Shown: one piece after another, positions 1-64,000 of the stretch
Layout of the letters: each line of letters opens with the position of its first letter
How positions within the stretch are numbered: the first letter of the stretch is position 1
DNA from: an uncultured Alphaproteobacteria bacterium
Lineage (GTDB): Bacteria; Pseudomonadota; Alphaproteobacteria; HIMB59; GCA-002718135
Assembly: GCA_902574475.1 (NCBI GenBank)
Contig: CACGNZ010000001.1
Location: 61,416 to 125,415, forward strand
DNA: 64,000 nucleotides
Reading direction: 5' to 3'
Program-made: the position numbers and the translations under genes
The notes under the pieces: generated by a model
What the model was told of the DNA's origin: nothing
The model's database searches: none
Seen by the model: only the letters and a program-made list of their open reading frames with translations

Positions 1-1170
1 AACTCCAGCGCCAACTGTTCTTCCACCTTCTCTAATTGCAAATTTTAGACCTTTGTCCATTGCTATTGGAGATAAAAGAGTAACTTCCATAGCAATATTA
101 TCGCCAGGCATTACCATTTCAGTTCCTTCTGGTAGCTTAATAGTTCCAGTTACATCAGTTGTTCTAAAGTAAAATTGAGGTCTATAGTTAGAAAAGAATG
201 GAGTATGTCTTCCACCCTCTTCTTTTTTCAAGACATATGCTTCTGCTTTAAATTTTGTATGAGGTTTTATTGAACCAGGTTTTGCTAAAACTTGACCACG
301 TTCAACTTCTTCTCTTTTAGTACCACGAAGAAGTACACCCACGTTGTCTCCTGCTTCACCAGAGTCTAGAAGCTTTCTAAACATCTCAACACCTGTACAA
401 GTTGTTTTTTGAGGCTCTCTTATTCCTAAGATTTCAATTTCCTCTCCAACCTTAACTTGACCTTGTTCAATTCTTCCAGTTACAACGGTACCTCTACCAG
501 AAATTGAAAAAACATCCTCAACAGGCATTAAGAAAGGCTGATCAACAGGTCGACTTGGCTGTGGTATGTGTTCGTCAACCGCTTTCATTAATTCCATAAT
601 TGAATTTTTACCAATTTCGTCATCTCTACCTTCTAAGGCTGCTAAAGCTGAACCCTTAATGATTGGGATAGTATCACCAGGGAATTCATAAGATGTTAGA
701 AGCTCTCTTATTTCCATTTCAACAAGGTCAATCAACTCCTTATCATCAACTTGATCAACTTTGTTCATGTATACAACAAGCGCAGGTACGCCTACCTGTC
801 TTGCTAAAAGTATGTGTTCTCTTGTTTGAGGCATTGGTCCATCAGCTGCATTAACAACTAAGATACCTCCATCCATTTGGGCTGCGCCAGTGATCATGTT
901 TTTAACATAATCAGCGTGTCCAGGACAGTCAACGTGAGCATAGTGTCTCGATTCTGTTTCGTATTCAACGTGTGCCGTTGAAATAGTAATTCCACGCTCT
1001 CTTTCTTCAGGTGCTTTATCTATGTTTGCATAATCTGTAAATTCTGCTCCACCTGACTCAGCTAATATTTTTGTTATAGCAGCAGTTAATGTTGTTTTAC
1101 CATGATCAACGTGACCAACAGTTCCTATGTTACAATGCGGTTTGTTTCTTTCGAATTTTGCTTTAGCCAT
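1..1170 (-). CDS. tuf: Elongation factor Tu (3' end runs off the window)
   Basis: Not in the ORF track. Hand translation from ATG at 1168-1170 gives [32 protein letters not shown]...RGITI...[15 protein letters not shown]...NKVD...[11 protein letters not shown], open to position 1. Confidence 0.99.
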
Positions 1171-1198
1171 TTTTTTTTACCCCAATAATTTTTTGTTA

Positions 1199-1272
1199 TG
1201 GAGCGGGTGAAGGGAATCGAACCCTCGTAGCCAGCTTGGAAGGCTGGAGCTTTACCACTAAGCTACACCCGC
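1199..1272 (-). tRNA. tRNA-Gly (TCC)
   Basis: Reverse complement GCGGGTGTAGCTTAGTGGTAAAGCTCCAGCCTTCCAAGCTGGCTACGAGGGTTCGATTCCCTTCACCCGCTCCA: cloverleaf, anticodon TCC, encoded CCA. Confidence 0.97.
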
Positions 1273-1330
1273 AACTAAACTGACTGCTTCACACACTCAC
1301 TTTAATGCTTTCATCCCATTACCTCCATAA

Positions 1331-1416
1331 TGGTGGAGGGGGTAGGATTCGAACCTACGTACGCTCACGCGGGCGGATTTACAGTCCGCTGCCTTTAACC
1401 ACTCGACCACCCCTCC
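1331..1416 (-). tRNA. tRNA-Tyr (GTA)
   Basis: Reverse complement GGAGGGGTGGTCGAGTGGTTAAAGGCAGCGGACTGTAAATCCGCCCGCGTGAGCGTACGTAGGTTCGAATCCTACCCCCTCCACCA: long variable arm, anticodon GTA, CCA. Confidence 0.97.
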
Positions 1417-1431
1417 GTTTGAAGAAATTGG

Positions 1432-1461
1432 CCAATACTAATAAATTAGTATATATGTCAA
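1432..1461 (-). promoter_or_regulatory. Putative sigma70 promoter of the tRNA-Tyr/tRNA-Gly/tuf transcript
   Basis: Perfect TTGACA at 1461-1456 on the minus strand, followed by TAGTATTGG 15-18 nt downstream, just ahead of tRNA-Tyr. Confidence 0.5.
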
Positions 1462-1586
1462 TCTAAAACAGCAACATCACCCTTGCAAAATACGTATACT
1501 CGTAAAAGCAAAAGGCTTTTAGACAAAAAATGCTATTTTGTACATATCTAGATTGTATTAATTGGATAAATCTGTGATATTAAATC

Positions 1587-2348
1587 ATGAGTAAGTATAG
1601 AATTAATAAAACTAATAAAAATCAAGGAATTCAGACAATTTTTGGTCAACATTCTGTTAAAGCAGCCATCCAAAATGATAAAAGAGTGCAAATTGAGCTT
1701 ATAATAAGTAAAAATCAGATAGATTTTGCTAAAAAATATGAATCTAAGATACAAAAAATTACTATTCTTCCTCAAAATGAATTTATAAGAAGATTTGGAA
1801 ATGAGAATGCTACTCAGGGCGTAGTTTTAAAAACAAAAGATTTTTCTAGACCAAGTTTAGAAGAATTTGTGAAAGTAGAAAGTAAAAAATCAAAATCAGT
1901 CATTTTAATTTTAGATCAAGTAACTGATCCGCAAAATATTGGTTCAATAATGAGATCGTGTGCTCTATTTAATTGTGCAGGAATTATTGTTGGAAAAGAT
2001 AATTCACCAGAATTAACATCATCGTTATATAAATCTGCATCTGGAGCTGCAGAAATAGTAAATTATATTAGAGTAACAAATATTAGAAGAGCAATTTCTT
2101 TCCTAAAAAAAAATAATTATTGGGTCTATGGCTTTGACAGTACAGACGGTAAAAATTCAAGATTAAATTTTTCAGAAAAATCAGTATTGGTTTTTGGTTC
2201 AGAAGGAAAAGGTATTAGAGAATTAATAAAAAAAGAATGTGATGAATTAATGCAAATTAAAATGAAAGATAATTTAAAATTTGAAATTGATAGTTTAAAT
2301 GTTTCTAATGCAACATCAATCGCTTTGTATCAATTTTATTCAAGCTAG
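1587..2348 (+). CDS. rlmB: 23S rRNA (Gm2251) 2'-O-methyltransferase, TrmH/SpoU family
   Basis: SPOUT motifs LDQVTDPQNIGSIMRS, VFGSEGKGIR, SLNVSNA; usual position divergent from tRNA-Tyr/Gly-tuf. Confidence 0.92.
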   Translation: MSKYRINKTNKNQGIQTIFGQHSVKAAIQNDKRVQIELIISKNQIDFAKKYESKIQKITILPQNEFIRRFGNENATQGVVLKTKDFSRPSLEEFVKVESKKSKSVILILDQVTDPQNIGSIMRSCALFNCAGIIVGKDNSPELTSSLYKSASGAAEIVNYIRVTNIRRAISFLKKNNYWVYGFDSTDGKNSRLNFSEKSVLVFGSEGKGIRELIKKECDELMQIKMKDNLKFEIDSLNVSNATSIALYQFYSS

Positions 2349-2362
2349 ACATCATTTGGAAG

Positions 2363-2438
<76 letters not shown>

Positions 2439-2488
2439 ACTAAAATTGCATTTATATTAAATTACAAATTCGACAAGAAATTTATAAA

Positions 2489-2611
2489 TTAAATTCCAGG
2501 AATATAAGGAACTCCATCACCTTTAACTCTTTCATTTATTTCACTTAATGTAGAGCAAGCAGTGATTGGACTAAATACAAGAAATAATATTATTAAAGTT
2601 TTTTTTATCAT
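2489..2611 (-). CDS. Small putative lipoprotein (40 aa)
   Basis: Start moved to ATG at 2611, 7 nt after the FDH alpha stop. MIKKTLIILFLVFSPITAC-STLSEINERVKGDGVPYIPGI has a basic N-terminus, hydrophobic core and lipobox-like ITAC. Confidence 0.6.
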   Translation of the reverse strand: MIKKTLIILFLVFSPITACSTLSEINERVKGDGVPYIPGI

Positions 2612-2618
2612 TAAATAT

Positions 2619-5372
2619 TTATAGCTTTTCAATTTTTGCAGCACAATATTTAAATTCAGGAATTTTTCCATACGGATCTAAAGCTGGGTTAGTTAAAAGA
2701 TTAGCGGCAGATTCATTATAACAAAATGGAATAAAGATAACTCCATCGGGAATCGCCCTATCTTGTCTTACTCTAATATGGATAGATCCTCTTCTAGTTG
2801 ATACTTTAATTTTATCACCAGCTTTCATATTATTTTTTAATATATCCCTAGGTGAAATTGAAACTGAAGGTTCTGGTTCGATAGCATCTAAATTTGATGC
2901 CTTTCTAGTCATGGCTCCAGTATGCCAATGCTCTAGTTGCCTTCCTGTAGTTAGTATCATCGCAAATTCTTTATTAGGCACTTCATCTGGTGCAGTAACA
3001 CTAGCTGGAACAAATTTACCTTTACCATTTTCATTTGGAAATTTATCACCAAAAACAATTTCATCCCCTGGTGAAGTTGGAGACTTACTTGGATAAGTTA
3101 CAGAGTTTTCATTTTCTAATCTTTCCCAAGAGATATTGTTTAATGAAGGCATTGTTAGTGACATTTCTTCATAAATTTCCTTGGGATGTTTATATTTCCA
3201 ATTTAAACCCATTCTTTTTCCAAGTTCGTTCGTTATCCACCAATCTTCTTTAGCTTCACCTGGAGAGTCTAAAGCTTTTCTTCCCATCTGTACTTGTCTA
3301 TTAGTATTAGTAACTGTTCCATTTTTTTCAGGCCATGCCGAAGCTGGAAAAATAACATCCGCATATGTTGCTGTTTCAGTTAAAAAAATATCTTGAACAA
3401 CTAAATGGTCTAACATTTGTAGAGCTTCTCTTGCATGATTAAGATCAGGGTCGGACATTGCTGGATTTTCACCAAGTATATACATCCCTTTAATTATATT
3501 CTCGTGAATAGCATCCATAATTTCAACAACAGTTAGACCTTTTTTATCATCTAAATGAGTGTTCCAAAATTTTTCAAAAAAATCTTTATTATTATCTTTA
3601 TCAACTAATTGGTAATCAGGATACATCATTGGTATAAGACCGGCATCAGACGCTCCTTGAACATTATTTTGTCCTCTTAAAGGATGTAAACCAGAACCTC
3701 TTTTTCCAACATTCCCTGTCATTAAAGCTAGAGAAATTAAACATCTAGCATTGTCAGTACCATGTGTGTGTTGAGAAATCCCCATCCCCCAAAAAATTAT
3801 TCCTTTATTTGTATTGGCATATAAGCGTGCTACTTCTCTTATAAGTTCTGGATCGATACCTGTTTCATTTTCCATTATATCAGGTGAATAATTCATTAAA
3901 TGTTTTCTTAATTTTTCAAATCCTTCAGTTTGTTTTTTAATATATTCGGAATTAAATAAATTTTCTTCAACAATAACATTCATTATTGAATTTAAGAGAG
4001 CAACGTCAGATCCTGGTTTAAATTGCAACATATGAGTTGCATATTTTTTTAAGGAATGACCTCTAGGATCCATCACAATTAATTTAGAACCCTTTTTAGC
4101 AGCATTCTTAAAAAAAGTTGCTGCTACTGGATGGTTTTCAGTAGGATTTGCTCCAATGACTATTATCACATCAGAATGTTCAACTTCATAGAATGGAGCA
4201 GTAACAGCTCCTGAACCAATAGTTTCCAATAAAGCTGCTACAGAAGAAGCATGACAAAGTCTTGTACAATGATCAACATTATTTGTATTAAAACCAGTTC
4301 TGATTAATTTTTGAAATAAATAAGCTTCTTCATTTGAACATTTAGCTGATCCAAAACCTGCAAGATTGCTCTTACCATTTCTTTCTTTATTAAGTTTTAA
4401 AAATCCTTGTGCAGCATAATCTAGAGCTTCATCCCAAGATGCTTCTCTAAAATATTCATGAATATTTGAAAAATTAATACTTGGGTGTAAATCTTTTGGT
4501 TTATCTTTAATTCTAATCAATGGCTTTGTAAGTCTTTCTGGATTATTTACATAATCAAAACCAAACCTTCCTTTTACACATAATCTATTCTTGTTTGCGG
4601 GACCATCAACGCCATTTACGTATTTAATTCTATTATCTTTTACATTGTATTCTATCTGACAACCCACACCACAATAAGGACAAACGCTATCAATTTTTTT
4701 ATCTACCTTACTATGGCCAACACCATCTTTATCTACAATCGATGCTGGCATTAATGCTCCAGTTGGACAAGCCTGTACACATTCACCACATGCCACGCAT
4801 GTGCTATCACCCATTGGATCATCAAAATCGAATACAATTTTAGAATTTTCTCCTCGATATGCCATTCCAATGACATCATTGACCTGAACTTCTCTACATG
4901 CTCTTACACAAAGATTACATTGTATGCATGCATCTAGATTTACAGCCATACTAGGATGAGAAACATCTGCCTTACATGAAGTTTTTTTTGGAAATCTACT
5001 TTCTTTAACTTCAATTTTTTCTATCCATTTCCAAAAGTCAGAATTATTATCATGGGCAATTTCTTTTTTTGGCTGATCTGCTAGAAGTAATTCAAAAACT
5101 AACTCTCTAGATTTTTTAGCCTTTTCTGAAGAAGTTTTTACTTTCATACTATCAGTTGGCTTTCTAATACAAGAAGCTGCCAACACACGCTCTCCTTCAA
5201 TTTCAACCATACATGCTCTACAATTTCCATCTGCTCTATAGCCAGGTTTATCGGAATAACATAAATGTGGGATTTCTGTTCCAAGTCTATTTGCAACTTG
5301 CCAAATAGTTTCATCAGCATTTGCTTCAACTAACTTTTCGTTTAAATAAAATTTTGTTTTCTCTTTAGTCAT
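2619..5372 (-). CDS. fdhF: NAD-dependent formate dehydrogenase alpha subunit (Mo/W-bis-MGD, Cys ligand)
   Basis: N-terminal [2Fe-2S] (HLC...GNCRAC...SC), two [4Fe-4S] motifs (CIQCNLCVRAC, CVACGECVQACP), CPYCGVGC...LCVKGRFG, active site NNVDHCTRLCHASS, LRGQNNVQG, C-terminal PEFKYCA. Confidence 0.96.
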   Translation of the reverse strand: MTKEKTKFYLNEKLVEANADETIWQVANRLGTEIPHLCYSDKPGYRADGNCRACMVEIEGERVLAASCIRKPTDSMKVKTSSEKAKKSRELVFELLLADQPKKEIAHDNNSDFWKWIEKIEVKESRFPKKTSCKADVSHPSMAVNLDACIQCNLCVRACREVQVNDVIGMAYRGENSKIVFDFDDPMGDSTCVACGECVQACPTGALMPASIVDKDGVGHSKVDKKIDSVCPYCGVGCQIEYNVKDNRIKYVNGVDGPANKNRLCVKGRFGFDYVNNPERLTKPLIRIKDKPKDLHPSINFSNIHEYFREASWDEALDYAAQGFLKLNKERNGKSNLAGFGSAKCSNEEAYLFQKLIRTGFNTNNVDHCTRLCHASSVAALLETIGSGAVTAPFYEVEHSDVIIVIGANPTENHPVAATFFKNAAKKGSKLIVMDPRGHSLKKYATHMLQFKPGSDVALLNSIMNVIVEENLFNSEYIKKQTEGFEKLRKHLMNYSPDIMENETGIDPELIREVARLYANTNKGIIFWGMGISQHTHGTDNARCLISLALMTGNVGKRGSGLHPLRGQNNVQGASDAGLIPMMYPDYQLVDKDNNKDFFEKFWNTHLDDKKGLTVVEIMDAIHENIIKGMYILGENPAMSDPDLNHAREALQMLDHLVVQDIFLTETATYADVIFPASAWPEKNGTVTNTNRQVQMGRKALDSPGEAKEDWWITNELGKRMGLNWKYKHPKEIYEEMSLTMPSLNNISWERLENENSVTYPSKSPTSPGDEIVFGDKFPNENGKGKFVPASVTAPDEVPNKEFAMILTTGRQLEHWHTGAMTRKASNLDAIEPEPSVSISPRDILKNNMKAGDKIKVSTRRGSIHIRVRQDRAIPDGVIFIPFCYNESAANLLTNPALDPYGKIPEFKYCAAKIEKL

Positions 5373-7068
5373 AAGTTATTTCATTGCTAAAATATTTTAA
5401 AACAGAATTTAATGGGTTTGTTGCAGCCTGCCCTAAACCACATATCGATGCTTGAGCCATAACTTCACTTAAATCTTTTAATTTTTCCTTGTTCCAATTT
5501 TTTTCTTGCATTAATTTTACAGTTTTCTCTGTACCAGAACGGCATGGTGTACATTGACCACAACTTTCCTCTTCAAAAAATTTAAGTAAATTAAGTGCAA
5601 CATCTTTCATACTATCATGATGCGATAATACAACTACTGCCGCTGAACCTAAAAAACATCCAGCATCCATCAATTCTTTCGATCCATAATCAAGTGGAAT
5701 ATCATTCATAGTAGCGGGCAGAATACCGCCAGATGCACCTCCAGGAAGATATCCTTTAAAAGTATGTCCATCTGCCATACCATCACAATACTCATCAATT
5801 AATTGTTGAATTGTTATACCGGCTGGGGCAACTTTTACTCCTGGGTTCTTTACTCTTCCAGATACTGAAAAACTATGAAAACCTTTATTTCCACTGACCC
5901 CCTTTTCAGCAAACCACTTTGCTCCTTTTTCAATTATATCTCTTACCCAAAAAAGAGTTTCTAAATTATTTGTTAAAGTAGGACATCCAAATAAACCAAT
6001 TTCAGCCACATAAGGCGGTCTATGCCTTGGCAATCCTCTCTTGCCTTCAATACTTTCTATCATTGCTGACTCTTCTCCACAAATATATGCTCCTGCCCCT
6101 CTTCTTACTATGAAAAAGTCTTTTGGAATTATTTCTTCATCTTGCATTTTATTTATTTCATCAAGTAAAATTTTTATAACTGTTGGATATTCATCTCTCA
6201 TATAAATGTAAACTTTTTCAGCATTTATGAAATAAGAGGCAATTAAAGCTCCTTCTAAAAATCTATGTGGATCACTTTCTAAATATGACCTATCTTTAAA
6301 TGTTCCAGGTTCACCTTCATCACCATTAACAGCAACATATTTTTTACCATTGTAATTTGAAACAATTTCCCATTTTTTTCCTGTAGGAAATCCAGCACCA
6401 CCCTTACCTTTCAATCCGCTTTGATTTAATAAATCCAAAACTTGTTTTTTTGAGATCACACCATTTTTTATTTTGTTCGCAATTTCATAACCGCCATTTT
6501 TTTTATAAGAAGATAAATTTATATAATCTGGAATGAAGGGTTCAAAACTTTTTTCATCGATTGTTTTTTTAACTTTATCAAAATTAGCCACATCAACATA
6601 ATTTTTTCCAACACAAACAGTAGGAGCAACATTGCACCTTCCCATGCATGGCCCAGGTACAACTTTTATATTTTTATTTTCTAATTTTTTTATATCTTGG
6701 AGTAATTTATGTGCGCCAAATATTTCACAAGTTAAACTTTCACAAACCCTTACAACATTTACTGGGTTATAATCTTTACTATCTTTGACAATATTAAAGT
6801 GAGCATAAAAAGTTGCGACTTCATAAATTTCAGAAAGTGGTAAGTTAGTAATAGTTGATAAAGCTACCAGATGCTTATCGTACAAAACACCAAATTTATC
6901 TTGTAAAATATGCAAATATTCTATTAATTCATCTCGCTTAAATATTAATCCTGAAAACAATTTGTAAACTTCATCTAAATATTTATCTTCGACTTGTCTT
7001 CCTTTTGGAGTCCAACGTCTTTTCTTCTTTTTTAAAGAAGTTTCAGTTTGAGAAACAAATTTATCCAT
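5365..7068 (-). CDS. Formate dehydrogenase beta (diaphorase) subunit, fused NuoE-like + NuoF-like domains
   Basis: EVATFYAHF and VCESLTC...CMGRC ([2Fe-2S]); GKGGAGFPTG, NGDEGEPGTFKDR, GAGAYICGEESA (FMN/NAD); ESCGQCTPCR...SICGLG ([4Fe-4S]). Overlaps the alpha start. Confidence 0.93.
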   Translation of the reverse strand: MDKFVSQTETSLKKKKRRWTPKGRQVEDKYLDEVYKLFSGLIFKRDELIEYLHILQDKFGVLYDKHLVALSTITNLPLSEIYEVATFYAHFNIVKDSKDYNPVNVVRVCESLTCEIFGAHKLLQDIKKLENKNIKVVPGPCMGRCNVAPTVCVGKNYVDVANFDKVKKTIDEKSFEPFIPDYINLSSYKKNGGYEIANKIKNGVISKKQVLDLLNQSGLKGKGGAGFPTGKKWEIVSNYNGKKYVAVNGDEGEPGTFKDRSYLESDPHRFLEGALIASYFINAEKVYIYMRDEYPTVIKILLDEINKMQDEEIIPKDFFIVRRGAGAYICGEESAMIESIEGKRGLPRHRPPYVAEIGLFGCPTLTNNLETLFWVRDIIEKGAKWFAEKGVSGNKGFHSFSVSGRVKNPGVKVAPAGITIQQLIDEYCDGMADGHTFKGYLPGGASGGILPATMNDIPLDYGSKELMDAGCFLGSAAVVVLSHHDSMKDVALNLLKFFEEESCGQCTPCRSGTEKTVKLMQEKNWNKEKLKDLSEVMAQASICGLGQAATNPLNSVLKYFSNEITYD

Positions 7069-7108
7069 TCCAATTAATATTATACTATATATTAAGTATC
7101 AGAAAACT

Positions 7109-7360
7109 ATGAAAGATTCAGTTGAAAATGAAGAATTAGTTCTTGATACTAGTGGTACAGAATGTCCTATACCAGTGCTTAAAGCTAGGAAACTTGCTTC
7201 AGAATTAAACAAAGATACAATTATTAAAATTATTGCAACTGATCCTTTGGCTGAAGCAGACTTTGAACATTATTGTGATCAGTCCAACTATGAATATTTA
7301 AGTTGTGAAAAAATTAAAGATAAAATTGTAATTCGTTATAGATTTAAAATTAAAAATTAA
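7109..7360 (+). CDS. tusA: TusA/SirA family sulfur carrier
   Basis: LDTSGTECPIPVLKARK (CPxP motif), ATDPLAEAD. Confidence 0.9.
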   Translation: MKDSVENEELVLDTSGTECPIPVLKARKLASELNKDTIIKIIATDPLAEADFEHYCDQSNYEYLSCEKIKDKIVIRYRFKIKN

Positions 7361-8571
7361 AATAAACTTTCATAATTAAAAAAATCAAATATGTCTCCTT
7401 TGTTAACTTGAGAAACATTTTCATCAATTTCAATTATACCATCTGAATAGGATATAGAACTAATCATGCCAGAACCTTGTTTAGGAAATTTATTTGCAAT
7501 ATTTTTATTATTTATAGTTTCTTTATTTACGCGTAACCATTCCATTCTTTTTGTTTTTTTCTTCATAGAAAAATTTGCTGTAATTTTACTTGAAGATGGT
7601 AGCTTAAAATTTCCACCAGATAGTTTTTCTATTAATGGTTTTACTAACATTGCATATAGTAATTGAACAGAAACTGGATTACCTGGTAAGCAAATTATGT
7701 AGCACTTATTTATTTTTCCAACTGCAATTGGTCTTCCTGGTTTTATTGCTGCCCTCCAAAAATATACCTTACCTAATTCAGATAAAACTTTGATTAAATG
7801 ATCTTCATCACCAACAGATGCGCCACCAGCAGTTATTATTACATTAAATTTTTTTGAAGTATTAAAAATTTTTTTTTTAATAGATTTAAAATTATCTTTG
7901 AGATTTCCACAATATTTTTTTTCTATAAAATTCTTATCAAGTAAATTATTTAAACTATAATAATTTGAATTATTAATTTCAGAATTTTTTAAATTTTTAG
8001 TTGGTTTTCGTAATTCATTACCACTTGTAAAGAAACCAATTTTAATTTTTTTAAATACTTTTATTTTACTAATACCAGTAGCAGCAATTAAATTTATATT
8101 TTGTTGATTTAATTTAGACCCCTTTTCCAATATTTTTTGGTTTTTTTTTATATCTTCACCCTTTAATCTATAATTATCTCCAAATTTTGGAATTTTAATT
8201 AAATGAATTTTGTTTCCTTTCTTGTATGTATTTTCCTGCATAACTATAGTTGATGAATTCGAAGGCATTTTTGCTCCAGTAAAAATTCTAATTGCTTCGC
8301 CAGGTTTTACTTTTATATTTTTGTTGTCTCCAGCAGCTATTCGTCTGTTACAAAAAAAAATTTTTTTTGTTTTTAAATCTGCATTTAAAATAGCATAACC
8401 GTCTACAGCAGAATTATTAAAAGGAGGTAAATTAATTTTACTTTTTATATTTTCATAAAGAAATCTATCCTCTGAATTTTCTAAATTAACTTTTTCAGAA
8501 TTAAAAATTACAATCTTTTGTTTTTTAAATAAATTAACAATTTGTTTTTTAGTTAGAGGTGATTTATTCAT
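7357..8571 (-). CDS. moeA: Molybdopterin molybdotransferase
   Basis: PPFNNSAVDGYA, RIFTGA, TSGNEL, GGASVGDED, KPGRP, LPGNPVS. Confidence 0.95.
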   Translation of the reverse strand: MNKSPLTKKQIVNLFKKQKIVIFNSEKVNLENSEDRFLYENIKSKINLPPFNNSAVDGYAILNADLKTKKIFFCNRRIAAGDNKNIKVKPGEAIRIFTGAKMPSNSSTIVMQENTYKKGNKIHLIKIPKFGDNYRLKGEDIKKNQKILEKGSKLNQQNINLIAATGISKIKVFKKIKIGFFTSGNELRKPTKNLKNSEINNSNYYSLNNLLDKNFIEKKYCGNLKDNFKSIKKKIFNTSKKFNVIITAGGASVGDEDHLIKVLSELGKVYFWRAAIKPGRPIAVGKINKCYIICLPGNPVSVQLLYAMLVKPLIEKLSGGNFKLPSSSKITANFSMKKKTKRMEWLRVNKETINNKNIANKFPKQGSGMISSISYSDGIIEIDENVSQVNKGDIFDFFNYESLF

Positions 8572-9053
8572 TAAAATTCTCTCAAAATAAAATCGACTAT
8601 ATTATCAATTTCGTCATTCTTAAAAATTCTCAAGTCAGTTTCAAGTTTATTATTTGTAATAATAGCTTTTATATTTTTAATTTTGCTGAATAAGTAATTA
8701 TCATTATCATTTTTAATTATTTCAATTTTTGGGTGATTTTCATTTTTAAACCCTTCCACTATTACAATATCAATTTCTGAAAGTTGATTAATTAATTCAT
8801 CTAATGTTTTTTCTTTTGAATTGTTTAGCTCTGATATTTTAACCCATCGCTTCGATGAACTAACTATTACTTGAGAAGATCCCGCTAATCTATGCTTAAA
8901 GCTATCTGTATTCTCATGATCTATTTCAAATTCGTGATGTGCATGTTTAATTGAAGCAACACGAAAATTTTTAGAGCTAAGTTTATTTATAATTTTAGTT
9001 GCAATAGTCGTTTTCCCTGAGTCCTTCCAGCCAACAATTCCTACAATTTTCAT
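8571..9053 (-). CDS. mobB: Molybdopterin-guanine dinucleotide biosynthesis protein B
   Basis: GWKDSGKTT, IKHAHH, DSFKHRLAG, VIVEGFK. Confidence 0.95.
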   Translation of the reverse strand: MKIVGIVGWKDSGKTTIATKIINKLSSKNFRVASIKHAHHEFEIDHENTDSFKHRLAGSSQVIVSSSKRWVKISELNNSKEKTLDELINQLSEIDIVIVEGFKNENHPKIEIIKNDNDNYLFSKIKNIKAIITNNKLETDLRIFKNDEIDNIVDFILREF

Positions 9054-9742
9054 TTAATAGATCTATTATTTAATAAATATACAAGAGAGTAAATAATTAT
9101 TGTTATTGATATTAAAACTAAACCTAATGCCATAGCGTATTCTAAATTTCCCATTCTAGTTTCTAACGATATAGCAGTTGTCATTACTCGTGTATAATGA
9201 TCAATATTACCACCCACAATCATAACTGCACCAACTTCTGAAATTGCTCTTCCAAAAGCAGATAATAATGTTGTTATTAATAAAAAATAACTATGGTTAA
9301 ATAAAAGTTTTACAGAACCCCAAAAAGGAATATTTAATGATCTTATCTGATCTTTAAATTCAAACCAATTTTTAGAAAATATCTCATGAGATAATGAAGC
9401 AATTATTGGAAAAATTATTATAGTTTGAGCAATAATCATCGCAGAAGGTGTGTATAGAAGCTGTAAGATACCTAAAGGACCACCAGATGCAAAAATAAAA
9501 TAAACAATTAAACCAACTACAACTGGAGGAATTCCCATCAATGAGTTAATGATTATTAAAATAATTTTTTTGAAATAAAAATTATAAATTGCAAAATAAT
9601 ACCCTACTACAAATCCCAATAATGAAGCAATAATTAGAGCAGTAAAACTTACAAATAAAGATAAAAGTATAATGTCCCATAGTTCATTATCTAAAGTAAT
9701 AATTAATAGTATGGAATTTGAGAAAATTTCTAATATGTTCAT
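9050..9742 (-). CDS. tupB: Tungstate ABC transporter permease (TupB-like)
   Basis: NSLMGIPPVVVGLIVY, GPLG..QLLYTPSAMIIAQ, AFGRAISEVGAVMIVGGNI..TRVMTTAISLET, typical of TupB. Confidence 0.85.
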   Translation of the reverse strand: MNILEIFSNSILLIITLDNELWDIILLSLFVSFTALIIASLLGFVVGYYFAIYNFYFKKIILIIINSLMGIPPVVVGLIVYFIFASGGPLGILQLLYTPSAMIIAQTIIIFPIIASLSHEIFSKNWFEFKDQIRSLNIPFWGSVKLLFNHSYFLLITTLLSAFGRAISEVGAVMIVGGNIDHYTRVMTTAISLETRMGNLEYAMALGLVLISITIIIYSLVYLLNNRSIK

Positions 9743-9768
9743 TTATATTATTAGTATAATTACAACAT

Positions 9769-10587
9769 ATGGCAAAAAAAGAGAAATATTTAGTCTCCCC
9801 TGATATTAATAATAAGTCCTTAATTACAAAACTAAATGGTTTTAATGAGAAAGGGAATAAAATAATTTCTAAAGTTATTAATGAAAAAGCTCTTACAATT
9901 TTTCTAAATAATCAAGAGATAGTAACTCTAATGTCTATTAGTGATCATCCAAAATATCTTGCAGTTGGTTATTTATTAAACCAAAATATGCTTAAGAAAA
10001 ATGACATAATTGCAAAAGTTGAAATTGATAAAGATTTAGGTGTGGTTGTTGTACGAACAAAACGTAAAACAAATTATGAAAATAAATTAAGAAAGAAAAT
10101 AACAACTAGTGGTTGTGCAATAGGCACAGTATTTGGAGATATATATGAGGAAATAAAAAAATCAAAGTTAAAATCCAAAAAGAAAATTAAACATAAATGG
10201 ATTTATGAAATTTCAAAAAAAATTACATTAACACCGAGTTTATATTTAGAAACAGGAGCAATACATGGTTGTGCCATAATTCATAATAATAAACCATTAA
10301 TTTATATGGAAGACGTAGGGAGGCATAATGCTGTAGATAAAATTGCTGGTTTTATGTTTTTAAAAAAAATTAGCTCATCAAATAAAATTTTTTACACTAC
10401 AGGGAGATTAACTAGTGAAATGGTTATTAAAACTATAAAAATGGGTATTCCAATATTAATTTCTAGATCTGGTTTCACAGCATGGGGTGTAGAGTTGGCT
10501 AGAGGTTCGAATTTAACACTTATTGGACGAGCAAAAGGAAAAAAATATTTAGCACTGTCTGGGGAACAAAGAATTGACCATAAATAG
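9769..10587 (+). CDS. fdhD: Formate dehydrogenase accessory sulfurtransferase
   Basis: LAVGYLLN, TSGC, TGAIHGCA, EDVGRHNAVDKIAG, TTGRLTSEMVIK. Confidence 0.95.
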   Translation: MAKKEKYLVSPDINNKSLITKLNGFNEKGNKIISKVINEKALTIFLNNQEIVTLMSISDHPKYLAVGYLLNQNMLKKNDIIAKVEIDKDLGVVVVRTKRKTNYENKLRKKITTSGCAIGTVFGDIYEEIKKSKLKSKKKIKHKWIYEISKKITLTPSLYLETGAIHGCAIIHNNKPLIYMEDVGRHNAVDKIAGFMFLKKISSSNKIFYTTGRLTSEMVIKTIKMGIPILISRSGFTAWGVELARGSNLTLIGRAKGKKYLALSGEQRIDHK

Positions 10588-11176
10588 GAAAAAAATTTTG
10601 TTTGCCATACTTGCTGGCGGTCAGTCAAAAAGATTTGGAGGTGGATTTAAAGCTTTTGCTAAAATAAATGGAATTACAATCCTAGACAAAACAATAAACA
10701 AGCTTAAAAAATATAATAATGAAATAATAATAAATGCTAATGACTTAGAAAATTTTAAGAAAATTAATTACCCAATAATTGAAGATAGATTCAAAGGTTT
10801 TCTAGGACCTTTAGCAGGGATTCACACATCTATGTTTTGGGCTAAAGAAAATTACACAAACAAAGAATGGGTTTTTACTGTTCCAAGTGATACCCCATTT
10901 TTACCCAATAATCTTTTAGATAAGTTTTTAGAGGCATATGATGAAAAAATAAAAATATTTATTGCAAGATCAAATAGTAGACATCATCCTGTAATAGCGA
11001 TGTGGCATGTATCGCTAATAACTAGTTTAGAAAATGAGTTAAAATTAAATAATAGTAAGATTATGTATTGGGTTAAAAAACACAAGTATAAGTTTGTTGA
11101 ATTTGACAAAAGCCAGGAAAAGAATTTTTTCAATATTAATACTCAAGAAGAATGGAATACTGCAAAAAATATCTAG
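10574..11176 (+). CDS. mobA: Molybdenum cofactor guanylyltransferase
   Basis: ILAGGQSKRFGG, GPLAGIH, VPSDTPFLP, FFNINT; the exact start is uncertain. Confidence 0.93.
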   Translation: MTINRKKILFAILAGGQSKRFGGGFKAFAKINGITILDKTINKLKKYNNEIIINANDLENFKKINYPIIEDRFKGFLGPLAGIHTSMFWAKENYTNKEWVFTVPSDTPFLPNNLLDKFLEAYDEKIKIFIARSNSRHHPVIAMWHVSLITSLENELKLNNSKIMYWVKKHKYKFVEFDKSQEKNFFNINTQEEWNTAKNI

Positions 11177-11227
11177 GATTAATATAAATATATAAAAAAT
11201 ATTTTTTTTGTATAAAGAATATTTACA

Positions 11228-12322
11228 ATGATAAGATCAGTAAATAAAATATTTCCAGGTATTATCTTTTGTTTTTTAATTGCTTATTCAGGCATATATC
11301 TAAGTGAGTTTATCGGAATAGAAATTTTAAATTTAAAAAAAAGTCCAATATCGCCAATAATGCTGTCAATAATATTTGGTCTTTTGATAGGAAATATATT
11401 TAAAATTAATAATTTTTTATTAGAGGGAATTAAGTTTTCTTTAAAATTCATTCTAAGATTAGGAATAATTTGTCTAGGTATTAGATTAGGACTTCTAGAT
11501 ATTTTTAAAGTTGGAATAGTTGGAATACCTCTAATTGTTGCATGTATTATTATATCAATCTTGGTTGTAAATTATTTATGCAAATTATTAAATGTTTCTT
11601 CCAAAATGGGATCATTAATTGCAGTTGGAACAAGTATTTGTGGAGCATCTGCAATTGTTGCAACTAGTCCTGCAATTAATGCTGATAAAGAGGAAGTTGC
11701 TTATGCTATAGCTAATATTACAATATTCGGAATAATCGCAATGTTCCTTTATCCATTTCTAGCATATTATCTTTTTAGCGGAGATGAGTTAGCGACAGGA
11801 TTATTTCTTGGAACTTCAATACATGAAACAGCTCAAGTTGCTGGTGCTGGATTAATATATGCGGAGCAATTCAATTCACCAAAAACTATGGATATAGCAA
11901 CGATTACAAAATTAGTAAGAAATGTTAGTATGATAATTGTCATTCCTGCAATAAGCTATATGTATCTTAGAAATAATATTGATGAAAATAATAGTAAACC
12001 ATCAATAATATCAATGTTTCCAATTTTCATAATTGGTTTTATTCTAATGGGCCTCATAAGATCAATCGGGGATTATGGAATTCAAAATAATAATTTAGCT
12101 TTTGAACTATTAAATAATAATAATTGGCAATTAATTATTAATCTTATCAAATCTATCGCTGAGTATTCTTTAGCAATAGCTATGGCAGCTGTTGGTATAA
12201 GTACAAATTTAGTTTCTTTAAAAAGCTTAGGCGTAAGACCATTTTATGTTGGTTTTTCTGCTGCTTGTTGCGTTGGAATAGTAAGTTATATCGGAATCAT
12301 AGTACTCAATAATTTTATATAA
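11228..12322 (+). CDS. YeiH family (UPF0324, putative sulfate exporter) membrane protein
   Basis: LRLGIICLG, IAVGTSICGASAIVA, GTSIHETAQVAGA, ITKLVRN; about 10 TM segments. Confidence 0.88.
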   Translation: MIRSVNKIFPGIIFCFLIAYSGIYLSEFIGIEILNLKKSPISPIMLSIIFGLLIGNIFKINNFLLEGIKFSLKFILRLGIICLGIRLGLLDIFKVGIVGIPLIVACIIISILVVNYLCKLLNVSSKMGSLIAVGTSICGASAIVATSPAINADKEEVAYAIANITIFGIIAMFLYPFLAYYLFSGDELATGLFLGTSIHETAQVAGAGLIYAEQFNSPKTMDIATITKLVRNVSMIIVIPAISYMYLRNNIDENNSKPSIISMFPIFIIGFILMGLIRSIGDYGIQNNNLAFELLNNNNWQLIINLIKSIAEYSLAIAMAAVGISTNLVSLKSLGVRPFYVGFSAACCVGIVSYIGIIVLNNFI

Positions 12323-12385
12323 TTTATTAAAATAAATATAATTTGTACTTATCAAGTAATAATTATATAAAATTTATAAAAAGAT

Positions 12386-13300
12386 ATGTCAATTTACCTT
12401 CCAATAGCTGAAATGAATGTCAATATTTTTCTCATTATATTTATCGGAATGAGTATAGGAATTCTTTCAGGAATTTTTGGTGTTGGTGGTGGATTCTTAA
12501 TGACACCACTACTAATTTTTTTAGGAATTCCTCCAGTTGTAGCTGTTGGTTCTGAAGCTCCACACGTTTTAGCAACTTCAGTTTCAGGGTTTATTGCCCA
12601 TTGGAGAAAACGAAGTGTTGATATAAAGATGGGCATATTCCTTCTAATAGGAGGTTTAATTGGCTCTACAGTTGGTGTAAATATTTTCAGTTATCTAAAA
12701 AACTTTGGTCAAATAGATTTAGTTATTCAGTTATTATTTCTTTTCTTTCTAGGTTTTATTGGTTTTAGTATGGCTTTTGAAAGTGCAAGAACCACAATAA
12801 AACAATATAGAGCAAGAAATACTAAAAGAACAAAACTGCATCAACATTCTTGGTTTCACGGACTTCCATTCAAAGTTCGATTTCATAGATCAAAACTTTA
12901 TATAAGTGCTATACCTCCTGTACTTATAGGTTTTGCAGTTGGAGTTATGTCTGCAATGATGGGAGTTGGGGGAGGATTTATAATGATACCTGCAATGGTA
13001 TACATACTTGGAATGCCAACAAGTATAGTTGTTGGAACATCTTTATTTCAAATAATTTTTGTTACGGCTAATGCAACGTTCTTTCAATCATATATTAATT
13101 ATAACGTAGATATTGTTCTGTCTGCACTAATGATATTTGGCGGAGTAATTGGTGCACAAATTGGTGTAATTTTTGGTTCTAAATTAAAAGCAGAATATTT
13201 AAGAGGTATTTTAGCTATATTAGTACTGGGTGTCTGTGGTAAAATATTTACAGATCTAGTTATAAGGCCAAATGATTTATTTTCATTAGTAATTATATGA
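12386..13300 (+). CDS. Sulfite exporter TauE/SafE (TSUP) family protein
   Basis: MSIYLPIAE start, repeated GxxSGxFGVGGGFL / GVGGGFIMIP motifs, VVGTSLFQ. Confidence 0.92.
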   Translation: MSIYLPIAEMNVNIFLIIFIGMSIGILSGIFGVGGGFLMTPLLIFLGIPPVVAVGSEAPHVLATSVSGFIAHWRKRSVDIKMGIFLLIGGLIGSTVGVNIFSYLKNFGQIDLVIQLLFLFFLGFIGFSMAFESARTTIKQYRARNTKRTKLHQHSWFHGLPFKVRFHRSKLYISAIPPVLIGFAVGVMSAMMGVGGGFIMIPAMVYILGMPTSIVVGTSLFQIIFVTANATFFQSYINYNVDIVLSALMIFGGVIGAQIGVIFGSKLKAEYLRGILAILVLGVCGKIFTDLVIRPNDLFSLVII

Positions 13301-13704
13301 TATCAATATTTAATTTTTCAATTAATTTATTGATCATAGTTTGTCTCTTCATATATTTTATTTTTACAAGTATTGATTTTAATTTAAAGAATTTTGAATA
13401 TTTTTTAATCATAATAATTGTTATAAATGGATTTAACAAAATATATATTTGGTCAAATTACATAGTATTTATTAAAAAAGATCTTAATAAAATATTTAAA
13501 AATATACTATTTAATGATTCATTTACAAAACTAAGTATTATTATTTTATCTACTATTATTCCAATTTATATGATTGTGCAAAAAGATGTATTAGTGATTG
13601 ATATATTGATTGAGAAAGTATCTTTTTTATTAGTATCAATTTTTGCAATAATTGGATTTTATTTAGAATTTTATATTTTAAAAGTAACAAAAATAAATGA
13701 TTAA
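13297..13704 (+). CDS. Hypothetical membrane protein (about 4 TM)
   Basis: 135-aa hydrophobic ORF with ATGA overlap to tauE and overlap with the next gene; fills the gap exactly. Confidence 0.65.
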   Translation: MISIFNFSINLLIIVCLFIYFIFTSIDFNLKNFEYFLIIIIVINGFNKIYIWSNYIVFIKKDLNKIFKNILFNDSFTKLSIIILSTIIPIYMIVQKDVLVIDILIEKVSFLLVSIFAIIGFYLEFYILKVTKIND

Positions 13705-14461
13705 AAATTTATCAATAAAATTTTATTTTAATCTAACAATTTTATTGAATGTTATTTTTTTTTATAATTTTATTCATGCTGAAGAAATTTACTTTGACTT
13801 ATCTGAGGATAGTATTGAATTAAAAACAGATTTTAATGGAAAAGAAATTATTATTTTTGGATTACTAAAAAACGATCACGAGACGCTTTTAACAATTAAA
13901 GGGCCACCTTCAAAAGTGAGAATACAAAAAAAAGAGAGATATTTGGGAATATGGGTAAATAATCAGTACGTTACTTATAGCAATATCCCATCCTTATTCT
14001 TTTTATCTTCTTCAAAAGAAATTAATAAAATTTTGCCAGAATCGATATTAATTAATGAGGATCTAAGTTTTGAAAAAATTTTAAATAATAAGACTTTTAA
14101 TCAAAATTTTATTTTTAAAAATGACCAAGAAAATTGGAACGAAAATTTTGTTAGAATTAAAAAAGAACAATCATTTTATAAAGATTTTGAAATGAAAAAG
14201 ATTAAAGATAAATTATTTCAAACAAGCATTTTTTTTCCAACAAATACTATACCGGGGATTTATAATGTTGATATTTACTATATAAGAAATAATACAATAA
14301 TGAGCAATGATCAAAAAAATATAATTATAAAGAAATCTGGTATTGGAAGTCAAATATTTGATTTTGCGAATAAAAATGCAGCTACATATGGTGTTTTTGT
14401 AATTATCTTTTCAATATTTTCAGGTTTTATTGCTGCTGCTTTATTTAGGAGAAGTAAATGA
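13697..14461 (+). CDS. TIGR02186 family transmembrane protein (conserved partner of alphaproteobacterial TauE)
   Basis: TDFNGKEIIIFG, IKGPP..V.I.KKERYLGIWVN, LFQTSIFFPTN..PG.Y, C-terminal TM ending AAALFRR. Confidence 0.85.
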   Translation: MIKNLSIKFYFNLTILLNVIFFYNFIHAEEIYFDLSEDSIELKTDFNGKEIIIFGLLKNDHETLLTIKGPPSKVRIQKKERYLGIWVNNQYVTYSNIPSLFFLSSSKEINKILPESILINEDLSFEKILNNKTFNQNFIFKNDQENWNENFVRIKKEQSFYKDFEMKKIKDKLFQTSIFFPTNTIPGIYNVDIYYIRNNTIMSNDQKNIIIKKSGIGSQIFDFANKNAATYGVFVIIFSIFSGFIAAALFRRSK

Positions 14462-14931
14462 ATGATGAAAGATATATTCTAGTTGTTGCAGATAATTCAG
14501 AAGAAATGAATACTGCTCTTGAGTATGCTTGTGCAAGATCAAAAAAAACAGGAAGAAAAATTATAATTGCAACATTCATAGAGCCTTTGGATGTTCTAAC
14601 AACCAAGGGTGTTACAGATATTATGAAAGAGGAGGCTAGAGAAGAAGCAGAAACAATTCTTAAAAAAGCTGCCTCATTTGTAAAGGAAAGAACAGGTGAC
14701 TATCCTGCTCTATCTTTGAGAGAAGGAGATACTATAGCTGAATTAAAACAATTATTAGATGAGGAAAAAAATATTAATGTTCTTGTTTTAGCTGCCAATA
14801 CCGATCCAAATAGTAAAAATCCTGGTCCAATAATAACCTCTCTAGTGAGTAATGAAATAACAAACCTTAGAATACCTATAATGATTGTGCCTGGAAATTT
14901 ATCATTTGAACATATTGCACAAATAACTTAA
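14458..14931 (+). CDS. Universal stress protein (UspA family)
   Basis: ILVVADNSEEM..ALEYA, LREGD, VLVLAA...PGPII, IPIMIVPGNL. Confidence 0.88.
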   Translation: MNDERYILVVADNSEEMNTALEYACARSKKTGRKIIIATFIEPLDVLTTKGVTDIMKEEAREEAETILKKAASFVKERTGDYPALSLREGDTIAELKQLLDEEKNINVLVLAANTDPNSKNPGPIITSLVSNEITNLRIPIMIVPGNLSFEHIAQIT

Positions 14932-14934
14932 AAA

Positions 14935-15570
14935 ATGTCAAAAGAGATAGCTAAAATATTAGTAGATATAAAGTCTATTAATTTTTCATTTAATAAATAT
15001 TTTACTCTTACATCTGGCTTAGTTAGTCCTGTTTATGTTGATTGTAGAAAAATTATTTCTTTTACAAAAGAAAGAAATTTTATAATTGATAAAGCCGTAG
15101 ATTATTTAATTAAAAATAATATTCAGGCAGAGATTATTGCTGGTGGAGAGACTGCGGGAATACCCTATGCAGCGTTTATTTCCCAAAAATTAGATAAGCA
15201 AATGGTTTATATAAGAAAAAAAACAAAAGGTTTTGGAAAAAACAAACAAATTGAAGGTGAATTTGAAAATAATCAAAAAGCCCTGTTAGTGGAAGATCTA
15301 GCTACTGACGGAGGTAGTAAAATAATTTTTATTAATGCAATGCGTGAAGCTGGATTAGAAGTTAAAGATATATTTGTAATATTTTATTATGATATTTTTA
15401 CTTTTGAGGAGTCAGAATTGTTTAAATTAAATGTAAATATGCACTCACTTTGTACTTGGAAAGACGTAATAGATTATATTGAAAGTGAAAAGATATATTC
15501 TGAAAACGAAATTTCAAATTTAAAAGAATTTTTAGATGATCCAGATAAATGGAGAAACAAATATGCATGA
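14935..15570 (+). CDS. pyrE: Orotate phosphoribosyltransferase
   Basis: FTLTSGLVSPVYVDCRKIIS, AGGETAGIP, YIRKK.KGFG, LLVEDLATDGGSK. Confidence 0.95.
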   Translation: MSKEIAKILVDIKSINFSFNKYFTLTSGLVSPVYVDCRKIISFTKERNFIIDKAVDYLIKNNIQAEIIAGGETAGIPYAAFISQKLDKQMVYIRKKTKGFGKNKQIEGEFENNQKALLVEDLATDGGSKIIFINAMREAGLEVKDIFVIFYYDIFTFEESELFKLNVNMHSLCTWKDVIDYIESEKIYSENEISNLKEFLDDPDKWRNKYA

Positions 15571-15997
15571 AATAGTTGTGGTTAGTGGAGGTTTTGATCC
15601 AATTCACAGTGGTCATATAAAATTAATTAAAGAAGCCGCTAAACATGGTGATGTAGTTGTTTTATTAAATTCTGATTCATGGCTTCAAAAAAAGAAAGGT
15701 AAGGAGTTTCTACCCTTTATAGAAAGAAGTATAATAATGAATGAATTAAAAAATGTTATTGATGTTATAGAATTTGATGATGCTGATAAAACATGCATCG
15801 ATGGTCTTAAAAAAGTAAAAAACAAATATCCTAAATCAATTATTAAATTTGCAAATGGTGGAGATAGGAATGACAATACTACACCAGAGTCAATTTTTTG
15901 CAATGATAACGATATAGAGTTACTATGGGGTATTGGTGGAAATAATAAATCAAACTCCAGTTCGTGGATTTTACAAAAATGGAAAGAAGATAATTAA
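15563..15997 (+). CDS. Cytidylyl/adenylyltransferase-like (HIGH superfamily) protein
   Basis: Start moved to ATG at 15563 (GGAGA upstream). VSGGFDPIHSGH, LNSDSWL..KKG, FANGGDR, KSNSSSWIL. Confidence 0.85.
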   Translation: MHEIVVVSGGFDPIHSGHIKLIKEAAKHGDVVVLLNSDSWLQKKKGKEFLPFIERSIIMNELKNVIDVIEFDDADKTCIDGLKKVKNKYPKSIIKFANGGDRNDNTTPESIFCNDNDIELLWGIGGNNKSNSSSWILQKWKEDN

Positions 15998-16599
15998 GGA
16001 TATAATTTTCTAGTAACCCAACGATCATTTTCCTTACGGAACTCAAGCCTATCGTGTAATCTAAATGGCATATCTTGCCAAAATTCAATTAATATTGGAG
16101 TTACTAAGTAACCATTCCAATGTGAAGGTCTTGGCACATCATTATCTGAAAATTTTTTTTCATACTCTTCTACTCTTTTAGTTAATGTTGATCTATCATC
16201 TAACTCTTCAGACTGCAATGAAGCCCAGGCTCCTATTCTACTTCCTAGTGGTCTTGAATTATAATATTCATCAGCTTCAGCTTTAGAAATTTGTGAAACA
16301 TTACCTTCTATTCTTATTTGTCTTTGAAGTGTTTTCCAATGAAAATTTAAAGCTACACTATCGTTGTTTTGAATAGCCTTACCTTTTTTACTATTTGAGT
16401 TTGTGTAAAAAACAAAACCTTTATCATCATATGATTTAAGTAAAACAATTCTTGAACTGGGTTTGCCATCAGAAGATATGGTAGCGAGGTTCATAGCATT
16501 TGGATCATTGATTTCATTTTTCTTTGCCTCTTCAAACCATTCTTGAAACAGTTCATTTGGTTTTTTATCAGAATTTATTAATTTTTGATTTGATTGCAT
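15994..16599 (-). CDS. pdxH: Pyridoxamine 5'-phosphate oxidase
   Basis: DPNAMNLAT, PSSRIVLLK, FVFYTN..S.KG, RQIRIEG, EFWQ...FRLHDR. Confidence 0.97.
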   Translation of the reverse strand: MQSNQKLINSDKKPNELFQEWFEEAKKNEINDPNAMNLATISSDGKPSSRIVLLKSYDDKGFVFYTNSNSKKGKAIQNNDSVALNFHWKTLQRQIRIEGNVSQISKAEADEYYNSRPLGSRIGAWASLQSEELDDRSTLTKRVEEYEKKFSDNDVPRPSHWNGYLVTPILIEFWQDMPFRLHDRLEFRKENDRWVTRKLYP

Positions 16600-16667
16600 A
16601 TTATAGATATGAATATTTTATTATAAGTATATATATCTATATTTATAAAAAAACACCGATTTACAAT

Positions 16668-17495
16668 ATGTTGATGCAAAATAAAAAAGGTCTAATTATG
16701 GGAGTGGCAAATGACAGATCTATTTCTTGGGGTATTGCGAAAAAATTAGCAGAACAGGGGGCAGAAATTGCACTTACTTATCAAGGAGAAGCTCTTAAGA
16801 AAAGAGTTCAACCACTTGCGGCTGAAATAGGTTCCAACACTATTATTCCTTGTGATGTTTCAGACTCACAAAGTATGAATAATGTTTTTGAAACACTTAA
16901 AAATAAATGGGGTGAATTAGATTTTCTTGTTCATGGAATTGGTTTTTCCAACAAAGATGAATTGAGAGGTAAATATTACAATACATCTTCTGATAATTTT
17001 AAACAAACTATGCATATATCATGTTATTCTTTTACAGAAGCTTGTAGGCTTGCAGAACCTTTAATGAACAATGGTGGATCAATTTTAACTTTAACATATT
17101 ATGGAGCAGAACAAGTTATGCCCCATTATAATGTTATGGGAGTTGCAAAAGCAGCTTTAGAGGCAAGTGTTAGATATTTAGCAGTTGATTTAGGAGAAAA
17201 AAATATAAGAGTTAATGCCATTAGTGCTGGCCCAATTAAAACTTTAGCAGCATCAGGTATAGGTGATTTTAGATTTATTCTAAAATGGAATGAGCTTAAT
17301 GCTCCGCTTAAAAGAAATGTAAATCAGCAAGATGTTGGAAATTCTGCTTTGTATCTCTTAAGTGATCTTGGGAGTGCCGTTACTGGTGAGATACAACATG
17401 TAGATTGTGGCTATCATACTGTAGGAATGGTTGCAGTTGATGAGAGTGAAAGTGTTTCAGAACTATTAGGTGAATTTACAAATTCTAAAAAATGA
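16668..17495 (+). CDS. fabI: Enoyl-ACP reductase
   Basis: Start moved to ATG at 16668 ([24 protein letters not shown]); [27 protein letters not shown]. Confidence 0.97.
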
Positions 17496-18562
17496 CTTCT
17501 AATTCAATAGGAAAAATCTTTAATTTTACTACATGGGGAGAAAGCCATGGAAAAGCTATCGGTTGTGTTGTCGATGGAGTTCCATCAAACATAAATTTAA
17601 CTGAAAAAGATATTCAACCCTATTTAGATAAAAGAAAACCTGGTCAGTCGAAATTTACAACTCAAAGAAAAGAAGAGGATAAAGTTGAAATACTATCTGG
17701 AACTTTTGAAGGAAAAACAACAGGTCATCCTATTTCTCTAATTATTTACAATCAAGATCAGAGATCAAAAGATTATGGTGATATAAAAAGTAAATTTAGA
17801 CCAGGTCATGCAGATTACACATATTGGAAAAAATATGGCATAAGAGATTATAGGGGTGGTGGTAGATCTAGCGCTAGAGAAACTGCGATGAGAGTAGCAG
17901 CAGGGGCAATAGCAAGAAAAATTATTAAAAATAAAATTAAAAATCAAGTTGTAATAACAGGTGCATTAATTCAAATAGGTAACCATAAAATTAATTATGA
18001 TAATTGGAATAATAATTTTATTCCAAAAAATAATTTTTGGAGTCCTGATAAAAAAATTATTAAAACATGGGAAAACGAAATACAAACTGCAAGAAAATCT
18101 GGTTCCTCTTTAGGTGCCATAATTGAAATTAGAGTAAAAGGTTTGCCCGCTGGATTAGGAGAGCCTATTTATGAAAAAATAGACTCCGATATAGCTAAGG
18201 CATTGATGTCTATTAATGCTGTTAAGGGTGTAGAAATGGGAAATGGGTTTAGCAGTGTTTATGAAACTGGAATTTCTAATGTTGATGAAATGAGAATTAA
18301 AAATAAAAAACCCTTATTTCTTTCAAATAATAATGGTGGAGTTCTTGGGGGTATTACAACTGGCCAAGAATTAATTACTAGATTTGTAGTAAAACCGACA
18401 AGCTCAATATTATCGCCAAAAAAAACAATTAATACAAAATTAAAAGAAACAACAATATCTACTAAAGGTCGTCATGATCCATGTGTTGGTATAAGAGCTG
18501 TTCCTGTTGGTGAAGCAATGGTTGCCACAACTATAGCTGATCATTGTTTAAGATTTCTTTAA
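17492..18562 (+). CDS. aroC: Chorismate synthase
   Basis: [39 protein letters not shown]. Confidence 0.98.
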
Positions 18563-19297
18563 AATACTATAAATCAAAAATTCTTTATTTCCTTTTGGTC
18601 CAGTTATTGGACTTTCGACTAAACCTACAACTTCAGCCTTAATTGTTTTTTTAAACCAATTCGATATATCATTACATACTTGTTCATGAATCAATGGATC
18701 TTTCACAATACCTTTTTTCAAATTTATTTTATTAGTTTCAAATTGTGGCTTAATTAGTGAAATAATATCAGCTTTACTTGATAAAAGCTTCAAGCTAGGT
18801 TCTATAACCTTTGTTAGACTAATGAAACTAACATCACAGACTACCAAATTAATTTTCTCATGAATTATTGAATTATCTAAATATTTAGCGTTAAAATTTT
18901 CTACACTGATAATTTTTTTTTCTTTTTTTAATTTTTCATGAAGTTGATTTGTACCAACATCAATAGAATATATTTTTTTAGCGTTTTTTTTTAAAAGAAC
19001 TTCTGTGAATCCACCAGTTGATGAACCGATATCTAGACAAATTTTATTTTCAATATCAATCTTAAAATGATCAATCGCTTTCAGTAATTTGAATGCACCT
19101 CTTGATACCCATGGAGGATGAAGTTGTTTAATTTTTATTTTTGAGTTTTCATTAAAACTGTTACCACTTTTGGTAATAATTTTGTCGTTTACATAGACTT
19201 GGCCGGCCATAATCATAGATTGGGCTTTTGATTTAGTTGCAGCTAAGTTTCTATCAATTAAAAGCTGATCAAGTCTTATTTTTAGATTTTTACTCAA
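18548..19297 (-). CDS. tlyA: TlyA family rRNA (cytidine-2'-O)-methyltransferase
   Basis: S4 domain [55 protein letters not shown] start. Confidence 0.95.
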
Positions 19298-19306
19298 ATT
19301 TGAAAA

Positions 19307-19525
19307 TTACTTAAAATCTTCTTTTGTGACTTTATTGTTTTCTTGCTTAATTTTTTTAATTTGGCTTTCAATACTTTTTAACTTTTCCTCACATGCTTTT
19401 TTTAAATTCATTCCCTCTTCGTAAAGTTTTACAGATTCTTCTAAATCAACTTCACCATTTTCTAATTTCTCTACAATAGACTCAAGTTTTTTTAAATTAT
19501 TTTCAAAATTATTATCTTTATTCAT
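19307..19525 (-). CDS. xseB: Exodeoxyribonuclease VII small subunit
   Basis: FENNLKKLESIVEKLENGEVDLEESVKLYEEG..LKKAC...L. Confidence 0.95.
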   Translation of the reverse strand: MNKDNNFENNLKKLESIVEKLENGEVDLEESVKLYEEGMNLKKACEEKLKSIESQIKKIKQENNKVTKEDFK

Positions 19526-19811
19526 TTACTGTATCTATTTTTGTAATATTTGATGTTTGTATATCATATATTAAAGCATAAACTTTATCATTATTTTTTA
19601 TTGTAAATAAAATCCTATTATTATCAACCATATCTATATCTGTAATTTTATGCCCTTTTTCTAAATTTAAATTGTAATCAATTAAATTTGTTTCTAAATT
19701 ACTTTGTTTTTTTGTTGTTTTTATATACAAACCATAAACAAGAGCTAAAAAACAAATAACAATTAACATACCTAAAAATATTACAATAAATTTAAGAATT
19801 TTTTGAGACAT
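19518..19811 (-). CDS. Hypothetical membrane-anchored protein
   Basis: LKFIVIFLGMLIV N-terminal TM plus a small beta-rich domain; resembles the small ORF often found divergent from rluD in alphaproteobacteria; overlaps the xseB start. Confidence 0.7.
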   Translation of the reverse strand: MSQKILKFIVIFLGMLIVICFLALVYGLYIKTTKKQSNLETNLIDYNLNLEKGHKITDIDMVDNNRILFTIKNNDKVYALIYDIQTSNITKIDTVNE

Positions 19812-20781
19812 GAACGAATTCTATAATGTTAAATTAACTATAAATAAACAATTAAGTTCACAAAGATTAGATAAAGTGCTTGTTTCAAAATTGGATGGGT
19901 ATTCAAGAACACAAATAAAAACTTTAATATTAAATGGTAATGTAAGTCTTGATGAAAATGAAATAAAAGATCCATCTTACATAACTAAAGAAAATGAAAA
20001 TTATTCTATAAATATTATCTTAAAACAAGAAACGAAACATTCAGCTGAGAATATTGAATTAAACATTATTTTTGAAGATGAAGATTTAATCGTTATAAAT
20101 AAACCTCCAAATTTAGTTATGCATCCAGCTCCTGGAAATGAAAGTGGTACTCTTGTTAATGCTCTTATGCATTATACTAATAATCAACTTAGCAATTTAG
20201 ATGATAGTGCTAGACCAGGAATTGTACATCGTTTAGATAAAGATACTAGTGGAATTCTTGTTGTAGCAAAAAATAATAATGTTCATATAAATTTAGCCAA
20301 ACAATTCAAAGAACATACAATATCACGAAGGTATAAAGCAATAGTTTGGGGATCGCCTGATAATCAATCAATTGAAGGATACATAGAAAGAAATAGAAAG
20401 AATAGAAAAAAAATGAGTTTAAATAATAAAGGTTTTGGTAAATTTTCTAAAACCGATGTTAAGTTAGAAAAAACTTTTGGTATTGCTAGTATAGTTGATT
20501 GCCACTTACATACCGGAAGAACACATCAAATTAGAGTTCATTTAACTTCTAAAAATTCTCCAATCATTGGTGATAAGGTTTATGGAAAAAGTAAAATTAA
20601 TCAATTTGGAAAAGATAAAAATACATTTAATAAATTTATGATTTTGAAAAATTTTAATAGACAAGCATTACACGCGTATCACCTTGGTTTTGATCATCCT
20701 ACATCAAAAAAAAGGGTGAATTTTGATATTGAAATTCCTGAAGATTTTAAGAATTTAATAGAATTGTTGCTTAAATATTAA
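19810..20781 (+). CDS. rluD: RluA family 23S rRNA pseudouridine synthase (RluD-like)
   Basis: S4 domain RLDK; INKP..LVMHPAPG, RPGIVHRLDKDTSG, TGRTHQIRVH, RQALHA. Confidence 0.93.
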   Translation: MNEFYNVKLTINKQLSSQRLDKVLVSKLDGYSRTQIKTLILNGNVSLDENEIKDPSYITKENENYSINIILKQETKHSAENIELNIIFEDEDLIVINKPPNLVMHPAPGNESGTLVNALMHYTNNQLSNLDDSARPGIVHRLDKDTSGILVVAKNNNVHINLAKQFKEHTISRRYKAIVWGSPDNQSIEGYIERNRKNRKKMSLNNKGFGKFSKTDVKLEKTFGIASIVDCHLHTGRTHQIRVHLTSKNSPIIGDKVYGKSKINQFGKDKNTFNKFMILKNFNRQALHAYHLGFDHPTSKKRVNFDIEIPEDFKNLIELLLKY

Positions 20782-20811
20782 TTTATATTTAAATTATGCT
20801 ATAGGCGTATC

Positions 20812-24036
<3,225 letters not shown>

Positions 24037-24047
<11 letters not shown>

Positions 24048-25395
24048 GGTAAGGCCTTATTAGTTTTTTTATTTCCATAGATATATTTTTTACATCATTC
24101 AATTCTTGTCCCTCGACCAATATTCTTACCAATGGTTCTGTACCAGATAACCTAATAAGGGATCTAATTTTTTTATTATTATATAATTTATCACTGTTTA
24201 ACTTAGTAACAATTTTTAATAATTTATTATTCTTTGTTTTATATTCTAAATTTATTTTTACCTGTGCAAAATCATCATATAAATTAAATATTTTGCTTGC
24301 TTTAGCCTTGTTTGAAGTGATTATTTCAGTGACTTTTAAAGCTGCTAAAATTCCGTCACCCGAATTTGAATATTCTGACAAAATAATATGCCCTGATTGT
24401 TCACCACCAATCGTGGATTTGGATTTTTTCATTTGATTTATAACATTTATATCTCCAACAGGAGTACGTTTAATTTTTAATTTTAATTTATTTGTAAGAT
24501 ATTTTTCTAATCCCATATTTGACATAACAGTAATAATAACGTCATGTTGATTGGATTTTTTTCTTGGTTTAACGAAATTTTTACATAACAAAGCTATAAT
24601 TTTATCACCATCTACTTCTTTTCCTTTTTCGTCGATGACAATTAATCTATCTCCATCACCATCAAACGCAAATCCAATATCAGCCTGTTCTTTAATTACA
24701 TTTTGAGAAAGAAATTTAGTATCAACTGCACCACAATTTTTATTAATATTTAGTCCATCCGGGTTATTATTAATAGCAATTATATTATGACCTAGTTCCC
24801 AAAATAAATTAGGAGCTATATTGTATGTTGCTCCATTTGCACAATCTAAAATAATTTTTAGTCTTTTTTTGGAAGATGTTTTAGTTAAAGTACTCTTTAA
24901 AAATTCTGAGTATCTTCCAGAAGCGTCCTCCAATCTCTTTGCATTACCAGATACAAATGTGTTATTTGAAATTTTAGAATATTTTTTATTATCTAAAACT
25001 ATATTTTCAACCTTTTGCTCTATTAAAGAACTTAATTTGCTTCCAGTTCTATCAAAAAATTTAAGTCCATTATATTCATAAGTATTATGAGACGCTGTAA
25101 TCATTACTCCAATATCAGCTCTTAAAGTTTTAATCATCAATGGTACAGCGGGTGTTGGGAGAGGACCAACCAAAATTACATTCATACCCATAGAAATAAA
25201 ACCAGCTGTTACAAGTGGCTCGTATAAATAACCAGACAGTCTTGTATCTTTACAAATGACAACTCTACTGTTTTTAGAAGTCCTCTTTTTTAGAATAAAA
25301 GCAACAGTTTTGGAAATTTTGAGACAAGTTTCAGCAGTAAGTGGTTCTTGATTAACTAAGCACCGTATTCCATCAGTGCCAAAAATTTTAGACAT
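24037..25395 (-). CDS. glmM: Phosphoglucosamine mutase
   Basis: FGTDGIR, KDTRLSGY, MITASHN, AFDGDGDR, GGEQSGH, RLSGTEPLVRI. Confidence 0.97.
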
Positions 25396-25439
25396 TTACG
25401 TCTTTTATTCAAAAAAATAAATAAAGTGAAGTAATTAAA

Positions 25440-27341
25440 TTAGTTTATAGGAGCTGGAGCTGATCCACCAGTTTTTGGAACAGAAGTAGCTGGTTTTTTT
25501 GGTGTGTTTATGTCATTATCAAAATCATCTCGAGTTGGCTTTATGCCTTTAATTAAATCTTTAATTTCGTCACCCGATAATGTTTCATACTCCAAAAGTC
25601 CTTTTGCAACTATGTGTAGCTCTTCAATATTATCTTGAAGAATTTTTCTGCAATTTTTTTCTGCCTCCTCTGCGAGAAATCTTACTTCTTCGTCTATTAA
25701 TTTAGCAGTGGAGTCAGATAAATTTTTAGATTGTGCAACTGAGTGTCCAAGAAAAACTTCTTCGCTATCACTGTTATATCTGAGTCTACCTAACTTTTCA
25801 CTCATTCCCCATTCAGTGATCATTTTTTTTGCAAGATTTGTTACCATTTGAATATCACTTGCTGCACCATTAGTAATTTTATCTTTACCGAAAATCATTT
25901 CTTCAGCTATTCTTCCTCCTGTTGCAATTAACAAGTGTGCTTTCATCTGATCTTTTCTCATAGACAATTGATCTTTTTCTGGAAGTCTCATTACCATTCC
26001 TAAAGCTCTACCTCTTGGTATAATAGTTGCTTTATGTATTGGGTCTGAAGCTGGAGAATGCAAAGTTGCGACTGCATGGCCAGCCTCATGGTAAGCAGTT
26101 AATTTTTTCTCATCTTCAGACATAACCATTGATCTTTTCTCAGCGCCCATCATCACTTTATCTTTTGCACTTTCAAAATCTTCAAGTGTAACCATTCTTT
26201 TATTTTTTCTTGCTGCAAGTAATGCAGCCTCATTAACTAAATTTGCTAAATCAGCTCCTGAGAAACCTGGCGTACCTCTTGCAATAATTTTCGAATCAAA
26301 TTTGGGTGAAACCTTAATTTTTTTAATATGAACTTTAAGAATCTTATCTCTTCCCATTACATCAGGGTTGTTAACAGTTATTTGTCTATCAAATCTCCCA
26401 GGTCGTAGTAAGGCTGGGTCAAGAACGTCAGGTCTATTAGTAGCTGCAATTATAATTACACCTGCATTTGCTTCAAAACCATCCATTTCAACTAACAGTT
26501 GATTAAGAGTTTGTTCTCTTTCATCATTACCTCCACCAAGGCCTGCTCCACGATGTCTTCCAACAGCATCAATTTCATCAATAAATACAATACAAGGTGC
26601 ATTTTTTTTACCTTGTTCAAACATATCCCTAACTCTACTTGCTCCTACTCCAACAAACATTTCAACAAAGTCTGATCCTGAAATAGAAAAGAAAGGAACA
26701 TTTGCTTCGCCTGCAATTGCTCTAGCCAGTAGTGTTTTACCTGTTCCTGGAGGGCCGACTAAAAGTGCGCCTCTAGGAATTTTACCACCCAATCTAGAAA
26801 ACTTAGATGGATCTTTCAAAAATTCAACAACTTCTTCTAATTCTTGTTTAGCTTCATCAATACCCGCAACATCATCAAATGTAACTTTACCAACTGCTTC
26901 ATTTAATAACTTTGCTTTAGATTTACCAAAGCCCATTGCTTTTCCTCCGCCACCTTGCATTTGGCGCATAAAGAAAATCCATACACCGATTAATAGAAGC
27001 ATTGGGAACCAAGATAATAATACACTTAAAAGTGGATGCATTGATCTTTCTGAAGGTTCAGCAGTTATTTTTACTCCACTTTCATTTAACTTCTCGACTA
27101 GGTTTGGATAATTAGGCACATATGTACTGAATGATCTGCCATCGTTGAGAAAACCAGTAACAGTATTACCACTTATATTTACTTCAGACACATTTCCACT
27201 TTCAGTTGCAGCTATAAAGTCAGAAAAGGAGATTTTTGACGTATTTCTATTATTTGAAGTTCCTTGGAAAAGATTGAAAAGTACAATTAATAGGAGTCCA
27301 ATAATAATCCATAATACGACATTTTTACTGATATTTTTCAT
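25440..27341 (-). CDS. ftsH: ATP-dependent zinc metalloprotease FtsH
   Basis: Two TMs, [42 protein letters not shown]. Confidence 0.99.
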
Positions 27342-27349
27342 CTATTTAT

Positions 27350-27377
27350 ACATAGGAATTTATTATAAAAACACAAT
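27350..27377 (-). promoter_or_regulatory. Putative RpoH (sigma32) promoter of ftsH
   Basis: Minus strand ATTG-N17-CCTATGT, matching the alphaproteobacterial (C)TTG-N17/18-CYTATNT consensus, 8 nt before the ftsH ATG. Confidence 0.4.
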
Positions 27378-27391
27378 AGTTTTGTAAAAAT

Positions 27392-28363
27392 TTAAATGGA
27401 TTTTCTTGAAAATGTTAGAAAATCATTAGTTTTATTAACGATCATACCTTTAATATTAAAATTATTAAAATTTAATTTTCTTATTTCACTTATTAAGATT
27501 CTAATTTTTTTGGATCGAGGAGCCTTAGATTGATAAAAGAAGAACTGATATATTCTTCTTATAATATTTTCTAAAGTAACCTCATTTATTTTTTGTAAAT
27601 TATTCATGCTAACAACGATTTTTTTTTTATCAATATAAATAATATTTTTAAGAAAGATTTCAAATATCATTTGAACAAAGTAAGGTGAATAAAAAAGTAT
27701 GTTCTCAAAATCTTTATTTATTTCTTTAATCGTTTTTTGATCAGAATTTTTTAGAAAATTTCTAATATTAGGGCGAGTATAATTTAAATTTAAATTTGTA
27801 GGATCATTGATATATTCTATTTTATTTTCTTTATTATAATCTAATAATGCATTTTTAGAAAATTTTAAAAGAGGTCTAATTATGCATATTTTATTATATA
27901 GTGAGAATTCAGACATTGATTTTAGACCATAAAAGTCACTACCAGATATCTTTCTATTCAAAAAAGTTTCTAAGTTATCATCTCTATGATGAGCAACAAA
28001 TAAATGTAAAATATTATTTTGGATACAAAAATTTGTAATTAAATTATAACGATTATTTCTAGCCTCATTCATATTTTTTTTATTTACATTCTTTTTATCT
28101 ACAGACAAAATTTGAAATTTAATCTTGAATTTCTTTAAATAATTTGAAATATAATTCGCTTCCTCTTTTGAATTATTTCTAATTCGATGATCTACTATTA
28201 AAGCAACCAAATTCCCTTTTTTGAATTTAATATATGCATGTAAAAGAAATAATAATGACATACTATCTGGGCCGCCAGAAACTGCCACAGCTACAGAAGG
28301 TTTTTTCTCAAAAGTATATTTTTTTTCTATAATTTTAATGAAATCTTTATCGTTAAGCTTCAT
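27392..28363 (-). CDS. tilS: tRNA(Ile)-lysidine synthetase (short form)
   Basis: AVSGGPDS, VDHRIR, ARNNRY, AHHRDDNLETFL, IRPLL, DPTN. Confidence 0.95.
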   Translation of the reverse strand: MKLNDKDFIKIIEKKYTFEKKPSVAVAVSGGPDSMSLLFLLHAYIKFKKGNLVALIVDHRIRNNSKEEANYISNYLKKFKIKFQILSVDKKNVNKKNMNEARNNRYNLITNFCIQNNILHLFVAHHRDDNLETFLNRKISGSDFYGLKSMSEFSLYNKICIIRPLLKFSKNALLDYNKENKIEYINDPTNLNLNYTRPNIRNFLKNSDQKTIKEINKDFENILFYSPYFVQMIFEIFLKNIIYIDKKKIVVSMNNLQKINEVTLENIIRRIYQFFFYQSKAPRSKKIRILISEIRKLNFNNFNIKGMIVNKTNDFLTFSRKSI

Positions 28364-29277
28364 TCATTATTTTCTAAACAATTATAATCCATAATTTGTT
28401 TTTTTGTCTGAGGAATTATTTTGTTTTTTGGAAAATCAATTATTAATTTTTCCATAGTTTTACATGCTTCTACATTTTTTTCAACTTGGTATAATGATTG
28501 AGAAAGTTTAAAAAGCATTTCTGCTGCTTTGATACTATCTGGAAATTTTTGGAAACCTTCTGCAAATACAAGTGCAGCTTCTCTATAATTTTTCTCTAGA
28601 ATATATAATTCCCCAAGCCAATAATGTGCTGAACCTGATAATTGATTATCAGGATTTTCTTTAATAAACTGTTCAAATGAGTCTTTTGCATCCTGCCATT
28701 TTTTATCTCTAATATTATCAAAGGCTATTTGAAACTGATCTTCAGGAGATAAGACTTTCTCATTTTCAAAAGAATTTGTATCGTCATTTTCAGGTGCTCC
28801 TTCTACAATTGTCTCGTTTGTATTTTTTGTAATATTTAAAGTTCCAAGTGTATTTTCAGTTTTAATATCATTTACAGAGTTATTTTTTACGTCTGAACCG
28901 TCTTGTAAATCTACTTCTGTTTTTACTTCAACATTATTTAAAGAAACTGATTCAGAATTATTTATTACTATTTCTAGATTTTCTAATTTATTAAAAATAT
29001 TATCCAACTGAAAATATAGTTCTTCTAAATTTAAAGTTAAGTTTTTAATATCATTTTCAATGTCATAAATCCTCAAATCAATAGCAGAAAGATTCTTAAC
29101 AAAATCATTATTTGTTCCATTTGATTGATTAGATGGATTTGTAAACACTTCTCTTGAAAGATCGGAAACTTCTTTTTGCAATCTTTCTAATTGTTGCGAT
29201 ACTGTAAGCTCGTTTTCATTAGAATAAACTAAAGATGTAAAAAAAATAATTAAAAAAGTTATTAAGTATTTAATCAT
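28360..29277 (-). CDS. ybgF: Tol-Pal system protein YbgF/CpoB
   Basis: Signal peptide, coiled coil, TPRs (AHYWLGELY...FP...KAAEMLFKL); lies between pal and tilS. Confidence 0.9.
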   Translation of the reverse strand: MIKYLITFLIIFFTSLVYSNENELTVSQQLERLQKEVSDLSREVFTNPSNQSNGTNNDFVKNLSAIDLRIYDIENDIKNLTLNLEELYFQLDNIFNKLENLEIVINNSESVSLNNVEVKTEVDLQDGSDVKNNSVNDIKTENTLGTLNITKNTNETIVEGAPENDDTNSFENEKVLSPEDQFQIAFDNIRDKKWQDAKDSFEQFIKENPDNQLSGSAHYWLGELYILEKNYREAALVFAEGFQKFPDSIKAAEMLFKLSQSLYQVEKNVEACKTMEKLIIDFPKNKIIPQTKKQIMDYNCLENNE

Positions 29278-29304
29278 TTTTAGATTTTAATTTCTAAATG
29301 AGAT

Positions 29305-29335
29305 AAAATTGTGGCGCTATATATGTATAGCGCCA
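29305..29335 (-). terminator. Hairpin downstream of pal (intrinsic terminator or mRNA stabiliser)
   Basis: Perfect 10-bp stem TGGCGCTATA-TATG-TATAGCGCCA (29312-29335), followed on the minus strand by CAATTTT. Confidence 0.65.
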
Positions 29336-29354
29336 TAGTATAAGGGAAAAAAAA

Positions 29355-29876
29355 TTAGTTAACTATAGTAACTGATCTTCTATTTTGAGACCATGCTCCA
29401 TCGTTAGACCCTACAACAGCCGGTCTTTCTTTACCATAACTAATAGTTGAAACTCTATCTGGATTTATTCCTAACCCAATTAAGTAATTTTTAACAGCTT
29501 GGGCTCTTTTTTCTCCAAGTGCTAAGTTGTACTCTCTTGTTCCTCTTTCGTCGCAGTGTCCTTCAATTGTTACGGAAACATCGCTATGCTGCTTAAGCCA
29601 CGCAACCTGATCTTGAAGTAACTCAAGTGCATCAGAGTCTAAATCTGAACTGTCATATCCAAAAAAAACTCTATCGCCTACATTAACAATTAAGTCTTCT
29701 TGAGATCCAGAAACAATTCCACTTCCTACTGTTTCAGTAATAGCTCCTTCTGAAGATACATCGCTATCTGAACTAGTAGAACCTGATCCTGATGAGTCAG
29801 CTGAATCTTTAGGTTTTGTTGCGCAGGCGGCAACAAAAAAAACAATAAATACAGAGATAAAAAACTTGTAAAACAT
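29355..29876 (-). CDS. pal: Peptidoglycan-associated lipoprotein
   Basis: Lipobox VAAC; VGDRVFFGYD, EGHCDERGTREYNLALGEKRA, SYGKERP, NRR. Confidence 0.98.
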   Translation of the reverse strand: MFYKFFISVFIVFFVAACATKPKDSADSSGSGSTSSDSDVSSEGAITETVGSGIVSGSQEDLIVNVGDRVFFGYDSSDLDSDALELLQDQVAWLKQHSDVSVTIEGHCDERGTREYNLALGEKRAQAVKNYLIGLGINPDRVSTISYGKERPAVVGSNDGAWSQNRRSVTIVN

Positions 29877-29978
29877 AAATAAGCGCTCCCTTAATACTTT
29901 GAATAGATATACTAAATTATAAGCAGTTTCTTATCATTTTTTTATAAATTTAGTATATTTTTTTGTATTATAATCAAA

Positions 29979-31307
29979 TTAATGCATCAAGGGGGACCAA
30001 GCTGGGTCAGATCCGCCTAAGGGAGTAATTACTTTTCTTTCATTAAATCCTGTTAAATCAATAGAATAAAGACTGGATTCTCCGCCAGAACCATCTTCGG
30101 CAGTTCTTTCTTCTTTGAAGTACATCAAAAATCTTCCATTTGGAGCCCATGTTGGGCCTTCAACATGAAATGATTTAGCAATCATTCTCTCATTTGAGCC
30201 ATCGATCTCCATAACACCTATATAAAATTGTCCTCCCTCTTGTTTAGTAAATGCGATCATATCACCTCTTGGCGACCAGACTGGGGTGTAGTAACTTCCA
30301 GTTTCCCTACTAATTCTTTTAATATTTTTTCCATTATTATCACTTATGTATAAATGTCTTCTTCCACTTCTATCTGAATTAAAAACTATTTTTTTTCCAT
30401 CTGGTGAAAAACTTGCAGAAACATCAATTGAAGAATTATTAGTAACTCTTTTTGAAATTCTCGTTTTTAAATCAAGAATATAAATTTCAGAATTTCCAAT
30501 TTCTGGATCAGTATAAGACATTACAATTTGATTTCCATCTGGTGAAAAACGGGGGGCAAATGTCATTCCTGGAAATTCCCCTACTATTTCCTGTTTACCA
30601 GTTTCAATATCAAAAATGTAAACTCTTGGATTATTTCTACTTACATAAGACATATATGTAATTTTTTGTGAATTAGGAGAGAACCTTGGTGTTAGAACTA
30701 GATATGATCCATCTGTCAAAAAACGATGATTGGATTGATCTTGATCCATTATTGCTAATCTTTTTTGTTTATTTTCTTTTGGACCTGTTTCAGCTACATA
30801 TACTATTCTTGTATCAAAATATCCACCTTCTCCAGTTATATTTTTAAAAATTGAATCTGAGATAATGTGTGCAACTCTTCTCCAATTCTTTTCATTAGTC
30901 TCATATTTTTTTCCAACTATTTGTTTTTGTTGAAACACGTCATACAATCTAAATTCGACAGATATTTTTCCATTATTAGATGAAATTTTTCCTGAAACTA
31001 AATGTTGTGCTTTTATTAATTTCCAATCTTCAAATCTTGGTTTATTAGATAGAGATTGATTATCTTGAATAAATGATCTTTTATCTATTGGTAAAAAAAG
31101 TCCAGACCTTTCTAAATTATCTGAAATAACAGTTGAAATGTTTTTGCCTATTTTTATTAATTCTGAATTTTTTGAGTATAGTTCTGAAACTGCTATTGGA
31201 GTTGGTTTCACGCTGCCTTGTGTTAGAGTCACTTCTAAAGAAAAAACTTTAAAAGTAAAAAATATAAAAAAGGTTATAAAAAAGGTTTGAAGGAAAACTT
31301 TTTTCAT
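29979..31307 (-). CDS. tolB: Tol-Pal beta-propeller protein TolB
   Basis: DLERSGLF, AHIISD.I...ITGEGGYFDTRIVYV, repeated PxFSP/PxWSP (PD40) motifs. Confidence 0.97.
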   Translation of the reverse strand: MKKVFLQTFFITFFIFFTFKVFSLEVTLTQGSVKPTPIAVSELYSKNSELIKIGKNISTVISDNLERSGLFLPIDKRSFIQDNQSLSNKPRFEDWKLIKAQHLVSGKISSNNGKISVEFRLYDVFQQKQIVGKKYETNEKNWRRVAHIISDSIFKNITGEGGYFDTRIVYVAETGPKENKQKRLAIMDQDQSNHRFLTDGSYLVLTPRFSPNSQKITYMSYVSRNNPRVYIFDIETGKQEIVGEFPGMTFAPRFSPDGNQIVMSYTDPEIGNSEIYILDLKTRISKRVTNNSSIDVSASFSPDGKKIVFNSDRSGRRHLYISDNNGKNIKRISRETGSYYTPVWSPRGDMIAFTKQEGGQFYIGVMEIDGSNERMIAKSFHVEGPTWAPNGRFLMYFKEERTAEDGSGGESSLYSIDLTGFNERKVITPLGGSDPAWSPLMH

Positions 31308-32377
31308 CAGTACCCTTTCATAATACTATAATCGAAAGTAATTGTAAGATTTTTCCATAGATTATATTTATCTTTAGGAAGTTTTAATGGTGTACATTCT
31401 GGATTTAAGAGAGTTCTCATTGCGCTATCAGTAATTGGTCCATAAAATGGATTAGTTTTAGCTATATTTGTGTCAACAATGCGGACACTGTTTGAAGAAA
31501 CCTTCATATTTTGAAGTATTTTAGCTGAAATTGTTACCTGCATTCCTCTTTCTATAACTGCACCTGCTGGAGCGTTCCAGCAAGAAGATAATTGCTGCCT
31601 TAACATATCAATTTCAGATATTGATAGCATAATATTGTCATCAGTATCATCTGTACTTTTATTATCAACCTCTTCAACCTCTTCCTTAACTTCATTTTGA
31701 ACCATATTTGTTTTTTCATTTCTTAAATCTTTAAGCATTGATGCTATGCTAAAATCTTTTTCAGGTTTTGGCTTTGGTTTAGATACGGCTTTATCATTTT
31801 CTAACTTTGGTTTATCCTTTATGTTTGTTTCAACATCTAAATCTGATTTAACATTTTCATTATTTATAATTTTTGGCTTTGGCTTGAGTTTTGGTTTAAT
31901 TGTATCAGTTTTAATTGTTTCTACTTTTTTCTTAACCTCTAAAATTTCCTTTTCCTTGATAACTACTTTTTTTGTTTCCTTAACATCTAAATTTGGAGTT
32001 TGTTTCATTTCCAAAACTGGTTGATTTGGATTAGTTTTTTCTTCAATTTCAGTTTTATTTATTTCAACATTTTTTTTTACTTCTAATTGATCTGATGAAT
32101 TAAATTTTTTTTGCTTAGTAATTGTTTCCTTATTTTTATTTTCTGGTTTTTCAGTATCAGATTTTTTCAAATTTGTATTTTCATCAACATTAAGTATTTC
32201 AATAGGTATTACGTTTGGAACGTAGATTTCTTTTGTAGAAAAAAAATTTGGTAAGCCAACCATAAACAAAAGGATAGTTAAATGTATGAGTGTTGAAAAA
32301 ATAACTCCTGATGTTTTAGGATTTAAGTTTTCAAAAAAATTTATAATTTTTAAGCTATTATAACTTATACGATCCAT
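31307..32377 (-). CDS. tolA: TolA-like protein
   Basis: TM with S..IH motif, long K/E/P-rich linker, C-terminal CW.APAGA...SAMR...W domain; lies between tolR and tolB. Confidence 0.85.
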   Translation of the reverse strand: MDRISYNSLKIINFFENLNPKTSGVIFSTLIHLTILLFMVGLPNFFSTKEIYVPNVIPIEILNVDENTNLKKSDTEKPENKNKETITKQKKFNSSDQLEVKKNVEINKTEIEEKTNPNQPVLEMKQTPNLDVKETKKVVIKEKEILEVKKKVETIKTDTIKPKLKPKPKIINNENVKSDLDVETNIKDKPKLENDKAVSKPKPKPEKDFSIASMLKDLRNEKTNMVQNEVKEEVEEVDNKSTDDTDDNIMLSISEIDMLRQQLSSCWNAPAGAVIERGMQVTISAKILQNMKVSSNSVRIVDTNIAKTNPFYGPITDSAMRTLLNPECTPLKLPKDKYNLWKNLTITFDYSIMKGY

Positions 32378-32806
32378 TTATTGCTCAAGATTTTGAGTAA
32401 TTAGTGCAACTTTTATATATCCTGCAGAATTTATTATGGACATAATTTCCATAATCCTTCCATAGGCTACTACTCTATCACCTCGTATATAAATCCTTGC
32501 TTCTGTGTTTTGTTCAGTAATAGAATTTAGTCGTGGAATTAAATTTTCTACTTCAACCTTTGATTCTCCAATATAGACTTCTCCATCTAACTTTACGGTT
32601 ATCTCAATTGGATCTTTAATGTCAGTTAATGCAGTAGCTTTAACCTTTGGCAAATCAACTTTTATGCCAACCGTTAATAGAGGTGCGGTTACCATAAAAA
32701 CAATTAGTAAAACAAGCATAACATCGACGAAAGGTGTAACATTAATCTCGCTCATTTGAGTATACCTTTGCTTCTTACGTTTGTTTAAATTATTTGAGGT
32801 GATCAA
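32378..32806 (-). CDS. tolR: TolR
   Basis: SEINVTPFVDVMLVLLIVFMVTAP, RGD..V.YG; TTG start. Confidence 0.96.
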   Translation of the reverse strand: MITSNNLNKRKKQRYTQMSEINVTPFVDVMLVLLIVFMVTAPLLTVGIKVDLPKVKATALTDIKDPIEITVKLDGEVYIGESKVEVENLIPRLNSITEQNTEARIYIRGDRVVAYGRIMEIMSIINSAGYIKVALITQNLEQ

Positions 32807-32807
32807 T

Positions 32808-33521
32808 TTATTTTTTCTCTAATTGTCTAAAAAAAATTGTTGTGAATTCATCCATGAATGTTTCTAAGGATATAAAGTATTTTGATAAGTCGTTTGAGAT
32901 TTTATTGTATGCAACTACAGCAGGTATAGCTACAAAAAGGCCTAATGCAGTTGCAAAAAGAGCCTCTGCAATTCCTGGAGCGACTACTGCTAAATTTGTA
33001 TTTTGTGCAATTGCAATAGATTTAAAACTGTTCATTATGCCCCAAACTGTTCCAAATAGTCCTATAAACGGTGCAGTTGATCCAGCAGTTGCGAGAAAGG
33101 TTAAATTTCTTTCTACATTTTCACTTTCCTTATTAAAAACAACTGTCATTGATCTCATCATTCTATCTTTTAAAGAGTTTATATCTGAAGTGTCATCTTC
33201 AAATTGATTTTTACTTTTTTTCCATTCTAAAATTGCAGCACAAAATAATTTTGACTTTGGATCTGTCTGATTAAAGTTTAAAGTTTCATACAAATCTTCA
33301 AATGAATTTCCAGACCAAAAAATATCTTCAAATTCTTTTTCAAGTTTTTTTAATTGTCTGATTCTCAAAATTTTTGAAATTATTACATTCCAGGAATATA
33401 AAGAAGCTAAGATTAAAATTATAATTACCGATTTAACAATAAGGTCAGCTTGCATAAATAAAGCAAGCATTGAAAAATCTGGAGCTTCAGTTGATAAATT
33501 TGTACTATTAATATCTGCCAT
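32808..33521 (-). CDS. tolQ: TolQ
   Basis: FLATAGSTAPFIGLFGTVWGIM, VAPGIAEALFATALGLFVAIPAV. Confidence 0.97.
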   Translation of the reverse strand: MADINSTNLSTEAPDFSMLALFMQADLIVKSVIIILILASLYSWNVIISKILRIRQLKKLEKEFEDIFWSGNSFEDLYETLNFNQTDPKSKLFCAAILEWKKSKNQFEDDTSDINSLKDRMMRSMTVVFNKESENVERNLTFLATAGSTAPFIGLFGTVWGIMNSFKSIAIAQNTNLAVVAPGIAEALFATALGLFVAIPAVVAYNKISNDLSKYFISLETFMDEFTTIFFRQLEKK

Positions 33522-33526
33522 AACAA

Positions 33527-33820
33527 TTATTTTTTAATTTTTTCGAGATCACTACTATGAACCATCACCCAAAATCCTGGTCTATTTTTTTCACATAATG
33601 CTATGACTGGTGTCTTGCCCTCTTCTTTGGCAAGCTTTGCAGTATCATCCCACAAGCTAATTGCTGTATGTTTTGCTCTTAATTTACATTCTATAAAAAG
33701 ATCTTCATGAATTACATCAGCTCGTGTAACTTTACCATTTCCTCCACTCAAAGGTGTCCTTTTCCCATTAAAATAATTTGCAACATCTCTTTCCCTTTTT
33801 TTCCAAGCTTTATCAGGCAT
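33527..33820 (-). CDS. Hjc-like PD-(D/E)xK nuclease, putative Holliday junction resolvase
   Basis: 97 aa with E10-R11...R21-x3-S25-G26...D35...E44-x-K46; RBS AAGGA 7 nt before the ATG; sits between yebC and tolQ. Confidence 0.75.
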   Translation of the reverse strand: MPDKAWKKRERDVANYFNGKRTPLSGGNGKVTRADVIHEDLFIECKLRAKHTAISLWDDTAKLAKEEGKTPVIALCEKNRPGFWVMVHSSDLEKIKK

Positions 33821-33834
33821 CTATATTCCTTTCA

Positions 33835-34584
33835 TTATGCTGTAAGTGAAGTTAGCACACTATCATCAACCTCAAAATTTGATGATACTACTTGAACGTC
33901 GTCGTTGTCTTCTAAAACTTCTAATAATTTAAATAGTTTGTCTGCTGTATCTTTTCCAATATTTATATTATTTTTACTTTTCCAAATTAAATTTGCAGAG
34001 TTAGTCTGACCATACTGTTGAATTAATTTATCATTGAGTTCATGCAAATCATTTTGATTACAGTATATTGAATATTCTGTATCATTAATCTCATAATCTT
34101 CACTATTATTTTCAATTAGAAATTCTAAAAGTTGATCTTCTTTTACTAAACTTTTATCAAGAGTGATATTACCAAATCTATCGAAACCAAAACTAACACT
34201 TCCTGTTTCACCCAAATTACCACCATATTTACTAAAAGAAGATCTGATTTCAGCAGCTGTTCTATTTTTATTATTTGTAAGTGCTTCAACTATTATTGCT
34301 ATACCTTCAGGGCCGTATCCTTCATATCTTACTTCTTCATAATTACTATCAGGATCATTTCCTTGACCTTTTTTAATTGCCCTCTCAATATTATCTTTAG
34401 GCATATTTAGAGACTTGGCCGACGAAATTGCAGATCTTAATCTAATATTACTCTCAATATCTTCGCCTCCTACTTTAACAGCAACAGAAATTTCTCTTCC
34501 AAGTCTTGAGAAAACTTTTGCTCTTTTTTTATCTTGAGCACCTTTACGATGCATAATATTTTTAAATTTCGAGTGCCCTGCCAT
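33835..34584 (-). CDS. yebC: YebC/PmpR family protein
   Basis: MAGHSKFKNIMHRKG.QD.KR, YEGYGP.G, TNNKNRT, GETGSV, LEDNDDVQ.V..N. Confidence 0.97.
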   Translation of the reverse strand: MAGHSKFKNIMHRKGAQDKKRAKVFSRLGREISVAVKVGGEDIESNIRLRSAISSAKSLNMPKDNIERAIKKGQGNDPDSNYEEVRYEGYGPEGIAIIVEALTNNKNRTAAEIRSSFSKYGGNLGETGSVSFGFDRFGNITLDKSLVKEDQLLEFLIENNSEDYEINDTEYSIYCNQNDLHELNDKLIQQYGQTNSANLIWKSKNNINIGKDTADKLFKLLEVLEDNDDVQVVSSNFEVDDSVLTSLTA

Positions 34585-34663
34585 TACTAGTAGATTTATA
34601 AATATTTAATCCGATGTTAGTAAAGATATAAAATATTAGATAAATGTGTCTAATATATGTAAA

Positions 34664-35455
34664 TTATGTCTCTTGAATTGGGGTGATATTTTTAGCTAAA
34701 CCAGTATTAGTATCAATCTCTATTAAAGCCCCGCATACTGTTATGTTTTCAGTAGCAGGTGTAAATCTACCTTCTGCCCTGTACCCCTTAACAAATCCAT
34801 GTATTGGATTATTTATATCAAAACCAATTATTGAATTATAATCACCTGACATCCCCACGTCTGTTTGATAGGCTGTACCTTTAGGTAAAATAACACTGTC
34901 TGCCGTTGGCACATGAGTATGTGTGCCTAAAACTGCCGTAACTTGTCCATCAACATAATATCCAAATGCCTTTTTTTCAGAAGTTGCTTCACCATGCATA
35001 TCAATAATTATCGCATCACATGTACTGCCTAACTTCTCTTTTTGAAGAAATTCAATTATGCCTTTAAAGGGATCATCTAATGATAAATTCATAAATAATC
35101 TGAGCATTACTTGTACTACTATAATTTTTTTTCCATTTAAAAGTTCAAGCTTATAATATCCTTTTCCAGGAACCCCATCAGGATAATTCAAAGCTCTGAT
35201 TATTTTTGGATTTTCTTCAATATAAGAAAGCATATCTCTTTGATCCCATGCATGATTCCCAAGTGTAAGTAGATCAATTCCGCTAGAAAATAATTCTTCT
35301 GCATCCTTTTTTGAAAGTCCATAACCAGAAGTAGCATTCTCACCATTAGCAATAATCATGTCTATATTATATTTAGATTTGAGTGTTGGGATAATTTCTT
35401 TAATTTTTTTTCGTGACGCCTTACCGACAATATCACCTATAAAAAGAATTTTCAT
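34664..35455 (-). CDS. TIGR00282/YmdB family metallophosphoesterase
   Basis: GDIVG, NGEN, LGNH, DMHGEATSEK, GTHTHVPTAD, TDVGM.G. Confidence 0.94.
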   Translation of the reverse strand: MKILFIGDIVGKASRKKIKEIIPTLKSKYNIDMIIANGENATSGYGLSKKDAEELFSSGIDLLTLGNHAWDQRDMLSYIEENPKIIRALNYPDGVPGKGYYKLELLNGKKIIVVQVMLRLFMNLSLDDPFKGIIEFLQKEKLGSTCDAIIIDMHGEATSEKKAFGYYVDGQVTAVLGTHTHVPTADSVILPKGTAYQTDVGMSGDYNSIIGFDINNPIHGFVKGYRAEGRFTPATENITVCGALIEIDTNTGLAKNITPIQET

Positions 35456-36033
35456 TGAAAACTATATAAATTTTTTTCAGTAATAACATAATCCACTTTA
35501 AAATCAAATTTGTCTATGGGTATGTAATCTAACTTTTGATCTTCATATGCATAGGCTACAGAGATGAATCTGTGATTAATTTTATTTAAATAAGCAAATG
35601 TCCTGTCATAATAACCTCCACCATAACCTAATCTATTTCCCTTCTTATCAAAAGCTAAACAAGGTACAAAAATTAATTCAGGATTTAAAATTTTATTTTT
35701 ATTTTGAGGCTCTGATATATTCATATGTCCTTTTACAAAATTCTCTTCACTCTTAAATTGCTTAAAGATTAAATGACTATTTTTTTTTTCAATTACAGGG
35801 AGACATAAAATTTTATTTTTAATAAAGATAAGATTGTTAAGCTCTCTCGTATTTATCTCAGAATTTATAGAAATAAAACTAGAAACTATATTAATTTCTT
35901 GAAAATTAATTTTTTCAAAAAGCTTATTAAACAAAGTTAAAGCAAAATGAGATGGTTTATTATTAAAAATCTTATCTCTTATTATTTTTTGTTTTTTTCT
36001 GATAATTGATTTTTCATCTTTAATATTATTCAT
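35452..36033 (-). CDS. 5-formyltetrahydrofolate cyclo-ligase (YgfA family)
   Basis: VPCLAFD..GNRLGYGGGYYDRT, EI.T, D.VITE. Confidence 0.95.
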   Translation of the reverse strand: MNNIKDEKSIIRKKQKIIRDKIFNNKPSHFALTLFNKLFEKINFQEINIVSSFISINSEINTRELNNLIFIKNKILCLPVIEKKNSHLIFKQFKSEENFVKGHMNISEPQNKNKILNPELIFVPCLAFDKKGNRLGYGGGYYDRTFAYLNKINHRFISVAYAYEDQKLDYIPIDKFDFKVDYVITEKNLYSFQ

Positions 36034-36445
36034 AATAAGAATTCTTAATTATATTAATTAAACCTTCTACCTTTTTATTTATTTCATCAAATTCTTGATC
36101 TAATTTCAATTTTTCATCTTCTAAAATTTTTTTTTCATTTTGTAGTTTTAGTATTTTGTCTTTAAGTTCTAAATTGTTCTTTAGATATTCTTGTTTCTTG
36201 GTATCATTTACTTCTGAACTTCTTTTTATATTTAATTTTTCTGAAAGCTCTGCTTGAAGCTCAATAGAGAGAAGTGATAACAATATAGTATCACTTATTT
36301 TTCCATTTGAATATTTTGGATTTTGTAATTTATCATCAATTTTTTCATTAATTAAATTTATTGAATCTATTATTTTTTTTTCATCTTTTTTTTCATATTC
36401 TAATGATATTTCTCTATTTAAAATTTTTGTCTTATAAAAAGGCAT
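36026..36445 (-). CDS. zapA: Cell division protein ZapA-like
   Basis: KILNREISL....DEKKI..SINLIN.KI...ILLSLLSIEL plus coiled coil; canonical position upstream of the cyclo-ligase gene. Confidence 0.7.
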   Translation of the reverse strand: MPFYKTKILNREISLEYEKKDEKKIIDSINLINEKIDDKLQNPKYSNGKISDTILLSLLSIELQAELSEKLNIKRSSEVNDTKKQEYLKNNLELKDKILKLQNEKKILEDEKLKLDQEFDEINKKVEGLINIIKNSYYE

Positions 36446-36447
36446 GA

Positions 36448-36636
36448 TTATTTCTTAATTAGAAGTTCCAATTCATCAATATACTCGGACATTTGTTTTC
36501 GTAAATTTTTAATTTCATTTTCAAGATTTTTAATTTTTTCTTTTTTGGAAATATGATGATCCCTAAAATCTTCTAAAGCTGATCTTAGATTATTTAAGTT
36601 TTCGCTTAGAACTGTAATTTTTTTTTGTATTTCCAT
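36448..36636 (-). CDS. Small coiled-coil protein (ZapB/DUF4164-like position)
   Basis: 62-aa heptad-rich ORF immediately upstream of zapA and divergent from tkt. Confidence 0.65.
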   Translation of the reverse strand: MEIQKKITVLSENLNNLRSALEDFRDHHISKKEKIKNLENEIKNLRKQMSEYIDELELLIKK

Positions 36637-36721
36637 TATAATTTTATAGTTTGTAATTTTATAATTGTCACTGTAATGAACCCATATTAAATAATTTTAT
36701 ATCAAGCATAAAGGTAAGTAT

Positions 36722-38698
36722 TTGAATAATTTAAATAATATCAAAAATCTAAGACAATTATCAAATTGTATTAGATTTTTATCAATGGATGCAGTGGAAA
36801 AAGCAAAATCTGGTCATCCTGGTATGCCTATGGGTATGGCGGACATAGCAACAGTTCTTTACAAAAATCATTTAAAGTTTGATCCGAATGATCCGGAATG
36901 GATTGATAGAGATAGATTAATTATTTCAAATGGGCATGGCTCAATGCTTTTATACTCTTGTTTGTATCTAACAGGATATAAAGACATTGACATAAATCAA
37001 ATTAAAAATTTTAGACAATTGCATAATAAAACTGCAGGTCACCCAGAATACGGAAGTGCACAAGGAATAGAAACAACTACCGGGCCTTTGTCTCAAGGTT
37101 TAGCAAATGCAGTTGGAATGGCTTTAGCAGAAAAAAAATTATCAAATAATTATGGAGAAAAATTAGTCGATCATTACACTTATGTTTTTGCTGGAGATGG
37201 ATGCTTAATGGAAGGTTTAAGTCATGAAGCGTGTAGTCTCGCAGGACATTTAAAATTAAATAAGCTTATTATGTTTTTTGATAATAATTCTATTTCCATA
37301 GATGGATCAACAGATCTTTCAGTTTCAGACAATGTGAAAAAAAGATTTGAAGCTTATAATTGGAATATAATTGAAATAGATGGTCATAAATATGAGGAAA
37401 TTGATCAAGCTATAACTCAAGCAAAAAAAAATAATGCTCCAACAATTATATCTTGTAAAACTAAAATTGGTTTTGGCTCTCCAAACAAAGAGTGTTCAGC
37501 TTCATCACATGGTTCACCTCTTGGTGAGGATGAAATTAGTTTAACAAGAAAAAAATTAGAATGGAATTATTCGCCGTTTGAAATTCCAGATGATTTATTA
37601 CGTGAGTGGAGAAGTTTCTATAAAAGAAATGAAGAATCAAGAAATTCATGGTTATCAAAAAATAAAGAATTAATTGAAAGTAAAAATTTTAAAGATAGTT
37701 ATTATCAAAAAATTAATTCACAACTTCCAGAAAAACTAGCTGAATTAAAATCTGAACACTTTAAAAACAAAACAAATTGTGCTTCAAGAAAATCGAGTGA
37801 GCTGACGCTAAATTTAATTTCAAACTATCAAAAAAATCTTATTGGTGGATCTGCTGATCTTACTGGATCAAATAACACTAAGGCAAAAGATATGAATGTA
37901 ATTACATCTGATAAATTTAATGGAAATTATATTCATTATGGCATCAGAGAACATGGAATGGCTGGAGTAATGAATGGTATTGCTTTGCATAAAGGTTTAA
38001 TTCCATACGGAGGAACGTTTTTGGTGTTTACCGATTATTGCAGACCTTCAATTAGGTTATCAGCTATTATGAATATACCAGTTATTTATGTAATGACACA
38101 TGACTCAATAGGATTAGGAGAAGATGGACCAACCCATCAACCTGTTGAACATCTTGCATCCTTAAGAGCTATACCAAATTTAACAGTAATTAGGCCTTGT
38201 GATATTATTGAAACTATAGAAGCATGGGAATGTGCAATCAACAATACTGGACCAACAATCTTAGTTTTAACAAGACAAAATCTACCGATGTTACAAAAAG
38301 ATAATCGCAAAGAAAATCTTGTAAATAAAGGTGCTTATAAAATAAGAGATTTTAAAGAATATGATGCAACAATTTTATCTTCTGGTTCTGAAGTTGAGAT
38401 TGCTTGCTCTGCATCAAATAAACTTTTTGAAAGCAATAATTTAAAGATAAGAGTTGTAAGCATATCTTCATTTGAATTGTTTGAGAAAAATGATGATGCT
38501 TATAAAAATAAAATTTTAGGAAATAAACCTATTTTTGCTATTGAGGCTGGAGTAATAAATGGTTGGGAAAAATATATTAAAAATGAAAATTTTGTTGGCA
38601 TGTCAACTTTTGGTGAAAGTGGTCCATACAAAGATTTATATAAGCACTTTAAGATAACAGATGATTACTTAATTGAAAAAATAATTAAAAGTTTATAA
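36722..38698 (+). CDS. tkt: Transketolase
   Basis: SGHPGMPMG, SNGHGSML, GDGCLMEG, YGIREHGM, THDSIGLGEDGPTHQP; TTG start. Confidence 0.98.
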   Translation: MNNLNNIKNLRQLSNCIRFLSMDAVEKAKSGHPGMPMGMADIATVLYKNHLKFDPNDPEWIDRDRLIISNGHGSMLLYSCLYLTGYKDIDINQIKNFRQLHNKTAGHPEYGSAQGIETTTGPLSQGLANAVGMALAEKKLSNNYGEKLVDHYTYVFAGDGCLMEGLSHEACSLAGHLKLNKLIMFFDNNSISIDGSTDLSVSDNVKKRFEAYNWNIIEIDGHKYEEIDQAITQAKKNNAPTIISCKTKIGFGSPNKECSASSHGSPLGEDEISLTRKKLEWNYSPFEIPDDLLREWRSFYKRNEESRNSWLSKNKELIESKNFKDSYYQKINSQLPEKLAELKSEHFKNKTNCASRKSSELTLNLISNYQKNLIGGSADLTGSNNTKAKDMNVITSDKFNGNYIHYGIREHGMAGVMNGIALHKGLIPYGGTFLVFTDYCRPSIRLSAIMNIPVIYVMTHDSIGLGEDGPTHQPVEHLASLRAIPNLTVIRPCDIIETIEAWECAINNTGPTILVLTRQNLPMLQKDNRKENLVNKGAYKIRDFKEYDATILSSGSEVEIACSASNKLFESNNLKIRVVSISSFELFEKNDDAYKNKILGNKPIFAIEAGVINGWEKYIKNENFVGMSTFGESGPYKDLYKHFKITDDYLIEKIIKSL

Positions 38699-38709
38699 AA
38701 AGGAGAAAT

Positions 38710-39714
38710 ATGAAAGTTGCAATAAATGGATTTGGAAGAATTGGAAAACTTGTTTTTAGAGCTTTATTAGAAAAAAATCCTAAAGATATTAATATTGTAG
38801 CTATTAATGAACTAGGAAGTGTTGAGAGCAGTGCTCACTTACTTAAATATGACAGTGTTCACGGTATTCTTAAAGATGAGATTAGCTCAATCAAAAATGG
38901 ATTAAAAATTGGTAAACATAAAATTAATTTTTATTCCGAAAGAGATCCAAAAAACCTTCCTTGGAAATCACTCAAGGTAGATGTTGTTCTTGAATGTAGT
39001 GGTGTTTTTACTTCAAAAGAAAAGGCGATTTCTCATTTAAATGCAGGAGCAAAAAAAGTTATTATTTCAGCACCAGCTTCAAATGTAGATGCCACAATTG
39101 TTCAAGGTGTAAATAACGATACCATTAAAAAAAATCATAACGTAATTTCAAACGGATCTTGTACTACTAACTGTCTTGCTCCTTTAGCTATGGTTCTTGA
39201 TGAAAAATTAGGAATTGAAAGTGGTTTCATGACAACAATTCATAGTTATACGGGTGATCAAAGAACTGTTGATCAAACCCATTCTGACTTTAGAAGAGCA
39301 AGGGCTGCAGCTGAGTCAATGATTCCAACTTCTACAGGAGCAGCAAAGGCTTTGAGTCTAGTCTTACCAAAATTAAAAGGTAAACTAGATGGAACAGCTA
39401 TTCGAGTACCTACTCCTAATGTCTCACTTATAGATCTTACATTTGTAAGTAAGAAAAAAACTAGCCCAGAAAAAATTAATTCTATAGTTCTTCAAGCTTC
39501 AAAAACTAAAAAATTAAATGGAATACTAACAACAAACTCATTACCTCTGGTTTCAATTGATTTTAATCATAATTCAAGCAGTTCTGTATTTGATTTGAGT
39601 CAAACACAAGTTGTCAAAGATAAATTCTGCAGAGTTTTATCTTGGTATGATAATGAATGGGGATTCTCAAATAGAATGGTAGACACTATGGTTAATCTTA
39701 AAAAATTTATTTAG
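38710..39714 (+). CDS. gap: Type I glyceraldehyde-3-phosphate dehydrogenase
   Basis: INGFGRIG, SNGSCTTNCLAP, PTSTGAAKA, WYDNEWGFS; RBS AGGAG. Confidence 0.98.
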   Translation: MKVAINGFGRIGKLVFRALLEKNPKDINIVAINELGSVESSAHLLKYDSVHGILKDEISSIKNGLKIGKHKINFYSERDPKNLPWKSLKVDVVLECSGVFTSKEKAISHLNAGAKKVIISAPASNVDATIVQGVNNDTIKKNHNVISNGSCTTNCLAPLAMVLDEKLGIESGFMTTIHSYTGDQRTVDQTHSDFRRARAAAESMIPTSTGAAKALSLVLPKLKGKLDGTAIRVPTPNVSLIDLTFVSKKKTSPEKINSIVLQASKTKKLNGILTTNSLPLVSIDFNHNSSSSVFDLSQTQVVKDKFCRVLSWYDNEWGFSNRMVDTMVNLKKFI

Positions 39715-40112
39715 TGCCTAAAAAAATTTGTTTTGCAGTATCGACACTAATACAAATTGAAAATTTAATAGAATTTCGAAAATCAAAGTTCAAAACTTCG
39801 ATTATATTTATAAAATATTTTTTAATTAAAGGTTTTGGGATAGAGTGGCTTAGAACGTTAATAAACCATATTAAAAATAAATATAAGACACACAATATTA
39901 AGTTTTTTATCGACTCAGGCTATGATCAAGGTCTTAGTATATTATTAACTCACGAAAATATTGATTATTTAAAATTAAAAAATAATAAAATCATCTTAAA
40001 TAAAATTAATCAAATTGCTAAAAAAAATAAGGTTTTATTAAATCCAACTTTTGATGTAGTAGATCTTACGAAAATTAAAAATATACAAAAAAAACTTAAG
40101 ATAAAACTATGA
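39714..40112 (+). CDS. Hypothetical protein (132 aa)
   Basis: GTG start overlaps the gap stop and the stop overlaps the efp start (ATGA); G..W...LI and IDSG.D.GL motifs. Confidence 0.7.
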   Translation: MPKKICFAVSTLIQIENLIEFRKSKFKTSIIFIKYFLIKGFGIEWLRTLINHIKNKYKTHNIKFFIDSGYDQGLSILLTHENIDYLKLKNNKIILNKINQIAKKNKVLLNPTFDVVDLTKIKNIQKKLKIKL

Positions 40113-40678
40113 AAATAGATGGAAATGAAATTAAAGTCGGAAATATTTTAGAAATTAATAACAAACTTTGGAAAGTTTTGAAAACCCAGCATACTCAACC
40201 AGGAAAGGGTGGTGCCTACTTGCAAGCTGAACTTAAAGAAATAAGAGAAGGTACTAAAATGAATAGTAGGTTTAGATCATCAGAAACAGTAGAAAGAGCT
40301 ATCCTTGATGAAAAAGAATTTCAATATCTTTATGATGATAATAATAATTTTATATTCATGGATATACAAACTTATGAACAAATAGAACTTGGCTCAGACA
40401 TATTAACTGAGGATCAATCAAAATTTTTAGTTGAGAATAGTAATGTTATTATTAATTTCTATAATGAAAAACCAGTCGGAATTGACTTGCCTGATACTGT
40501 AGAATTAACAGTTATAGAAACTGAAGGTGTTGTAAAAGGTCAAACAGCTGCTTCATCATATAAACCAGCTACTTTAGAAAAGAATATTAAAACATCAGTA
40601 CCGCAATTTATTGCAGTTAATGATAAAATAGTAATAAGTACAATTGACGGTAGTTATATCGAAAAATCAAAAAATTAA
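40109..40678 (+). CDS. efp: Elongation factor P
   Basis: HTQPGKGGAY, RFRS.E.VE, KGQTA..SYKPATL, VPQFI. Confidence 0.97.
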   Translation: MKIDGNEIKVGNILEINNKLWKVLKTQHTQPGKGGAYLQAELKEIREGTKMNSRFRSSETVERAILDEKEFQYLYDDNNNFIFMDIQTYEQIELGSDILTEDQSKFLVENSNVIINFYNEKPVGIDLPDTVELTVIETEGVVKGQTAASSYKPATLEKNIKTSVPQFIAVNDKIVISTIDGSYIEKSKN

Positions 40679-41454
40679 TGCAGCCTGCTGTAATTAATAT
40701 CTTTGAAAAGGCAGTAAAAAAAGCTGGTAAAATATTATTAAGAGATTTTGGAGAATTAGAAAATTTACAAATACAATCTAAATCAGTTGGAGATTTTGTA
40801 ACAAATGCAGATATTAAAGTAGAAAAAACACTTTTAGAAACTCTTAAATATTATTATCCAGATTATACTTACATAACTGAAGAAACTGGTGAAATAAAGG
40901 GTGATGAAAACACCATTATTATTGATCCAATTGATGGAACATCTAATTTTATTCATGGAATACCTCATGTTGGAATAATCGTTGCCAAAATGACAAATGA
41001 TGAAATCACAGACGGTGTGATTTACAATCCAATTTTAAACGAATTTTTTTGGAGTTCTAAAGGTAAAGGTTCGTGGTGTAATAATAGTAGACTTAGAGTC
41101 TCAAACAGGCAAATTTTTTCAGATTGCTTGATAGGTACTGGGCTTCCGTTTGGAGAAAGAATTTATAAAAACTATTTAAGTGAGATTGATGAAATCCTAA
41201 AATCATCTGCAGGAATAAGAAGACTCGGTTCTGCGGGACTTGACCTGGCTTATGTTGCCTCTGGTAAATTAGATGGTTTTTGGGAAAAAGATCTAAATTT
41301 ATGGGATGTTTCAACGGGAATTCTTTTAGTTAAAGAAGCTGGGGGGAAAATTTCTAAAATAGACGGAAATGCATGGGAAATAAATTCTCTTGATTTAGTT
41401 GCTTCAAATAATAAAATTCATAATGAATTAGTTAAAAAACTTACTTTACTTTGA
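40678..41454 (+). CDS. suhB: Inositol monophosphatase family protein
   Basis: RDFGELENLQ, DFVT.AD, IDPIDGTSNF.HG, RRLGSAGLDLAYVA.G, WDV..G. Confidence 0.93.
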   Translation: MQPAVINIFEKAVKKAGKILLRDFGELENLQIQSKSVGDFVTNADIKVEKTLLETLKYYYPDYTYITEETGEIKGDENTIIIDPIDGTSNFIHGIPHVGIIVAKMTNDEITDGVIYNPILNEFFWSSKGKGSWCNNSRLRVSNRQIFSDCLIGTGLPFGERIYKNYLSEIDEILKSSAGIRRLGSAGLDLAYVASGKLDGFWEKDLNLWDVSTGILLVKEAGGKISKIDGNAWEINSLDLVASNNKIHNELVKKLTLL

Positions 41455-41478
41455 AATCTATATAAATATAAGACAGTC

Positions 41479-41706
41479 ATGAAAAAAGATATACATCCTA
41501 AATATCATGAAATAAACGTTGTTATGACTGATGGATCTACTTTTAAAACTAGATCTACTTGGGGTAAAGAAGGTGATACTCTTAAATTAGAAATTGATTC
41601 TAAATCTCACCCAGCATGGACTGGTGGTAAAGCTGGTCTTAATGAATCTGAAGGACAGGTAGCTAGATTCCAAAAAAGATTTAAAGGTCTAAAAATTAAT
41701 AAATAA
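41479..41706 (+). CDS. rpmE: 50S ribosomal protein L31 (Zn-free type)
   Basis: [39 protein letters not shown]. Confidence 0.97.
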
Positions 41707-41889
41707 TTATTTAAAAAACTTTTCAGCATTAAGTTTTAAATTTTCTTTCTTTTTCATCTCATCTTGAACTCTTAGTATTTCAGTTTGAAGTTCAGAAATA
41801 TAGTTTTGTAAATCCTCAACACTGAAATCGTCCAAATTTAATATTTTAACCGTCTTTTGTTTTTCATCAACTTCAAAAAAATCTGTCAT
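41707..41889 (-). CDS. DUF1192 family small protein
   Basis: LDDFSVEDLQNYISELQTEI.R.......K...AEKFFK; usual neighbour of rpmE and trcR. Confidence 0.85.
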   Translation of the reverse strand: MTDFFEVDEKQKTVKILNLDDFSVEDLQNYISELQTEILRVQDEMKKKENLKLNAEKFFK

Positions 41890-41939
41890 AGTTATATTTT
41901 GTTATATATTATTTTTTGATTATATTATATGAGCCAGTT

Positions 41940-42482
41940 ATGAAATATCCTTTAATGCCAAAAGCAACAGCGATATGGTTAGTAGAAAATACAGCTTTGA
42001 CGTTTGATCAAATAGCTGAATTCTGTGGATTACATGAATTAGAGGTTCAAGGAATAGCTGATGGAGAAGTTGCTGTAGGTATGAGAGGTTATGATCCAAT
42101 TGATAATAATCAATTGACAAAAGAAGAAATTGAAAGATGTGAAAAAGATAATGCAGCTCGTTTGAATCTTATTAAGTCTGATGTAATTGAGGATTTACCG
42201 CCAAGAAAAAAAGATTCTAAATATACACCTCTTTCTTTAAGACAAGAAAAGCCATACGCTATTTTGTGGCTTATAAAAAGATATCCGACTGAATTAAGTA
42301 GTTCTCAAATTGCAAAACTTACCGGCTCAACAAAAAATACAGTAGAGGCTATAAGAAATGGTACATACAGAGAGGCAGTTCTTGAGGCAAAGAGTCCAAT
42401 GGACGTTGGTTTGTGTACTTATAAGGATCTCGAAAGAACTTTAAATAGAACTAGAACAAAAAAAGTAGATCAAGATAGCTAA
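41940..42482 (+). CDS. trcR: DUF1013 family cell-cycle transcriptional regulator TrcR
   Basis: Start moved to ATG at 41940: PLMPKATAIWLVENTALTFDQIAEFCGLHELEVQGIADGEVA, YTPLS.RQ.KP.AI.WL. Confidence 0.92.
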   Translation: MKYPLMPKATAIWLVENTALTFDQIAEFCGLHELEVQGIADGEVAVGMRGYDPIDNNQLTKEEIERCEKDNAARLNLIKSDVIEDLPPRKKDSKYTPLSLRQEKPYAILWLIKRYPTELSSSQIAKLTGSTKNTVEAIRNGTYREAVLEAKSPMDVGLCTYKDLERTLNRTRTKKVDQDS

Positions 42483-42991
42483 TAATTTTTTACAACGTAG
42501 TTTAGATAGTAGATCATCAAGATCATCCAAAATAATATCATTGAAATAATAAAAACCTGAAAATTATATATTTTTATAACTCCGATGGGTTCACCAAGAT
42601 AATAGGTTAAAGGTCCTAAAACTCCACTTAAAATTATTCCTAAAATTTTATAATTTTTAAAAAAAGTAAGAATTTCATCAAAAAGAGTACTAAAACTTAA
42701 CCACAAAACAATCATCCACAATGGCAAGGTGCCAATTTTAGTAATAGTTTCAAAATCGTATATTTGGAAATAAACTAATAAAGTATCAAAAATATATCCT
42801 GGAACTGAGATCAAAAGTGAAATTTTAATAAATTTTTTTCTATTATGATTAAAATAAAAAAAAATTAGTAGAAAAATAATTCCAACCCAGATGCCTAGCA
42901 TAGGATTAGAAAAATTTGTTTCACCAAATACACAGGCTAACCAAGTTAATTGATACCCAGTTAAGACTAAAAATACTTTTAGTTTTTGCAT
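42479..42991 (-). CDS. DUF2878 family membrane protein
   Basis: YQLTWLACV, GY.FDT.L, PLWMIVLW..F, GPLTYY.G; last gene of the cfa-like operon. Confidence 0.82.
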   Translation of the reverse strand: MQKLKVFLVLTGYQLTWLACVFGETNFSNPMLGIWVGIIFLLIFFYFNHNRKKFIKISLLISVPGYIFDTLLVYFQIYDFETITKIGTLPLWMIVLWLSFSTLFDEILTFFKNYKILGIILSGVLGPLTYYLGEPIGVIKIYNFQVFIISMILFWMILMIYYLNYVVKNY

Positions 42992-42993
42992 TT

Positions 42994-44187
42994 CTATTTT
43001 TGAATTAAAAAATGAGAAACATCAGTAGAACTATTTGAAAAACCTGTTTCACAATAAGAGAAATAAAATTCCCACATTCTTTTAAATTTAATATCGAAGC
43101 CAAACTTTGATAAATCAGTCCAAGATTTTTGAAATTGTTTGTTCCACATTTTTAGTGTTTTAGCGTAAGAACCGCCAAAACTTAATTTTTCAATACATTT
43201 TAACCCAACGTGTTTTGCTGAATATTCAAATTGTTTTTTGGTTGGAAGCATGCCGCCAGGAAAAATATATTGTTGAATAAAATCTGGTCTGTTTTGATAA
43301 TCTTTTGCCTTTTGTTCATCAATTGTTATGACTTGTAGTGCAGCCATACCGCCATCGTTGAGAGAATTACGAATTGTATCAAAGTAATTATGCCAATATT
43401 TCTTCCCAACTGCCTCAAACATTTCAATTGAAACAATATTTGAATATTTTTTTTGGATATCCCTATAATCTCTGAATATAACTGATACTTTTTCAGACAA
43501 ACCTTCATTTTGAATTTTTTCAGAAGCATATTCGTATTGTTCCTTAGAAATAGTTATAGCATCAACTGAACAATTGTAATTTTTCGCTACAAATGATGAA
43601 AAACCTCCCCATCCACATCCAATTTCTAAAGTTTTAGAATTTGAGTCTAATGATAAAGTTTCAGCAATCTTTCTATATTTGTTAAATTGTGCATCTGATA
43701 AATTTGTATTCTTATTATCAAAAAGAGCAGAAGAATAGGTCATGGTTTTATCTAACCACTTTTCGTAAAAATTATTTCCTAAATCATAATGATATTTAAT
43801 GTTTTTTTTACTCTGTGATTTTGAATTGTTATTTAAAAAATGTTTTAATTTGGCAAAAGTTGCAAAAAAAAGATTAGTATTTATACTTTGTAAAAAATAA
43901 CTCTCATTTTTATGAGAAAGTAGTAATAAATTAGTTAAATCGGTGCTTGAAAAGTAACCATTTATATAGGCTTCTGCAAAACCTACAGAACCTTTTTTAA
44001 AAATTAAATTTAGAAAATTATAATTATGAATTTTGATACTTGCAGATATATCCTCCTCTTTTCCGACAAAAACTCTCTCCTCGCCAGTAGGAAATTGAAC
44101 TGTTAATTTTCCATATCGAATTTTAGATAAAAAGCTTACTAATAATTTTTCAACAGTTTTATCAAAATTTGTTTTAAAAAAATTCAT
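42994..44187 (-). CDS. Cyclopropane-fatty-acyl-phospholipid synthase family SAM methyltransferase (UfaM/CfaS-like)
   Basis: GFAEAYI.G, NIKYHYDLGNNFY..WLD.TMTYSSA, LEIGCGWG, SIEMFEAVG, FIQQYIFPGGMLP, RMWEFYFSYCE.GF. Confidence 0.93.
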   Translation of the reverse strand: MNFFKTNFDKTVEKLLVSFLSKIRYGKLTVQFPTGEERVFVGKEEDISASIKIHNYNFLNLIFKKGSVGFAEAYINGYFSSTDLTNLLLLSHKNESYFLQSINTNLFFATFAKLKHFLNNNSKSQSKKNIKYHYDLGNNFYEKWLDKTMTYSSALFDNKNTNLSDAQFNKYRKIAETLSLDSNSKTLEIGCGWGGFSSFVAKNYNCSVDAITISKEQYEYASEKIQNEGLSEKVSVIFRDYRDIQKKYSNIVSIEMFEAVGKKYWHNYFDTIRNSLNDGGMAALQVITIDEQKAKDYQNRPDFIQQYIFPGGMLPTKKQFEYSAKHVGLKCIEKLSFGGSYAKTLKMWNKQFQKSWTDLSKFGFDIKFKRMWEFYFSYCETGFSNSSTDVSHFLIQK

Positions 44188-44961
44188 TTAAAAATAACCT
44201 TCAAAACTCACTGTATCATTTGGCTTCTTTTTTCGTGCATAATATTTACCACCTTTGTAAATTATTTTTAAAGCCTCATAAAGAATTCCAGCCATTACCT
44301 TAAAACCAAAAAGTGGATTATAATATAAAAATTTAAACATATTTTTTGAGTTAAAATTTATAAATTTGCCATGCTGAGAAGCTGTTAGAACTTTTTTATT
44401 ATTTTTATCATAAAGATCAATATTAATATTTATTTTATCTTTTTGCATTCGATTAAAAAATTTATAATTTGCCTCCATTTCTATGAATGGAGATACATAA
44501 AACTGCTTTGCACATTCATGAGATAATTTAAAATCTTCAAAATTTACATTTCCTTTAAAAATATAGGTATGTTGTTCATTAGTCGTATTTTTGACTTCAT
44601 AGAAAATAGATATTAATTTTTTATCATCATAACAATATATAATTGATAAGGGATCAAATACATATCCCAAAATTCTTGGAAAACACAATATCATTATATT
44701 AAGATGTTTATATTTAATATTAAATTTAGAGAGGGAATCTTTAACGAATTTCTTTATTGACCTTTTGTCTCTATATCCATGATCTTTTTCATAAATAGAA
44801 AAAAGATTAAAAGAGTTTAATGAAAAAAGTTTATAGTTTTTACTTAATTGATCAAGATTATCCAAATTAATAAAAAGACTTGGTACCTCATATTTCAATG
44901 TGTGTTTAAATGGAATAAATCTTTTATGAATAATACTAGATAATAGAATTTGAGAAATCAT
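44188..44961 (-). CDS. DUF1365 family protein (UfaO-like)
   Basis: HKRF.P..H...Y, PRILGYVFDPLSIIYC, YEVKNT..EQH.Y, KQFYVSPF, ILYEALKI..KG. Confidence 0.9.
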   Translation of the reverse strand: MISQILLSSIIHKRFIPFKHTLKYEVPSLFINLDNLDQLSKNYKLFSLNSFNLFSIYEKDHGYRDKRSIKKFVKDSLSKFNIKYKHLNIMILCFPRILGYVFDPLSIIYCYDDKKLISIFYEVKNTTNEQHTYIFKGNVNFEDFKLSHECAKQFYVSPFIEMEANYKFFNRMQKDKININIDLYDKNNKKVLTASQHGKFINFNSKNMFKFLYYNPLFGFKVMAGILYEALKIIYKGGKYYARKKKPNDTVSFEGYF

Positions 44962-46253
44962 TTAAAATTAATTTGCAATCTATTATAAAAATTTTTCTCT
45001 CTCTTCCAAGGTAAATCACAATGTAACAATTTACAAACATAAGAAGATGATTGAATGCCGTCTTCATGAAAACCATATCCAAGGTAAGCTCCACAGAAAA
45101 AAGTATTATTCTTTCCTTGGATTTCCATAACATTTTTTTGAGCTAAAATAGTATCGGTAGTATATATTGGATGATTAAATGATGTTTCGTTAATTATGTT
45201 TTTAGGCTTTTTATATGGATTAACAGTTACAAAATAATTTTTTTTAGTTGGTAATTTTTGCAAGAAATTCATCCAATAAGTTAAAGTAAATTTAGAAGAT
45301 GATGACTTATTTAAAAAATTCCAACTTGACCAAGCAATTTTTGATTTAGGCATTAAAGAGTGATCGGAGTGAAGTATTGCTGAATTAGTTGAATATTTAA
45401 ATTGTGAAAATATTTTTACTTCTTCTTCTGTTGGTTTTTCCAAAATATCCAATACTTGATTTGCATGGGTTGCAAATATTACCTTATGAAATTCTAATAT
45501 ATTATTTTTCTCATCTTCTATTTTAATTTTATTATTTTCTCTAATAATTTTTTTAATTTTGAAATTTATTTCATATTCAAAAACATTTTTATTAATAATT
45601 TTTTTTATATATTCGTTACTACCGCCTTCTACATATTTCCATTGAGGTCTTTTTTTTAAATTAAATAAAGCATGATTTTTAAAAAAATTAATGAATGTTA
45701 TGAGAGGAAAATTTTTTACATCACTTATATTGCTTGACCATATAGATGATATCATAGGTAAAATATGATAATTTATTAGGTATGTTGAAAAATTATTAGT
45801 TTTTAAAAAATCATTTAAGGTTTTAGTTTGCTCTAAATCACTAACATTCAAGCTATTACATAATAAATAAAGTTTTCTTATTTCAAATAACATTTTAAAA
45901 AAATTAAAAGAAAAAACATTTCTAAAATTAGCAAAAAGAGAAAATATATTTTTACCACTATATTCAATTTGAGGATCTTGATTTGAGACGGCAAAAGACA
46001 TATCTGAATTTTTACATTTCACATCAAGTAATTTAAAAAAATTTGTTAAATCTGGATAATTATTTTCATTGAATACAATAAACCCTGTATCAACTGGGAT
46101 TGTCTTTGTTGATTCTTCAACATAGATAGTTCTTGTATGTCCGCCCAATCTATTATTTTTTTCAAATAAATAAACATCATATTTAGAAGATAAAAGGTAA
46201 GCTGCACTTATTCCTGAAATACCAGAACCAATGATTGCTATTTTTTCTCTCAC
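44958..46253 (-). CDS. FAD-dependent oxidoreductase, amine-oxidase-like (UfaD-like)
   Basis: IAIIGSGISG, GGHTRT, VDTGFIVFN..NYP, SDMSF, AWSSWN, TYWMN.LQ, GAYLGYGFHEDG; GTG start. Confidence 0.9.
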   Translation of the reverse strand: MREKIAIIGSGISGISAAYLLSSKYDVYLFEKNNRLGGHTRTIYVEESTKTIPVDTGFIVFNENNYPDLTNFFKLLDVKCKNSDMSFAVSNQDPQIEYSGKNIFSLFANFRNVFSFNFFKMLFEIRKLYLLCNSLNVSDLEQTKTLNDFLKTNNFSTYLINYHILPMISSIWSSNISDVKNFPLITFINFFKNHALFNLKKRPQWKYVEGGSNEYIKKIINKNVFEYEINFKIKKIIRENNKIKIEDEKNNILEFHKVIFATHANQVLDILEKPTEEEVKIFSQFKYSTNSAILHSDHSLMPKSKIAWSSWNFLNKSSSSKFTLTYWMNFLQKLPTKKNYFVTVNPYKKPKNIINETSFNHPIYTTDTILAQKNVMEIQGKNNTFFCGAYLGYGFHEDGIQSSSYVCKLLHCDLPWKREKNFYNRLQINFK

Positions 46254-46254
46254 A

Positions 46255-47676
46255 TCAACTAATAGTTTTAAACGCTGATAGTGCTCTATTTCTTGTTTCT
46301 TTTAAATCTACAATTGGTAATGGATATGAAGTACCTATCTCAAAATTATATTTCTTTTGATCCTCCATAGACATCTCCCAAGGATTATGAATATATTTTT
46401 TTGGAATATTATTCAACTCAGGAACAAATTCTTTTACATAATTACCATCTGGATCAAATTTTTGACCCTGCAATATTGGATTAAAAATTCTAAAATATGG
46501 ACTTGCATCAGCACAACAACCAGATATCCATTGCCAACCTGCAGAATTAGACCCAACGTCAGCATCAACTAAAGTATTAAAAAACCACTCTTCTCCATTT
46601 TTCCAGTGTAACAATAAATTTTTTGTTAGAAACGAGCCTACAATCATTCTTACTCTATTATGCATCCAGCCTGTTTTATATAGTTGTCTCATTCCAGCAT
46701 CAACAATTGGAATACCAGTTTTACCATTATGCCATAATGATAAATTTTTAGCATTTTTAATCCATGGAAATTTATTAAATTTACTTTGTATAGGTTTATG
46801 AGTCATATCTGGATAATGAAATAAAAGATTATAAGAAAAATCTCTCCAGCCAAGTTCAGCAAGAAATTTTTTTTTATTTTCAGGATCAATTTTTTTTTCA
46901 ATATTTACGGTATCATAAACTTCCAAAGCGGATATTTCTCCAAAATGAAGATAAGGTGATAATTTTGAGGTTAAATCTTTATCGGGTCTGTCTCTTCCAA
47001 CTGAATAGTTATTTGCTTTTTGCGAAATATATTTTTTTAATTGTAATTTTGCATTACTTTCACCAGGTATCCAATATTTTTCAATTTTTTTGATCCATTT
47101 CTCTTTTTTGTTTGTTAGATTTAAATCTTGTATAGTTATTTCATTTTTAAATTTTGAATTGGCGTAGCTTATTTTTGTATTTTTAAATTTAAGATCTTTT
47201 AGTTTTAGTAGTTCATCACAATGTCGCCAGTAAGGGGTAAATACTTTAAAAAAGGTTCCACTTTTATTTTTAATATTCCAAGGTTCATTTAAAAGATATC
47301 CATTGTGCGAGTCGCATTCTATTTTAGATGAAGTAACTATAGATTTAATTTTAGTATCTCTTTTAATTGAATATGGATCATATAGTCTATTCCAGGATAC
47401 ATATTTAACATTTGAATTCTTTAGTATTGAAGATATAATTTTCTCTGGATCACCAGCAAATATATTTAGTTTGCCATTATGTTTTTGTATTGAGTCATAT
47501 AAACTAATTAAGGATTTTTCTAACCACCATTTGGATGTGGATCCAATTCTTTGATTTAAATCTAAAATATAAATTGGAATTATCTGATCAACTTTTTTTG
47601 AAAGTGACAATAAAGATGGATTTTCTTGTAATCGCAAATCTTGCCTAAACCAATGAATTCCATAGGTGGATACCAT
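46255..47676 (-). CDS. phrB: Deoxyribodipyrimidine (CPD) photolyase, class III-like
   Basis: WFRQDLRL.ENP, FKVFTPYW, TSKLSPYLHFGEIS, TGIPIVDAGMRQL..TGWMHNRVRM, PYFRIFNP..Q..KFDP.G. Confidence 0.93.
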   Translation of the reverse strand: MVSTYGIHWFRQDLRLQENPSLLSLSKKVDQIIPIYILDLNQRIGSTSKWWLEKSLISLYDSIQKHNGKLNIFAGDPEKIISSILKNSNVKYVSWNRLYDPYSIKRDTKIKSIVTSSKIECDSHNGYLLNEPWNIKNKSGTFFKVFTPYWRHCDELLKLKDLKFKNTKISYANSKFKNEITIQDLNLTNKKEKWIKKIEKYWIPGESNAKLQLKKYISQKANNYSVGRDRPDKDLTSKLSPYLHFGEISALEVYDTVNIEKKIDPENKKKFLAELGWRDFSYNLLFHYPDMTHKPIQSKFNKFPWIKNAKNLSLWHNGKTGIPIVDAGMRQLYKTGWMHNRVRMIVGSFLTKNLLLHWKNGEEWFFNTLVDADVGSNSAGWQWISGCCADASPYFRIFNPILQGQKFDPDGNYVKEFVPELNNIPKKYIHNPWEMSMEDQKKYNFEIGTSYPLPIVDLKETRNRALSAFKTIS

Positions 47677-47722
47677 GAGTTTAAATTATGTTAATTTAGA
47701 ATAAATTAAAGAGGTAAATCTA

Positions 47723-47917
47723 TTATTTACTATGAGGAGGCATTTTTTTCTCTACGAACCAAACGTGTTTTTTTAACACAGGATCATATTTTTTCATTCG
47801 AAGCTTTTCAGCAACTTTCAATCCTTTTGTCGGTTTTCTTACAATATACTTAGTTCCTGTTTTTGGATTTTCTTCAGGTACTAGTTGTTTAAGAGCGAAT
47901 GAAGTTTTTTTTGCCAT
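47723..47917 (-). CDS. rpmG: 50S ribosomal protein L33 (Zn-free, extended)
   Basis: TG..Y, KL.MKKYDPVLKKHV.F.EKK. Confidence 0.92.
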   Translation of the reverse strand: MAKKTSFALKQLVPEENPKTGTKYIVRKPTKGLKVAEKLRMKKYDPVLKKHVWFVEKKMPPHSK

Positions 47918-47958
47918 GAGGTGTCTATACAGAATAATTATATGAAATAAAGTATTAT

Positions 47959-48894
47959 TTATTCATAATCAGAAATTGACTGCTTAATAAAACGGTTAAA
48001 ATTTCCTCTTTTTTTATCAAGTTTAATTTGTTTATTTCTTTCAAGTAAGTTTTTTTTCTTTTCTTCAGATGTTTTATCAAAACAATTATGACAAGATACA
48101 CCTGGTTCATAATATTTATTATCAGTATCTTTAATACTAATGGGTAACCGACAAGCATGACAAAGTTTGTAAGTTCCATCTTTTAATTCATTTTTCAAAG
48201 ATACTCTTCCATCAAATACGAAACATTCACCATTCCACATTGAATCTTTTTTTGGAGTTTTTTCTAAATACTTTAGTATACCGCCGTCTAACTGAGCAAC
48301 ATTTTTAAAACCCTTCATCATCATATATGATGAAGCCTTTTCACACCTGATACCTCCAGTGCAAAACATTGCAATTTTTTTGTCTTTTGACTTATTTAGT
48401 TTTTTTTGAACAAAAGATTTAAAGTCAGTGAAACTTTTAGTTTTTGGATTAATTGCCCCTTCAAAAGATCCTATTTTAACCTCAAATTCATTTCTTACAT
48501 CAATCACAATAGTGTCTTTGTCTTTAATTAGTTGATTCCATTCATTGTATTTAACTTTTTTTCCAGATATTTTTGTAGGATCAGCAAATTTGGTTCTGAG
48601 TGTGACTATTTCATTTTTATTTCTAATTTTTAGTTTTTGAAAAGGCATATATTTATATTTTGATCGTTTAAGATTAAGTTTCTCAAAACTAAAATTTTCA
48701 AGATATAGAATGAAAGAATTTATGTTTTTTTCAAAGCCAGCTATTGTTCCATTAATGCCTTCATTAGCAATTAATATTGTACCTTTTATTTTATTAAATT
48801 TGCAAAAATCTTTAAGTTTAGTAATTATATCATTTTTATCTTTAATTATTTTGAATTGATAAAAAGTAATTATAGTAAAGTACTTGTTGTTCAT
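47959..48894 (-). CDS. trhO: Rhodanese-related tRNA uridine(34) hydroxylase (UPF0176)
   Basis: KGT.LIA.EGINGTI, IDVRN..E...G.F.GA, AMFCTGGIRCEK, L.GGILKYLE, W.GECFVFD.RV, C..CR...C..C. Confidence 0.92.
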   Translation of the reverse strand: MNNKYFTIITFYQFKIIKDKNDIITKLKDFCKFNKIKGTILIANEGINGTIAGFEKNINSFILYLENFSFEKLNLKRSKYKYMPFQKLKIRNKNEIVTLRTKFADPTKISGKKVKYNEWNQLIKDKDTIVIDVRNEFEVKIGSFEGAINPKTKSFTDFKSFVQKKLNKSKDKKIAMFCTGGIRCEKASSYMMMKGFKNVAQLDGGILKYLEKTPKKDSMWNGECFVFDGRVSLKNELKDGTYKLCHACRLPISIKDTDNKYYEPGVSCHNCFDKTSEEKKKNLLERNKQIKLDKKRGNFNRFIKQSISDYE

Positions 48895-48927
48895 TTATCT
48901 AATTAATATAAAAAACTTTAAAAATTT

Positions 48928-49821
48928 ATGTCTAAAGAAACCATTAATATTGTTAAAAATTTTCTCAATAGTTATTCTATAGAAACAACTCCAAATGTTT
49001 ACGAAAAATATGGAAGCTTTTCTGAATTTCTTAATAAAAATCATGACGTTTATATAACTTATTTACCAGATGAAAATTCAAAAAATGTTATTAGAACGGC
49101 AAAAAAATTAAAATTAGAAGGTTATGATGTTATACCTCATTTGCCTGCGAGAACTATTGTAAATAAAGATGACTTAGAAAAATATATTGGTGAACTTGCA
49201 AATGAATCTGGGTGTTCAAAGATTTTAATTATTGGTGGTGGTGGAAATCAAGCTGGCGAAATCTCTTCCTCAATTGATGTTTTAAAAACAGATTTTCTTT
49301 CAAAATATAATTATCAATTTGTAGGTGTGGCTGGACATCCCGAAGGAAGCCCAGATATTTCAAATGAAAATTTAGATTTAGCAATTAAACAGAAGAATGA
49401 TTTTGCAAAAAATGTTGATTTTAAAATGTATTTAGCAACACAATTTTTTTTTGAAGCTAAATCTTTAATCGACTGGGAAAAACACTTAGTAAAAATTGGA
49501 AATAAATTACCAATCCACGCTGGGATACCAGGTCCAGCCTCTATTAAAACATTAGTAAATTATGCAAGGTCTTGCGGTATTGGAAATTCTTTAAGATTTA
49601 TTACAAAACAGGCTTTTAACTTAACTAAACTTGCAACATTGAGCACTCCTGACAAATTAATTTATGATCTTGCTGAACATAGCGAAATAAACAAAGACTC
49701 TAAACTTGAAAAAATACACTTCTATGCGTTTGGTGGTATGAAAAAAACATCAGAGTGGTTAAATCAATTTAATAACTCAGATTTTTCTTATAATAATAAA
49801 CAGAAATTCGAGTTAAATTAG
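48928..49821 (+). CDS. metF: Methylenetetrahydrofolate reductase-like flavoprotein
   Basis: SIETTP, IPHLPAR, VAGHPEG, ATQFFF, HAGIPGP, HFYAFGG; upstream of fhs. Confidence 0.82.
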   Translation: MSKETINIVKNFLNSYSIETTPNVYEKYGSFSEFLNKNHDVYITYLPDENSKNVIRTAKKLKLEGYDVIPHLPARTIVNKDDLEKYIGELANESGCSKILIIGGGGNQAGEISSSIDVLKTDFLSKYNYQFVGVAGHPEGSPDISNENLDLAIKQKNDFAKNVDFKMYLATQFFFEAKSLIDWEKHLVKIGNKLPIHAGIPGPASIKTLVNYARSCGIGNSLRFITKQAFNLTKLATLSTPDKLIYDLAEHSEINKDSKLEKIHFYAFGGMKKTSEWLNQFNNSDFSYNNKQKFELN

Positions 49822-49914
49822 CTTCTTCACAATTTTTTTATCTTTTAATGAAACAAAAGTTGTTTGATATTTAAGTTAATTTATAGATTAAGAATCTAAT
49901 AATTAAGGAGTCTC

Positions 49915-51588
49915 ATGTCAGATATTGAAATAGCAAGAAAAGCTAAAATGAAGCCTATTAGTGAAATTCTAAAAGGGCTTGATGTACCAGACACACCTGA
50001 AGCCTTCAGTCCTATGGGTCGTCATATAGCAAAAATAAATTTGGAGTACATAGAGTCACTTAATAAAAATAAAGATGGTAAACTTGTTCTAGTCTCAGCA
50101 ATAACTCCAACACCAGCAGGAGAAGGTAAAACAACAACTTCTGTTGGATTAAGTGATGGTCTTAATAAACTAGGAAAGAAATCAATAGTTTGTTTAAGAG
50201 AGCCGAGTCTTGGACCATCATTCGGCATGAAAGGTGGTGCAGCTGGTGGAGGCTATGCTCAAGTAGTACCGATGGAGCAAATTAATTTACATTTTACTGG
50301 AGATTTTCATGCAATTACATCCGCTCACAATTTACTTTCTGCATTGATTGATAATCATATCTACTGGGGAAATAAATTAAATATTGATGTTAGAAGGGTT
50401 GTTTGGAAGAGAGTAATGGATATGAATGATAGATCACTTAGATCTATTGTTGTTGATTTAGGTGGAGTTGCAAATGGATATCCTAGACAAGATGGTTTTG
50501 ATATTACTGTTGCATCGGAGATAATGGCAATTTTCTGCTTAGCAAAAGATTTAAAAGATCTTGAAGAGAGAATTGGAAATATAACTATTGCTTATACACG
50601 AGACAAAAAAGCTATTTATGCAAAAGATTTAAAGGCAGAAGGTCCAATGACAGTATTATTAAAAGATGCCATTAGGCCCAACATAACACAAACGTTAGAA
50701 AATAATCCTGCTATAATTCATGGTGGGCCATTTGCAAATATTGCTCATGGTTGCAATTCTGTAATTGCAACTAAAGCTAGTTTAAAATTAAGTGATTACG
50801 TTGTAACTGAAGCAGGCTTTGGAGCTGATCTAGGAGCAGAAAAATTCCTTGATATAAAATGTAGAAAATCAAATTTAAAACCTGATTGTGTGGTTTTGGT
50901 AGCTACAATTAGAGCACTAAAAATGCATGGCGATGTTTCAAAAGAAGATTTAAAAAATGAAAATGTAAATGCTCTTAAAAATGGTTTAGTAAATCTAGAA
51001 AGACATATTAATAATATTAGAAAATTTGGATTACCAGTAACTGTTGCTATTAATCATTTTGTCACTGATTCTAAAGCTGAAGTTGATGCCGTTCTAAGTT
51101 TTTGTACAACTCAAGGAGTCAAGGCTTCTATGTGTACTCACTGGTCCGATGGTGGTGATGGTGCAACTGAATTAGCTCAAAATGTAATAGATATTTGTGA
51201 AGATAATAAGAATACATTTAAATTTTTATATGAAGATGATTTAACTCTATTCAAAAAAATAGAAAAAATTGCGCAAGAGATTTATCACGCAAGTGAAGTT
51301 GTGGCAGACACGAAAGTACGTCAACAATTGAAGGATTTTGAAACTAAAGGATTTGGCAAATTACCTGTTTGCATTGCAAAGACTCAATATAGTTTTTCAA
51401 CTGACCCTAATTTAAAAGGTGCCCCTACTGGCCACGTTTTACCTATTAGAGAGGTAAGATTGTCATCAGGAGCAGAATTTATAGTAGTTGTTTGCGGTGA
51501 TATTATGACCATGCCGGGTCTACCGAGTGTTCCTGCGGCAAATTCGATAAAGCTAAATGACCATGGAGAAATTGAAGGTCTTTTTTAA
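49915..51588 (+). CDS. fhs: Formate-tetrahydrofolate ligase
   Basis: [69 protein letters not shown]. Confidence 0.99.
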
Positions 51589-51608
51589 AACTGCTATAAA
51601 GAGTTATA

Positions 51609-52868
51609 ATGTTTAATAAAAATAAATACTCATTTCTATCTATTGCTAGAAATGCTTTAAATCATCATGAGAATTGGCAAAAGACGTGGAATAGTCCTGA
51701 GCCAAAAAAAAGTTATGATGCAATAATTGTGGGTGGTGGTGGACACGGTTTAACTACTGCTTACTATTTAGCAAAAAACCATGGAATTAATAATATTGCA
51801 GTAATTGAAAAAGGTTGGATAGGCGGTGGGAATACAGGGCGAAATACCACTATAATTAGATCAAACTATTTATGGGATCAAAGTGCAGCTTTATACGAGC
51901 ATGCATTAAAACTTTGGGAAGGTATGTCTCAAGAATTAAATTACAACGTAATGTTTTCTCAAAGAGGGGTTTTGAATGTTGCTCATAATCTTCATGATGT
52001 AAGAGAATTAAAAAGACGGTGGCATGCAAACAGACTAAATGATATCGATTGTGAATGGCTTGATACAAAGAAAGTTAAAGAATTTTGTCCAATAATAAAT
52101 ACTTCACCAAACATTAGATATCCTGTTTTAGGAGCAACGCTGCAAAGAAGAGCAGGAACTGCAAGACATGATGCTGTTGCATGGGGTTATGCAAGAGGAG
52201 CTGATGAAATGGGAGTTGATATAATTCAAAATTGTGAAGTAACTGGTATTAATGTAAAAAATGGAAATGTAACTGGTATTGAAACAACAAAAGGAACCAT
52301 TAATTCAAATAAAATTGGAATAGCTGCTGCAGGGCATACCAGTGTTATTGCCAATATGGCGGGTATCAAATTACCTTTAGAGAGTAAACCATTACAAGCA
52401 CTAGTTTCAGAGCCAGTAAAACCAGTCATTGATACTGTAGTAATGTCAAATACAATTCATGCGTATGTATCTCAGTCAGATAAAGGAGAGTTAGTTATTG
52501 GTGCTGGAACAGATGGATACACTTCATATACTCAAAGAGGTGGCTTTAACATTGTTGAAGATACATTAATGGCAATAGTTGAATTGTTTCCAATATTTTC
52601 TAGAATGAAAATGCTTCGTCATTGGGGAGGAATTGTAGATATTTGTCCTGATGCAAGCCCCATTATCAGTAAGACGCACATAAACGGATTATATTTTAAT
52701 TGTGGTTGGGGAACAGGTGGTTTCAAAGCAACACCAGGTTCAGGCTGGGTATTTGCTCACACTATAGCTAATGATCAAGCACATGAATTAAATGCTCCTT
52801 TTACAATAAATAGATTTTCTAGTGGTGAATTAGTTGATGAACATGGTGCAGCTGCCGTAGCACATTAA
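51609..52868 (+). CDS. soxB: Sarcosine oxidase beta subunit
   Basis: [61 protein letters not shown]. Confidence 0.97.
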
Positions 52869-52871
52869 ATC

Positions 52872-53228
52872 ATGTTTTTAATAAATTGCCCATACTGTGG
52901 AGAAAGAGATCAAGCTGAATTTTCTTGTGGAGGTGAAGCGCATATTGCAAGACCAAAAAATCCTCCTGAACTATCTGATGATCAATGGGCAGAATATTTA
53001 TTCTTGCGAAAGAACGAAAAAGGTATTCATTATGAAAGATGGAACCATGAATATGGATGCAGACAATGGTTTAATTTAGCAAGAAATACAGCAACCGATG
53101 AAATTCTTGCAGTATATAAGATGGGAGAAGCTCCTCCCATATTAAAAGCAAATATTCCAGCTACTCCTTCAGGTGAGCCAAGTATTGGATCAGGGAATTT
53201 ATCAACATCGAAAAAAGATAGGTTTTAA
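52872..53228 (+). CDS. soxD: Sarcosine oxidase delta subunit
   Basis: CPYCGER...EF..GGEAHIARP, ERW.H..GCRQWFN..RNT. Confidence 0.96.
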   Translation: MFLINCPYCGERDQAEFSCGGEAHIARPKNPPELSDDQWAEYLFLRKNEKGIHYERWNHEYGCRQWFNLARNTATDEILAVYKMGEAPPILKANIPATPSGEPSIGSGNLSTSKKDRF

Positions 53229-53236
53229 AAATAAAG

Positions 53237-56227
53237 ATGCGATACAAAAATAATAAAAATCTCGAAAATAATAAGTCTGTTAGGTTCTATTTTGATAATA
53301 AAGAATATTTTGGATTTGAAGGTGACACCCTTGCTTCTGCACTTCTTGCAAATGATGTTCACTTAGTTGGAAGAAGTTTTAAATATCATCGACCGCGGGG
53401 TATTTATACCGCAGGTAGTGAAGAACCTAATGGAATAGTTCAGCTTGAAACCAAAGAATATACCGAACCTAATAGAAGAGTAACTGAAGTCCAGATATAT
53501 GATGGGTTAAAAGCTTTTAGTCAAAATAATTGGCCGTCAGTGAAATTTGATGCTGGCGCTATAAATGATTTACTATCCCCATTTTTTCCTGCAGGGTTTT
53601 ATTACAAGACCTTTATGTGGCCGCCAAAGTTTTGGAAAGCATATGAGTTTTTTATAAGACACGCTGCAGGACTTGGTAAATCTCCAAAAAAAGATGATCC
53701 CCACAAATACGAACATTTTCATTATCATTGTGATGTTCTAATTGTTGGAGCAGGAGTGAGTGGATTAATTTCAGCAGAAATTGCAGCGAATAAAAATTAT
53801 AAAGTTTTACTAGTTGAGCAAGAAGAGGATCTCGGTGGTGAAATTTTATCTACAAAAAATCAAGACATTAAAATTGAAAATTTACCGATTAATGAATGGA
53901 AAAATAAATTAGTTGATAAACTTTCTAAAAATTCAAATATAAAAATAGTTAAAAATACAACTTGTTTTGCATACTTGAATTATAATTTATTACTAGCAGT
54001 ACAAGAAATTGATCCAGAAAAAGGTTTAAATAAAAAAAATGATATTAAAGAAAGAATTTGGAAAATTAGATCAAAGAAAGTTATTTTAGCAACTGGCGCA
54101 ATTGAACGACCAATAATATTTAACAATAATGACAGGCCTGGTATTATGCTTTCTAACAGTGCGAAAAAATACTTAAATAAGTATGGAGTTGCACCTGGAA
54201 AAAATTTAGTTTTTTTTACAAACAATGATAGTGCCTATGAAACTGCAATAGATTTTTTTGAACAGGGTATAAAAGTAGAGGCTATTGTCGATACAAGAGA
54301 TAGTAGTGATGGATATTACCCTAAAAAAGCAAATAAATTAGGTATGACTATACTAAAAGGTTATGAAATTAGTGATACTGTTGGAAGATTAAAAGTTAGA
54401 GAAGTTAAATTAAGAAAAATAAAAACTGAAAACAATAATGAAAAATCTTCTATTAATATTAAATGCGATCTTTTAGCAATTGCTGGTGGTTGGACTCCTA
54501 CTGTTCATTTATTTACTCAATCAAAAGGAAAACTCAAATTTAGAGATGTAGATGGAAGTTTTATTCCTAATGAAGTTTATCAAGATACATTGTGTGTTGG
54601 AAGTTGTAATGGTGATTATAATTTAAATGAAATATTATTAAAAACTCAAGAAGATACTAATAAATATTTAAATGATAATCAGCAAAATGAACTTGGCGAA
54701 GTAAATTACAAATCAGATGATCTAAAGCAAGGCAAACACAAAAATGTTTGGATTACATCAAAGAACAGTATCTCACGAACAAAAATGTTTGTAGATTTTC
54801 AAAACGATGTAACAGCAAAAGATATTAAACTAGCTTTAAAAGAGGGTTTTCAATCCATTGAACATGTCAAACGATATACAACTACAGGAATGGCAACTGA
54901 TCAAGGCAAGACCAGTAATGTTAATGCACTTGGAATAATATCAGAGTTAACAAATACTGAAATTTCCGAATTAGGTACAACAACATTTCGTTTACCCTAT
55001 AAGCCAGTAACATTTGGAGCAATTGCTGGACGTCATATTAAAGAATTTTTTGATTTAGAGAGAACAAGTCCAATGCATCAATGGCATATTGATAATGAAG
55101 CTTTATTTGAGGATGTAGGTCAATGGAAAAGAGCCTGGTATTATCCTCAAAGGAATGAAAGTTTTCAGTCTGCTTTAAATAGAGAAGTAAAAGCAACTAG
55201 AGATAGTCTAGGGATATTAGATGCATCAACGCTTGGTAAAATAGATATTAAGGGAAGAGATGTTAGCGAATTCTTAAATAGAATTTACACAAATTCTTGG
55301 TCAAAATTAGAAATTGGAAAATGTCGATATGGTGTAATGTTAGGCGACGATGGGATGGTTATTGATGATGGTGTAACAACTAGATTAGATGAGTATCACT
55401 ATCTTATGTCAACAACTACAGGAAATGCGGCATCAGTAATGTCAAAATTAGAAGATTGGTTGCAAACAGAATGGCCAGAGTTAGAAGTATATTTAACATC
55501 CGTAACAGAAAATTATGGAACGATAAGCTTAAATGGCCCAAATTCAAAAAAATTAATGCAAAAATTAGTTCCAGATTTTGATTTCTCAAAAGAAAATTTT
55601 CCTCATATGAGTTTTAAGAATATTAATATTGACGGAATAAAATGTAGAGTCATGCGTATAAGTTTTACAGGTGAAATGTGTTACGAAATAAATGTTCCAT
55701 CTGGTTATGTTAAAAATCTTTGGGAACTTTGTATAGATAATGGTAACGAATTTAATATTACGCCATATGGTACTGAAGCGATGCATGTACTTCGTGCTGA
55801 AAAAGGATTTATTATTGTTGGTCAAGAAACAGATGGATCAGTGACACCAGTAGATCTGGATATGGACTGGATAGTTAGTAAGAAGAAATATGATTTTATT
55901 GGTAAAAGAGCATTACATAGAAGTGATACTATTAAAAAAGATAGGAAACAATTAGTTGGATTAAGAACTAAAGATCCAAATAAGGTTCTTGAAGAAGGAT
56001 CTCAATTGGTTGAAAAAATAACTGCCCTACCTATGAAAATGGTTGGTCACGTGACCTCTAGTTACTATTCACCTAATTTAAAAAGCTCTTTTGCTTTAGC
56101 TTTAATCAAAGGTGGTCTTGAAAAAAAAGGAAGTGTTTTAATTGCTCCAATGGAAAATGAAAATATTGAAGTAGAAATAACTAGTCCAATATTTATTGAT
56201 CCTGAGAATCAAAGGGTTAATCAATGA
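53237..56227 (+). CDS. soxA: Sarcosine oxidase alpha subunit
   Basis: GDTLASALLAN, RSFKYHRPRG, AGFYYKTFMWP, FVDFQNDVT, EHVKRYTT.GM.TDQGK, C-terminal GcvT-like folate domain. Confidence 0.97.
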   Translation: MRYKNNKNLENNKSVRFYFDNKEYFGFEGDTLASALLANDVHLVGRSFKYHRPRGIYTAGSEEPNGIVQLETKEYTEPNRRVTEVQIYDGLKAFSQNNWPSVKFDAGAINDLLSPFFPAGFYYKTFMWPPKFWKAYEFFIRHAAGLGKSPKKDDPHKYEHFHYHCDVLIVGAGVSGLISAEIAANKNYKVLLVEQEEDLGGEILSTKNQDIKIENLPINEWKNKLVDKLSKNSNIKIVKNTTCFAYLNYNLLLAVQEIDPEKGLNKKNDIKERIWKIRSKKVILATGAIERPIIFNNNDRPGIMLSNSAKKYLNKYGVAPGKNLVFFTNNDSAYETAIDFFEQGIKVEAIVDTRDSSDGYYPKKANKLGMTILKGYEISDTVGRLKVREVKLRKIKTENNNEKSSINIKCDLLAIAGGWTPTVHLFTQSKGKLKFRDVDGSFIPNEVYQDTLCVGSCNGDYNLNEILLKTQEDTNKYLNDNQQNELGEVNYKSDDLKQGKHKNVWITSKNSISRTKMFVDFQNDVTAKDIKLALKEGFQSIEHVKRYTTTGMATDQGKTSNVNALGIISELTNTEISELGTTTFRLPYKPVTFGAIAGRHIKEFFDLERTSPMHQWHIDNEALFEDVGQWKRAWYYPQRNESFQSALNREVKATRDSLGILDASTLGKIDIKGRDVSEFLNRIYTNSWSKLEIGKCRYGVMLGDDGMVIDDGVTTRLDEYHYLMSTTTGNAASVMSKLEDWLQTEWPELEVYLTSVTENYGTISLNGPNSKKLMQKLVPDFDFSKENFPHMSFKNINIDGIKCRVMRISFTGEMCYEINVPSGYVKNLWELCIDNGNEFNITPYGTEAMHVLRAEKGFIIVGQETDGSVTPVDLDMDWIVSKKKYDFIGKRALHRSDTIKKDRKQLVGLRTKDPNKVLEEGSQLVEKITALPMKMVGHVTSSYYSPNLKSSFALALIKGGLEKKGSVLIAPMENENIEVEITSPIFIDPENQRVNQ

Positions 56228-56799
56228 GTTTAATTTACAGTAATGTTTTGAATATAAATAAAAAAAATTACAATGGAGTAACAATAGAAGAAAAAGCTCT
56301 ATCAGGTAAAATAAATATACGTGGTAAAAGTTCAGATAAAGAATTTATGAAAAATATAGGCTCAGTATTAAACCTGGTTTTACCAATTGAGCAAAATGTA
56401 AGAATTTTTAATAATAATATTAGTATTATGTGGCTTGGTCCTAATGAATGGTTAGTCGAAACACCAGAAAATGAGAAAGATGAAATTATTTCCCTACTAG
56501 AATCTAAACTTAATCCAGAAAAAACAGCAATAACTGATGTTTCATTTAATAAAACTGTTTTACGCCTTGAAGGGGAAAAGGTATTTATTTTACTTTCTAA
56601 GTTTCTTGTCGCGAACTTAGAAAAAATTTTGAAAACTAATTTTTCTGTAGCTCAAACTATATTTATAAAAATTCCAATACTTTTTATTAGAAACAATACT
56701 GATAAAGAAGAAACTTCATTAGATTTACATTTAAACAGATCACATGCAAAATATGTTTATGATTTATTAGTTGATGGTAGTAAAAATCTTAATATTTAA
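56224..56799 (+). CDS. soxG: Sarcosine oxidase gamma subunit
   Basis: KINIRG, WLGPNEWL, TDVS, RS.A.Y; follows soxA with ATGA overlap. Confidence 0.9.
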   Translation: MSLIYSNVLNINKKNYNGVTIEEKALSGKINIRGKSSDKEFMKNIGSVLNLVLPIEQNVRIFNNNISIMWLGPNEWLVETPENEKDEIISLLESKLNPEKTAITDVSFNKTVLRLEGEKVFILLSKFLVANLEKILKTNFSVAQTIFIKIPILFIRNNTDKEETSLDLHLNRSHAKYVYDLLVDGSKNLNI

Positions 56800-57253
56800 T
56801 TTATTTTTTATCTTAATTTCTTTAAGCACAGTATCATCTGGTAAAACTATATTTGGAAAAGCAAAAGTAATTGATGGTGATACTATACATATTAATAAAA
56901 ATAAAATAAGACTGCATGCTATTGATGCGCCTGAAACAAATCAAACATGTAATAAAAATAGTACAGTCTGGAATTGTGGTGTGGAATCAACAAAGTTCTT
57001 AAAGGAATTAATTGGTAATAATAAAATTGGGTGCATCACAAAAGGTAAGGATCGATATAATAGATTTATTGGAATCTGCTATAAAGATAATTTAGATTTA
57101 AATAGTGAAATGGTTCTGAATGGATGGGCGATAGCTTATCGCTATTATTCAAAAGATTATGTTGAAGAAGAAGAAGAGGCAAAACGAGATAAAAAAGGTA
57201 TATGGATTGGGGATTTTGAAGATCCTTATTTATTTAGAAAGAAAAATAAATAA
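56774..57253 (+). CDS. Thermonuclease (SNase-like) family secreted or anchored nuclease
   Basis: Hydrophobic N-terminus, VIDGDTI, IRL.AIDAPE, DRYNR, LN..MV..GWA.AY, A....KGIW. Confidence 0.9.
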   Translation: MVVKILIFNLFFILISLSTVSSGKTIFGKAKVIDGDTIHINKNKIRLHAIDAPETNQTCNKNSTVWNCGVESTKFLKELIGNNKIGCITKGKDRYNRFIGICYKDNLDLNSEMVLNGWAIAYRYYSKDYVEEEEEAKRDKKGIWIGDFEDPYLFRKKNK

Positions 57254-57925
57254 TCAACCATGATGTTGGGAATCTTTTAAATAAATTAAATCTTCTATTT
57301 CTTTATCTTTACTTTTAATTATTTTTTTTAGCTCATTTAATTCATTTTCAAAACTACGATTTTTTTGTTCAATTTGTCTAAGTTCTGATTTTAGTATTGA
57401 ATTTTCAATATTTACTTCTTCCATATCTTCAGTCGATGCTGAACTTTCTAATTCTATTTGTAATTTTTGAACAAGATCTTCATATTTTGATAATTGTTTA
57501 TTTAATTCAGTTATTTTATTTTCAAGTGTGTTAAGTTTCTCAATACTTTCTGAATTATTTTCTAATGTGTTATTTTCTAGATCTGTTATATTGTTAAGAG
57601 ATTGTTCATAATCATTCTTAATTGTATCGAATGATTCATTTAAATCACGTATTTCTTCACGTAAGTTTTTTATTTGATCATCTCTAAATTTTAATCGCTG
57701 ATCTTTTTGGAATATCTCAAGTTTAAGTTTTTCTATTTCAGATCGTAAACTTGTTTCATCAACAACACTGCTAGGAATGATTTCAATAGGTGGCTCAGTT
57801 TGATCAGATGAAAAATCCATAGAAGGCAAATAGAAAAAAATACCAAAGATAACTATAATTGAAATTACAAGTAAGATTCTATTTCTTCTTCTTCTTTTTG
57901 CTTGTAAACCAACAAAACCTACCAT
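57254..57925 (-). CDS. Hypothetical single-TM coiled-coil protein
   Basis: Likely start ATG at 57925 (MVGFVGLQAKRRRRNRILL...), one TM, then a long E/K/L heptad region. Confidence 0.75.
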   Translation of the reverse strand: MVGFVGLQAKRRRRNRILLVISIIVIFGIFFYLPSMDFSSDQTEPPIEIIPSSVVDETSLRSEIEKLKLEIFQKDQRLKFRDDQIKNLREEIRDLNESFDTIKNDYEQSLNNITDLENNTLENNSESIEKLNTLENKITELNKQLSKYEDLVQKLQIELESSASTEDMEEVNIENSILKSELRQIEQKNRSFENELNELKKIIKSKDKEIEDLIYLKDSQHHG

Positions 57926-57963
57926 ATGAACTCTATAAAACGGCAAGTGTAAAAAATAAATAT

Positions 57964-58797
57964 TTAATTATTATTAAATTGTGGATCTAAAGAATATGTG
58001 GTTGACCTTAAGTAATGAGTAATTTTTTTGATATCTCCAATTTTTACAAGGTTTTCGTAAGGTATAAGTGAACCAAAGTACATATAGATATCATCACCTA
58101 TCTTTCTTTTCAGTTCATACATACATAAAGAGTATCTAAATGTTTGTCCTATTTTATTAGCAATGTGGTAAAGTTGACTATTTTGACCGTCAAAAAAAAT
58201 TGGTAACACAGGGCTTTTAGTTTTAAGAACTAGTTTCGATACCCATTGTTTCCACTCACCATCGTCAGCTTTTGTATTTTTTTTTAAGTTTTGTTTAGTT
58301 GCTATCGTTCCAGAAGGAAAAAGAATTAGAACACCTTCATTATGCAAAACTTTTTCAGCTTCTTTACGTGTATTAATGTTAGTTATTAGAGCTTCTCTAT
58401 TCTCATTAAAATCAATTGGTAATATTTTATCTTTTACTGCCTCTGCTTGCCTTAAGACTTTATGTGTAACCATTTTATAATCTTGTCTTACTTTTGAAAT
58501 TGCTGAACATATGGATACGCCATCTGCAACTCCAAAAGCATGATTTGCTATAACAATTAATTTTCCTTTTTTTGGAATATAACTACCGTCCTGAAAATTA
58601 GTTATTAAAGTAAAATTTAATTTATCTACTGCATCATCCCAAAAAAGCTCAGGAGGTCTATTTTCAGATAAATATTCATCATATAATTTTTTTAATTTTA
58701 ATTTTCCTGTTAATAATTCAGTAATCTTAATAAATATTTGACCAATAAAATTTACTTCCGCTGTTGCAAATGTAAATACAATTTTATTTTTATTCAT
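57964..58797 (-). CDS. Lysophospholipid/aminolipid acyltransferase family protein
   Basis: IP..G.LIVIANHAFGVADG, LFPSG.IA, WK....KL, VLPIFFDGQNS..Y. Confidence 0.85.
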   Translation of the reverse strand: MNKNKIVFTFATAEVNFIGQIFIKITELLTGKLKLKKLYDEYLSENRPPELFWDDAVDKLNFTLITNFQDGSYIPKKGKLIVIANHAFGVADGVSICSAISKVRQDYKMVTHKVLRQAEAVKDKILPIDFNENREALITNINTRKEAEKVLHNEGVLILFPSGTIATKQNLKKNTKADDGEWKQWVSKLVLKTKSPVLPIFFDGQNSQLYHIANKIGQTFRYSLCMYELKRKIGDDIYMYFGSLIPYENLVKIGDIKKITHYLRSTTYSLDPQFNNN

Positions 58798-58843
58798 AAT
58801 GAAAATGAATTAATTTAAATAAAATAATTTTTTTCTAAATATA

Positions 58844-60472
58844 TTACATATTTGCATAATTTGGTCCCCCACTACCTTCAGGTACAACCCAATTTATGTT
58901 TTGTGATGGCTCTTTAATATCACATGTTTTACAATGAATACAGTTTTGTGCATTAATTACAAATTTAGGATTTTGACTATCTGTCTTATCAATCTCATAT
59001 ACACCAGCAGGACAATATCTTTGAGATGGCTCATCATAAGCTTTTAAAGTAAATTTTATTGGCAATTCCTTATCTTTTAATTGTAAATGCACTGGCTGAT
59101 CAGCTTCATGGTTAGTTCCAGTCAAATAAACAGAGCTGGTTTTATCAAAAGTAAATATTCCATCATATTTTGGATAATCTATTTTTTTTGAATCTTTTGC
59201 TAATTGTAAAGATTCATGATCAGCATGTTTATGTTTTAGTGTAAAAGGAAGCTTGCCTCTAAATATTATTTGATCAATTCCTGTAAATATTATTGCAGGT
59301 ATTAGTCCCCAGTTAAAACTTGGTTTTACATTCCTTGCAGCAAACAATTCTTTATAAAGCCATGAACGTTTAAATTTATCTTCATATGCTGCAAGAGGTA
59401 CAGATTTACTTAAATAATCATTAATTGTTTCAGCAGCTATGATTCCACTTTTCATTGCAGTATGTGAACCTTTAATCTTTGGCATATTTAAGGTTCCTGC
59501 ATCACACCCAACTAGTAATGCACCTGGCATAAACATTTTAGGTAAACTTTGAATACCACCTTCAATAAGTGCCCTTGCTCCATAAGCAATACGTTTTCCA
59601 TTACTGAGAATTTTCTTAATTGCTGGGTGAGTTTTAAATTTTTGAAATTCATCGTAAGGAGATAAATATGGATTTTTATAATCAAGACCGATTACGTATC
59701 CTAAAAATATTTGTTTATTTTCAGCGTGATAACAAAAACTGCCACCATAAGTTGTATTATCTAATGGCCATCCCGCAGTATGCATGACAAGACCTTCCTC
59801 ATGCTGACTTTCATCGACTTCCCAAATTTCTTTAAACCCAATTCCGTATTGTTGTGGTGACTTATCTTTTGATAAATTATATTTTTTAATTAATTCTTTT
59901 CCTAAATGACCTCTACAACCCTCAGCAAAGACTGTTACTTTAGAGTTAATATTTATTCCTGGTTCAAAACTATCTTTTTTGTTACCATCTTTATCAATAC
60001 CCATATCACCAGTTTGTACGCCAATTACATGATCTTCATCTGAATATAATATTTTAGATGCCGCAAATCCTGGAAAAATTTCTACTCCTAAATTTTCAGC
60101 CTCACTTGCAAGCCATCTACATAAATTTGCAAGACTAATGATATAATTCTTATGATTTTTTTGTACACTAGGAAGAAGCCATGTAGGCCAATTTAACGAG
60201 CCTTTTTTTGATAAGAATAAAAACTTTTCTTTTGTTACTTTAGTTTTAATTGGTGAGTCTTTGCTTCTCCAATCAGGTATTAATTCATCGAGTGCTCTTG
60301 TTTCAAAGACATTACCACTTAAAATATGGGCCCCTACCTCTGATCCCTTTTCTAATACACAAACATTAATTTCTGGGTTCAGTTGTTTTAGTTTAATTGC
60401 AGTTGAAAGGCCTGATGGACCAGCACCTACCACCACAACATCATAGTCCATTGACTCGCGTTCTACTTCCAT
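58844..60472 (-). CDS. Electron transfer flavoprotein-ubiquinone oxidoreductase
   Basis: ERESM.YDVVVVGAGPSGL, EKGSEVGAHILSG, AEGCRGHL, KIKGSHTAMKSG, CPAGVYE...QNCIHCKTCDIK. Confidence 0.97.
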   Translation of the reverse strand: MEVERESMDYDVVVVGAGPSGLSTAIKLKQLNPEINVCVLEKGSEVGAHILSGNVFETRALDELIPDWRSKDSPIKTKVTKEKFLFLSKKGSLNWPTWLLPSVQKNHKNYIISLANLCRWLASEAENLGVEIFPGFAASKILYSDEDHVIGVQTGDMGIDKDGNKKDSFEPGININSKVTVFAEGCRGHLGKELIKKYNLSKDKSPQQYGIGFKEIWEVDESQHEEGLVMHTAGWPLDNTTYGGSFCYHAENKQIFLGYVIGLDYKNPYLSPYDEFQKFKTHPAIKKILSNGKRIAYGARALIEGGIQSLPKMFMPGALLVGCDAGTLNMPKIKGSHTAMKSGIIAAETINDYLSKSVPLAAYEDKFKRSWLYKELFAARNVKPSFNWGLIPAIIFTGIDQIIFRGKLPFTLKHKHADHESLQLAKDSKKIDYPKYDGIFTFDKTSSVYLTGTNHEADQPVHLQLKDKELPIKFTLKAYDEPSQRYCPAGVYEIDKTDSQNPKFVINAQNCIHCKTCDIKEPSQNINWVVPEGSGGPNYANM

Positions 60473-60495
60473 CTTATTTATTGTAATAAATTAAT

Positions 60496-61449
60496 TTATT
60501 GTTGAATAGTATTTAATTTATCTAGTTCAGAAGATAATTGAGGCAATGCCTCAAATAAATCAGCGTTTAGTCCATAATCGGCAACATTAAATATTGGCGC
60601 TTCTTCATCTTTATTGATTGCAACAATTACCTTACTTTCTTTCATACCTGCTAAGTGCTGTATTGCACCAGAAATTCCGACAGCAATATACAAATCTGGG
60701 ACAACTACTTTGCCAGTTTGCCCAACCTGATAATCATTAGAAACATAACCAGCATCTACAGCAGCACGAGAAGCACCAACTGCCGCATTAAGCTTATCTG
60801 CTATTTCATTTAAAAGTTTAAAATTTTCGGCACTTTGTAATCCTCTACCACCGGATATCACAACTCGAGCAGTACTTAACTCTGGTCTTTCAGATTGAGA
60901 TTCTTCTCTATCTATAAATTCAACACTGCCACTATCATTATCAAAAGAAATATTTTCGACCTGTTCTTTTCCACCGCTAGTTTCTATAGGATCAAACGAT
61001 GTTGGTCTTACAGTTACTACTTTAATCTTGTCATTTGATTTAACTGTTGCAATAGCATTACCAGCGTAAATTGGCCTCATAAAAGTATCGGAACTTATTA
61101 TTTTTATAACATCACTAACTTGAGCAATATCTAGTTTAACGGCAATTCTAGGAAAAATATTTTTACCAAATGTTGTTGCAGGTGCCATTATGTGGGAATA
61201 ATTATTAGCCAAAGATACAACGATAGGCTCAATATTTTCAGCAATTGGATTTTTAAGCTTTTCATTATTTGCTAAATATACTTTTGAAACTTTTTCACAT
61301 TTAGAGATATTTTTAGCTAGCTCTTCACATTCATAGCCTGTTACCAAAACATGGATATCTTGGTCTATTTGTGATGCTGCAGATATCGTATTTAAGGTTG
61401 ATGATTTGATATCTATATTATTATGTTCTGCTAATACTAATATTGTCAT
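60496..61449 (-). CDS. etfA: Electron transfer flavoprotein alpha subunit
   Basis: [45 protein letters not shown]. Confidence 0.97.
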
Positions 61450-62195
61450 ATAACTTTTGCCTCATGTTTAAGTTTTTGAACCAGTTCAGCAACATCACTT
61501 ACCATAATTCCTTTTTGTCTGACAGGTGGTTCTTCTACTTTTATTTGTTCAATCCTAGGTTCTATATTTATACCAAGTGAAGATGCATCTTTTGTATCAA
61601 TTGGTTTTTTCTTTGCTTTCATTATATTTGGTAAAGAGGCATATCTAGGTTCATTAAGTCGAAGATCACATGATGCTACAAATGGTATAGAAACTTTTAT
61701 CCTTTCCAAACCTTCATCAATTTCTCTAGTAACGATTGCATTATGCCCCTCTATTTCAATTTTAGATGCAAATGTAGCCTGAGGCCAATTAAGTAAAGCA
61801 GATGTCATTTGACCTGTTTGATTACAGTCATCATCAATTGCTTGTTTTCCCATTAAAATAATTGATGGTTTTTCTTCTTCTGCAACTTTAGAAATTATTT
61901 TTGAAATAGCTAGAGGCTCTAGATCATTTTGTGTTTTAATATGTATACCTCTATCAGCTCCCATTGCTAATGCAGTTCGTATAGTTTCTTGAGCTTTATC
62001 ATTTCCTATAGTAAGAATTATAATCTCATCTGCTTTACCAGCTTCTTTTATTCGTAGAGCTTCCTCTACCGCATTTTCATCAGGAGGATTCATGGACATT
62101 TTTACATTATCTTTTTCAACTCCTGAACCATCAGCCTTAACCCTGATTTGAACATTATAATCTATGACTCTTTTTACGGTGACAAGTAACTTCAT
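61446..62195 (-). CDS. etfB: Electron transfer flavoprotein beta subunit
   Basis: [56 protein letters not shown]. Confidence 0.97.
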
Positions 62196-62196
62196 A

Positions 62197-64000
62197 CTAT
62201 TGTTTTAGTTTTTCATTTTTAGGATCATAAGGACTATCCTCTATAACAGTTACATTGTATTTTTTATCTAATATATCCATTTCTAATTTTTGACCAATAT
62301 CTGCAAATTGAGGTACTACCATAGCAATAGCTAATGATTTTTTCACTCTAAAACCATAGTTACCTCCTGTCGCACGACCTATAACTTTTCCATTATTATA
62401 AATTGGATTATTACCCAAAGCATCTGCATCTTCAACATCATGAACCTCTAAAGTTACCATTTTGTTTTTAAAACCATTTTGCTGCCATTTAACAAGAGAA
62501 TCTCTTCCAATAAAATTCCCTTTGTTTAAATGTACAAATCTATCTAACCCAGACTCAAAAGCTGCATATTCTATAGACATTTCTGTACCAACCAATTTAT
62601 ATGTTTTTTCAACACGTAAGCTTTCCATCGCTCTAATACCAAATGGTTTAAGTCCATGATCTTTTCCTGCTTCCATCAATTTATCAAAAATATGGTTTTG
62701 ATATTCAATTGGATGATGTAATTCCCATCCGAGTTCTCCAACAAAATTCATACGCATAGCAATACTAGGGGCTAAACCAACATTAATTTTTTTTGATGAT
62801 AGCCAAGGGAAATTTTCATTAGATAAATCAGTCTTTGTAATTTTAGAGAGAATATCTCTTGATTTCGGTCCTGCTAAAACAAGAACACCCATACTATTAG
62901 TTAAATTTTCATAAATCACTGATCCATCTTTGGGCATCCATTTATGAATCCAATCATGATCTAATCGTTGAAACGCCCCTGCTGAAACTAAATAAAAGGA
63001 ATTTTCTTTTTCTTTTGCAATTGTGAATTCTGAGTGAACCCCTCCAGCAGTGTTTAATGCATGACAAAGATTAACTCTTCCAATTTTTTTAGGAATTTTG
63101 TTTGCTACTAAATAGTCTAGGAACTCTTCTGCACCAGGCCCTGAAATCCGACATTTAGCAAAAGCAGTCATATCTAGAAGGCCAGCATTATCCTGAACAT
63201 TCAAGCACTCGTTGCCAACATGTTCAAACCATTTTGATCTTCTAAATGACCAATCATCTTTTTGTAATTCTTTTGAAGGTGCAAACCAGTTAGCGCGCTC
63301 CCAACCAAACTTTTGACCAAAAACTGCACCAAGATCTTTTAATCTATCATAACAAGGAGCTTGTCTTAATGGACGTCCCTCTTCTCTTTCCTCATCAGGA
63401 TAATGTACTGTAAAGACATTTGCGTAAGCTTCTTCATTCTTTTTAATTAAATATGCCTCTGTTGCATAATCACCAAATCTTCTAGGGTCTACACCTAACA
63501 TATCAATTGTAGGCTCACCGTCTACTATCCATTCGGCAATTTGCCATCCAGCTCCACCAGCAGCAGTAATTCCAAAACTATGACCTTCATTTAACCAGAA
63601 ATTTTTAAGTCCCCATGCCGGTCCAACAATTGGACTTCCATCTGGTGTATAACAAATGGCACCATTGTAAACTTTCTTAACTCCAACTTCTCCAAAAATA
63701 GGAACACGGTGCATTGCTGATTCAATGTGAGGCTCTAATCGCTCCAGATCTTCTTGAAATAATTCGAATTCAGATTCTTTATCAGGTCCATCAACATAAC
63801 AAACGGGAGCTCTTTTTTCATAAGGCCCTAAAATCAATCCTCCTCTTTCTTCACGCATGTACCAAGAACTATCAGAATCTCGTAAGACTCCCATTTCAGG
63901 AAGTCCTTGTTCTTTTCTTTTTAATATTTCAGGATGATCATCAGTCACAATGTATTGGTGTTCAACAGGTATAACTGGAATGTCAAGTCCGACCATCTTT
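62197..64000 (-). CDS. Dimethylglycine/sarcosine dehydrogenase-like flavoprotein, GcvT family (5' end outside the window)
   Basis: [58 protein letters not shown]; the FAD-binding N-terminus is missing because the frame is open to the window edge; co-oriented with etfBA. Confidence 0.88.

Follow-up and report, generated by a model that had tools for sequence, protein, structure and literature searches.

The archaeal Holliday-junction resolvases Hjc and Hje (PF01870; PDB 1GEF, 2WCW, 4TKK) work without RuvAB. Like SIRV2 ORF121, they are small basic nucleases with the residue order E...R-x-P-x-S-G...D...E-x-K, and the 97-residue protein described here, which we call X, resembles them in this. X differs from archaeal Hjc in its motif I, where the flanking G/P and G(F/Y) are missing, in having no Pfam Hjc match and in its bacterial host. 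Among the phage enzymes, Hjc_15-6 of Thermus phage Tth15-6 (PDB 7BGS/7BNX) is an Hjc-type PD-(D/E)xK protein for which junction cleavage is reported in the available excerpt of PMC8805305. The site proposed in this excerpt, E10-D40-E53-K55, matches E10-D35-E44-K46 of X, whereas X has 97 residues, is 13% identical in the structural alignment and is a fixed gene of a chromosomal operon, not a phage gene.

The replacement of RuvC by a non-homologous resolvase across a whole bacterial lineage, as proposed for X, is known from RecU in the Firmicutes and Mollicutes. The RecU organisms, however, keep RuvAB and have recU away from ruvAB (PMC3403352, in excerpt), whereas the genomes with X have lost ruvA, ruvB and ruvC alike, and their substitute lies in the vacated slot. 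In E. coli, stand-alone phage-type resolvases cover the loss of RuvABC, as is proposed for X: RusA substitutes for RuvABC if RecG is present (PMC5055574, in excerpt), and the RuvC of phage bIL67 raises the UV survival of delta-ruvABC cells from 0.0016 to 0.60 (PMC3864405, in excerpt). The folds of RusA and bIL67 RuvC differ from that of X, and both are cryptic or plasmid-borne in the laboratory and not a fixed natural replacement.

The original prediction knew of no description of such a cellular replacement, and a literature search, which was thin on subscription papers, found no account of one. The loss of ruvABC in P. ubique was reportedly described by Viklund in 2012. RuvAB is missing in less than 2% of the sequenced bacteria, mostly parasites, and a table in the available part of PMC3403352 has no RuvA, RuvB, RuvC or RecU for Pelagibacter HTCC7211, HTCC1062 and HIMB114, so the absence of RuvABC in Pelagibacter is itself published; the link of yebC to ruvC is documented in the same part. 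HIMB59 has been placed apart from SAR11 (PMC3815206, PMC3937112, both in excerpt). The excerpt of PMC3815206 mentions neither ruv nor a resolvase, and the lost repair genes discussed in the accessible main text of PMC12374537 and PMC4053759 do not include them. The literature searched, as far as its text was available, gave no answer to how SAR11 cells lacking RuvABC resolve junctions.

The window, i.e. the whole stretch of 64,000 nucleotides that was analysed, comes from a genome that is 84% complete. X is encoded on the minus strand by a 97-aa ORF (33527-33820) and is predicted to be a PD-(D/E)xK-type nuclease of the PHROG 2002 type and a stand-alone Holliday-junction resolvase. The upstream flank of the slot is yebC (33835-34584, minus; TIGR01033/NF001030 over cut-off) and the downstream flank is tolQ (32808-33521, minus; TIGR02796 over cut-off), the first gene of tolQRAB-pal. 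A 14-nt spacer follows the yebC stop (33821-33834, minus) and a 5-nt spacer separates X from tolQ (33522-33526, minus). The coordinates and the TIGRFAM matches thus agree with the lone ORF, spacers and flanks that had been claimed, except that the AAGGA site, which resembles a ribosome-binding site, lies 6 nt and not 7 nt before the ATG of X. No second ORF of 80 aa or more was found between yebC and tolQ in the window, and since the spacer before tolQ has only 5 nt, remnants of ruvA, ruvB or ybgC have no room there. Further upstream, a zapA-like gene (E 0.059 only), a 5-formyl-THF cyclo-ligase gene and ymdB (34664-36445, minus) form a conserved context. This context is common to ruvCAB-bearing Alphaproteobacteria and therefore the yebC-tolQ locus is orthologous. 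X has a GC of 0.35 and a GC3 of 0.20, its neighbours 0.29-0.36 and 0.15-0.19, and because of this similar composition X looks long resident. A promoter scan was uninformative (29 sites versus 25.9 +/- 5.9 in shuffles; no terminator). Twenty RNA runs contain 13-17% of the sampled words. In RNA-run contigs of relatives, which have no DNA control and are not evidence of expression, X was fully covered in 3/4 runs, and some of these contigs span yebC-X or X-tolQ.

The ancestral order of the locus was taken to be yebC-ruvC-ruvA-ruvB-(ybgC)-tolQ. In 23 of the 25 RuvB-bearing loci mapped, yebC was followed by ruvC-ruvA-ruvB and then mostly by ybgC-tolQ, also in the low-GC family f10. The start of tolQ is 3.3 kb from the start of yebC in f10, where ruvCAB is kept, versus 1.06 kb in the window.

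X was found in three families: f1, the family of the window; f2, its sister family; and f188, which belongs to a separate order and has genomes that are 54-89% complete. RuvB (TIGR00635) was detected in 0/187 genomes of f1 and f2, including 22 that are at least 90% complete, one a single contig at 99%, and in 0/11 genomes of f188, together 0/198. In the class-wide sample, RuvB was present in 375/401 Alphaproteobacteria. A profile search of the same class found X in 5/401 genomes, all of them within f1, f2 or f188. These two tallies, and the 127/131 given below for family f116, each contain one genome flagged as unpublished (G225, G665). RuvC was found in 0/116 plus 0/5 genomes of the X-bearing families, RuvA over the cut-off in 0/6 and RusA in 0/5. 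The in-place replacement of RuvABC and the mutual exclusivity of X and ruvABC are both borne out by these counts, with X in the vacated slot and in 165 of the 198 genomes that have no RuvB.

Several weaker matches were followed and rejected. RuvB_N matches in the genome of the window were weak, partial and inside other long ORFs (best 25 bits), and tblastn with a real RuvB gave only short matches of the size of a P-loop. RuvA matches at E about 1e-3 in three genomes were pieces of 31-48 residues, far below the cut-off. RadA matches lay in ORFs of about 800 aa, which are presumably Lon protease, and did not extend beyond the C-terminal portion of the model.

Branch migration had been assigned to RecG/RadA or another helicase. 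RecA and RecG were each present in 5/5 X-bearing genomes, RecG over the cut-off in two and with 577-637 of 659 bits in the others, whereas RadA/Sms was over the cut-off in 0/5 (G000, G079, G116, G174, G586). RadA is thus not supported in this role, which leaves RecG as the remaining candidate motor.

X matched PHROG 2002, annotated as Holliday junction resolvase, with E 2.5e-10 (residues 3-94 of X on positions 16-112 of a 130-position profile); the PHROG names are annotations. Pfam and NCBIfam profile searches with X gave no match, and neither X nor its profile found a match among the PDB sequences. The conservation of the family was analysed in an alignment of 95 homologs, selected from the best 120 of 376 and the best 150 of 898 matches. 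All residues named in the original prediction were present in X and conserved in the homologs: E10 in 95, R11 in 88, R21 in 95, S25 and G26 in 94 each, D35 and E44 in 94 each and K46 in 95. The predicted catalytic residues are E10, D35, E44 and K46, and the conserved S25-G26 pair is assigned to a loop. X is basic, with a pI of 9.5.

The motifs I-III of Hjc were taken as quoted in the excerpt of PMC8805305. Motif II, hDhhXp, is present as A34-D35-V-I-H-E and motif III, hhh(E/D/Q)hK, as L41-F-I-E44-C-K46. Of motif I, (G/P)X4EX9-11G(F/Y), only the Glu is kept: E10 is invariant, whereas Ala stands at position 5 and Lys comes after G19. Compared with the phage signature E-SD-EVK (PMC8805305, in excerpt), Ser directly precedes the position of Asp35 in 58/95 homologs, and X itself has AD. 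The Pfam Hjc profile (PF01870) did not match X and matched 1/95 homologs with E 0.028. Similarly, PDDEXK_15 (PF24608) gave no match to X but matched 11/95 homologs at E<=0.1 (best 2e-4), and its cut-off was passed by the slot proteins of families f55 and f209, which are described below. The profile comparison of X with the Hjc-like f209 slot family gave a probability of 97 and E 8e-11, whereas the comparison with SIRV2 ORF121, a Pfam Hjc member, was weak (E 0.003, probability 10.6); it paired R21, S25-G26 and E44-x-K46 of X, and D35 was not cleanly aligned. Comparisons of one alignment (A1) with the f55 slot protein (E 0.02) and of another (A2) with SIRV2 ORF121 (E 0.03) were also weak. Identities of X as RuvC (PF02075) or RusA (PF05866) were rejected: for RuvC there was no Pfam or NCBIfam match and the X profile against a RuvC gave E 0.45, and the RusA profile found no match in X. 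In a homolog of 318 aa (P0263), an X-like domain is joined to a C-terminal part that by eye resembles a family-4 uracil-DNA glycosylase.

The AlphaFold model of X had a pLDDT of 90 and a pTM of 0.74. When it was compared with the PDB by Foldseek, the best three rows were archaeal Hjc, but with E about 0.7 and an rmsd of 13-15 Å, so that the single-chain model was not superposed as a whole. VIA against 48,161 chains gave Hjc_15-6 as the best row (Z 3.1, rmsd 3.2 Å, 63 residues aligned), a Z score that ties with unrelated rows. Among predicted viral structures, X reached a TM of 0.80 to an unnamed protein and, to another that bears the name Holliday junction resolvase, a TM of 0.59 (E 0.006). 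Eighteen natural homologs of 154-182 aa (P0126, P0133, P0142 and 15 others) contain the C-terminal helix-strand-strand-helix unit as a tandem duplicate. The model of P0126 had longer strands (pLDDT 92, pTM 0.87) and Hjc_15-6 was again the best VIA row, with Z 7.7, rmsd 3.4 Å and 116 residues; the tool's level is 8, and this was a second look, made on a homolog rather than on X. Of the 11 VIA rows listed for P0126, 8 were Hjc and the other 3 viral nucleases. Foldseek with P0126 gave no significant match, and Hjc first appeared at rank 41.

Although these scores are weak, the profile and structure rows point to PD-(D/E)xK and Hjc and not to RuvC, in line with the fold that had been proposed. X is predicted to have an Hjc-like PD-(D/E)xK fold; Mg2+ would be bound by D35, E44 and E10, and the scissile phosphate would be contacted by K46. 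Since the model of the lone chain fits Hjc poorly overall and the duplicated homologs give a fuller Hjc-like sheet, X probably completes its sheet with the C-terminal unit of a partner, i.e. as an intertwined dimer. The label "Hjc-type" agrees with motifs II and III and, weakly, with the fold rows; as to membership it does not hold, because X is of the PHROG 2002 type and outside Pfam Hjc. Judged from its motifs and its model, X nevertheless probably works like Hjc.

Close relatives of X were found in marine phages. Two viral scans gave 26 loci, of which 20 carry homologs 71-81% identical to X; these belong to the same PHROG 2002 family, whose putative function comes from annotation. In 18/20, terL lies within 1.2 kb downstream, and the other two loci end within 313 nt; terS is upstream in 14/20. 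Neither yebC nor tolQ was near the gene in any of the 20 loci, so the phage copies are placed in a terS-X-terL packaging module, whereas the cellular copy is placed in the yebC-tolQ slot. More distant members were found in other phages, such as a Bacteroides phage and the replication module of L347, and the top Atlas cluster was 93% viral among its 15 members with a known phylum.

The X gene had been called probably phage-derived. The close phage relatives and the wide viral range agree with this as the likely direction of the transfer. In two X trees of about 100 columns, one of them a quick version, f188 was split from f1 and f2 by phage copies with moderate support, while monophyly of the cellular copies was not rejected (AU p 0.087); the phage-to-cell direction therefore rests on the wider phage distribution of the family. 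X may instead have entered the common ancestor of f1, f2 and f188 once, from a mobile source, and the terS-X-terL copies may have been captured from hosts later, which would alter only the direction and not the function. We regard this order of events as possible but rather unlikely. It would fit the single clade of the three hosts in the composition-stripped tree (SH-aLRT 100), the monophyly test just mentioned and the mean identities, by which the phage copies are nearer to f1 (71%) than f2 (67%) or f188 (63%) is. Against it, both X trees part f188 from f1 and f2, the distant relatives occur in other phages and the Atlas cluster is viral, and X is absent from all other Alphaproteobacteria sampled. 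Because of the wider viral range and this absence, a phage origin of X is likely.

The fixation of X was evident from its distribution. X was present in 165/198 genomes of the three families and in 22/22 of those at least 90% complete: in f1 in 98/116 (11/11 at this completeness), in f2 in 60/71 (11/11) and in f188 in 7/11. The order yebC-X-tolQ is more than chance: it was found in 157 of 160 genome loci, many of which are the same genome twice; of the three exceptions, one was without X and two were one extra copy without tolQ. In f188 the order was found in 6/7 genomes, the seventh stopping at a contig edge, and in metagenome contigs in 74/80, where the remaining six also stop at a contig edge. 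Compared with the window, dN/dS was about 0.025 for X (70/80 pairs usable), 0.088 for yebC and 0.037 for tolQ. Between f1 and f2, X is 68-75% identical, YebC 52-58% and TolQ 45-51%. X is thus not patchy and is under strong purifying selection, as had been expected of a replacement.

Some loci of these families showed further changes. In L160 (G034:C6:22422-22700), from the same genus as the window, X is 72% identical to that of the window, TolQ 84% and YebC 76%. This X groups with the X of another genus (L153; support 97-99), which suggests an in-place allele swap. In L103/L161 (G073:C14:22929-23216), a second ymdB-yebC-X copy without tolQ is on the same contig and its X runs into a 301-aa ORF; this is possibly an amplification or an assembly chimera. 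The transketolase of the window (36722-38698) is 70% identical to that of the distant family f44 (L382, L396) and 51-55% to those of f2 and f188, which suggests horizontal transfer.

The same slot was analysed in other families without RuvB. The class sample contained 26 RuvB-less genomes. The yebC gene was looked for in 22 of them and in 19 genomes with RuvB, and 11 yebC loci from RuvB-less genomes and 9 from RuvB-bearing genomes were then examined. In f116 (L201-L203, L221-L250), yebC is followed by a phage-type RuvC gene (PHROG 1770, E 1e-35, no Pfam RuvC match), which was present in 127/131 genomes and lay between yebC and tolQ in 30/30 loci examined. In f209 (L352-L356), of the same order, the f116 gene was found in 0/20 genomes, and a gene for an Hjc-like PDDEXK_15 protein of 123-127 aa occupied the slot in 5/5 loci; this protein is 53% identical to gp22 of Roseobacter phage CRP-810 and only 30% to X. 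In f154 (L206-L207), the slot contains another PHROG 1770 gene, which shares 35% identity with the f116 gene and precedes ybgC-tolQ (2/2). In f55 (L204-L205), the slot gene encodes a 168-aa PDDEXK_15 protein that is 44% identical to Pseudomonas jumbo-phage proteins (2/2 with yebC found). The slot proteins of f209 and f55 belong to PHROG 244, whose label "RusA-like" is an annotation on proteins that match PDDEXK_15. RuvB was found in 0/72 genomes of f116 and f209, and in the four replaced families f116, f209, f154 and f55 RuvC was found in 0/5 and RuvA over the cut-off in 0/5 genomes. ybgC is retained in f154 and some f116 genomes. In f55 (L204, L205, L377) the ybgC-tolQRAB-pal block is missing from the locus and the slot gene is followed by tilS-ftsH-glmM. 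From GC, tree position and the table of PMC3403352 we infer that f116 and f209 are Pelagibacterales (SAR11). The different phage-type slot genes in these other small-genome marine lineages are likely separate swaps.

Counter-cases were found as well. In the closed 1.5-Mb genomes of f132 (L208, L209), about 2 kb without long ORFs lie between yebC and ybgC. The tol genes of f132 are decayed, and its ruvCAB was lost through erosion with no replacement. In G483 (L211; 99% complete), an ordinary ruvC follows yebC with no adjoining ruvAB and no RuvB match, and in G287 a slot of near-normal length contains ruvC-like sequence.

X might have a role elsewhere, in RNA processing, defence or non-catalytic DNA binding, with an incidental position in the operon and with the junctions handled by RecG alone or by another protein, e.g. 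YqgF. Proteins with a PD-(D/E)xK fold are functionally diverse (PMC8805305, in excerpt), and the fold scores of X and P0126 are weak. A phage-type, resolvase-annotated gene was, however, found directly after yebC in 7/7 free-living-type RuvB-less families (f1, f2, f188, f116, f209, f154, f55), a placement that chance would not produce; the closed f132 genomes with their decayed slot are the exception to this pattern. The single copy and near-universal presence of X also speak against a defence gene. We consider such a role very unlikely.

X might also act on forks, flaps and D-loops, either to remove branches, as phage enzymes do ahead of packaging, or to restart replication, and not as a strict four-way-junction resolvase. 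The position of the phage copies between terS and terL would suit this, and promiscuity is typically higher in viral resolvases than in the cellular ones (PMC3864405, in excerpt). The same excerpt calls promiscuity deleterious for the cellular counterparts, yet X is fixed and its dN/dS is low. In addition, X stands exactly in the place of ruvCAB, and in four other families the slot was filled again by genes annotated as resolvases, whose families have two different folds. A general branched-DNA nuclease is therefore an unlikely reading. We conclude that a phage-type PD-(D/E)xK gene has taken the place of ruvCAB and become fixed there, as one of several such replacements, and that X is probably the resolvase of the cell.

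The number of RuvABC losses was estimated from host trees of 8 proteins and 40 genomes, from which compositionally biased sites had been removed; the unstripped run served as a control. Seven of the 47 loci were left out because markers were absent or incomplete, and Tkt and Gap were excluded for signs of transfer. The markers were few and from one locus, and the tree searches were quick. The stripping was defined by low-GC versus other families and is thus biased against grouping the low-GC families. In the stripped tree, f1, f2 and f188 were joined (SH-aLRT 100), as were f116 and f209 (99.5), and f55 was placed elsewhere. The ruvCAB-keeping f10 was the sister of f154 in both trees (SH-aLRT 94 stripped, 98 unstripped). 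A clade of the X-bearing families with f116 and f209 was rejected on the unstripped data only (AU p 0.037; stripped 0.37), and one of the X-bearing families with f154 on the stripped data only (AU p 0.015; unstripped 0.26).

If ruvAB had been lost once, in the ancestor of all streamlined marine Alphaproteobacteria, only the slot gene would have been swapped afterwards. The unstripped tree, which puts the low-GC families together, and the stripped AU p of 0.37 are consistent with this course, but f10 is placed inside the group. Moreover, the AU test rejected a single clade of all replaced families (p 0.002 with stripped and 0.0009 with unstripped data), a clade of f154 and f116 was rejected in both data sets (p <1e-40), and the published phylogenies set HIMB59 apart from SAR11 (PMC3815206, in excerpt). 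A single loss is therefore quite improbable. The trees support at least two losses of RuvABC, and three are likely. On balance we favour, by a small measure, the broader view that streamlined ocean Alphaproteobacteria repeatedly discarded RuvABC, each time with a different phage resolvase after yebC, in at least five acquisitions of two unrelated folds and with at least two, probably three, independent losses. The five acquisitions are PHROG 2002 in the HIMB59-type clade, a phage RuvC gained once in f116 and once more in f154, and two Hjc-like families in f209 and f55.

As to the mechanism, X would likely be a phage-derived stand-alone Holliday-junction resolvase that finishes RecA-dependent recombination and fork repair. 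RecG would probably move the junction, and a homodimer of X would make paired, Mg2+-dependent nicks across the four-way junction. A phage resolvase independent of RuvAB may have displaced ruvC in place, under the expression of the yebC operon, and ruvAB and ybgC may have been deleted afterwards, which would have left the locus about 2.2 kb shorter. A similar course, each time with another phage enzyme, is likely for the other streamlined lineages. If ruvC was displaced first and ruvAB became dispensable only thereafter, this would account for the constant position of the newcomer after yebC and for the retention of ybgC in f154 and part of the f116 genomes; among the loci examined, no intermediate was seen in which ruvAB still follows a phage resolvase.

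If this is true, the missing resolvase of SAR11-type cells is named, and a phage resolvase with RecG, but with no RuvAB and no RadA, is the normal ending of recombination in these lineages. The Hjc fold would gain a 97-residue version that acts as an intertwined dimer, and the slot genes are named, small and easily purified resolvase candidates. If one operon position was refilled again and again by phage enzymes of unrelated kinds, genome streamlining would offer a clear natural case of convergent gene displacement in place, and of phage genes turned into core housekeeping genes. SAR11 recombines promiscuously (PMC12374537, in excerpt), and the slot resolvases may bear on the divergence tolerance of recombination in these lineages.
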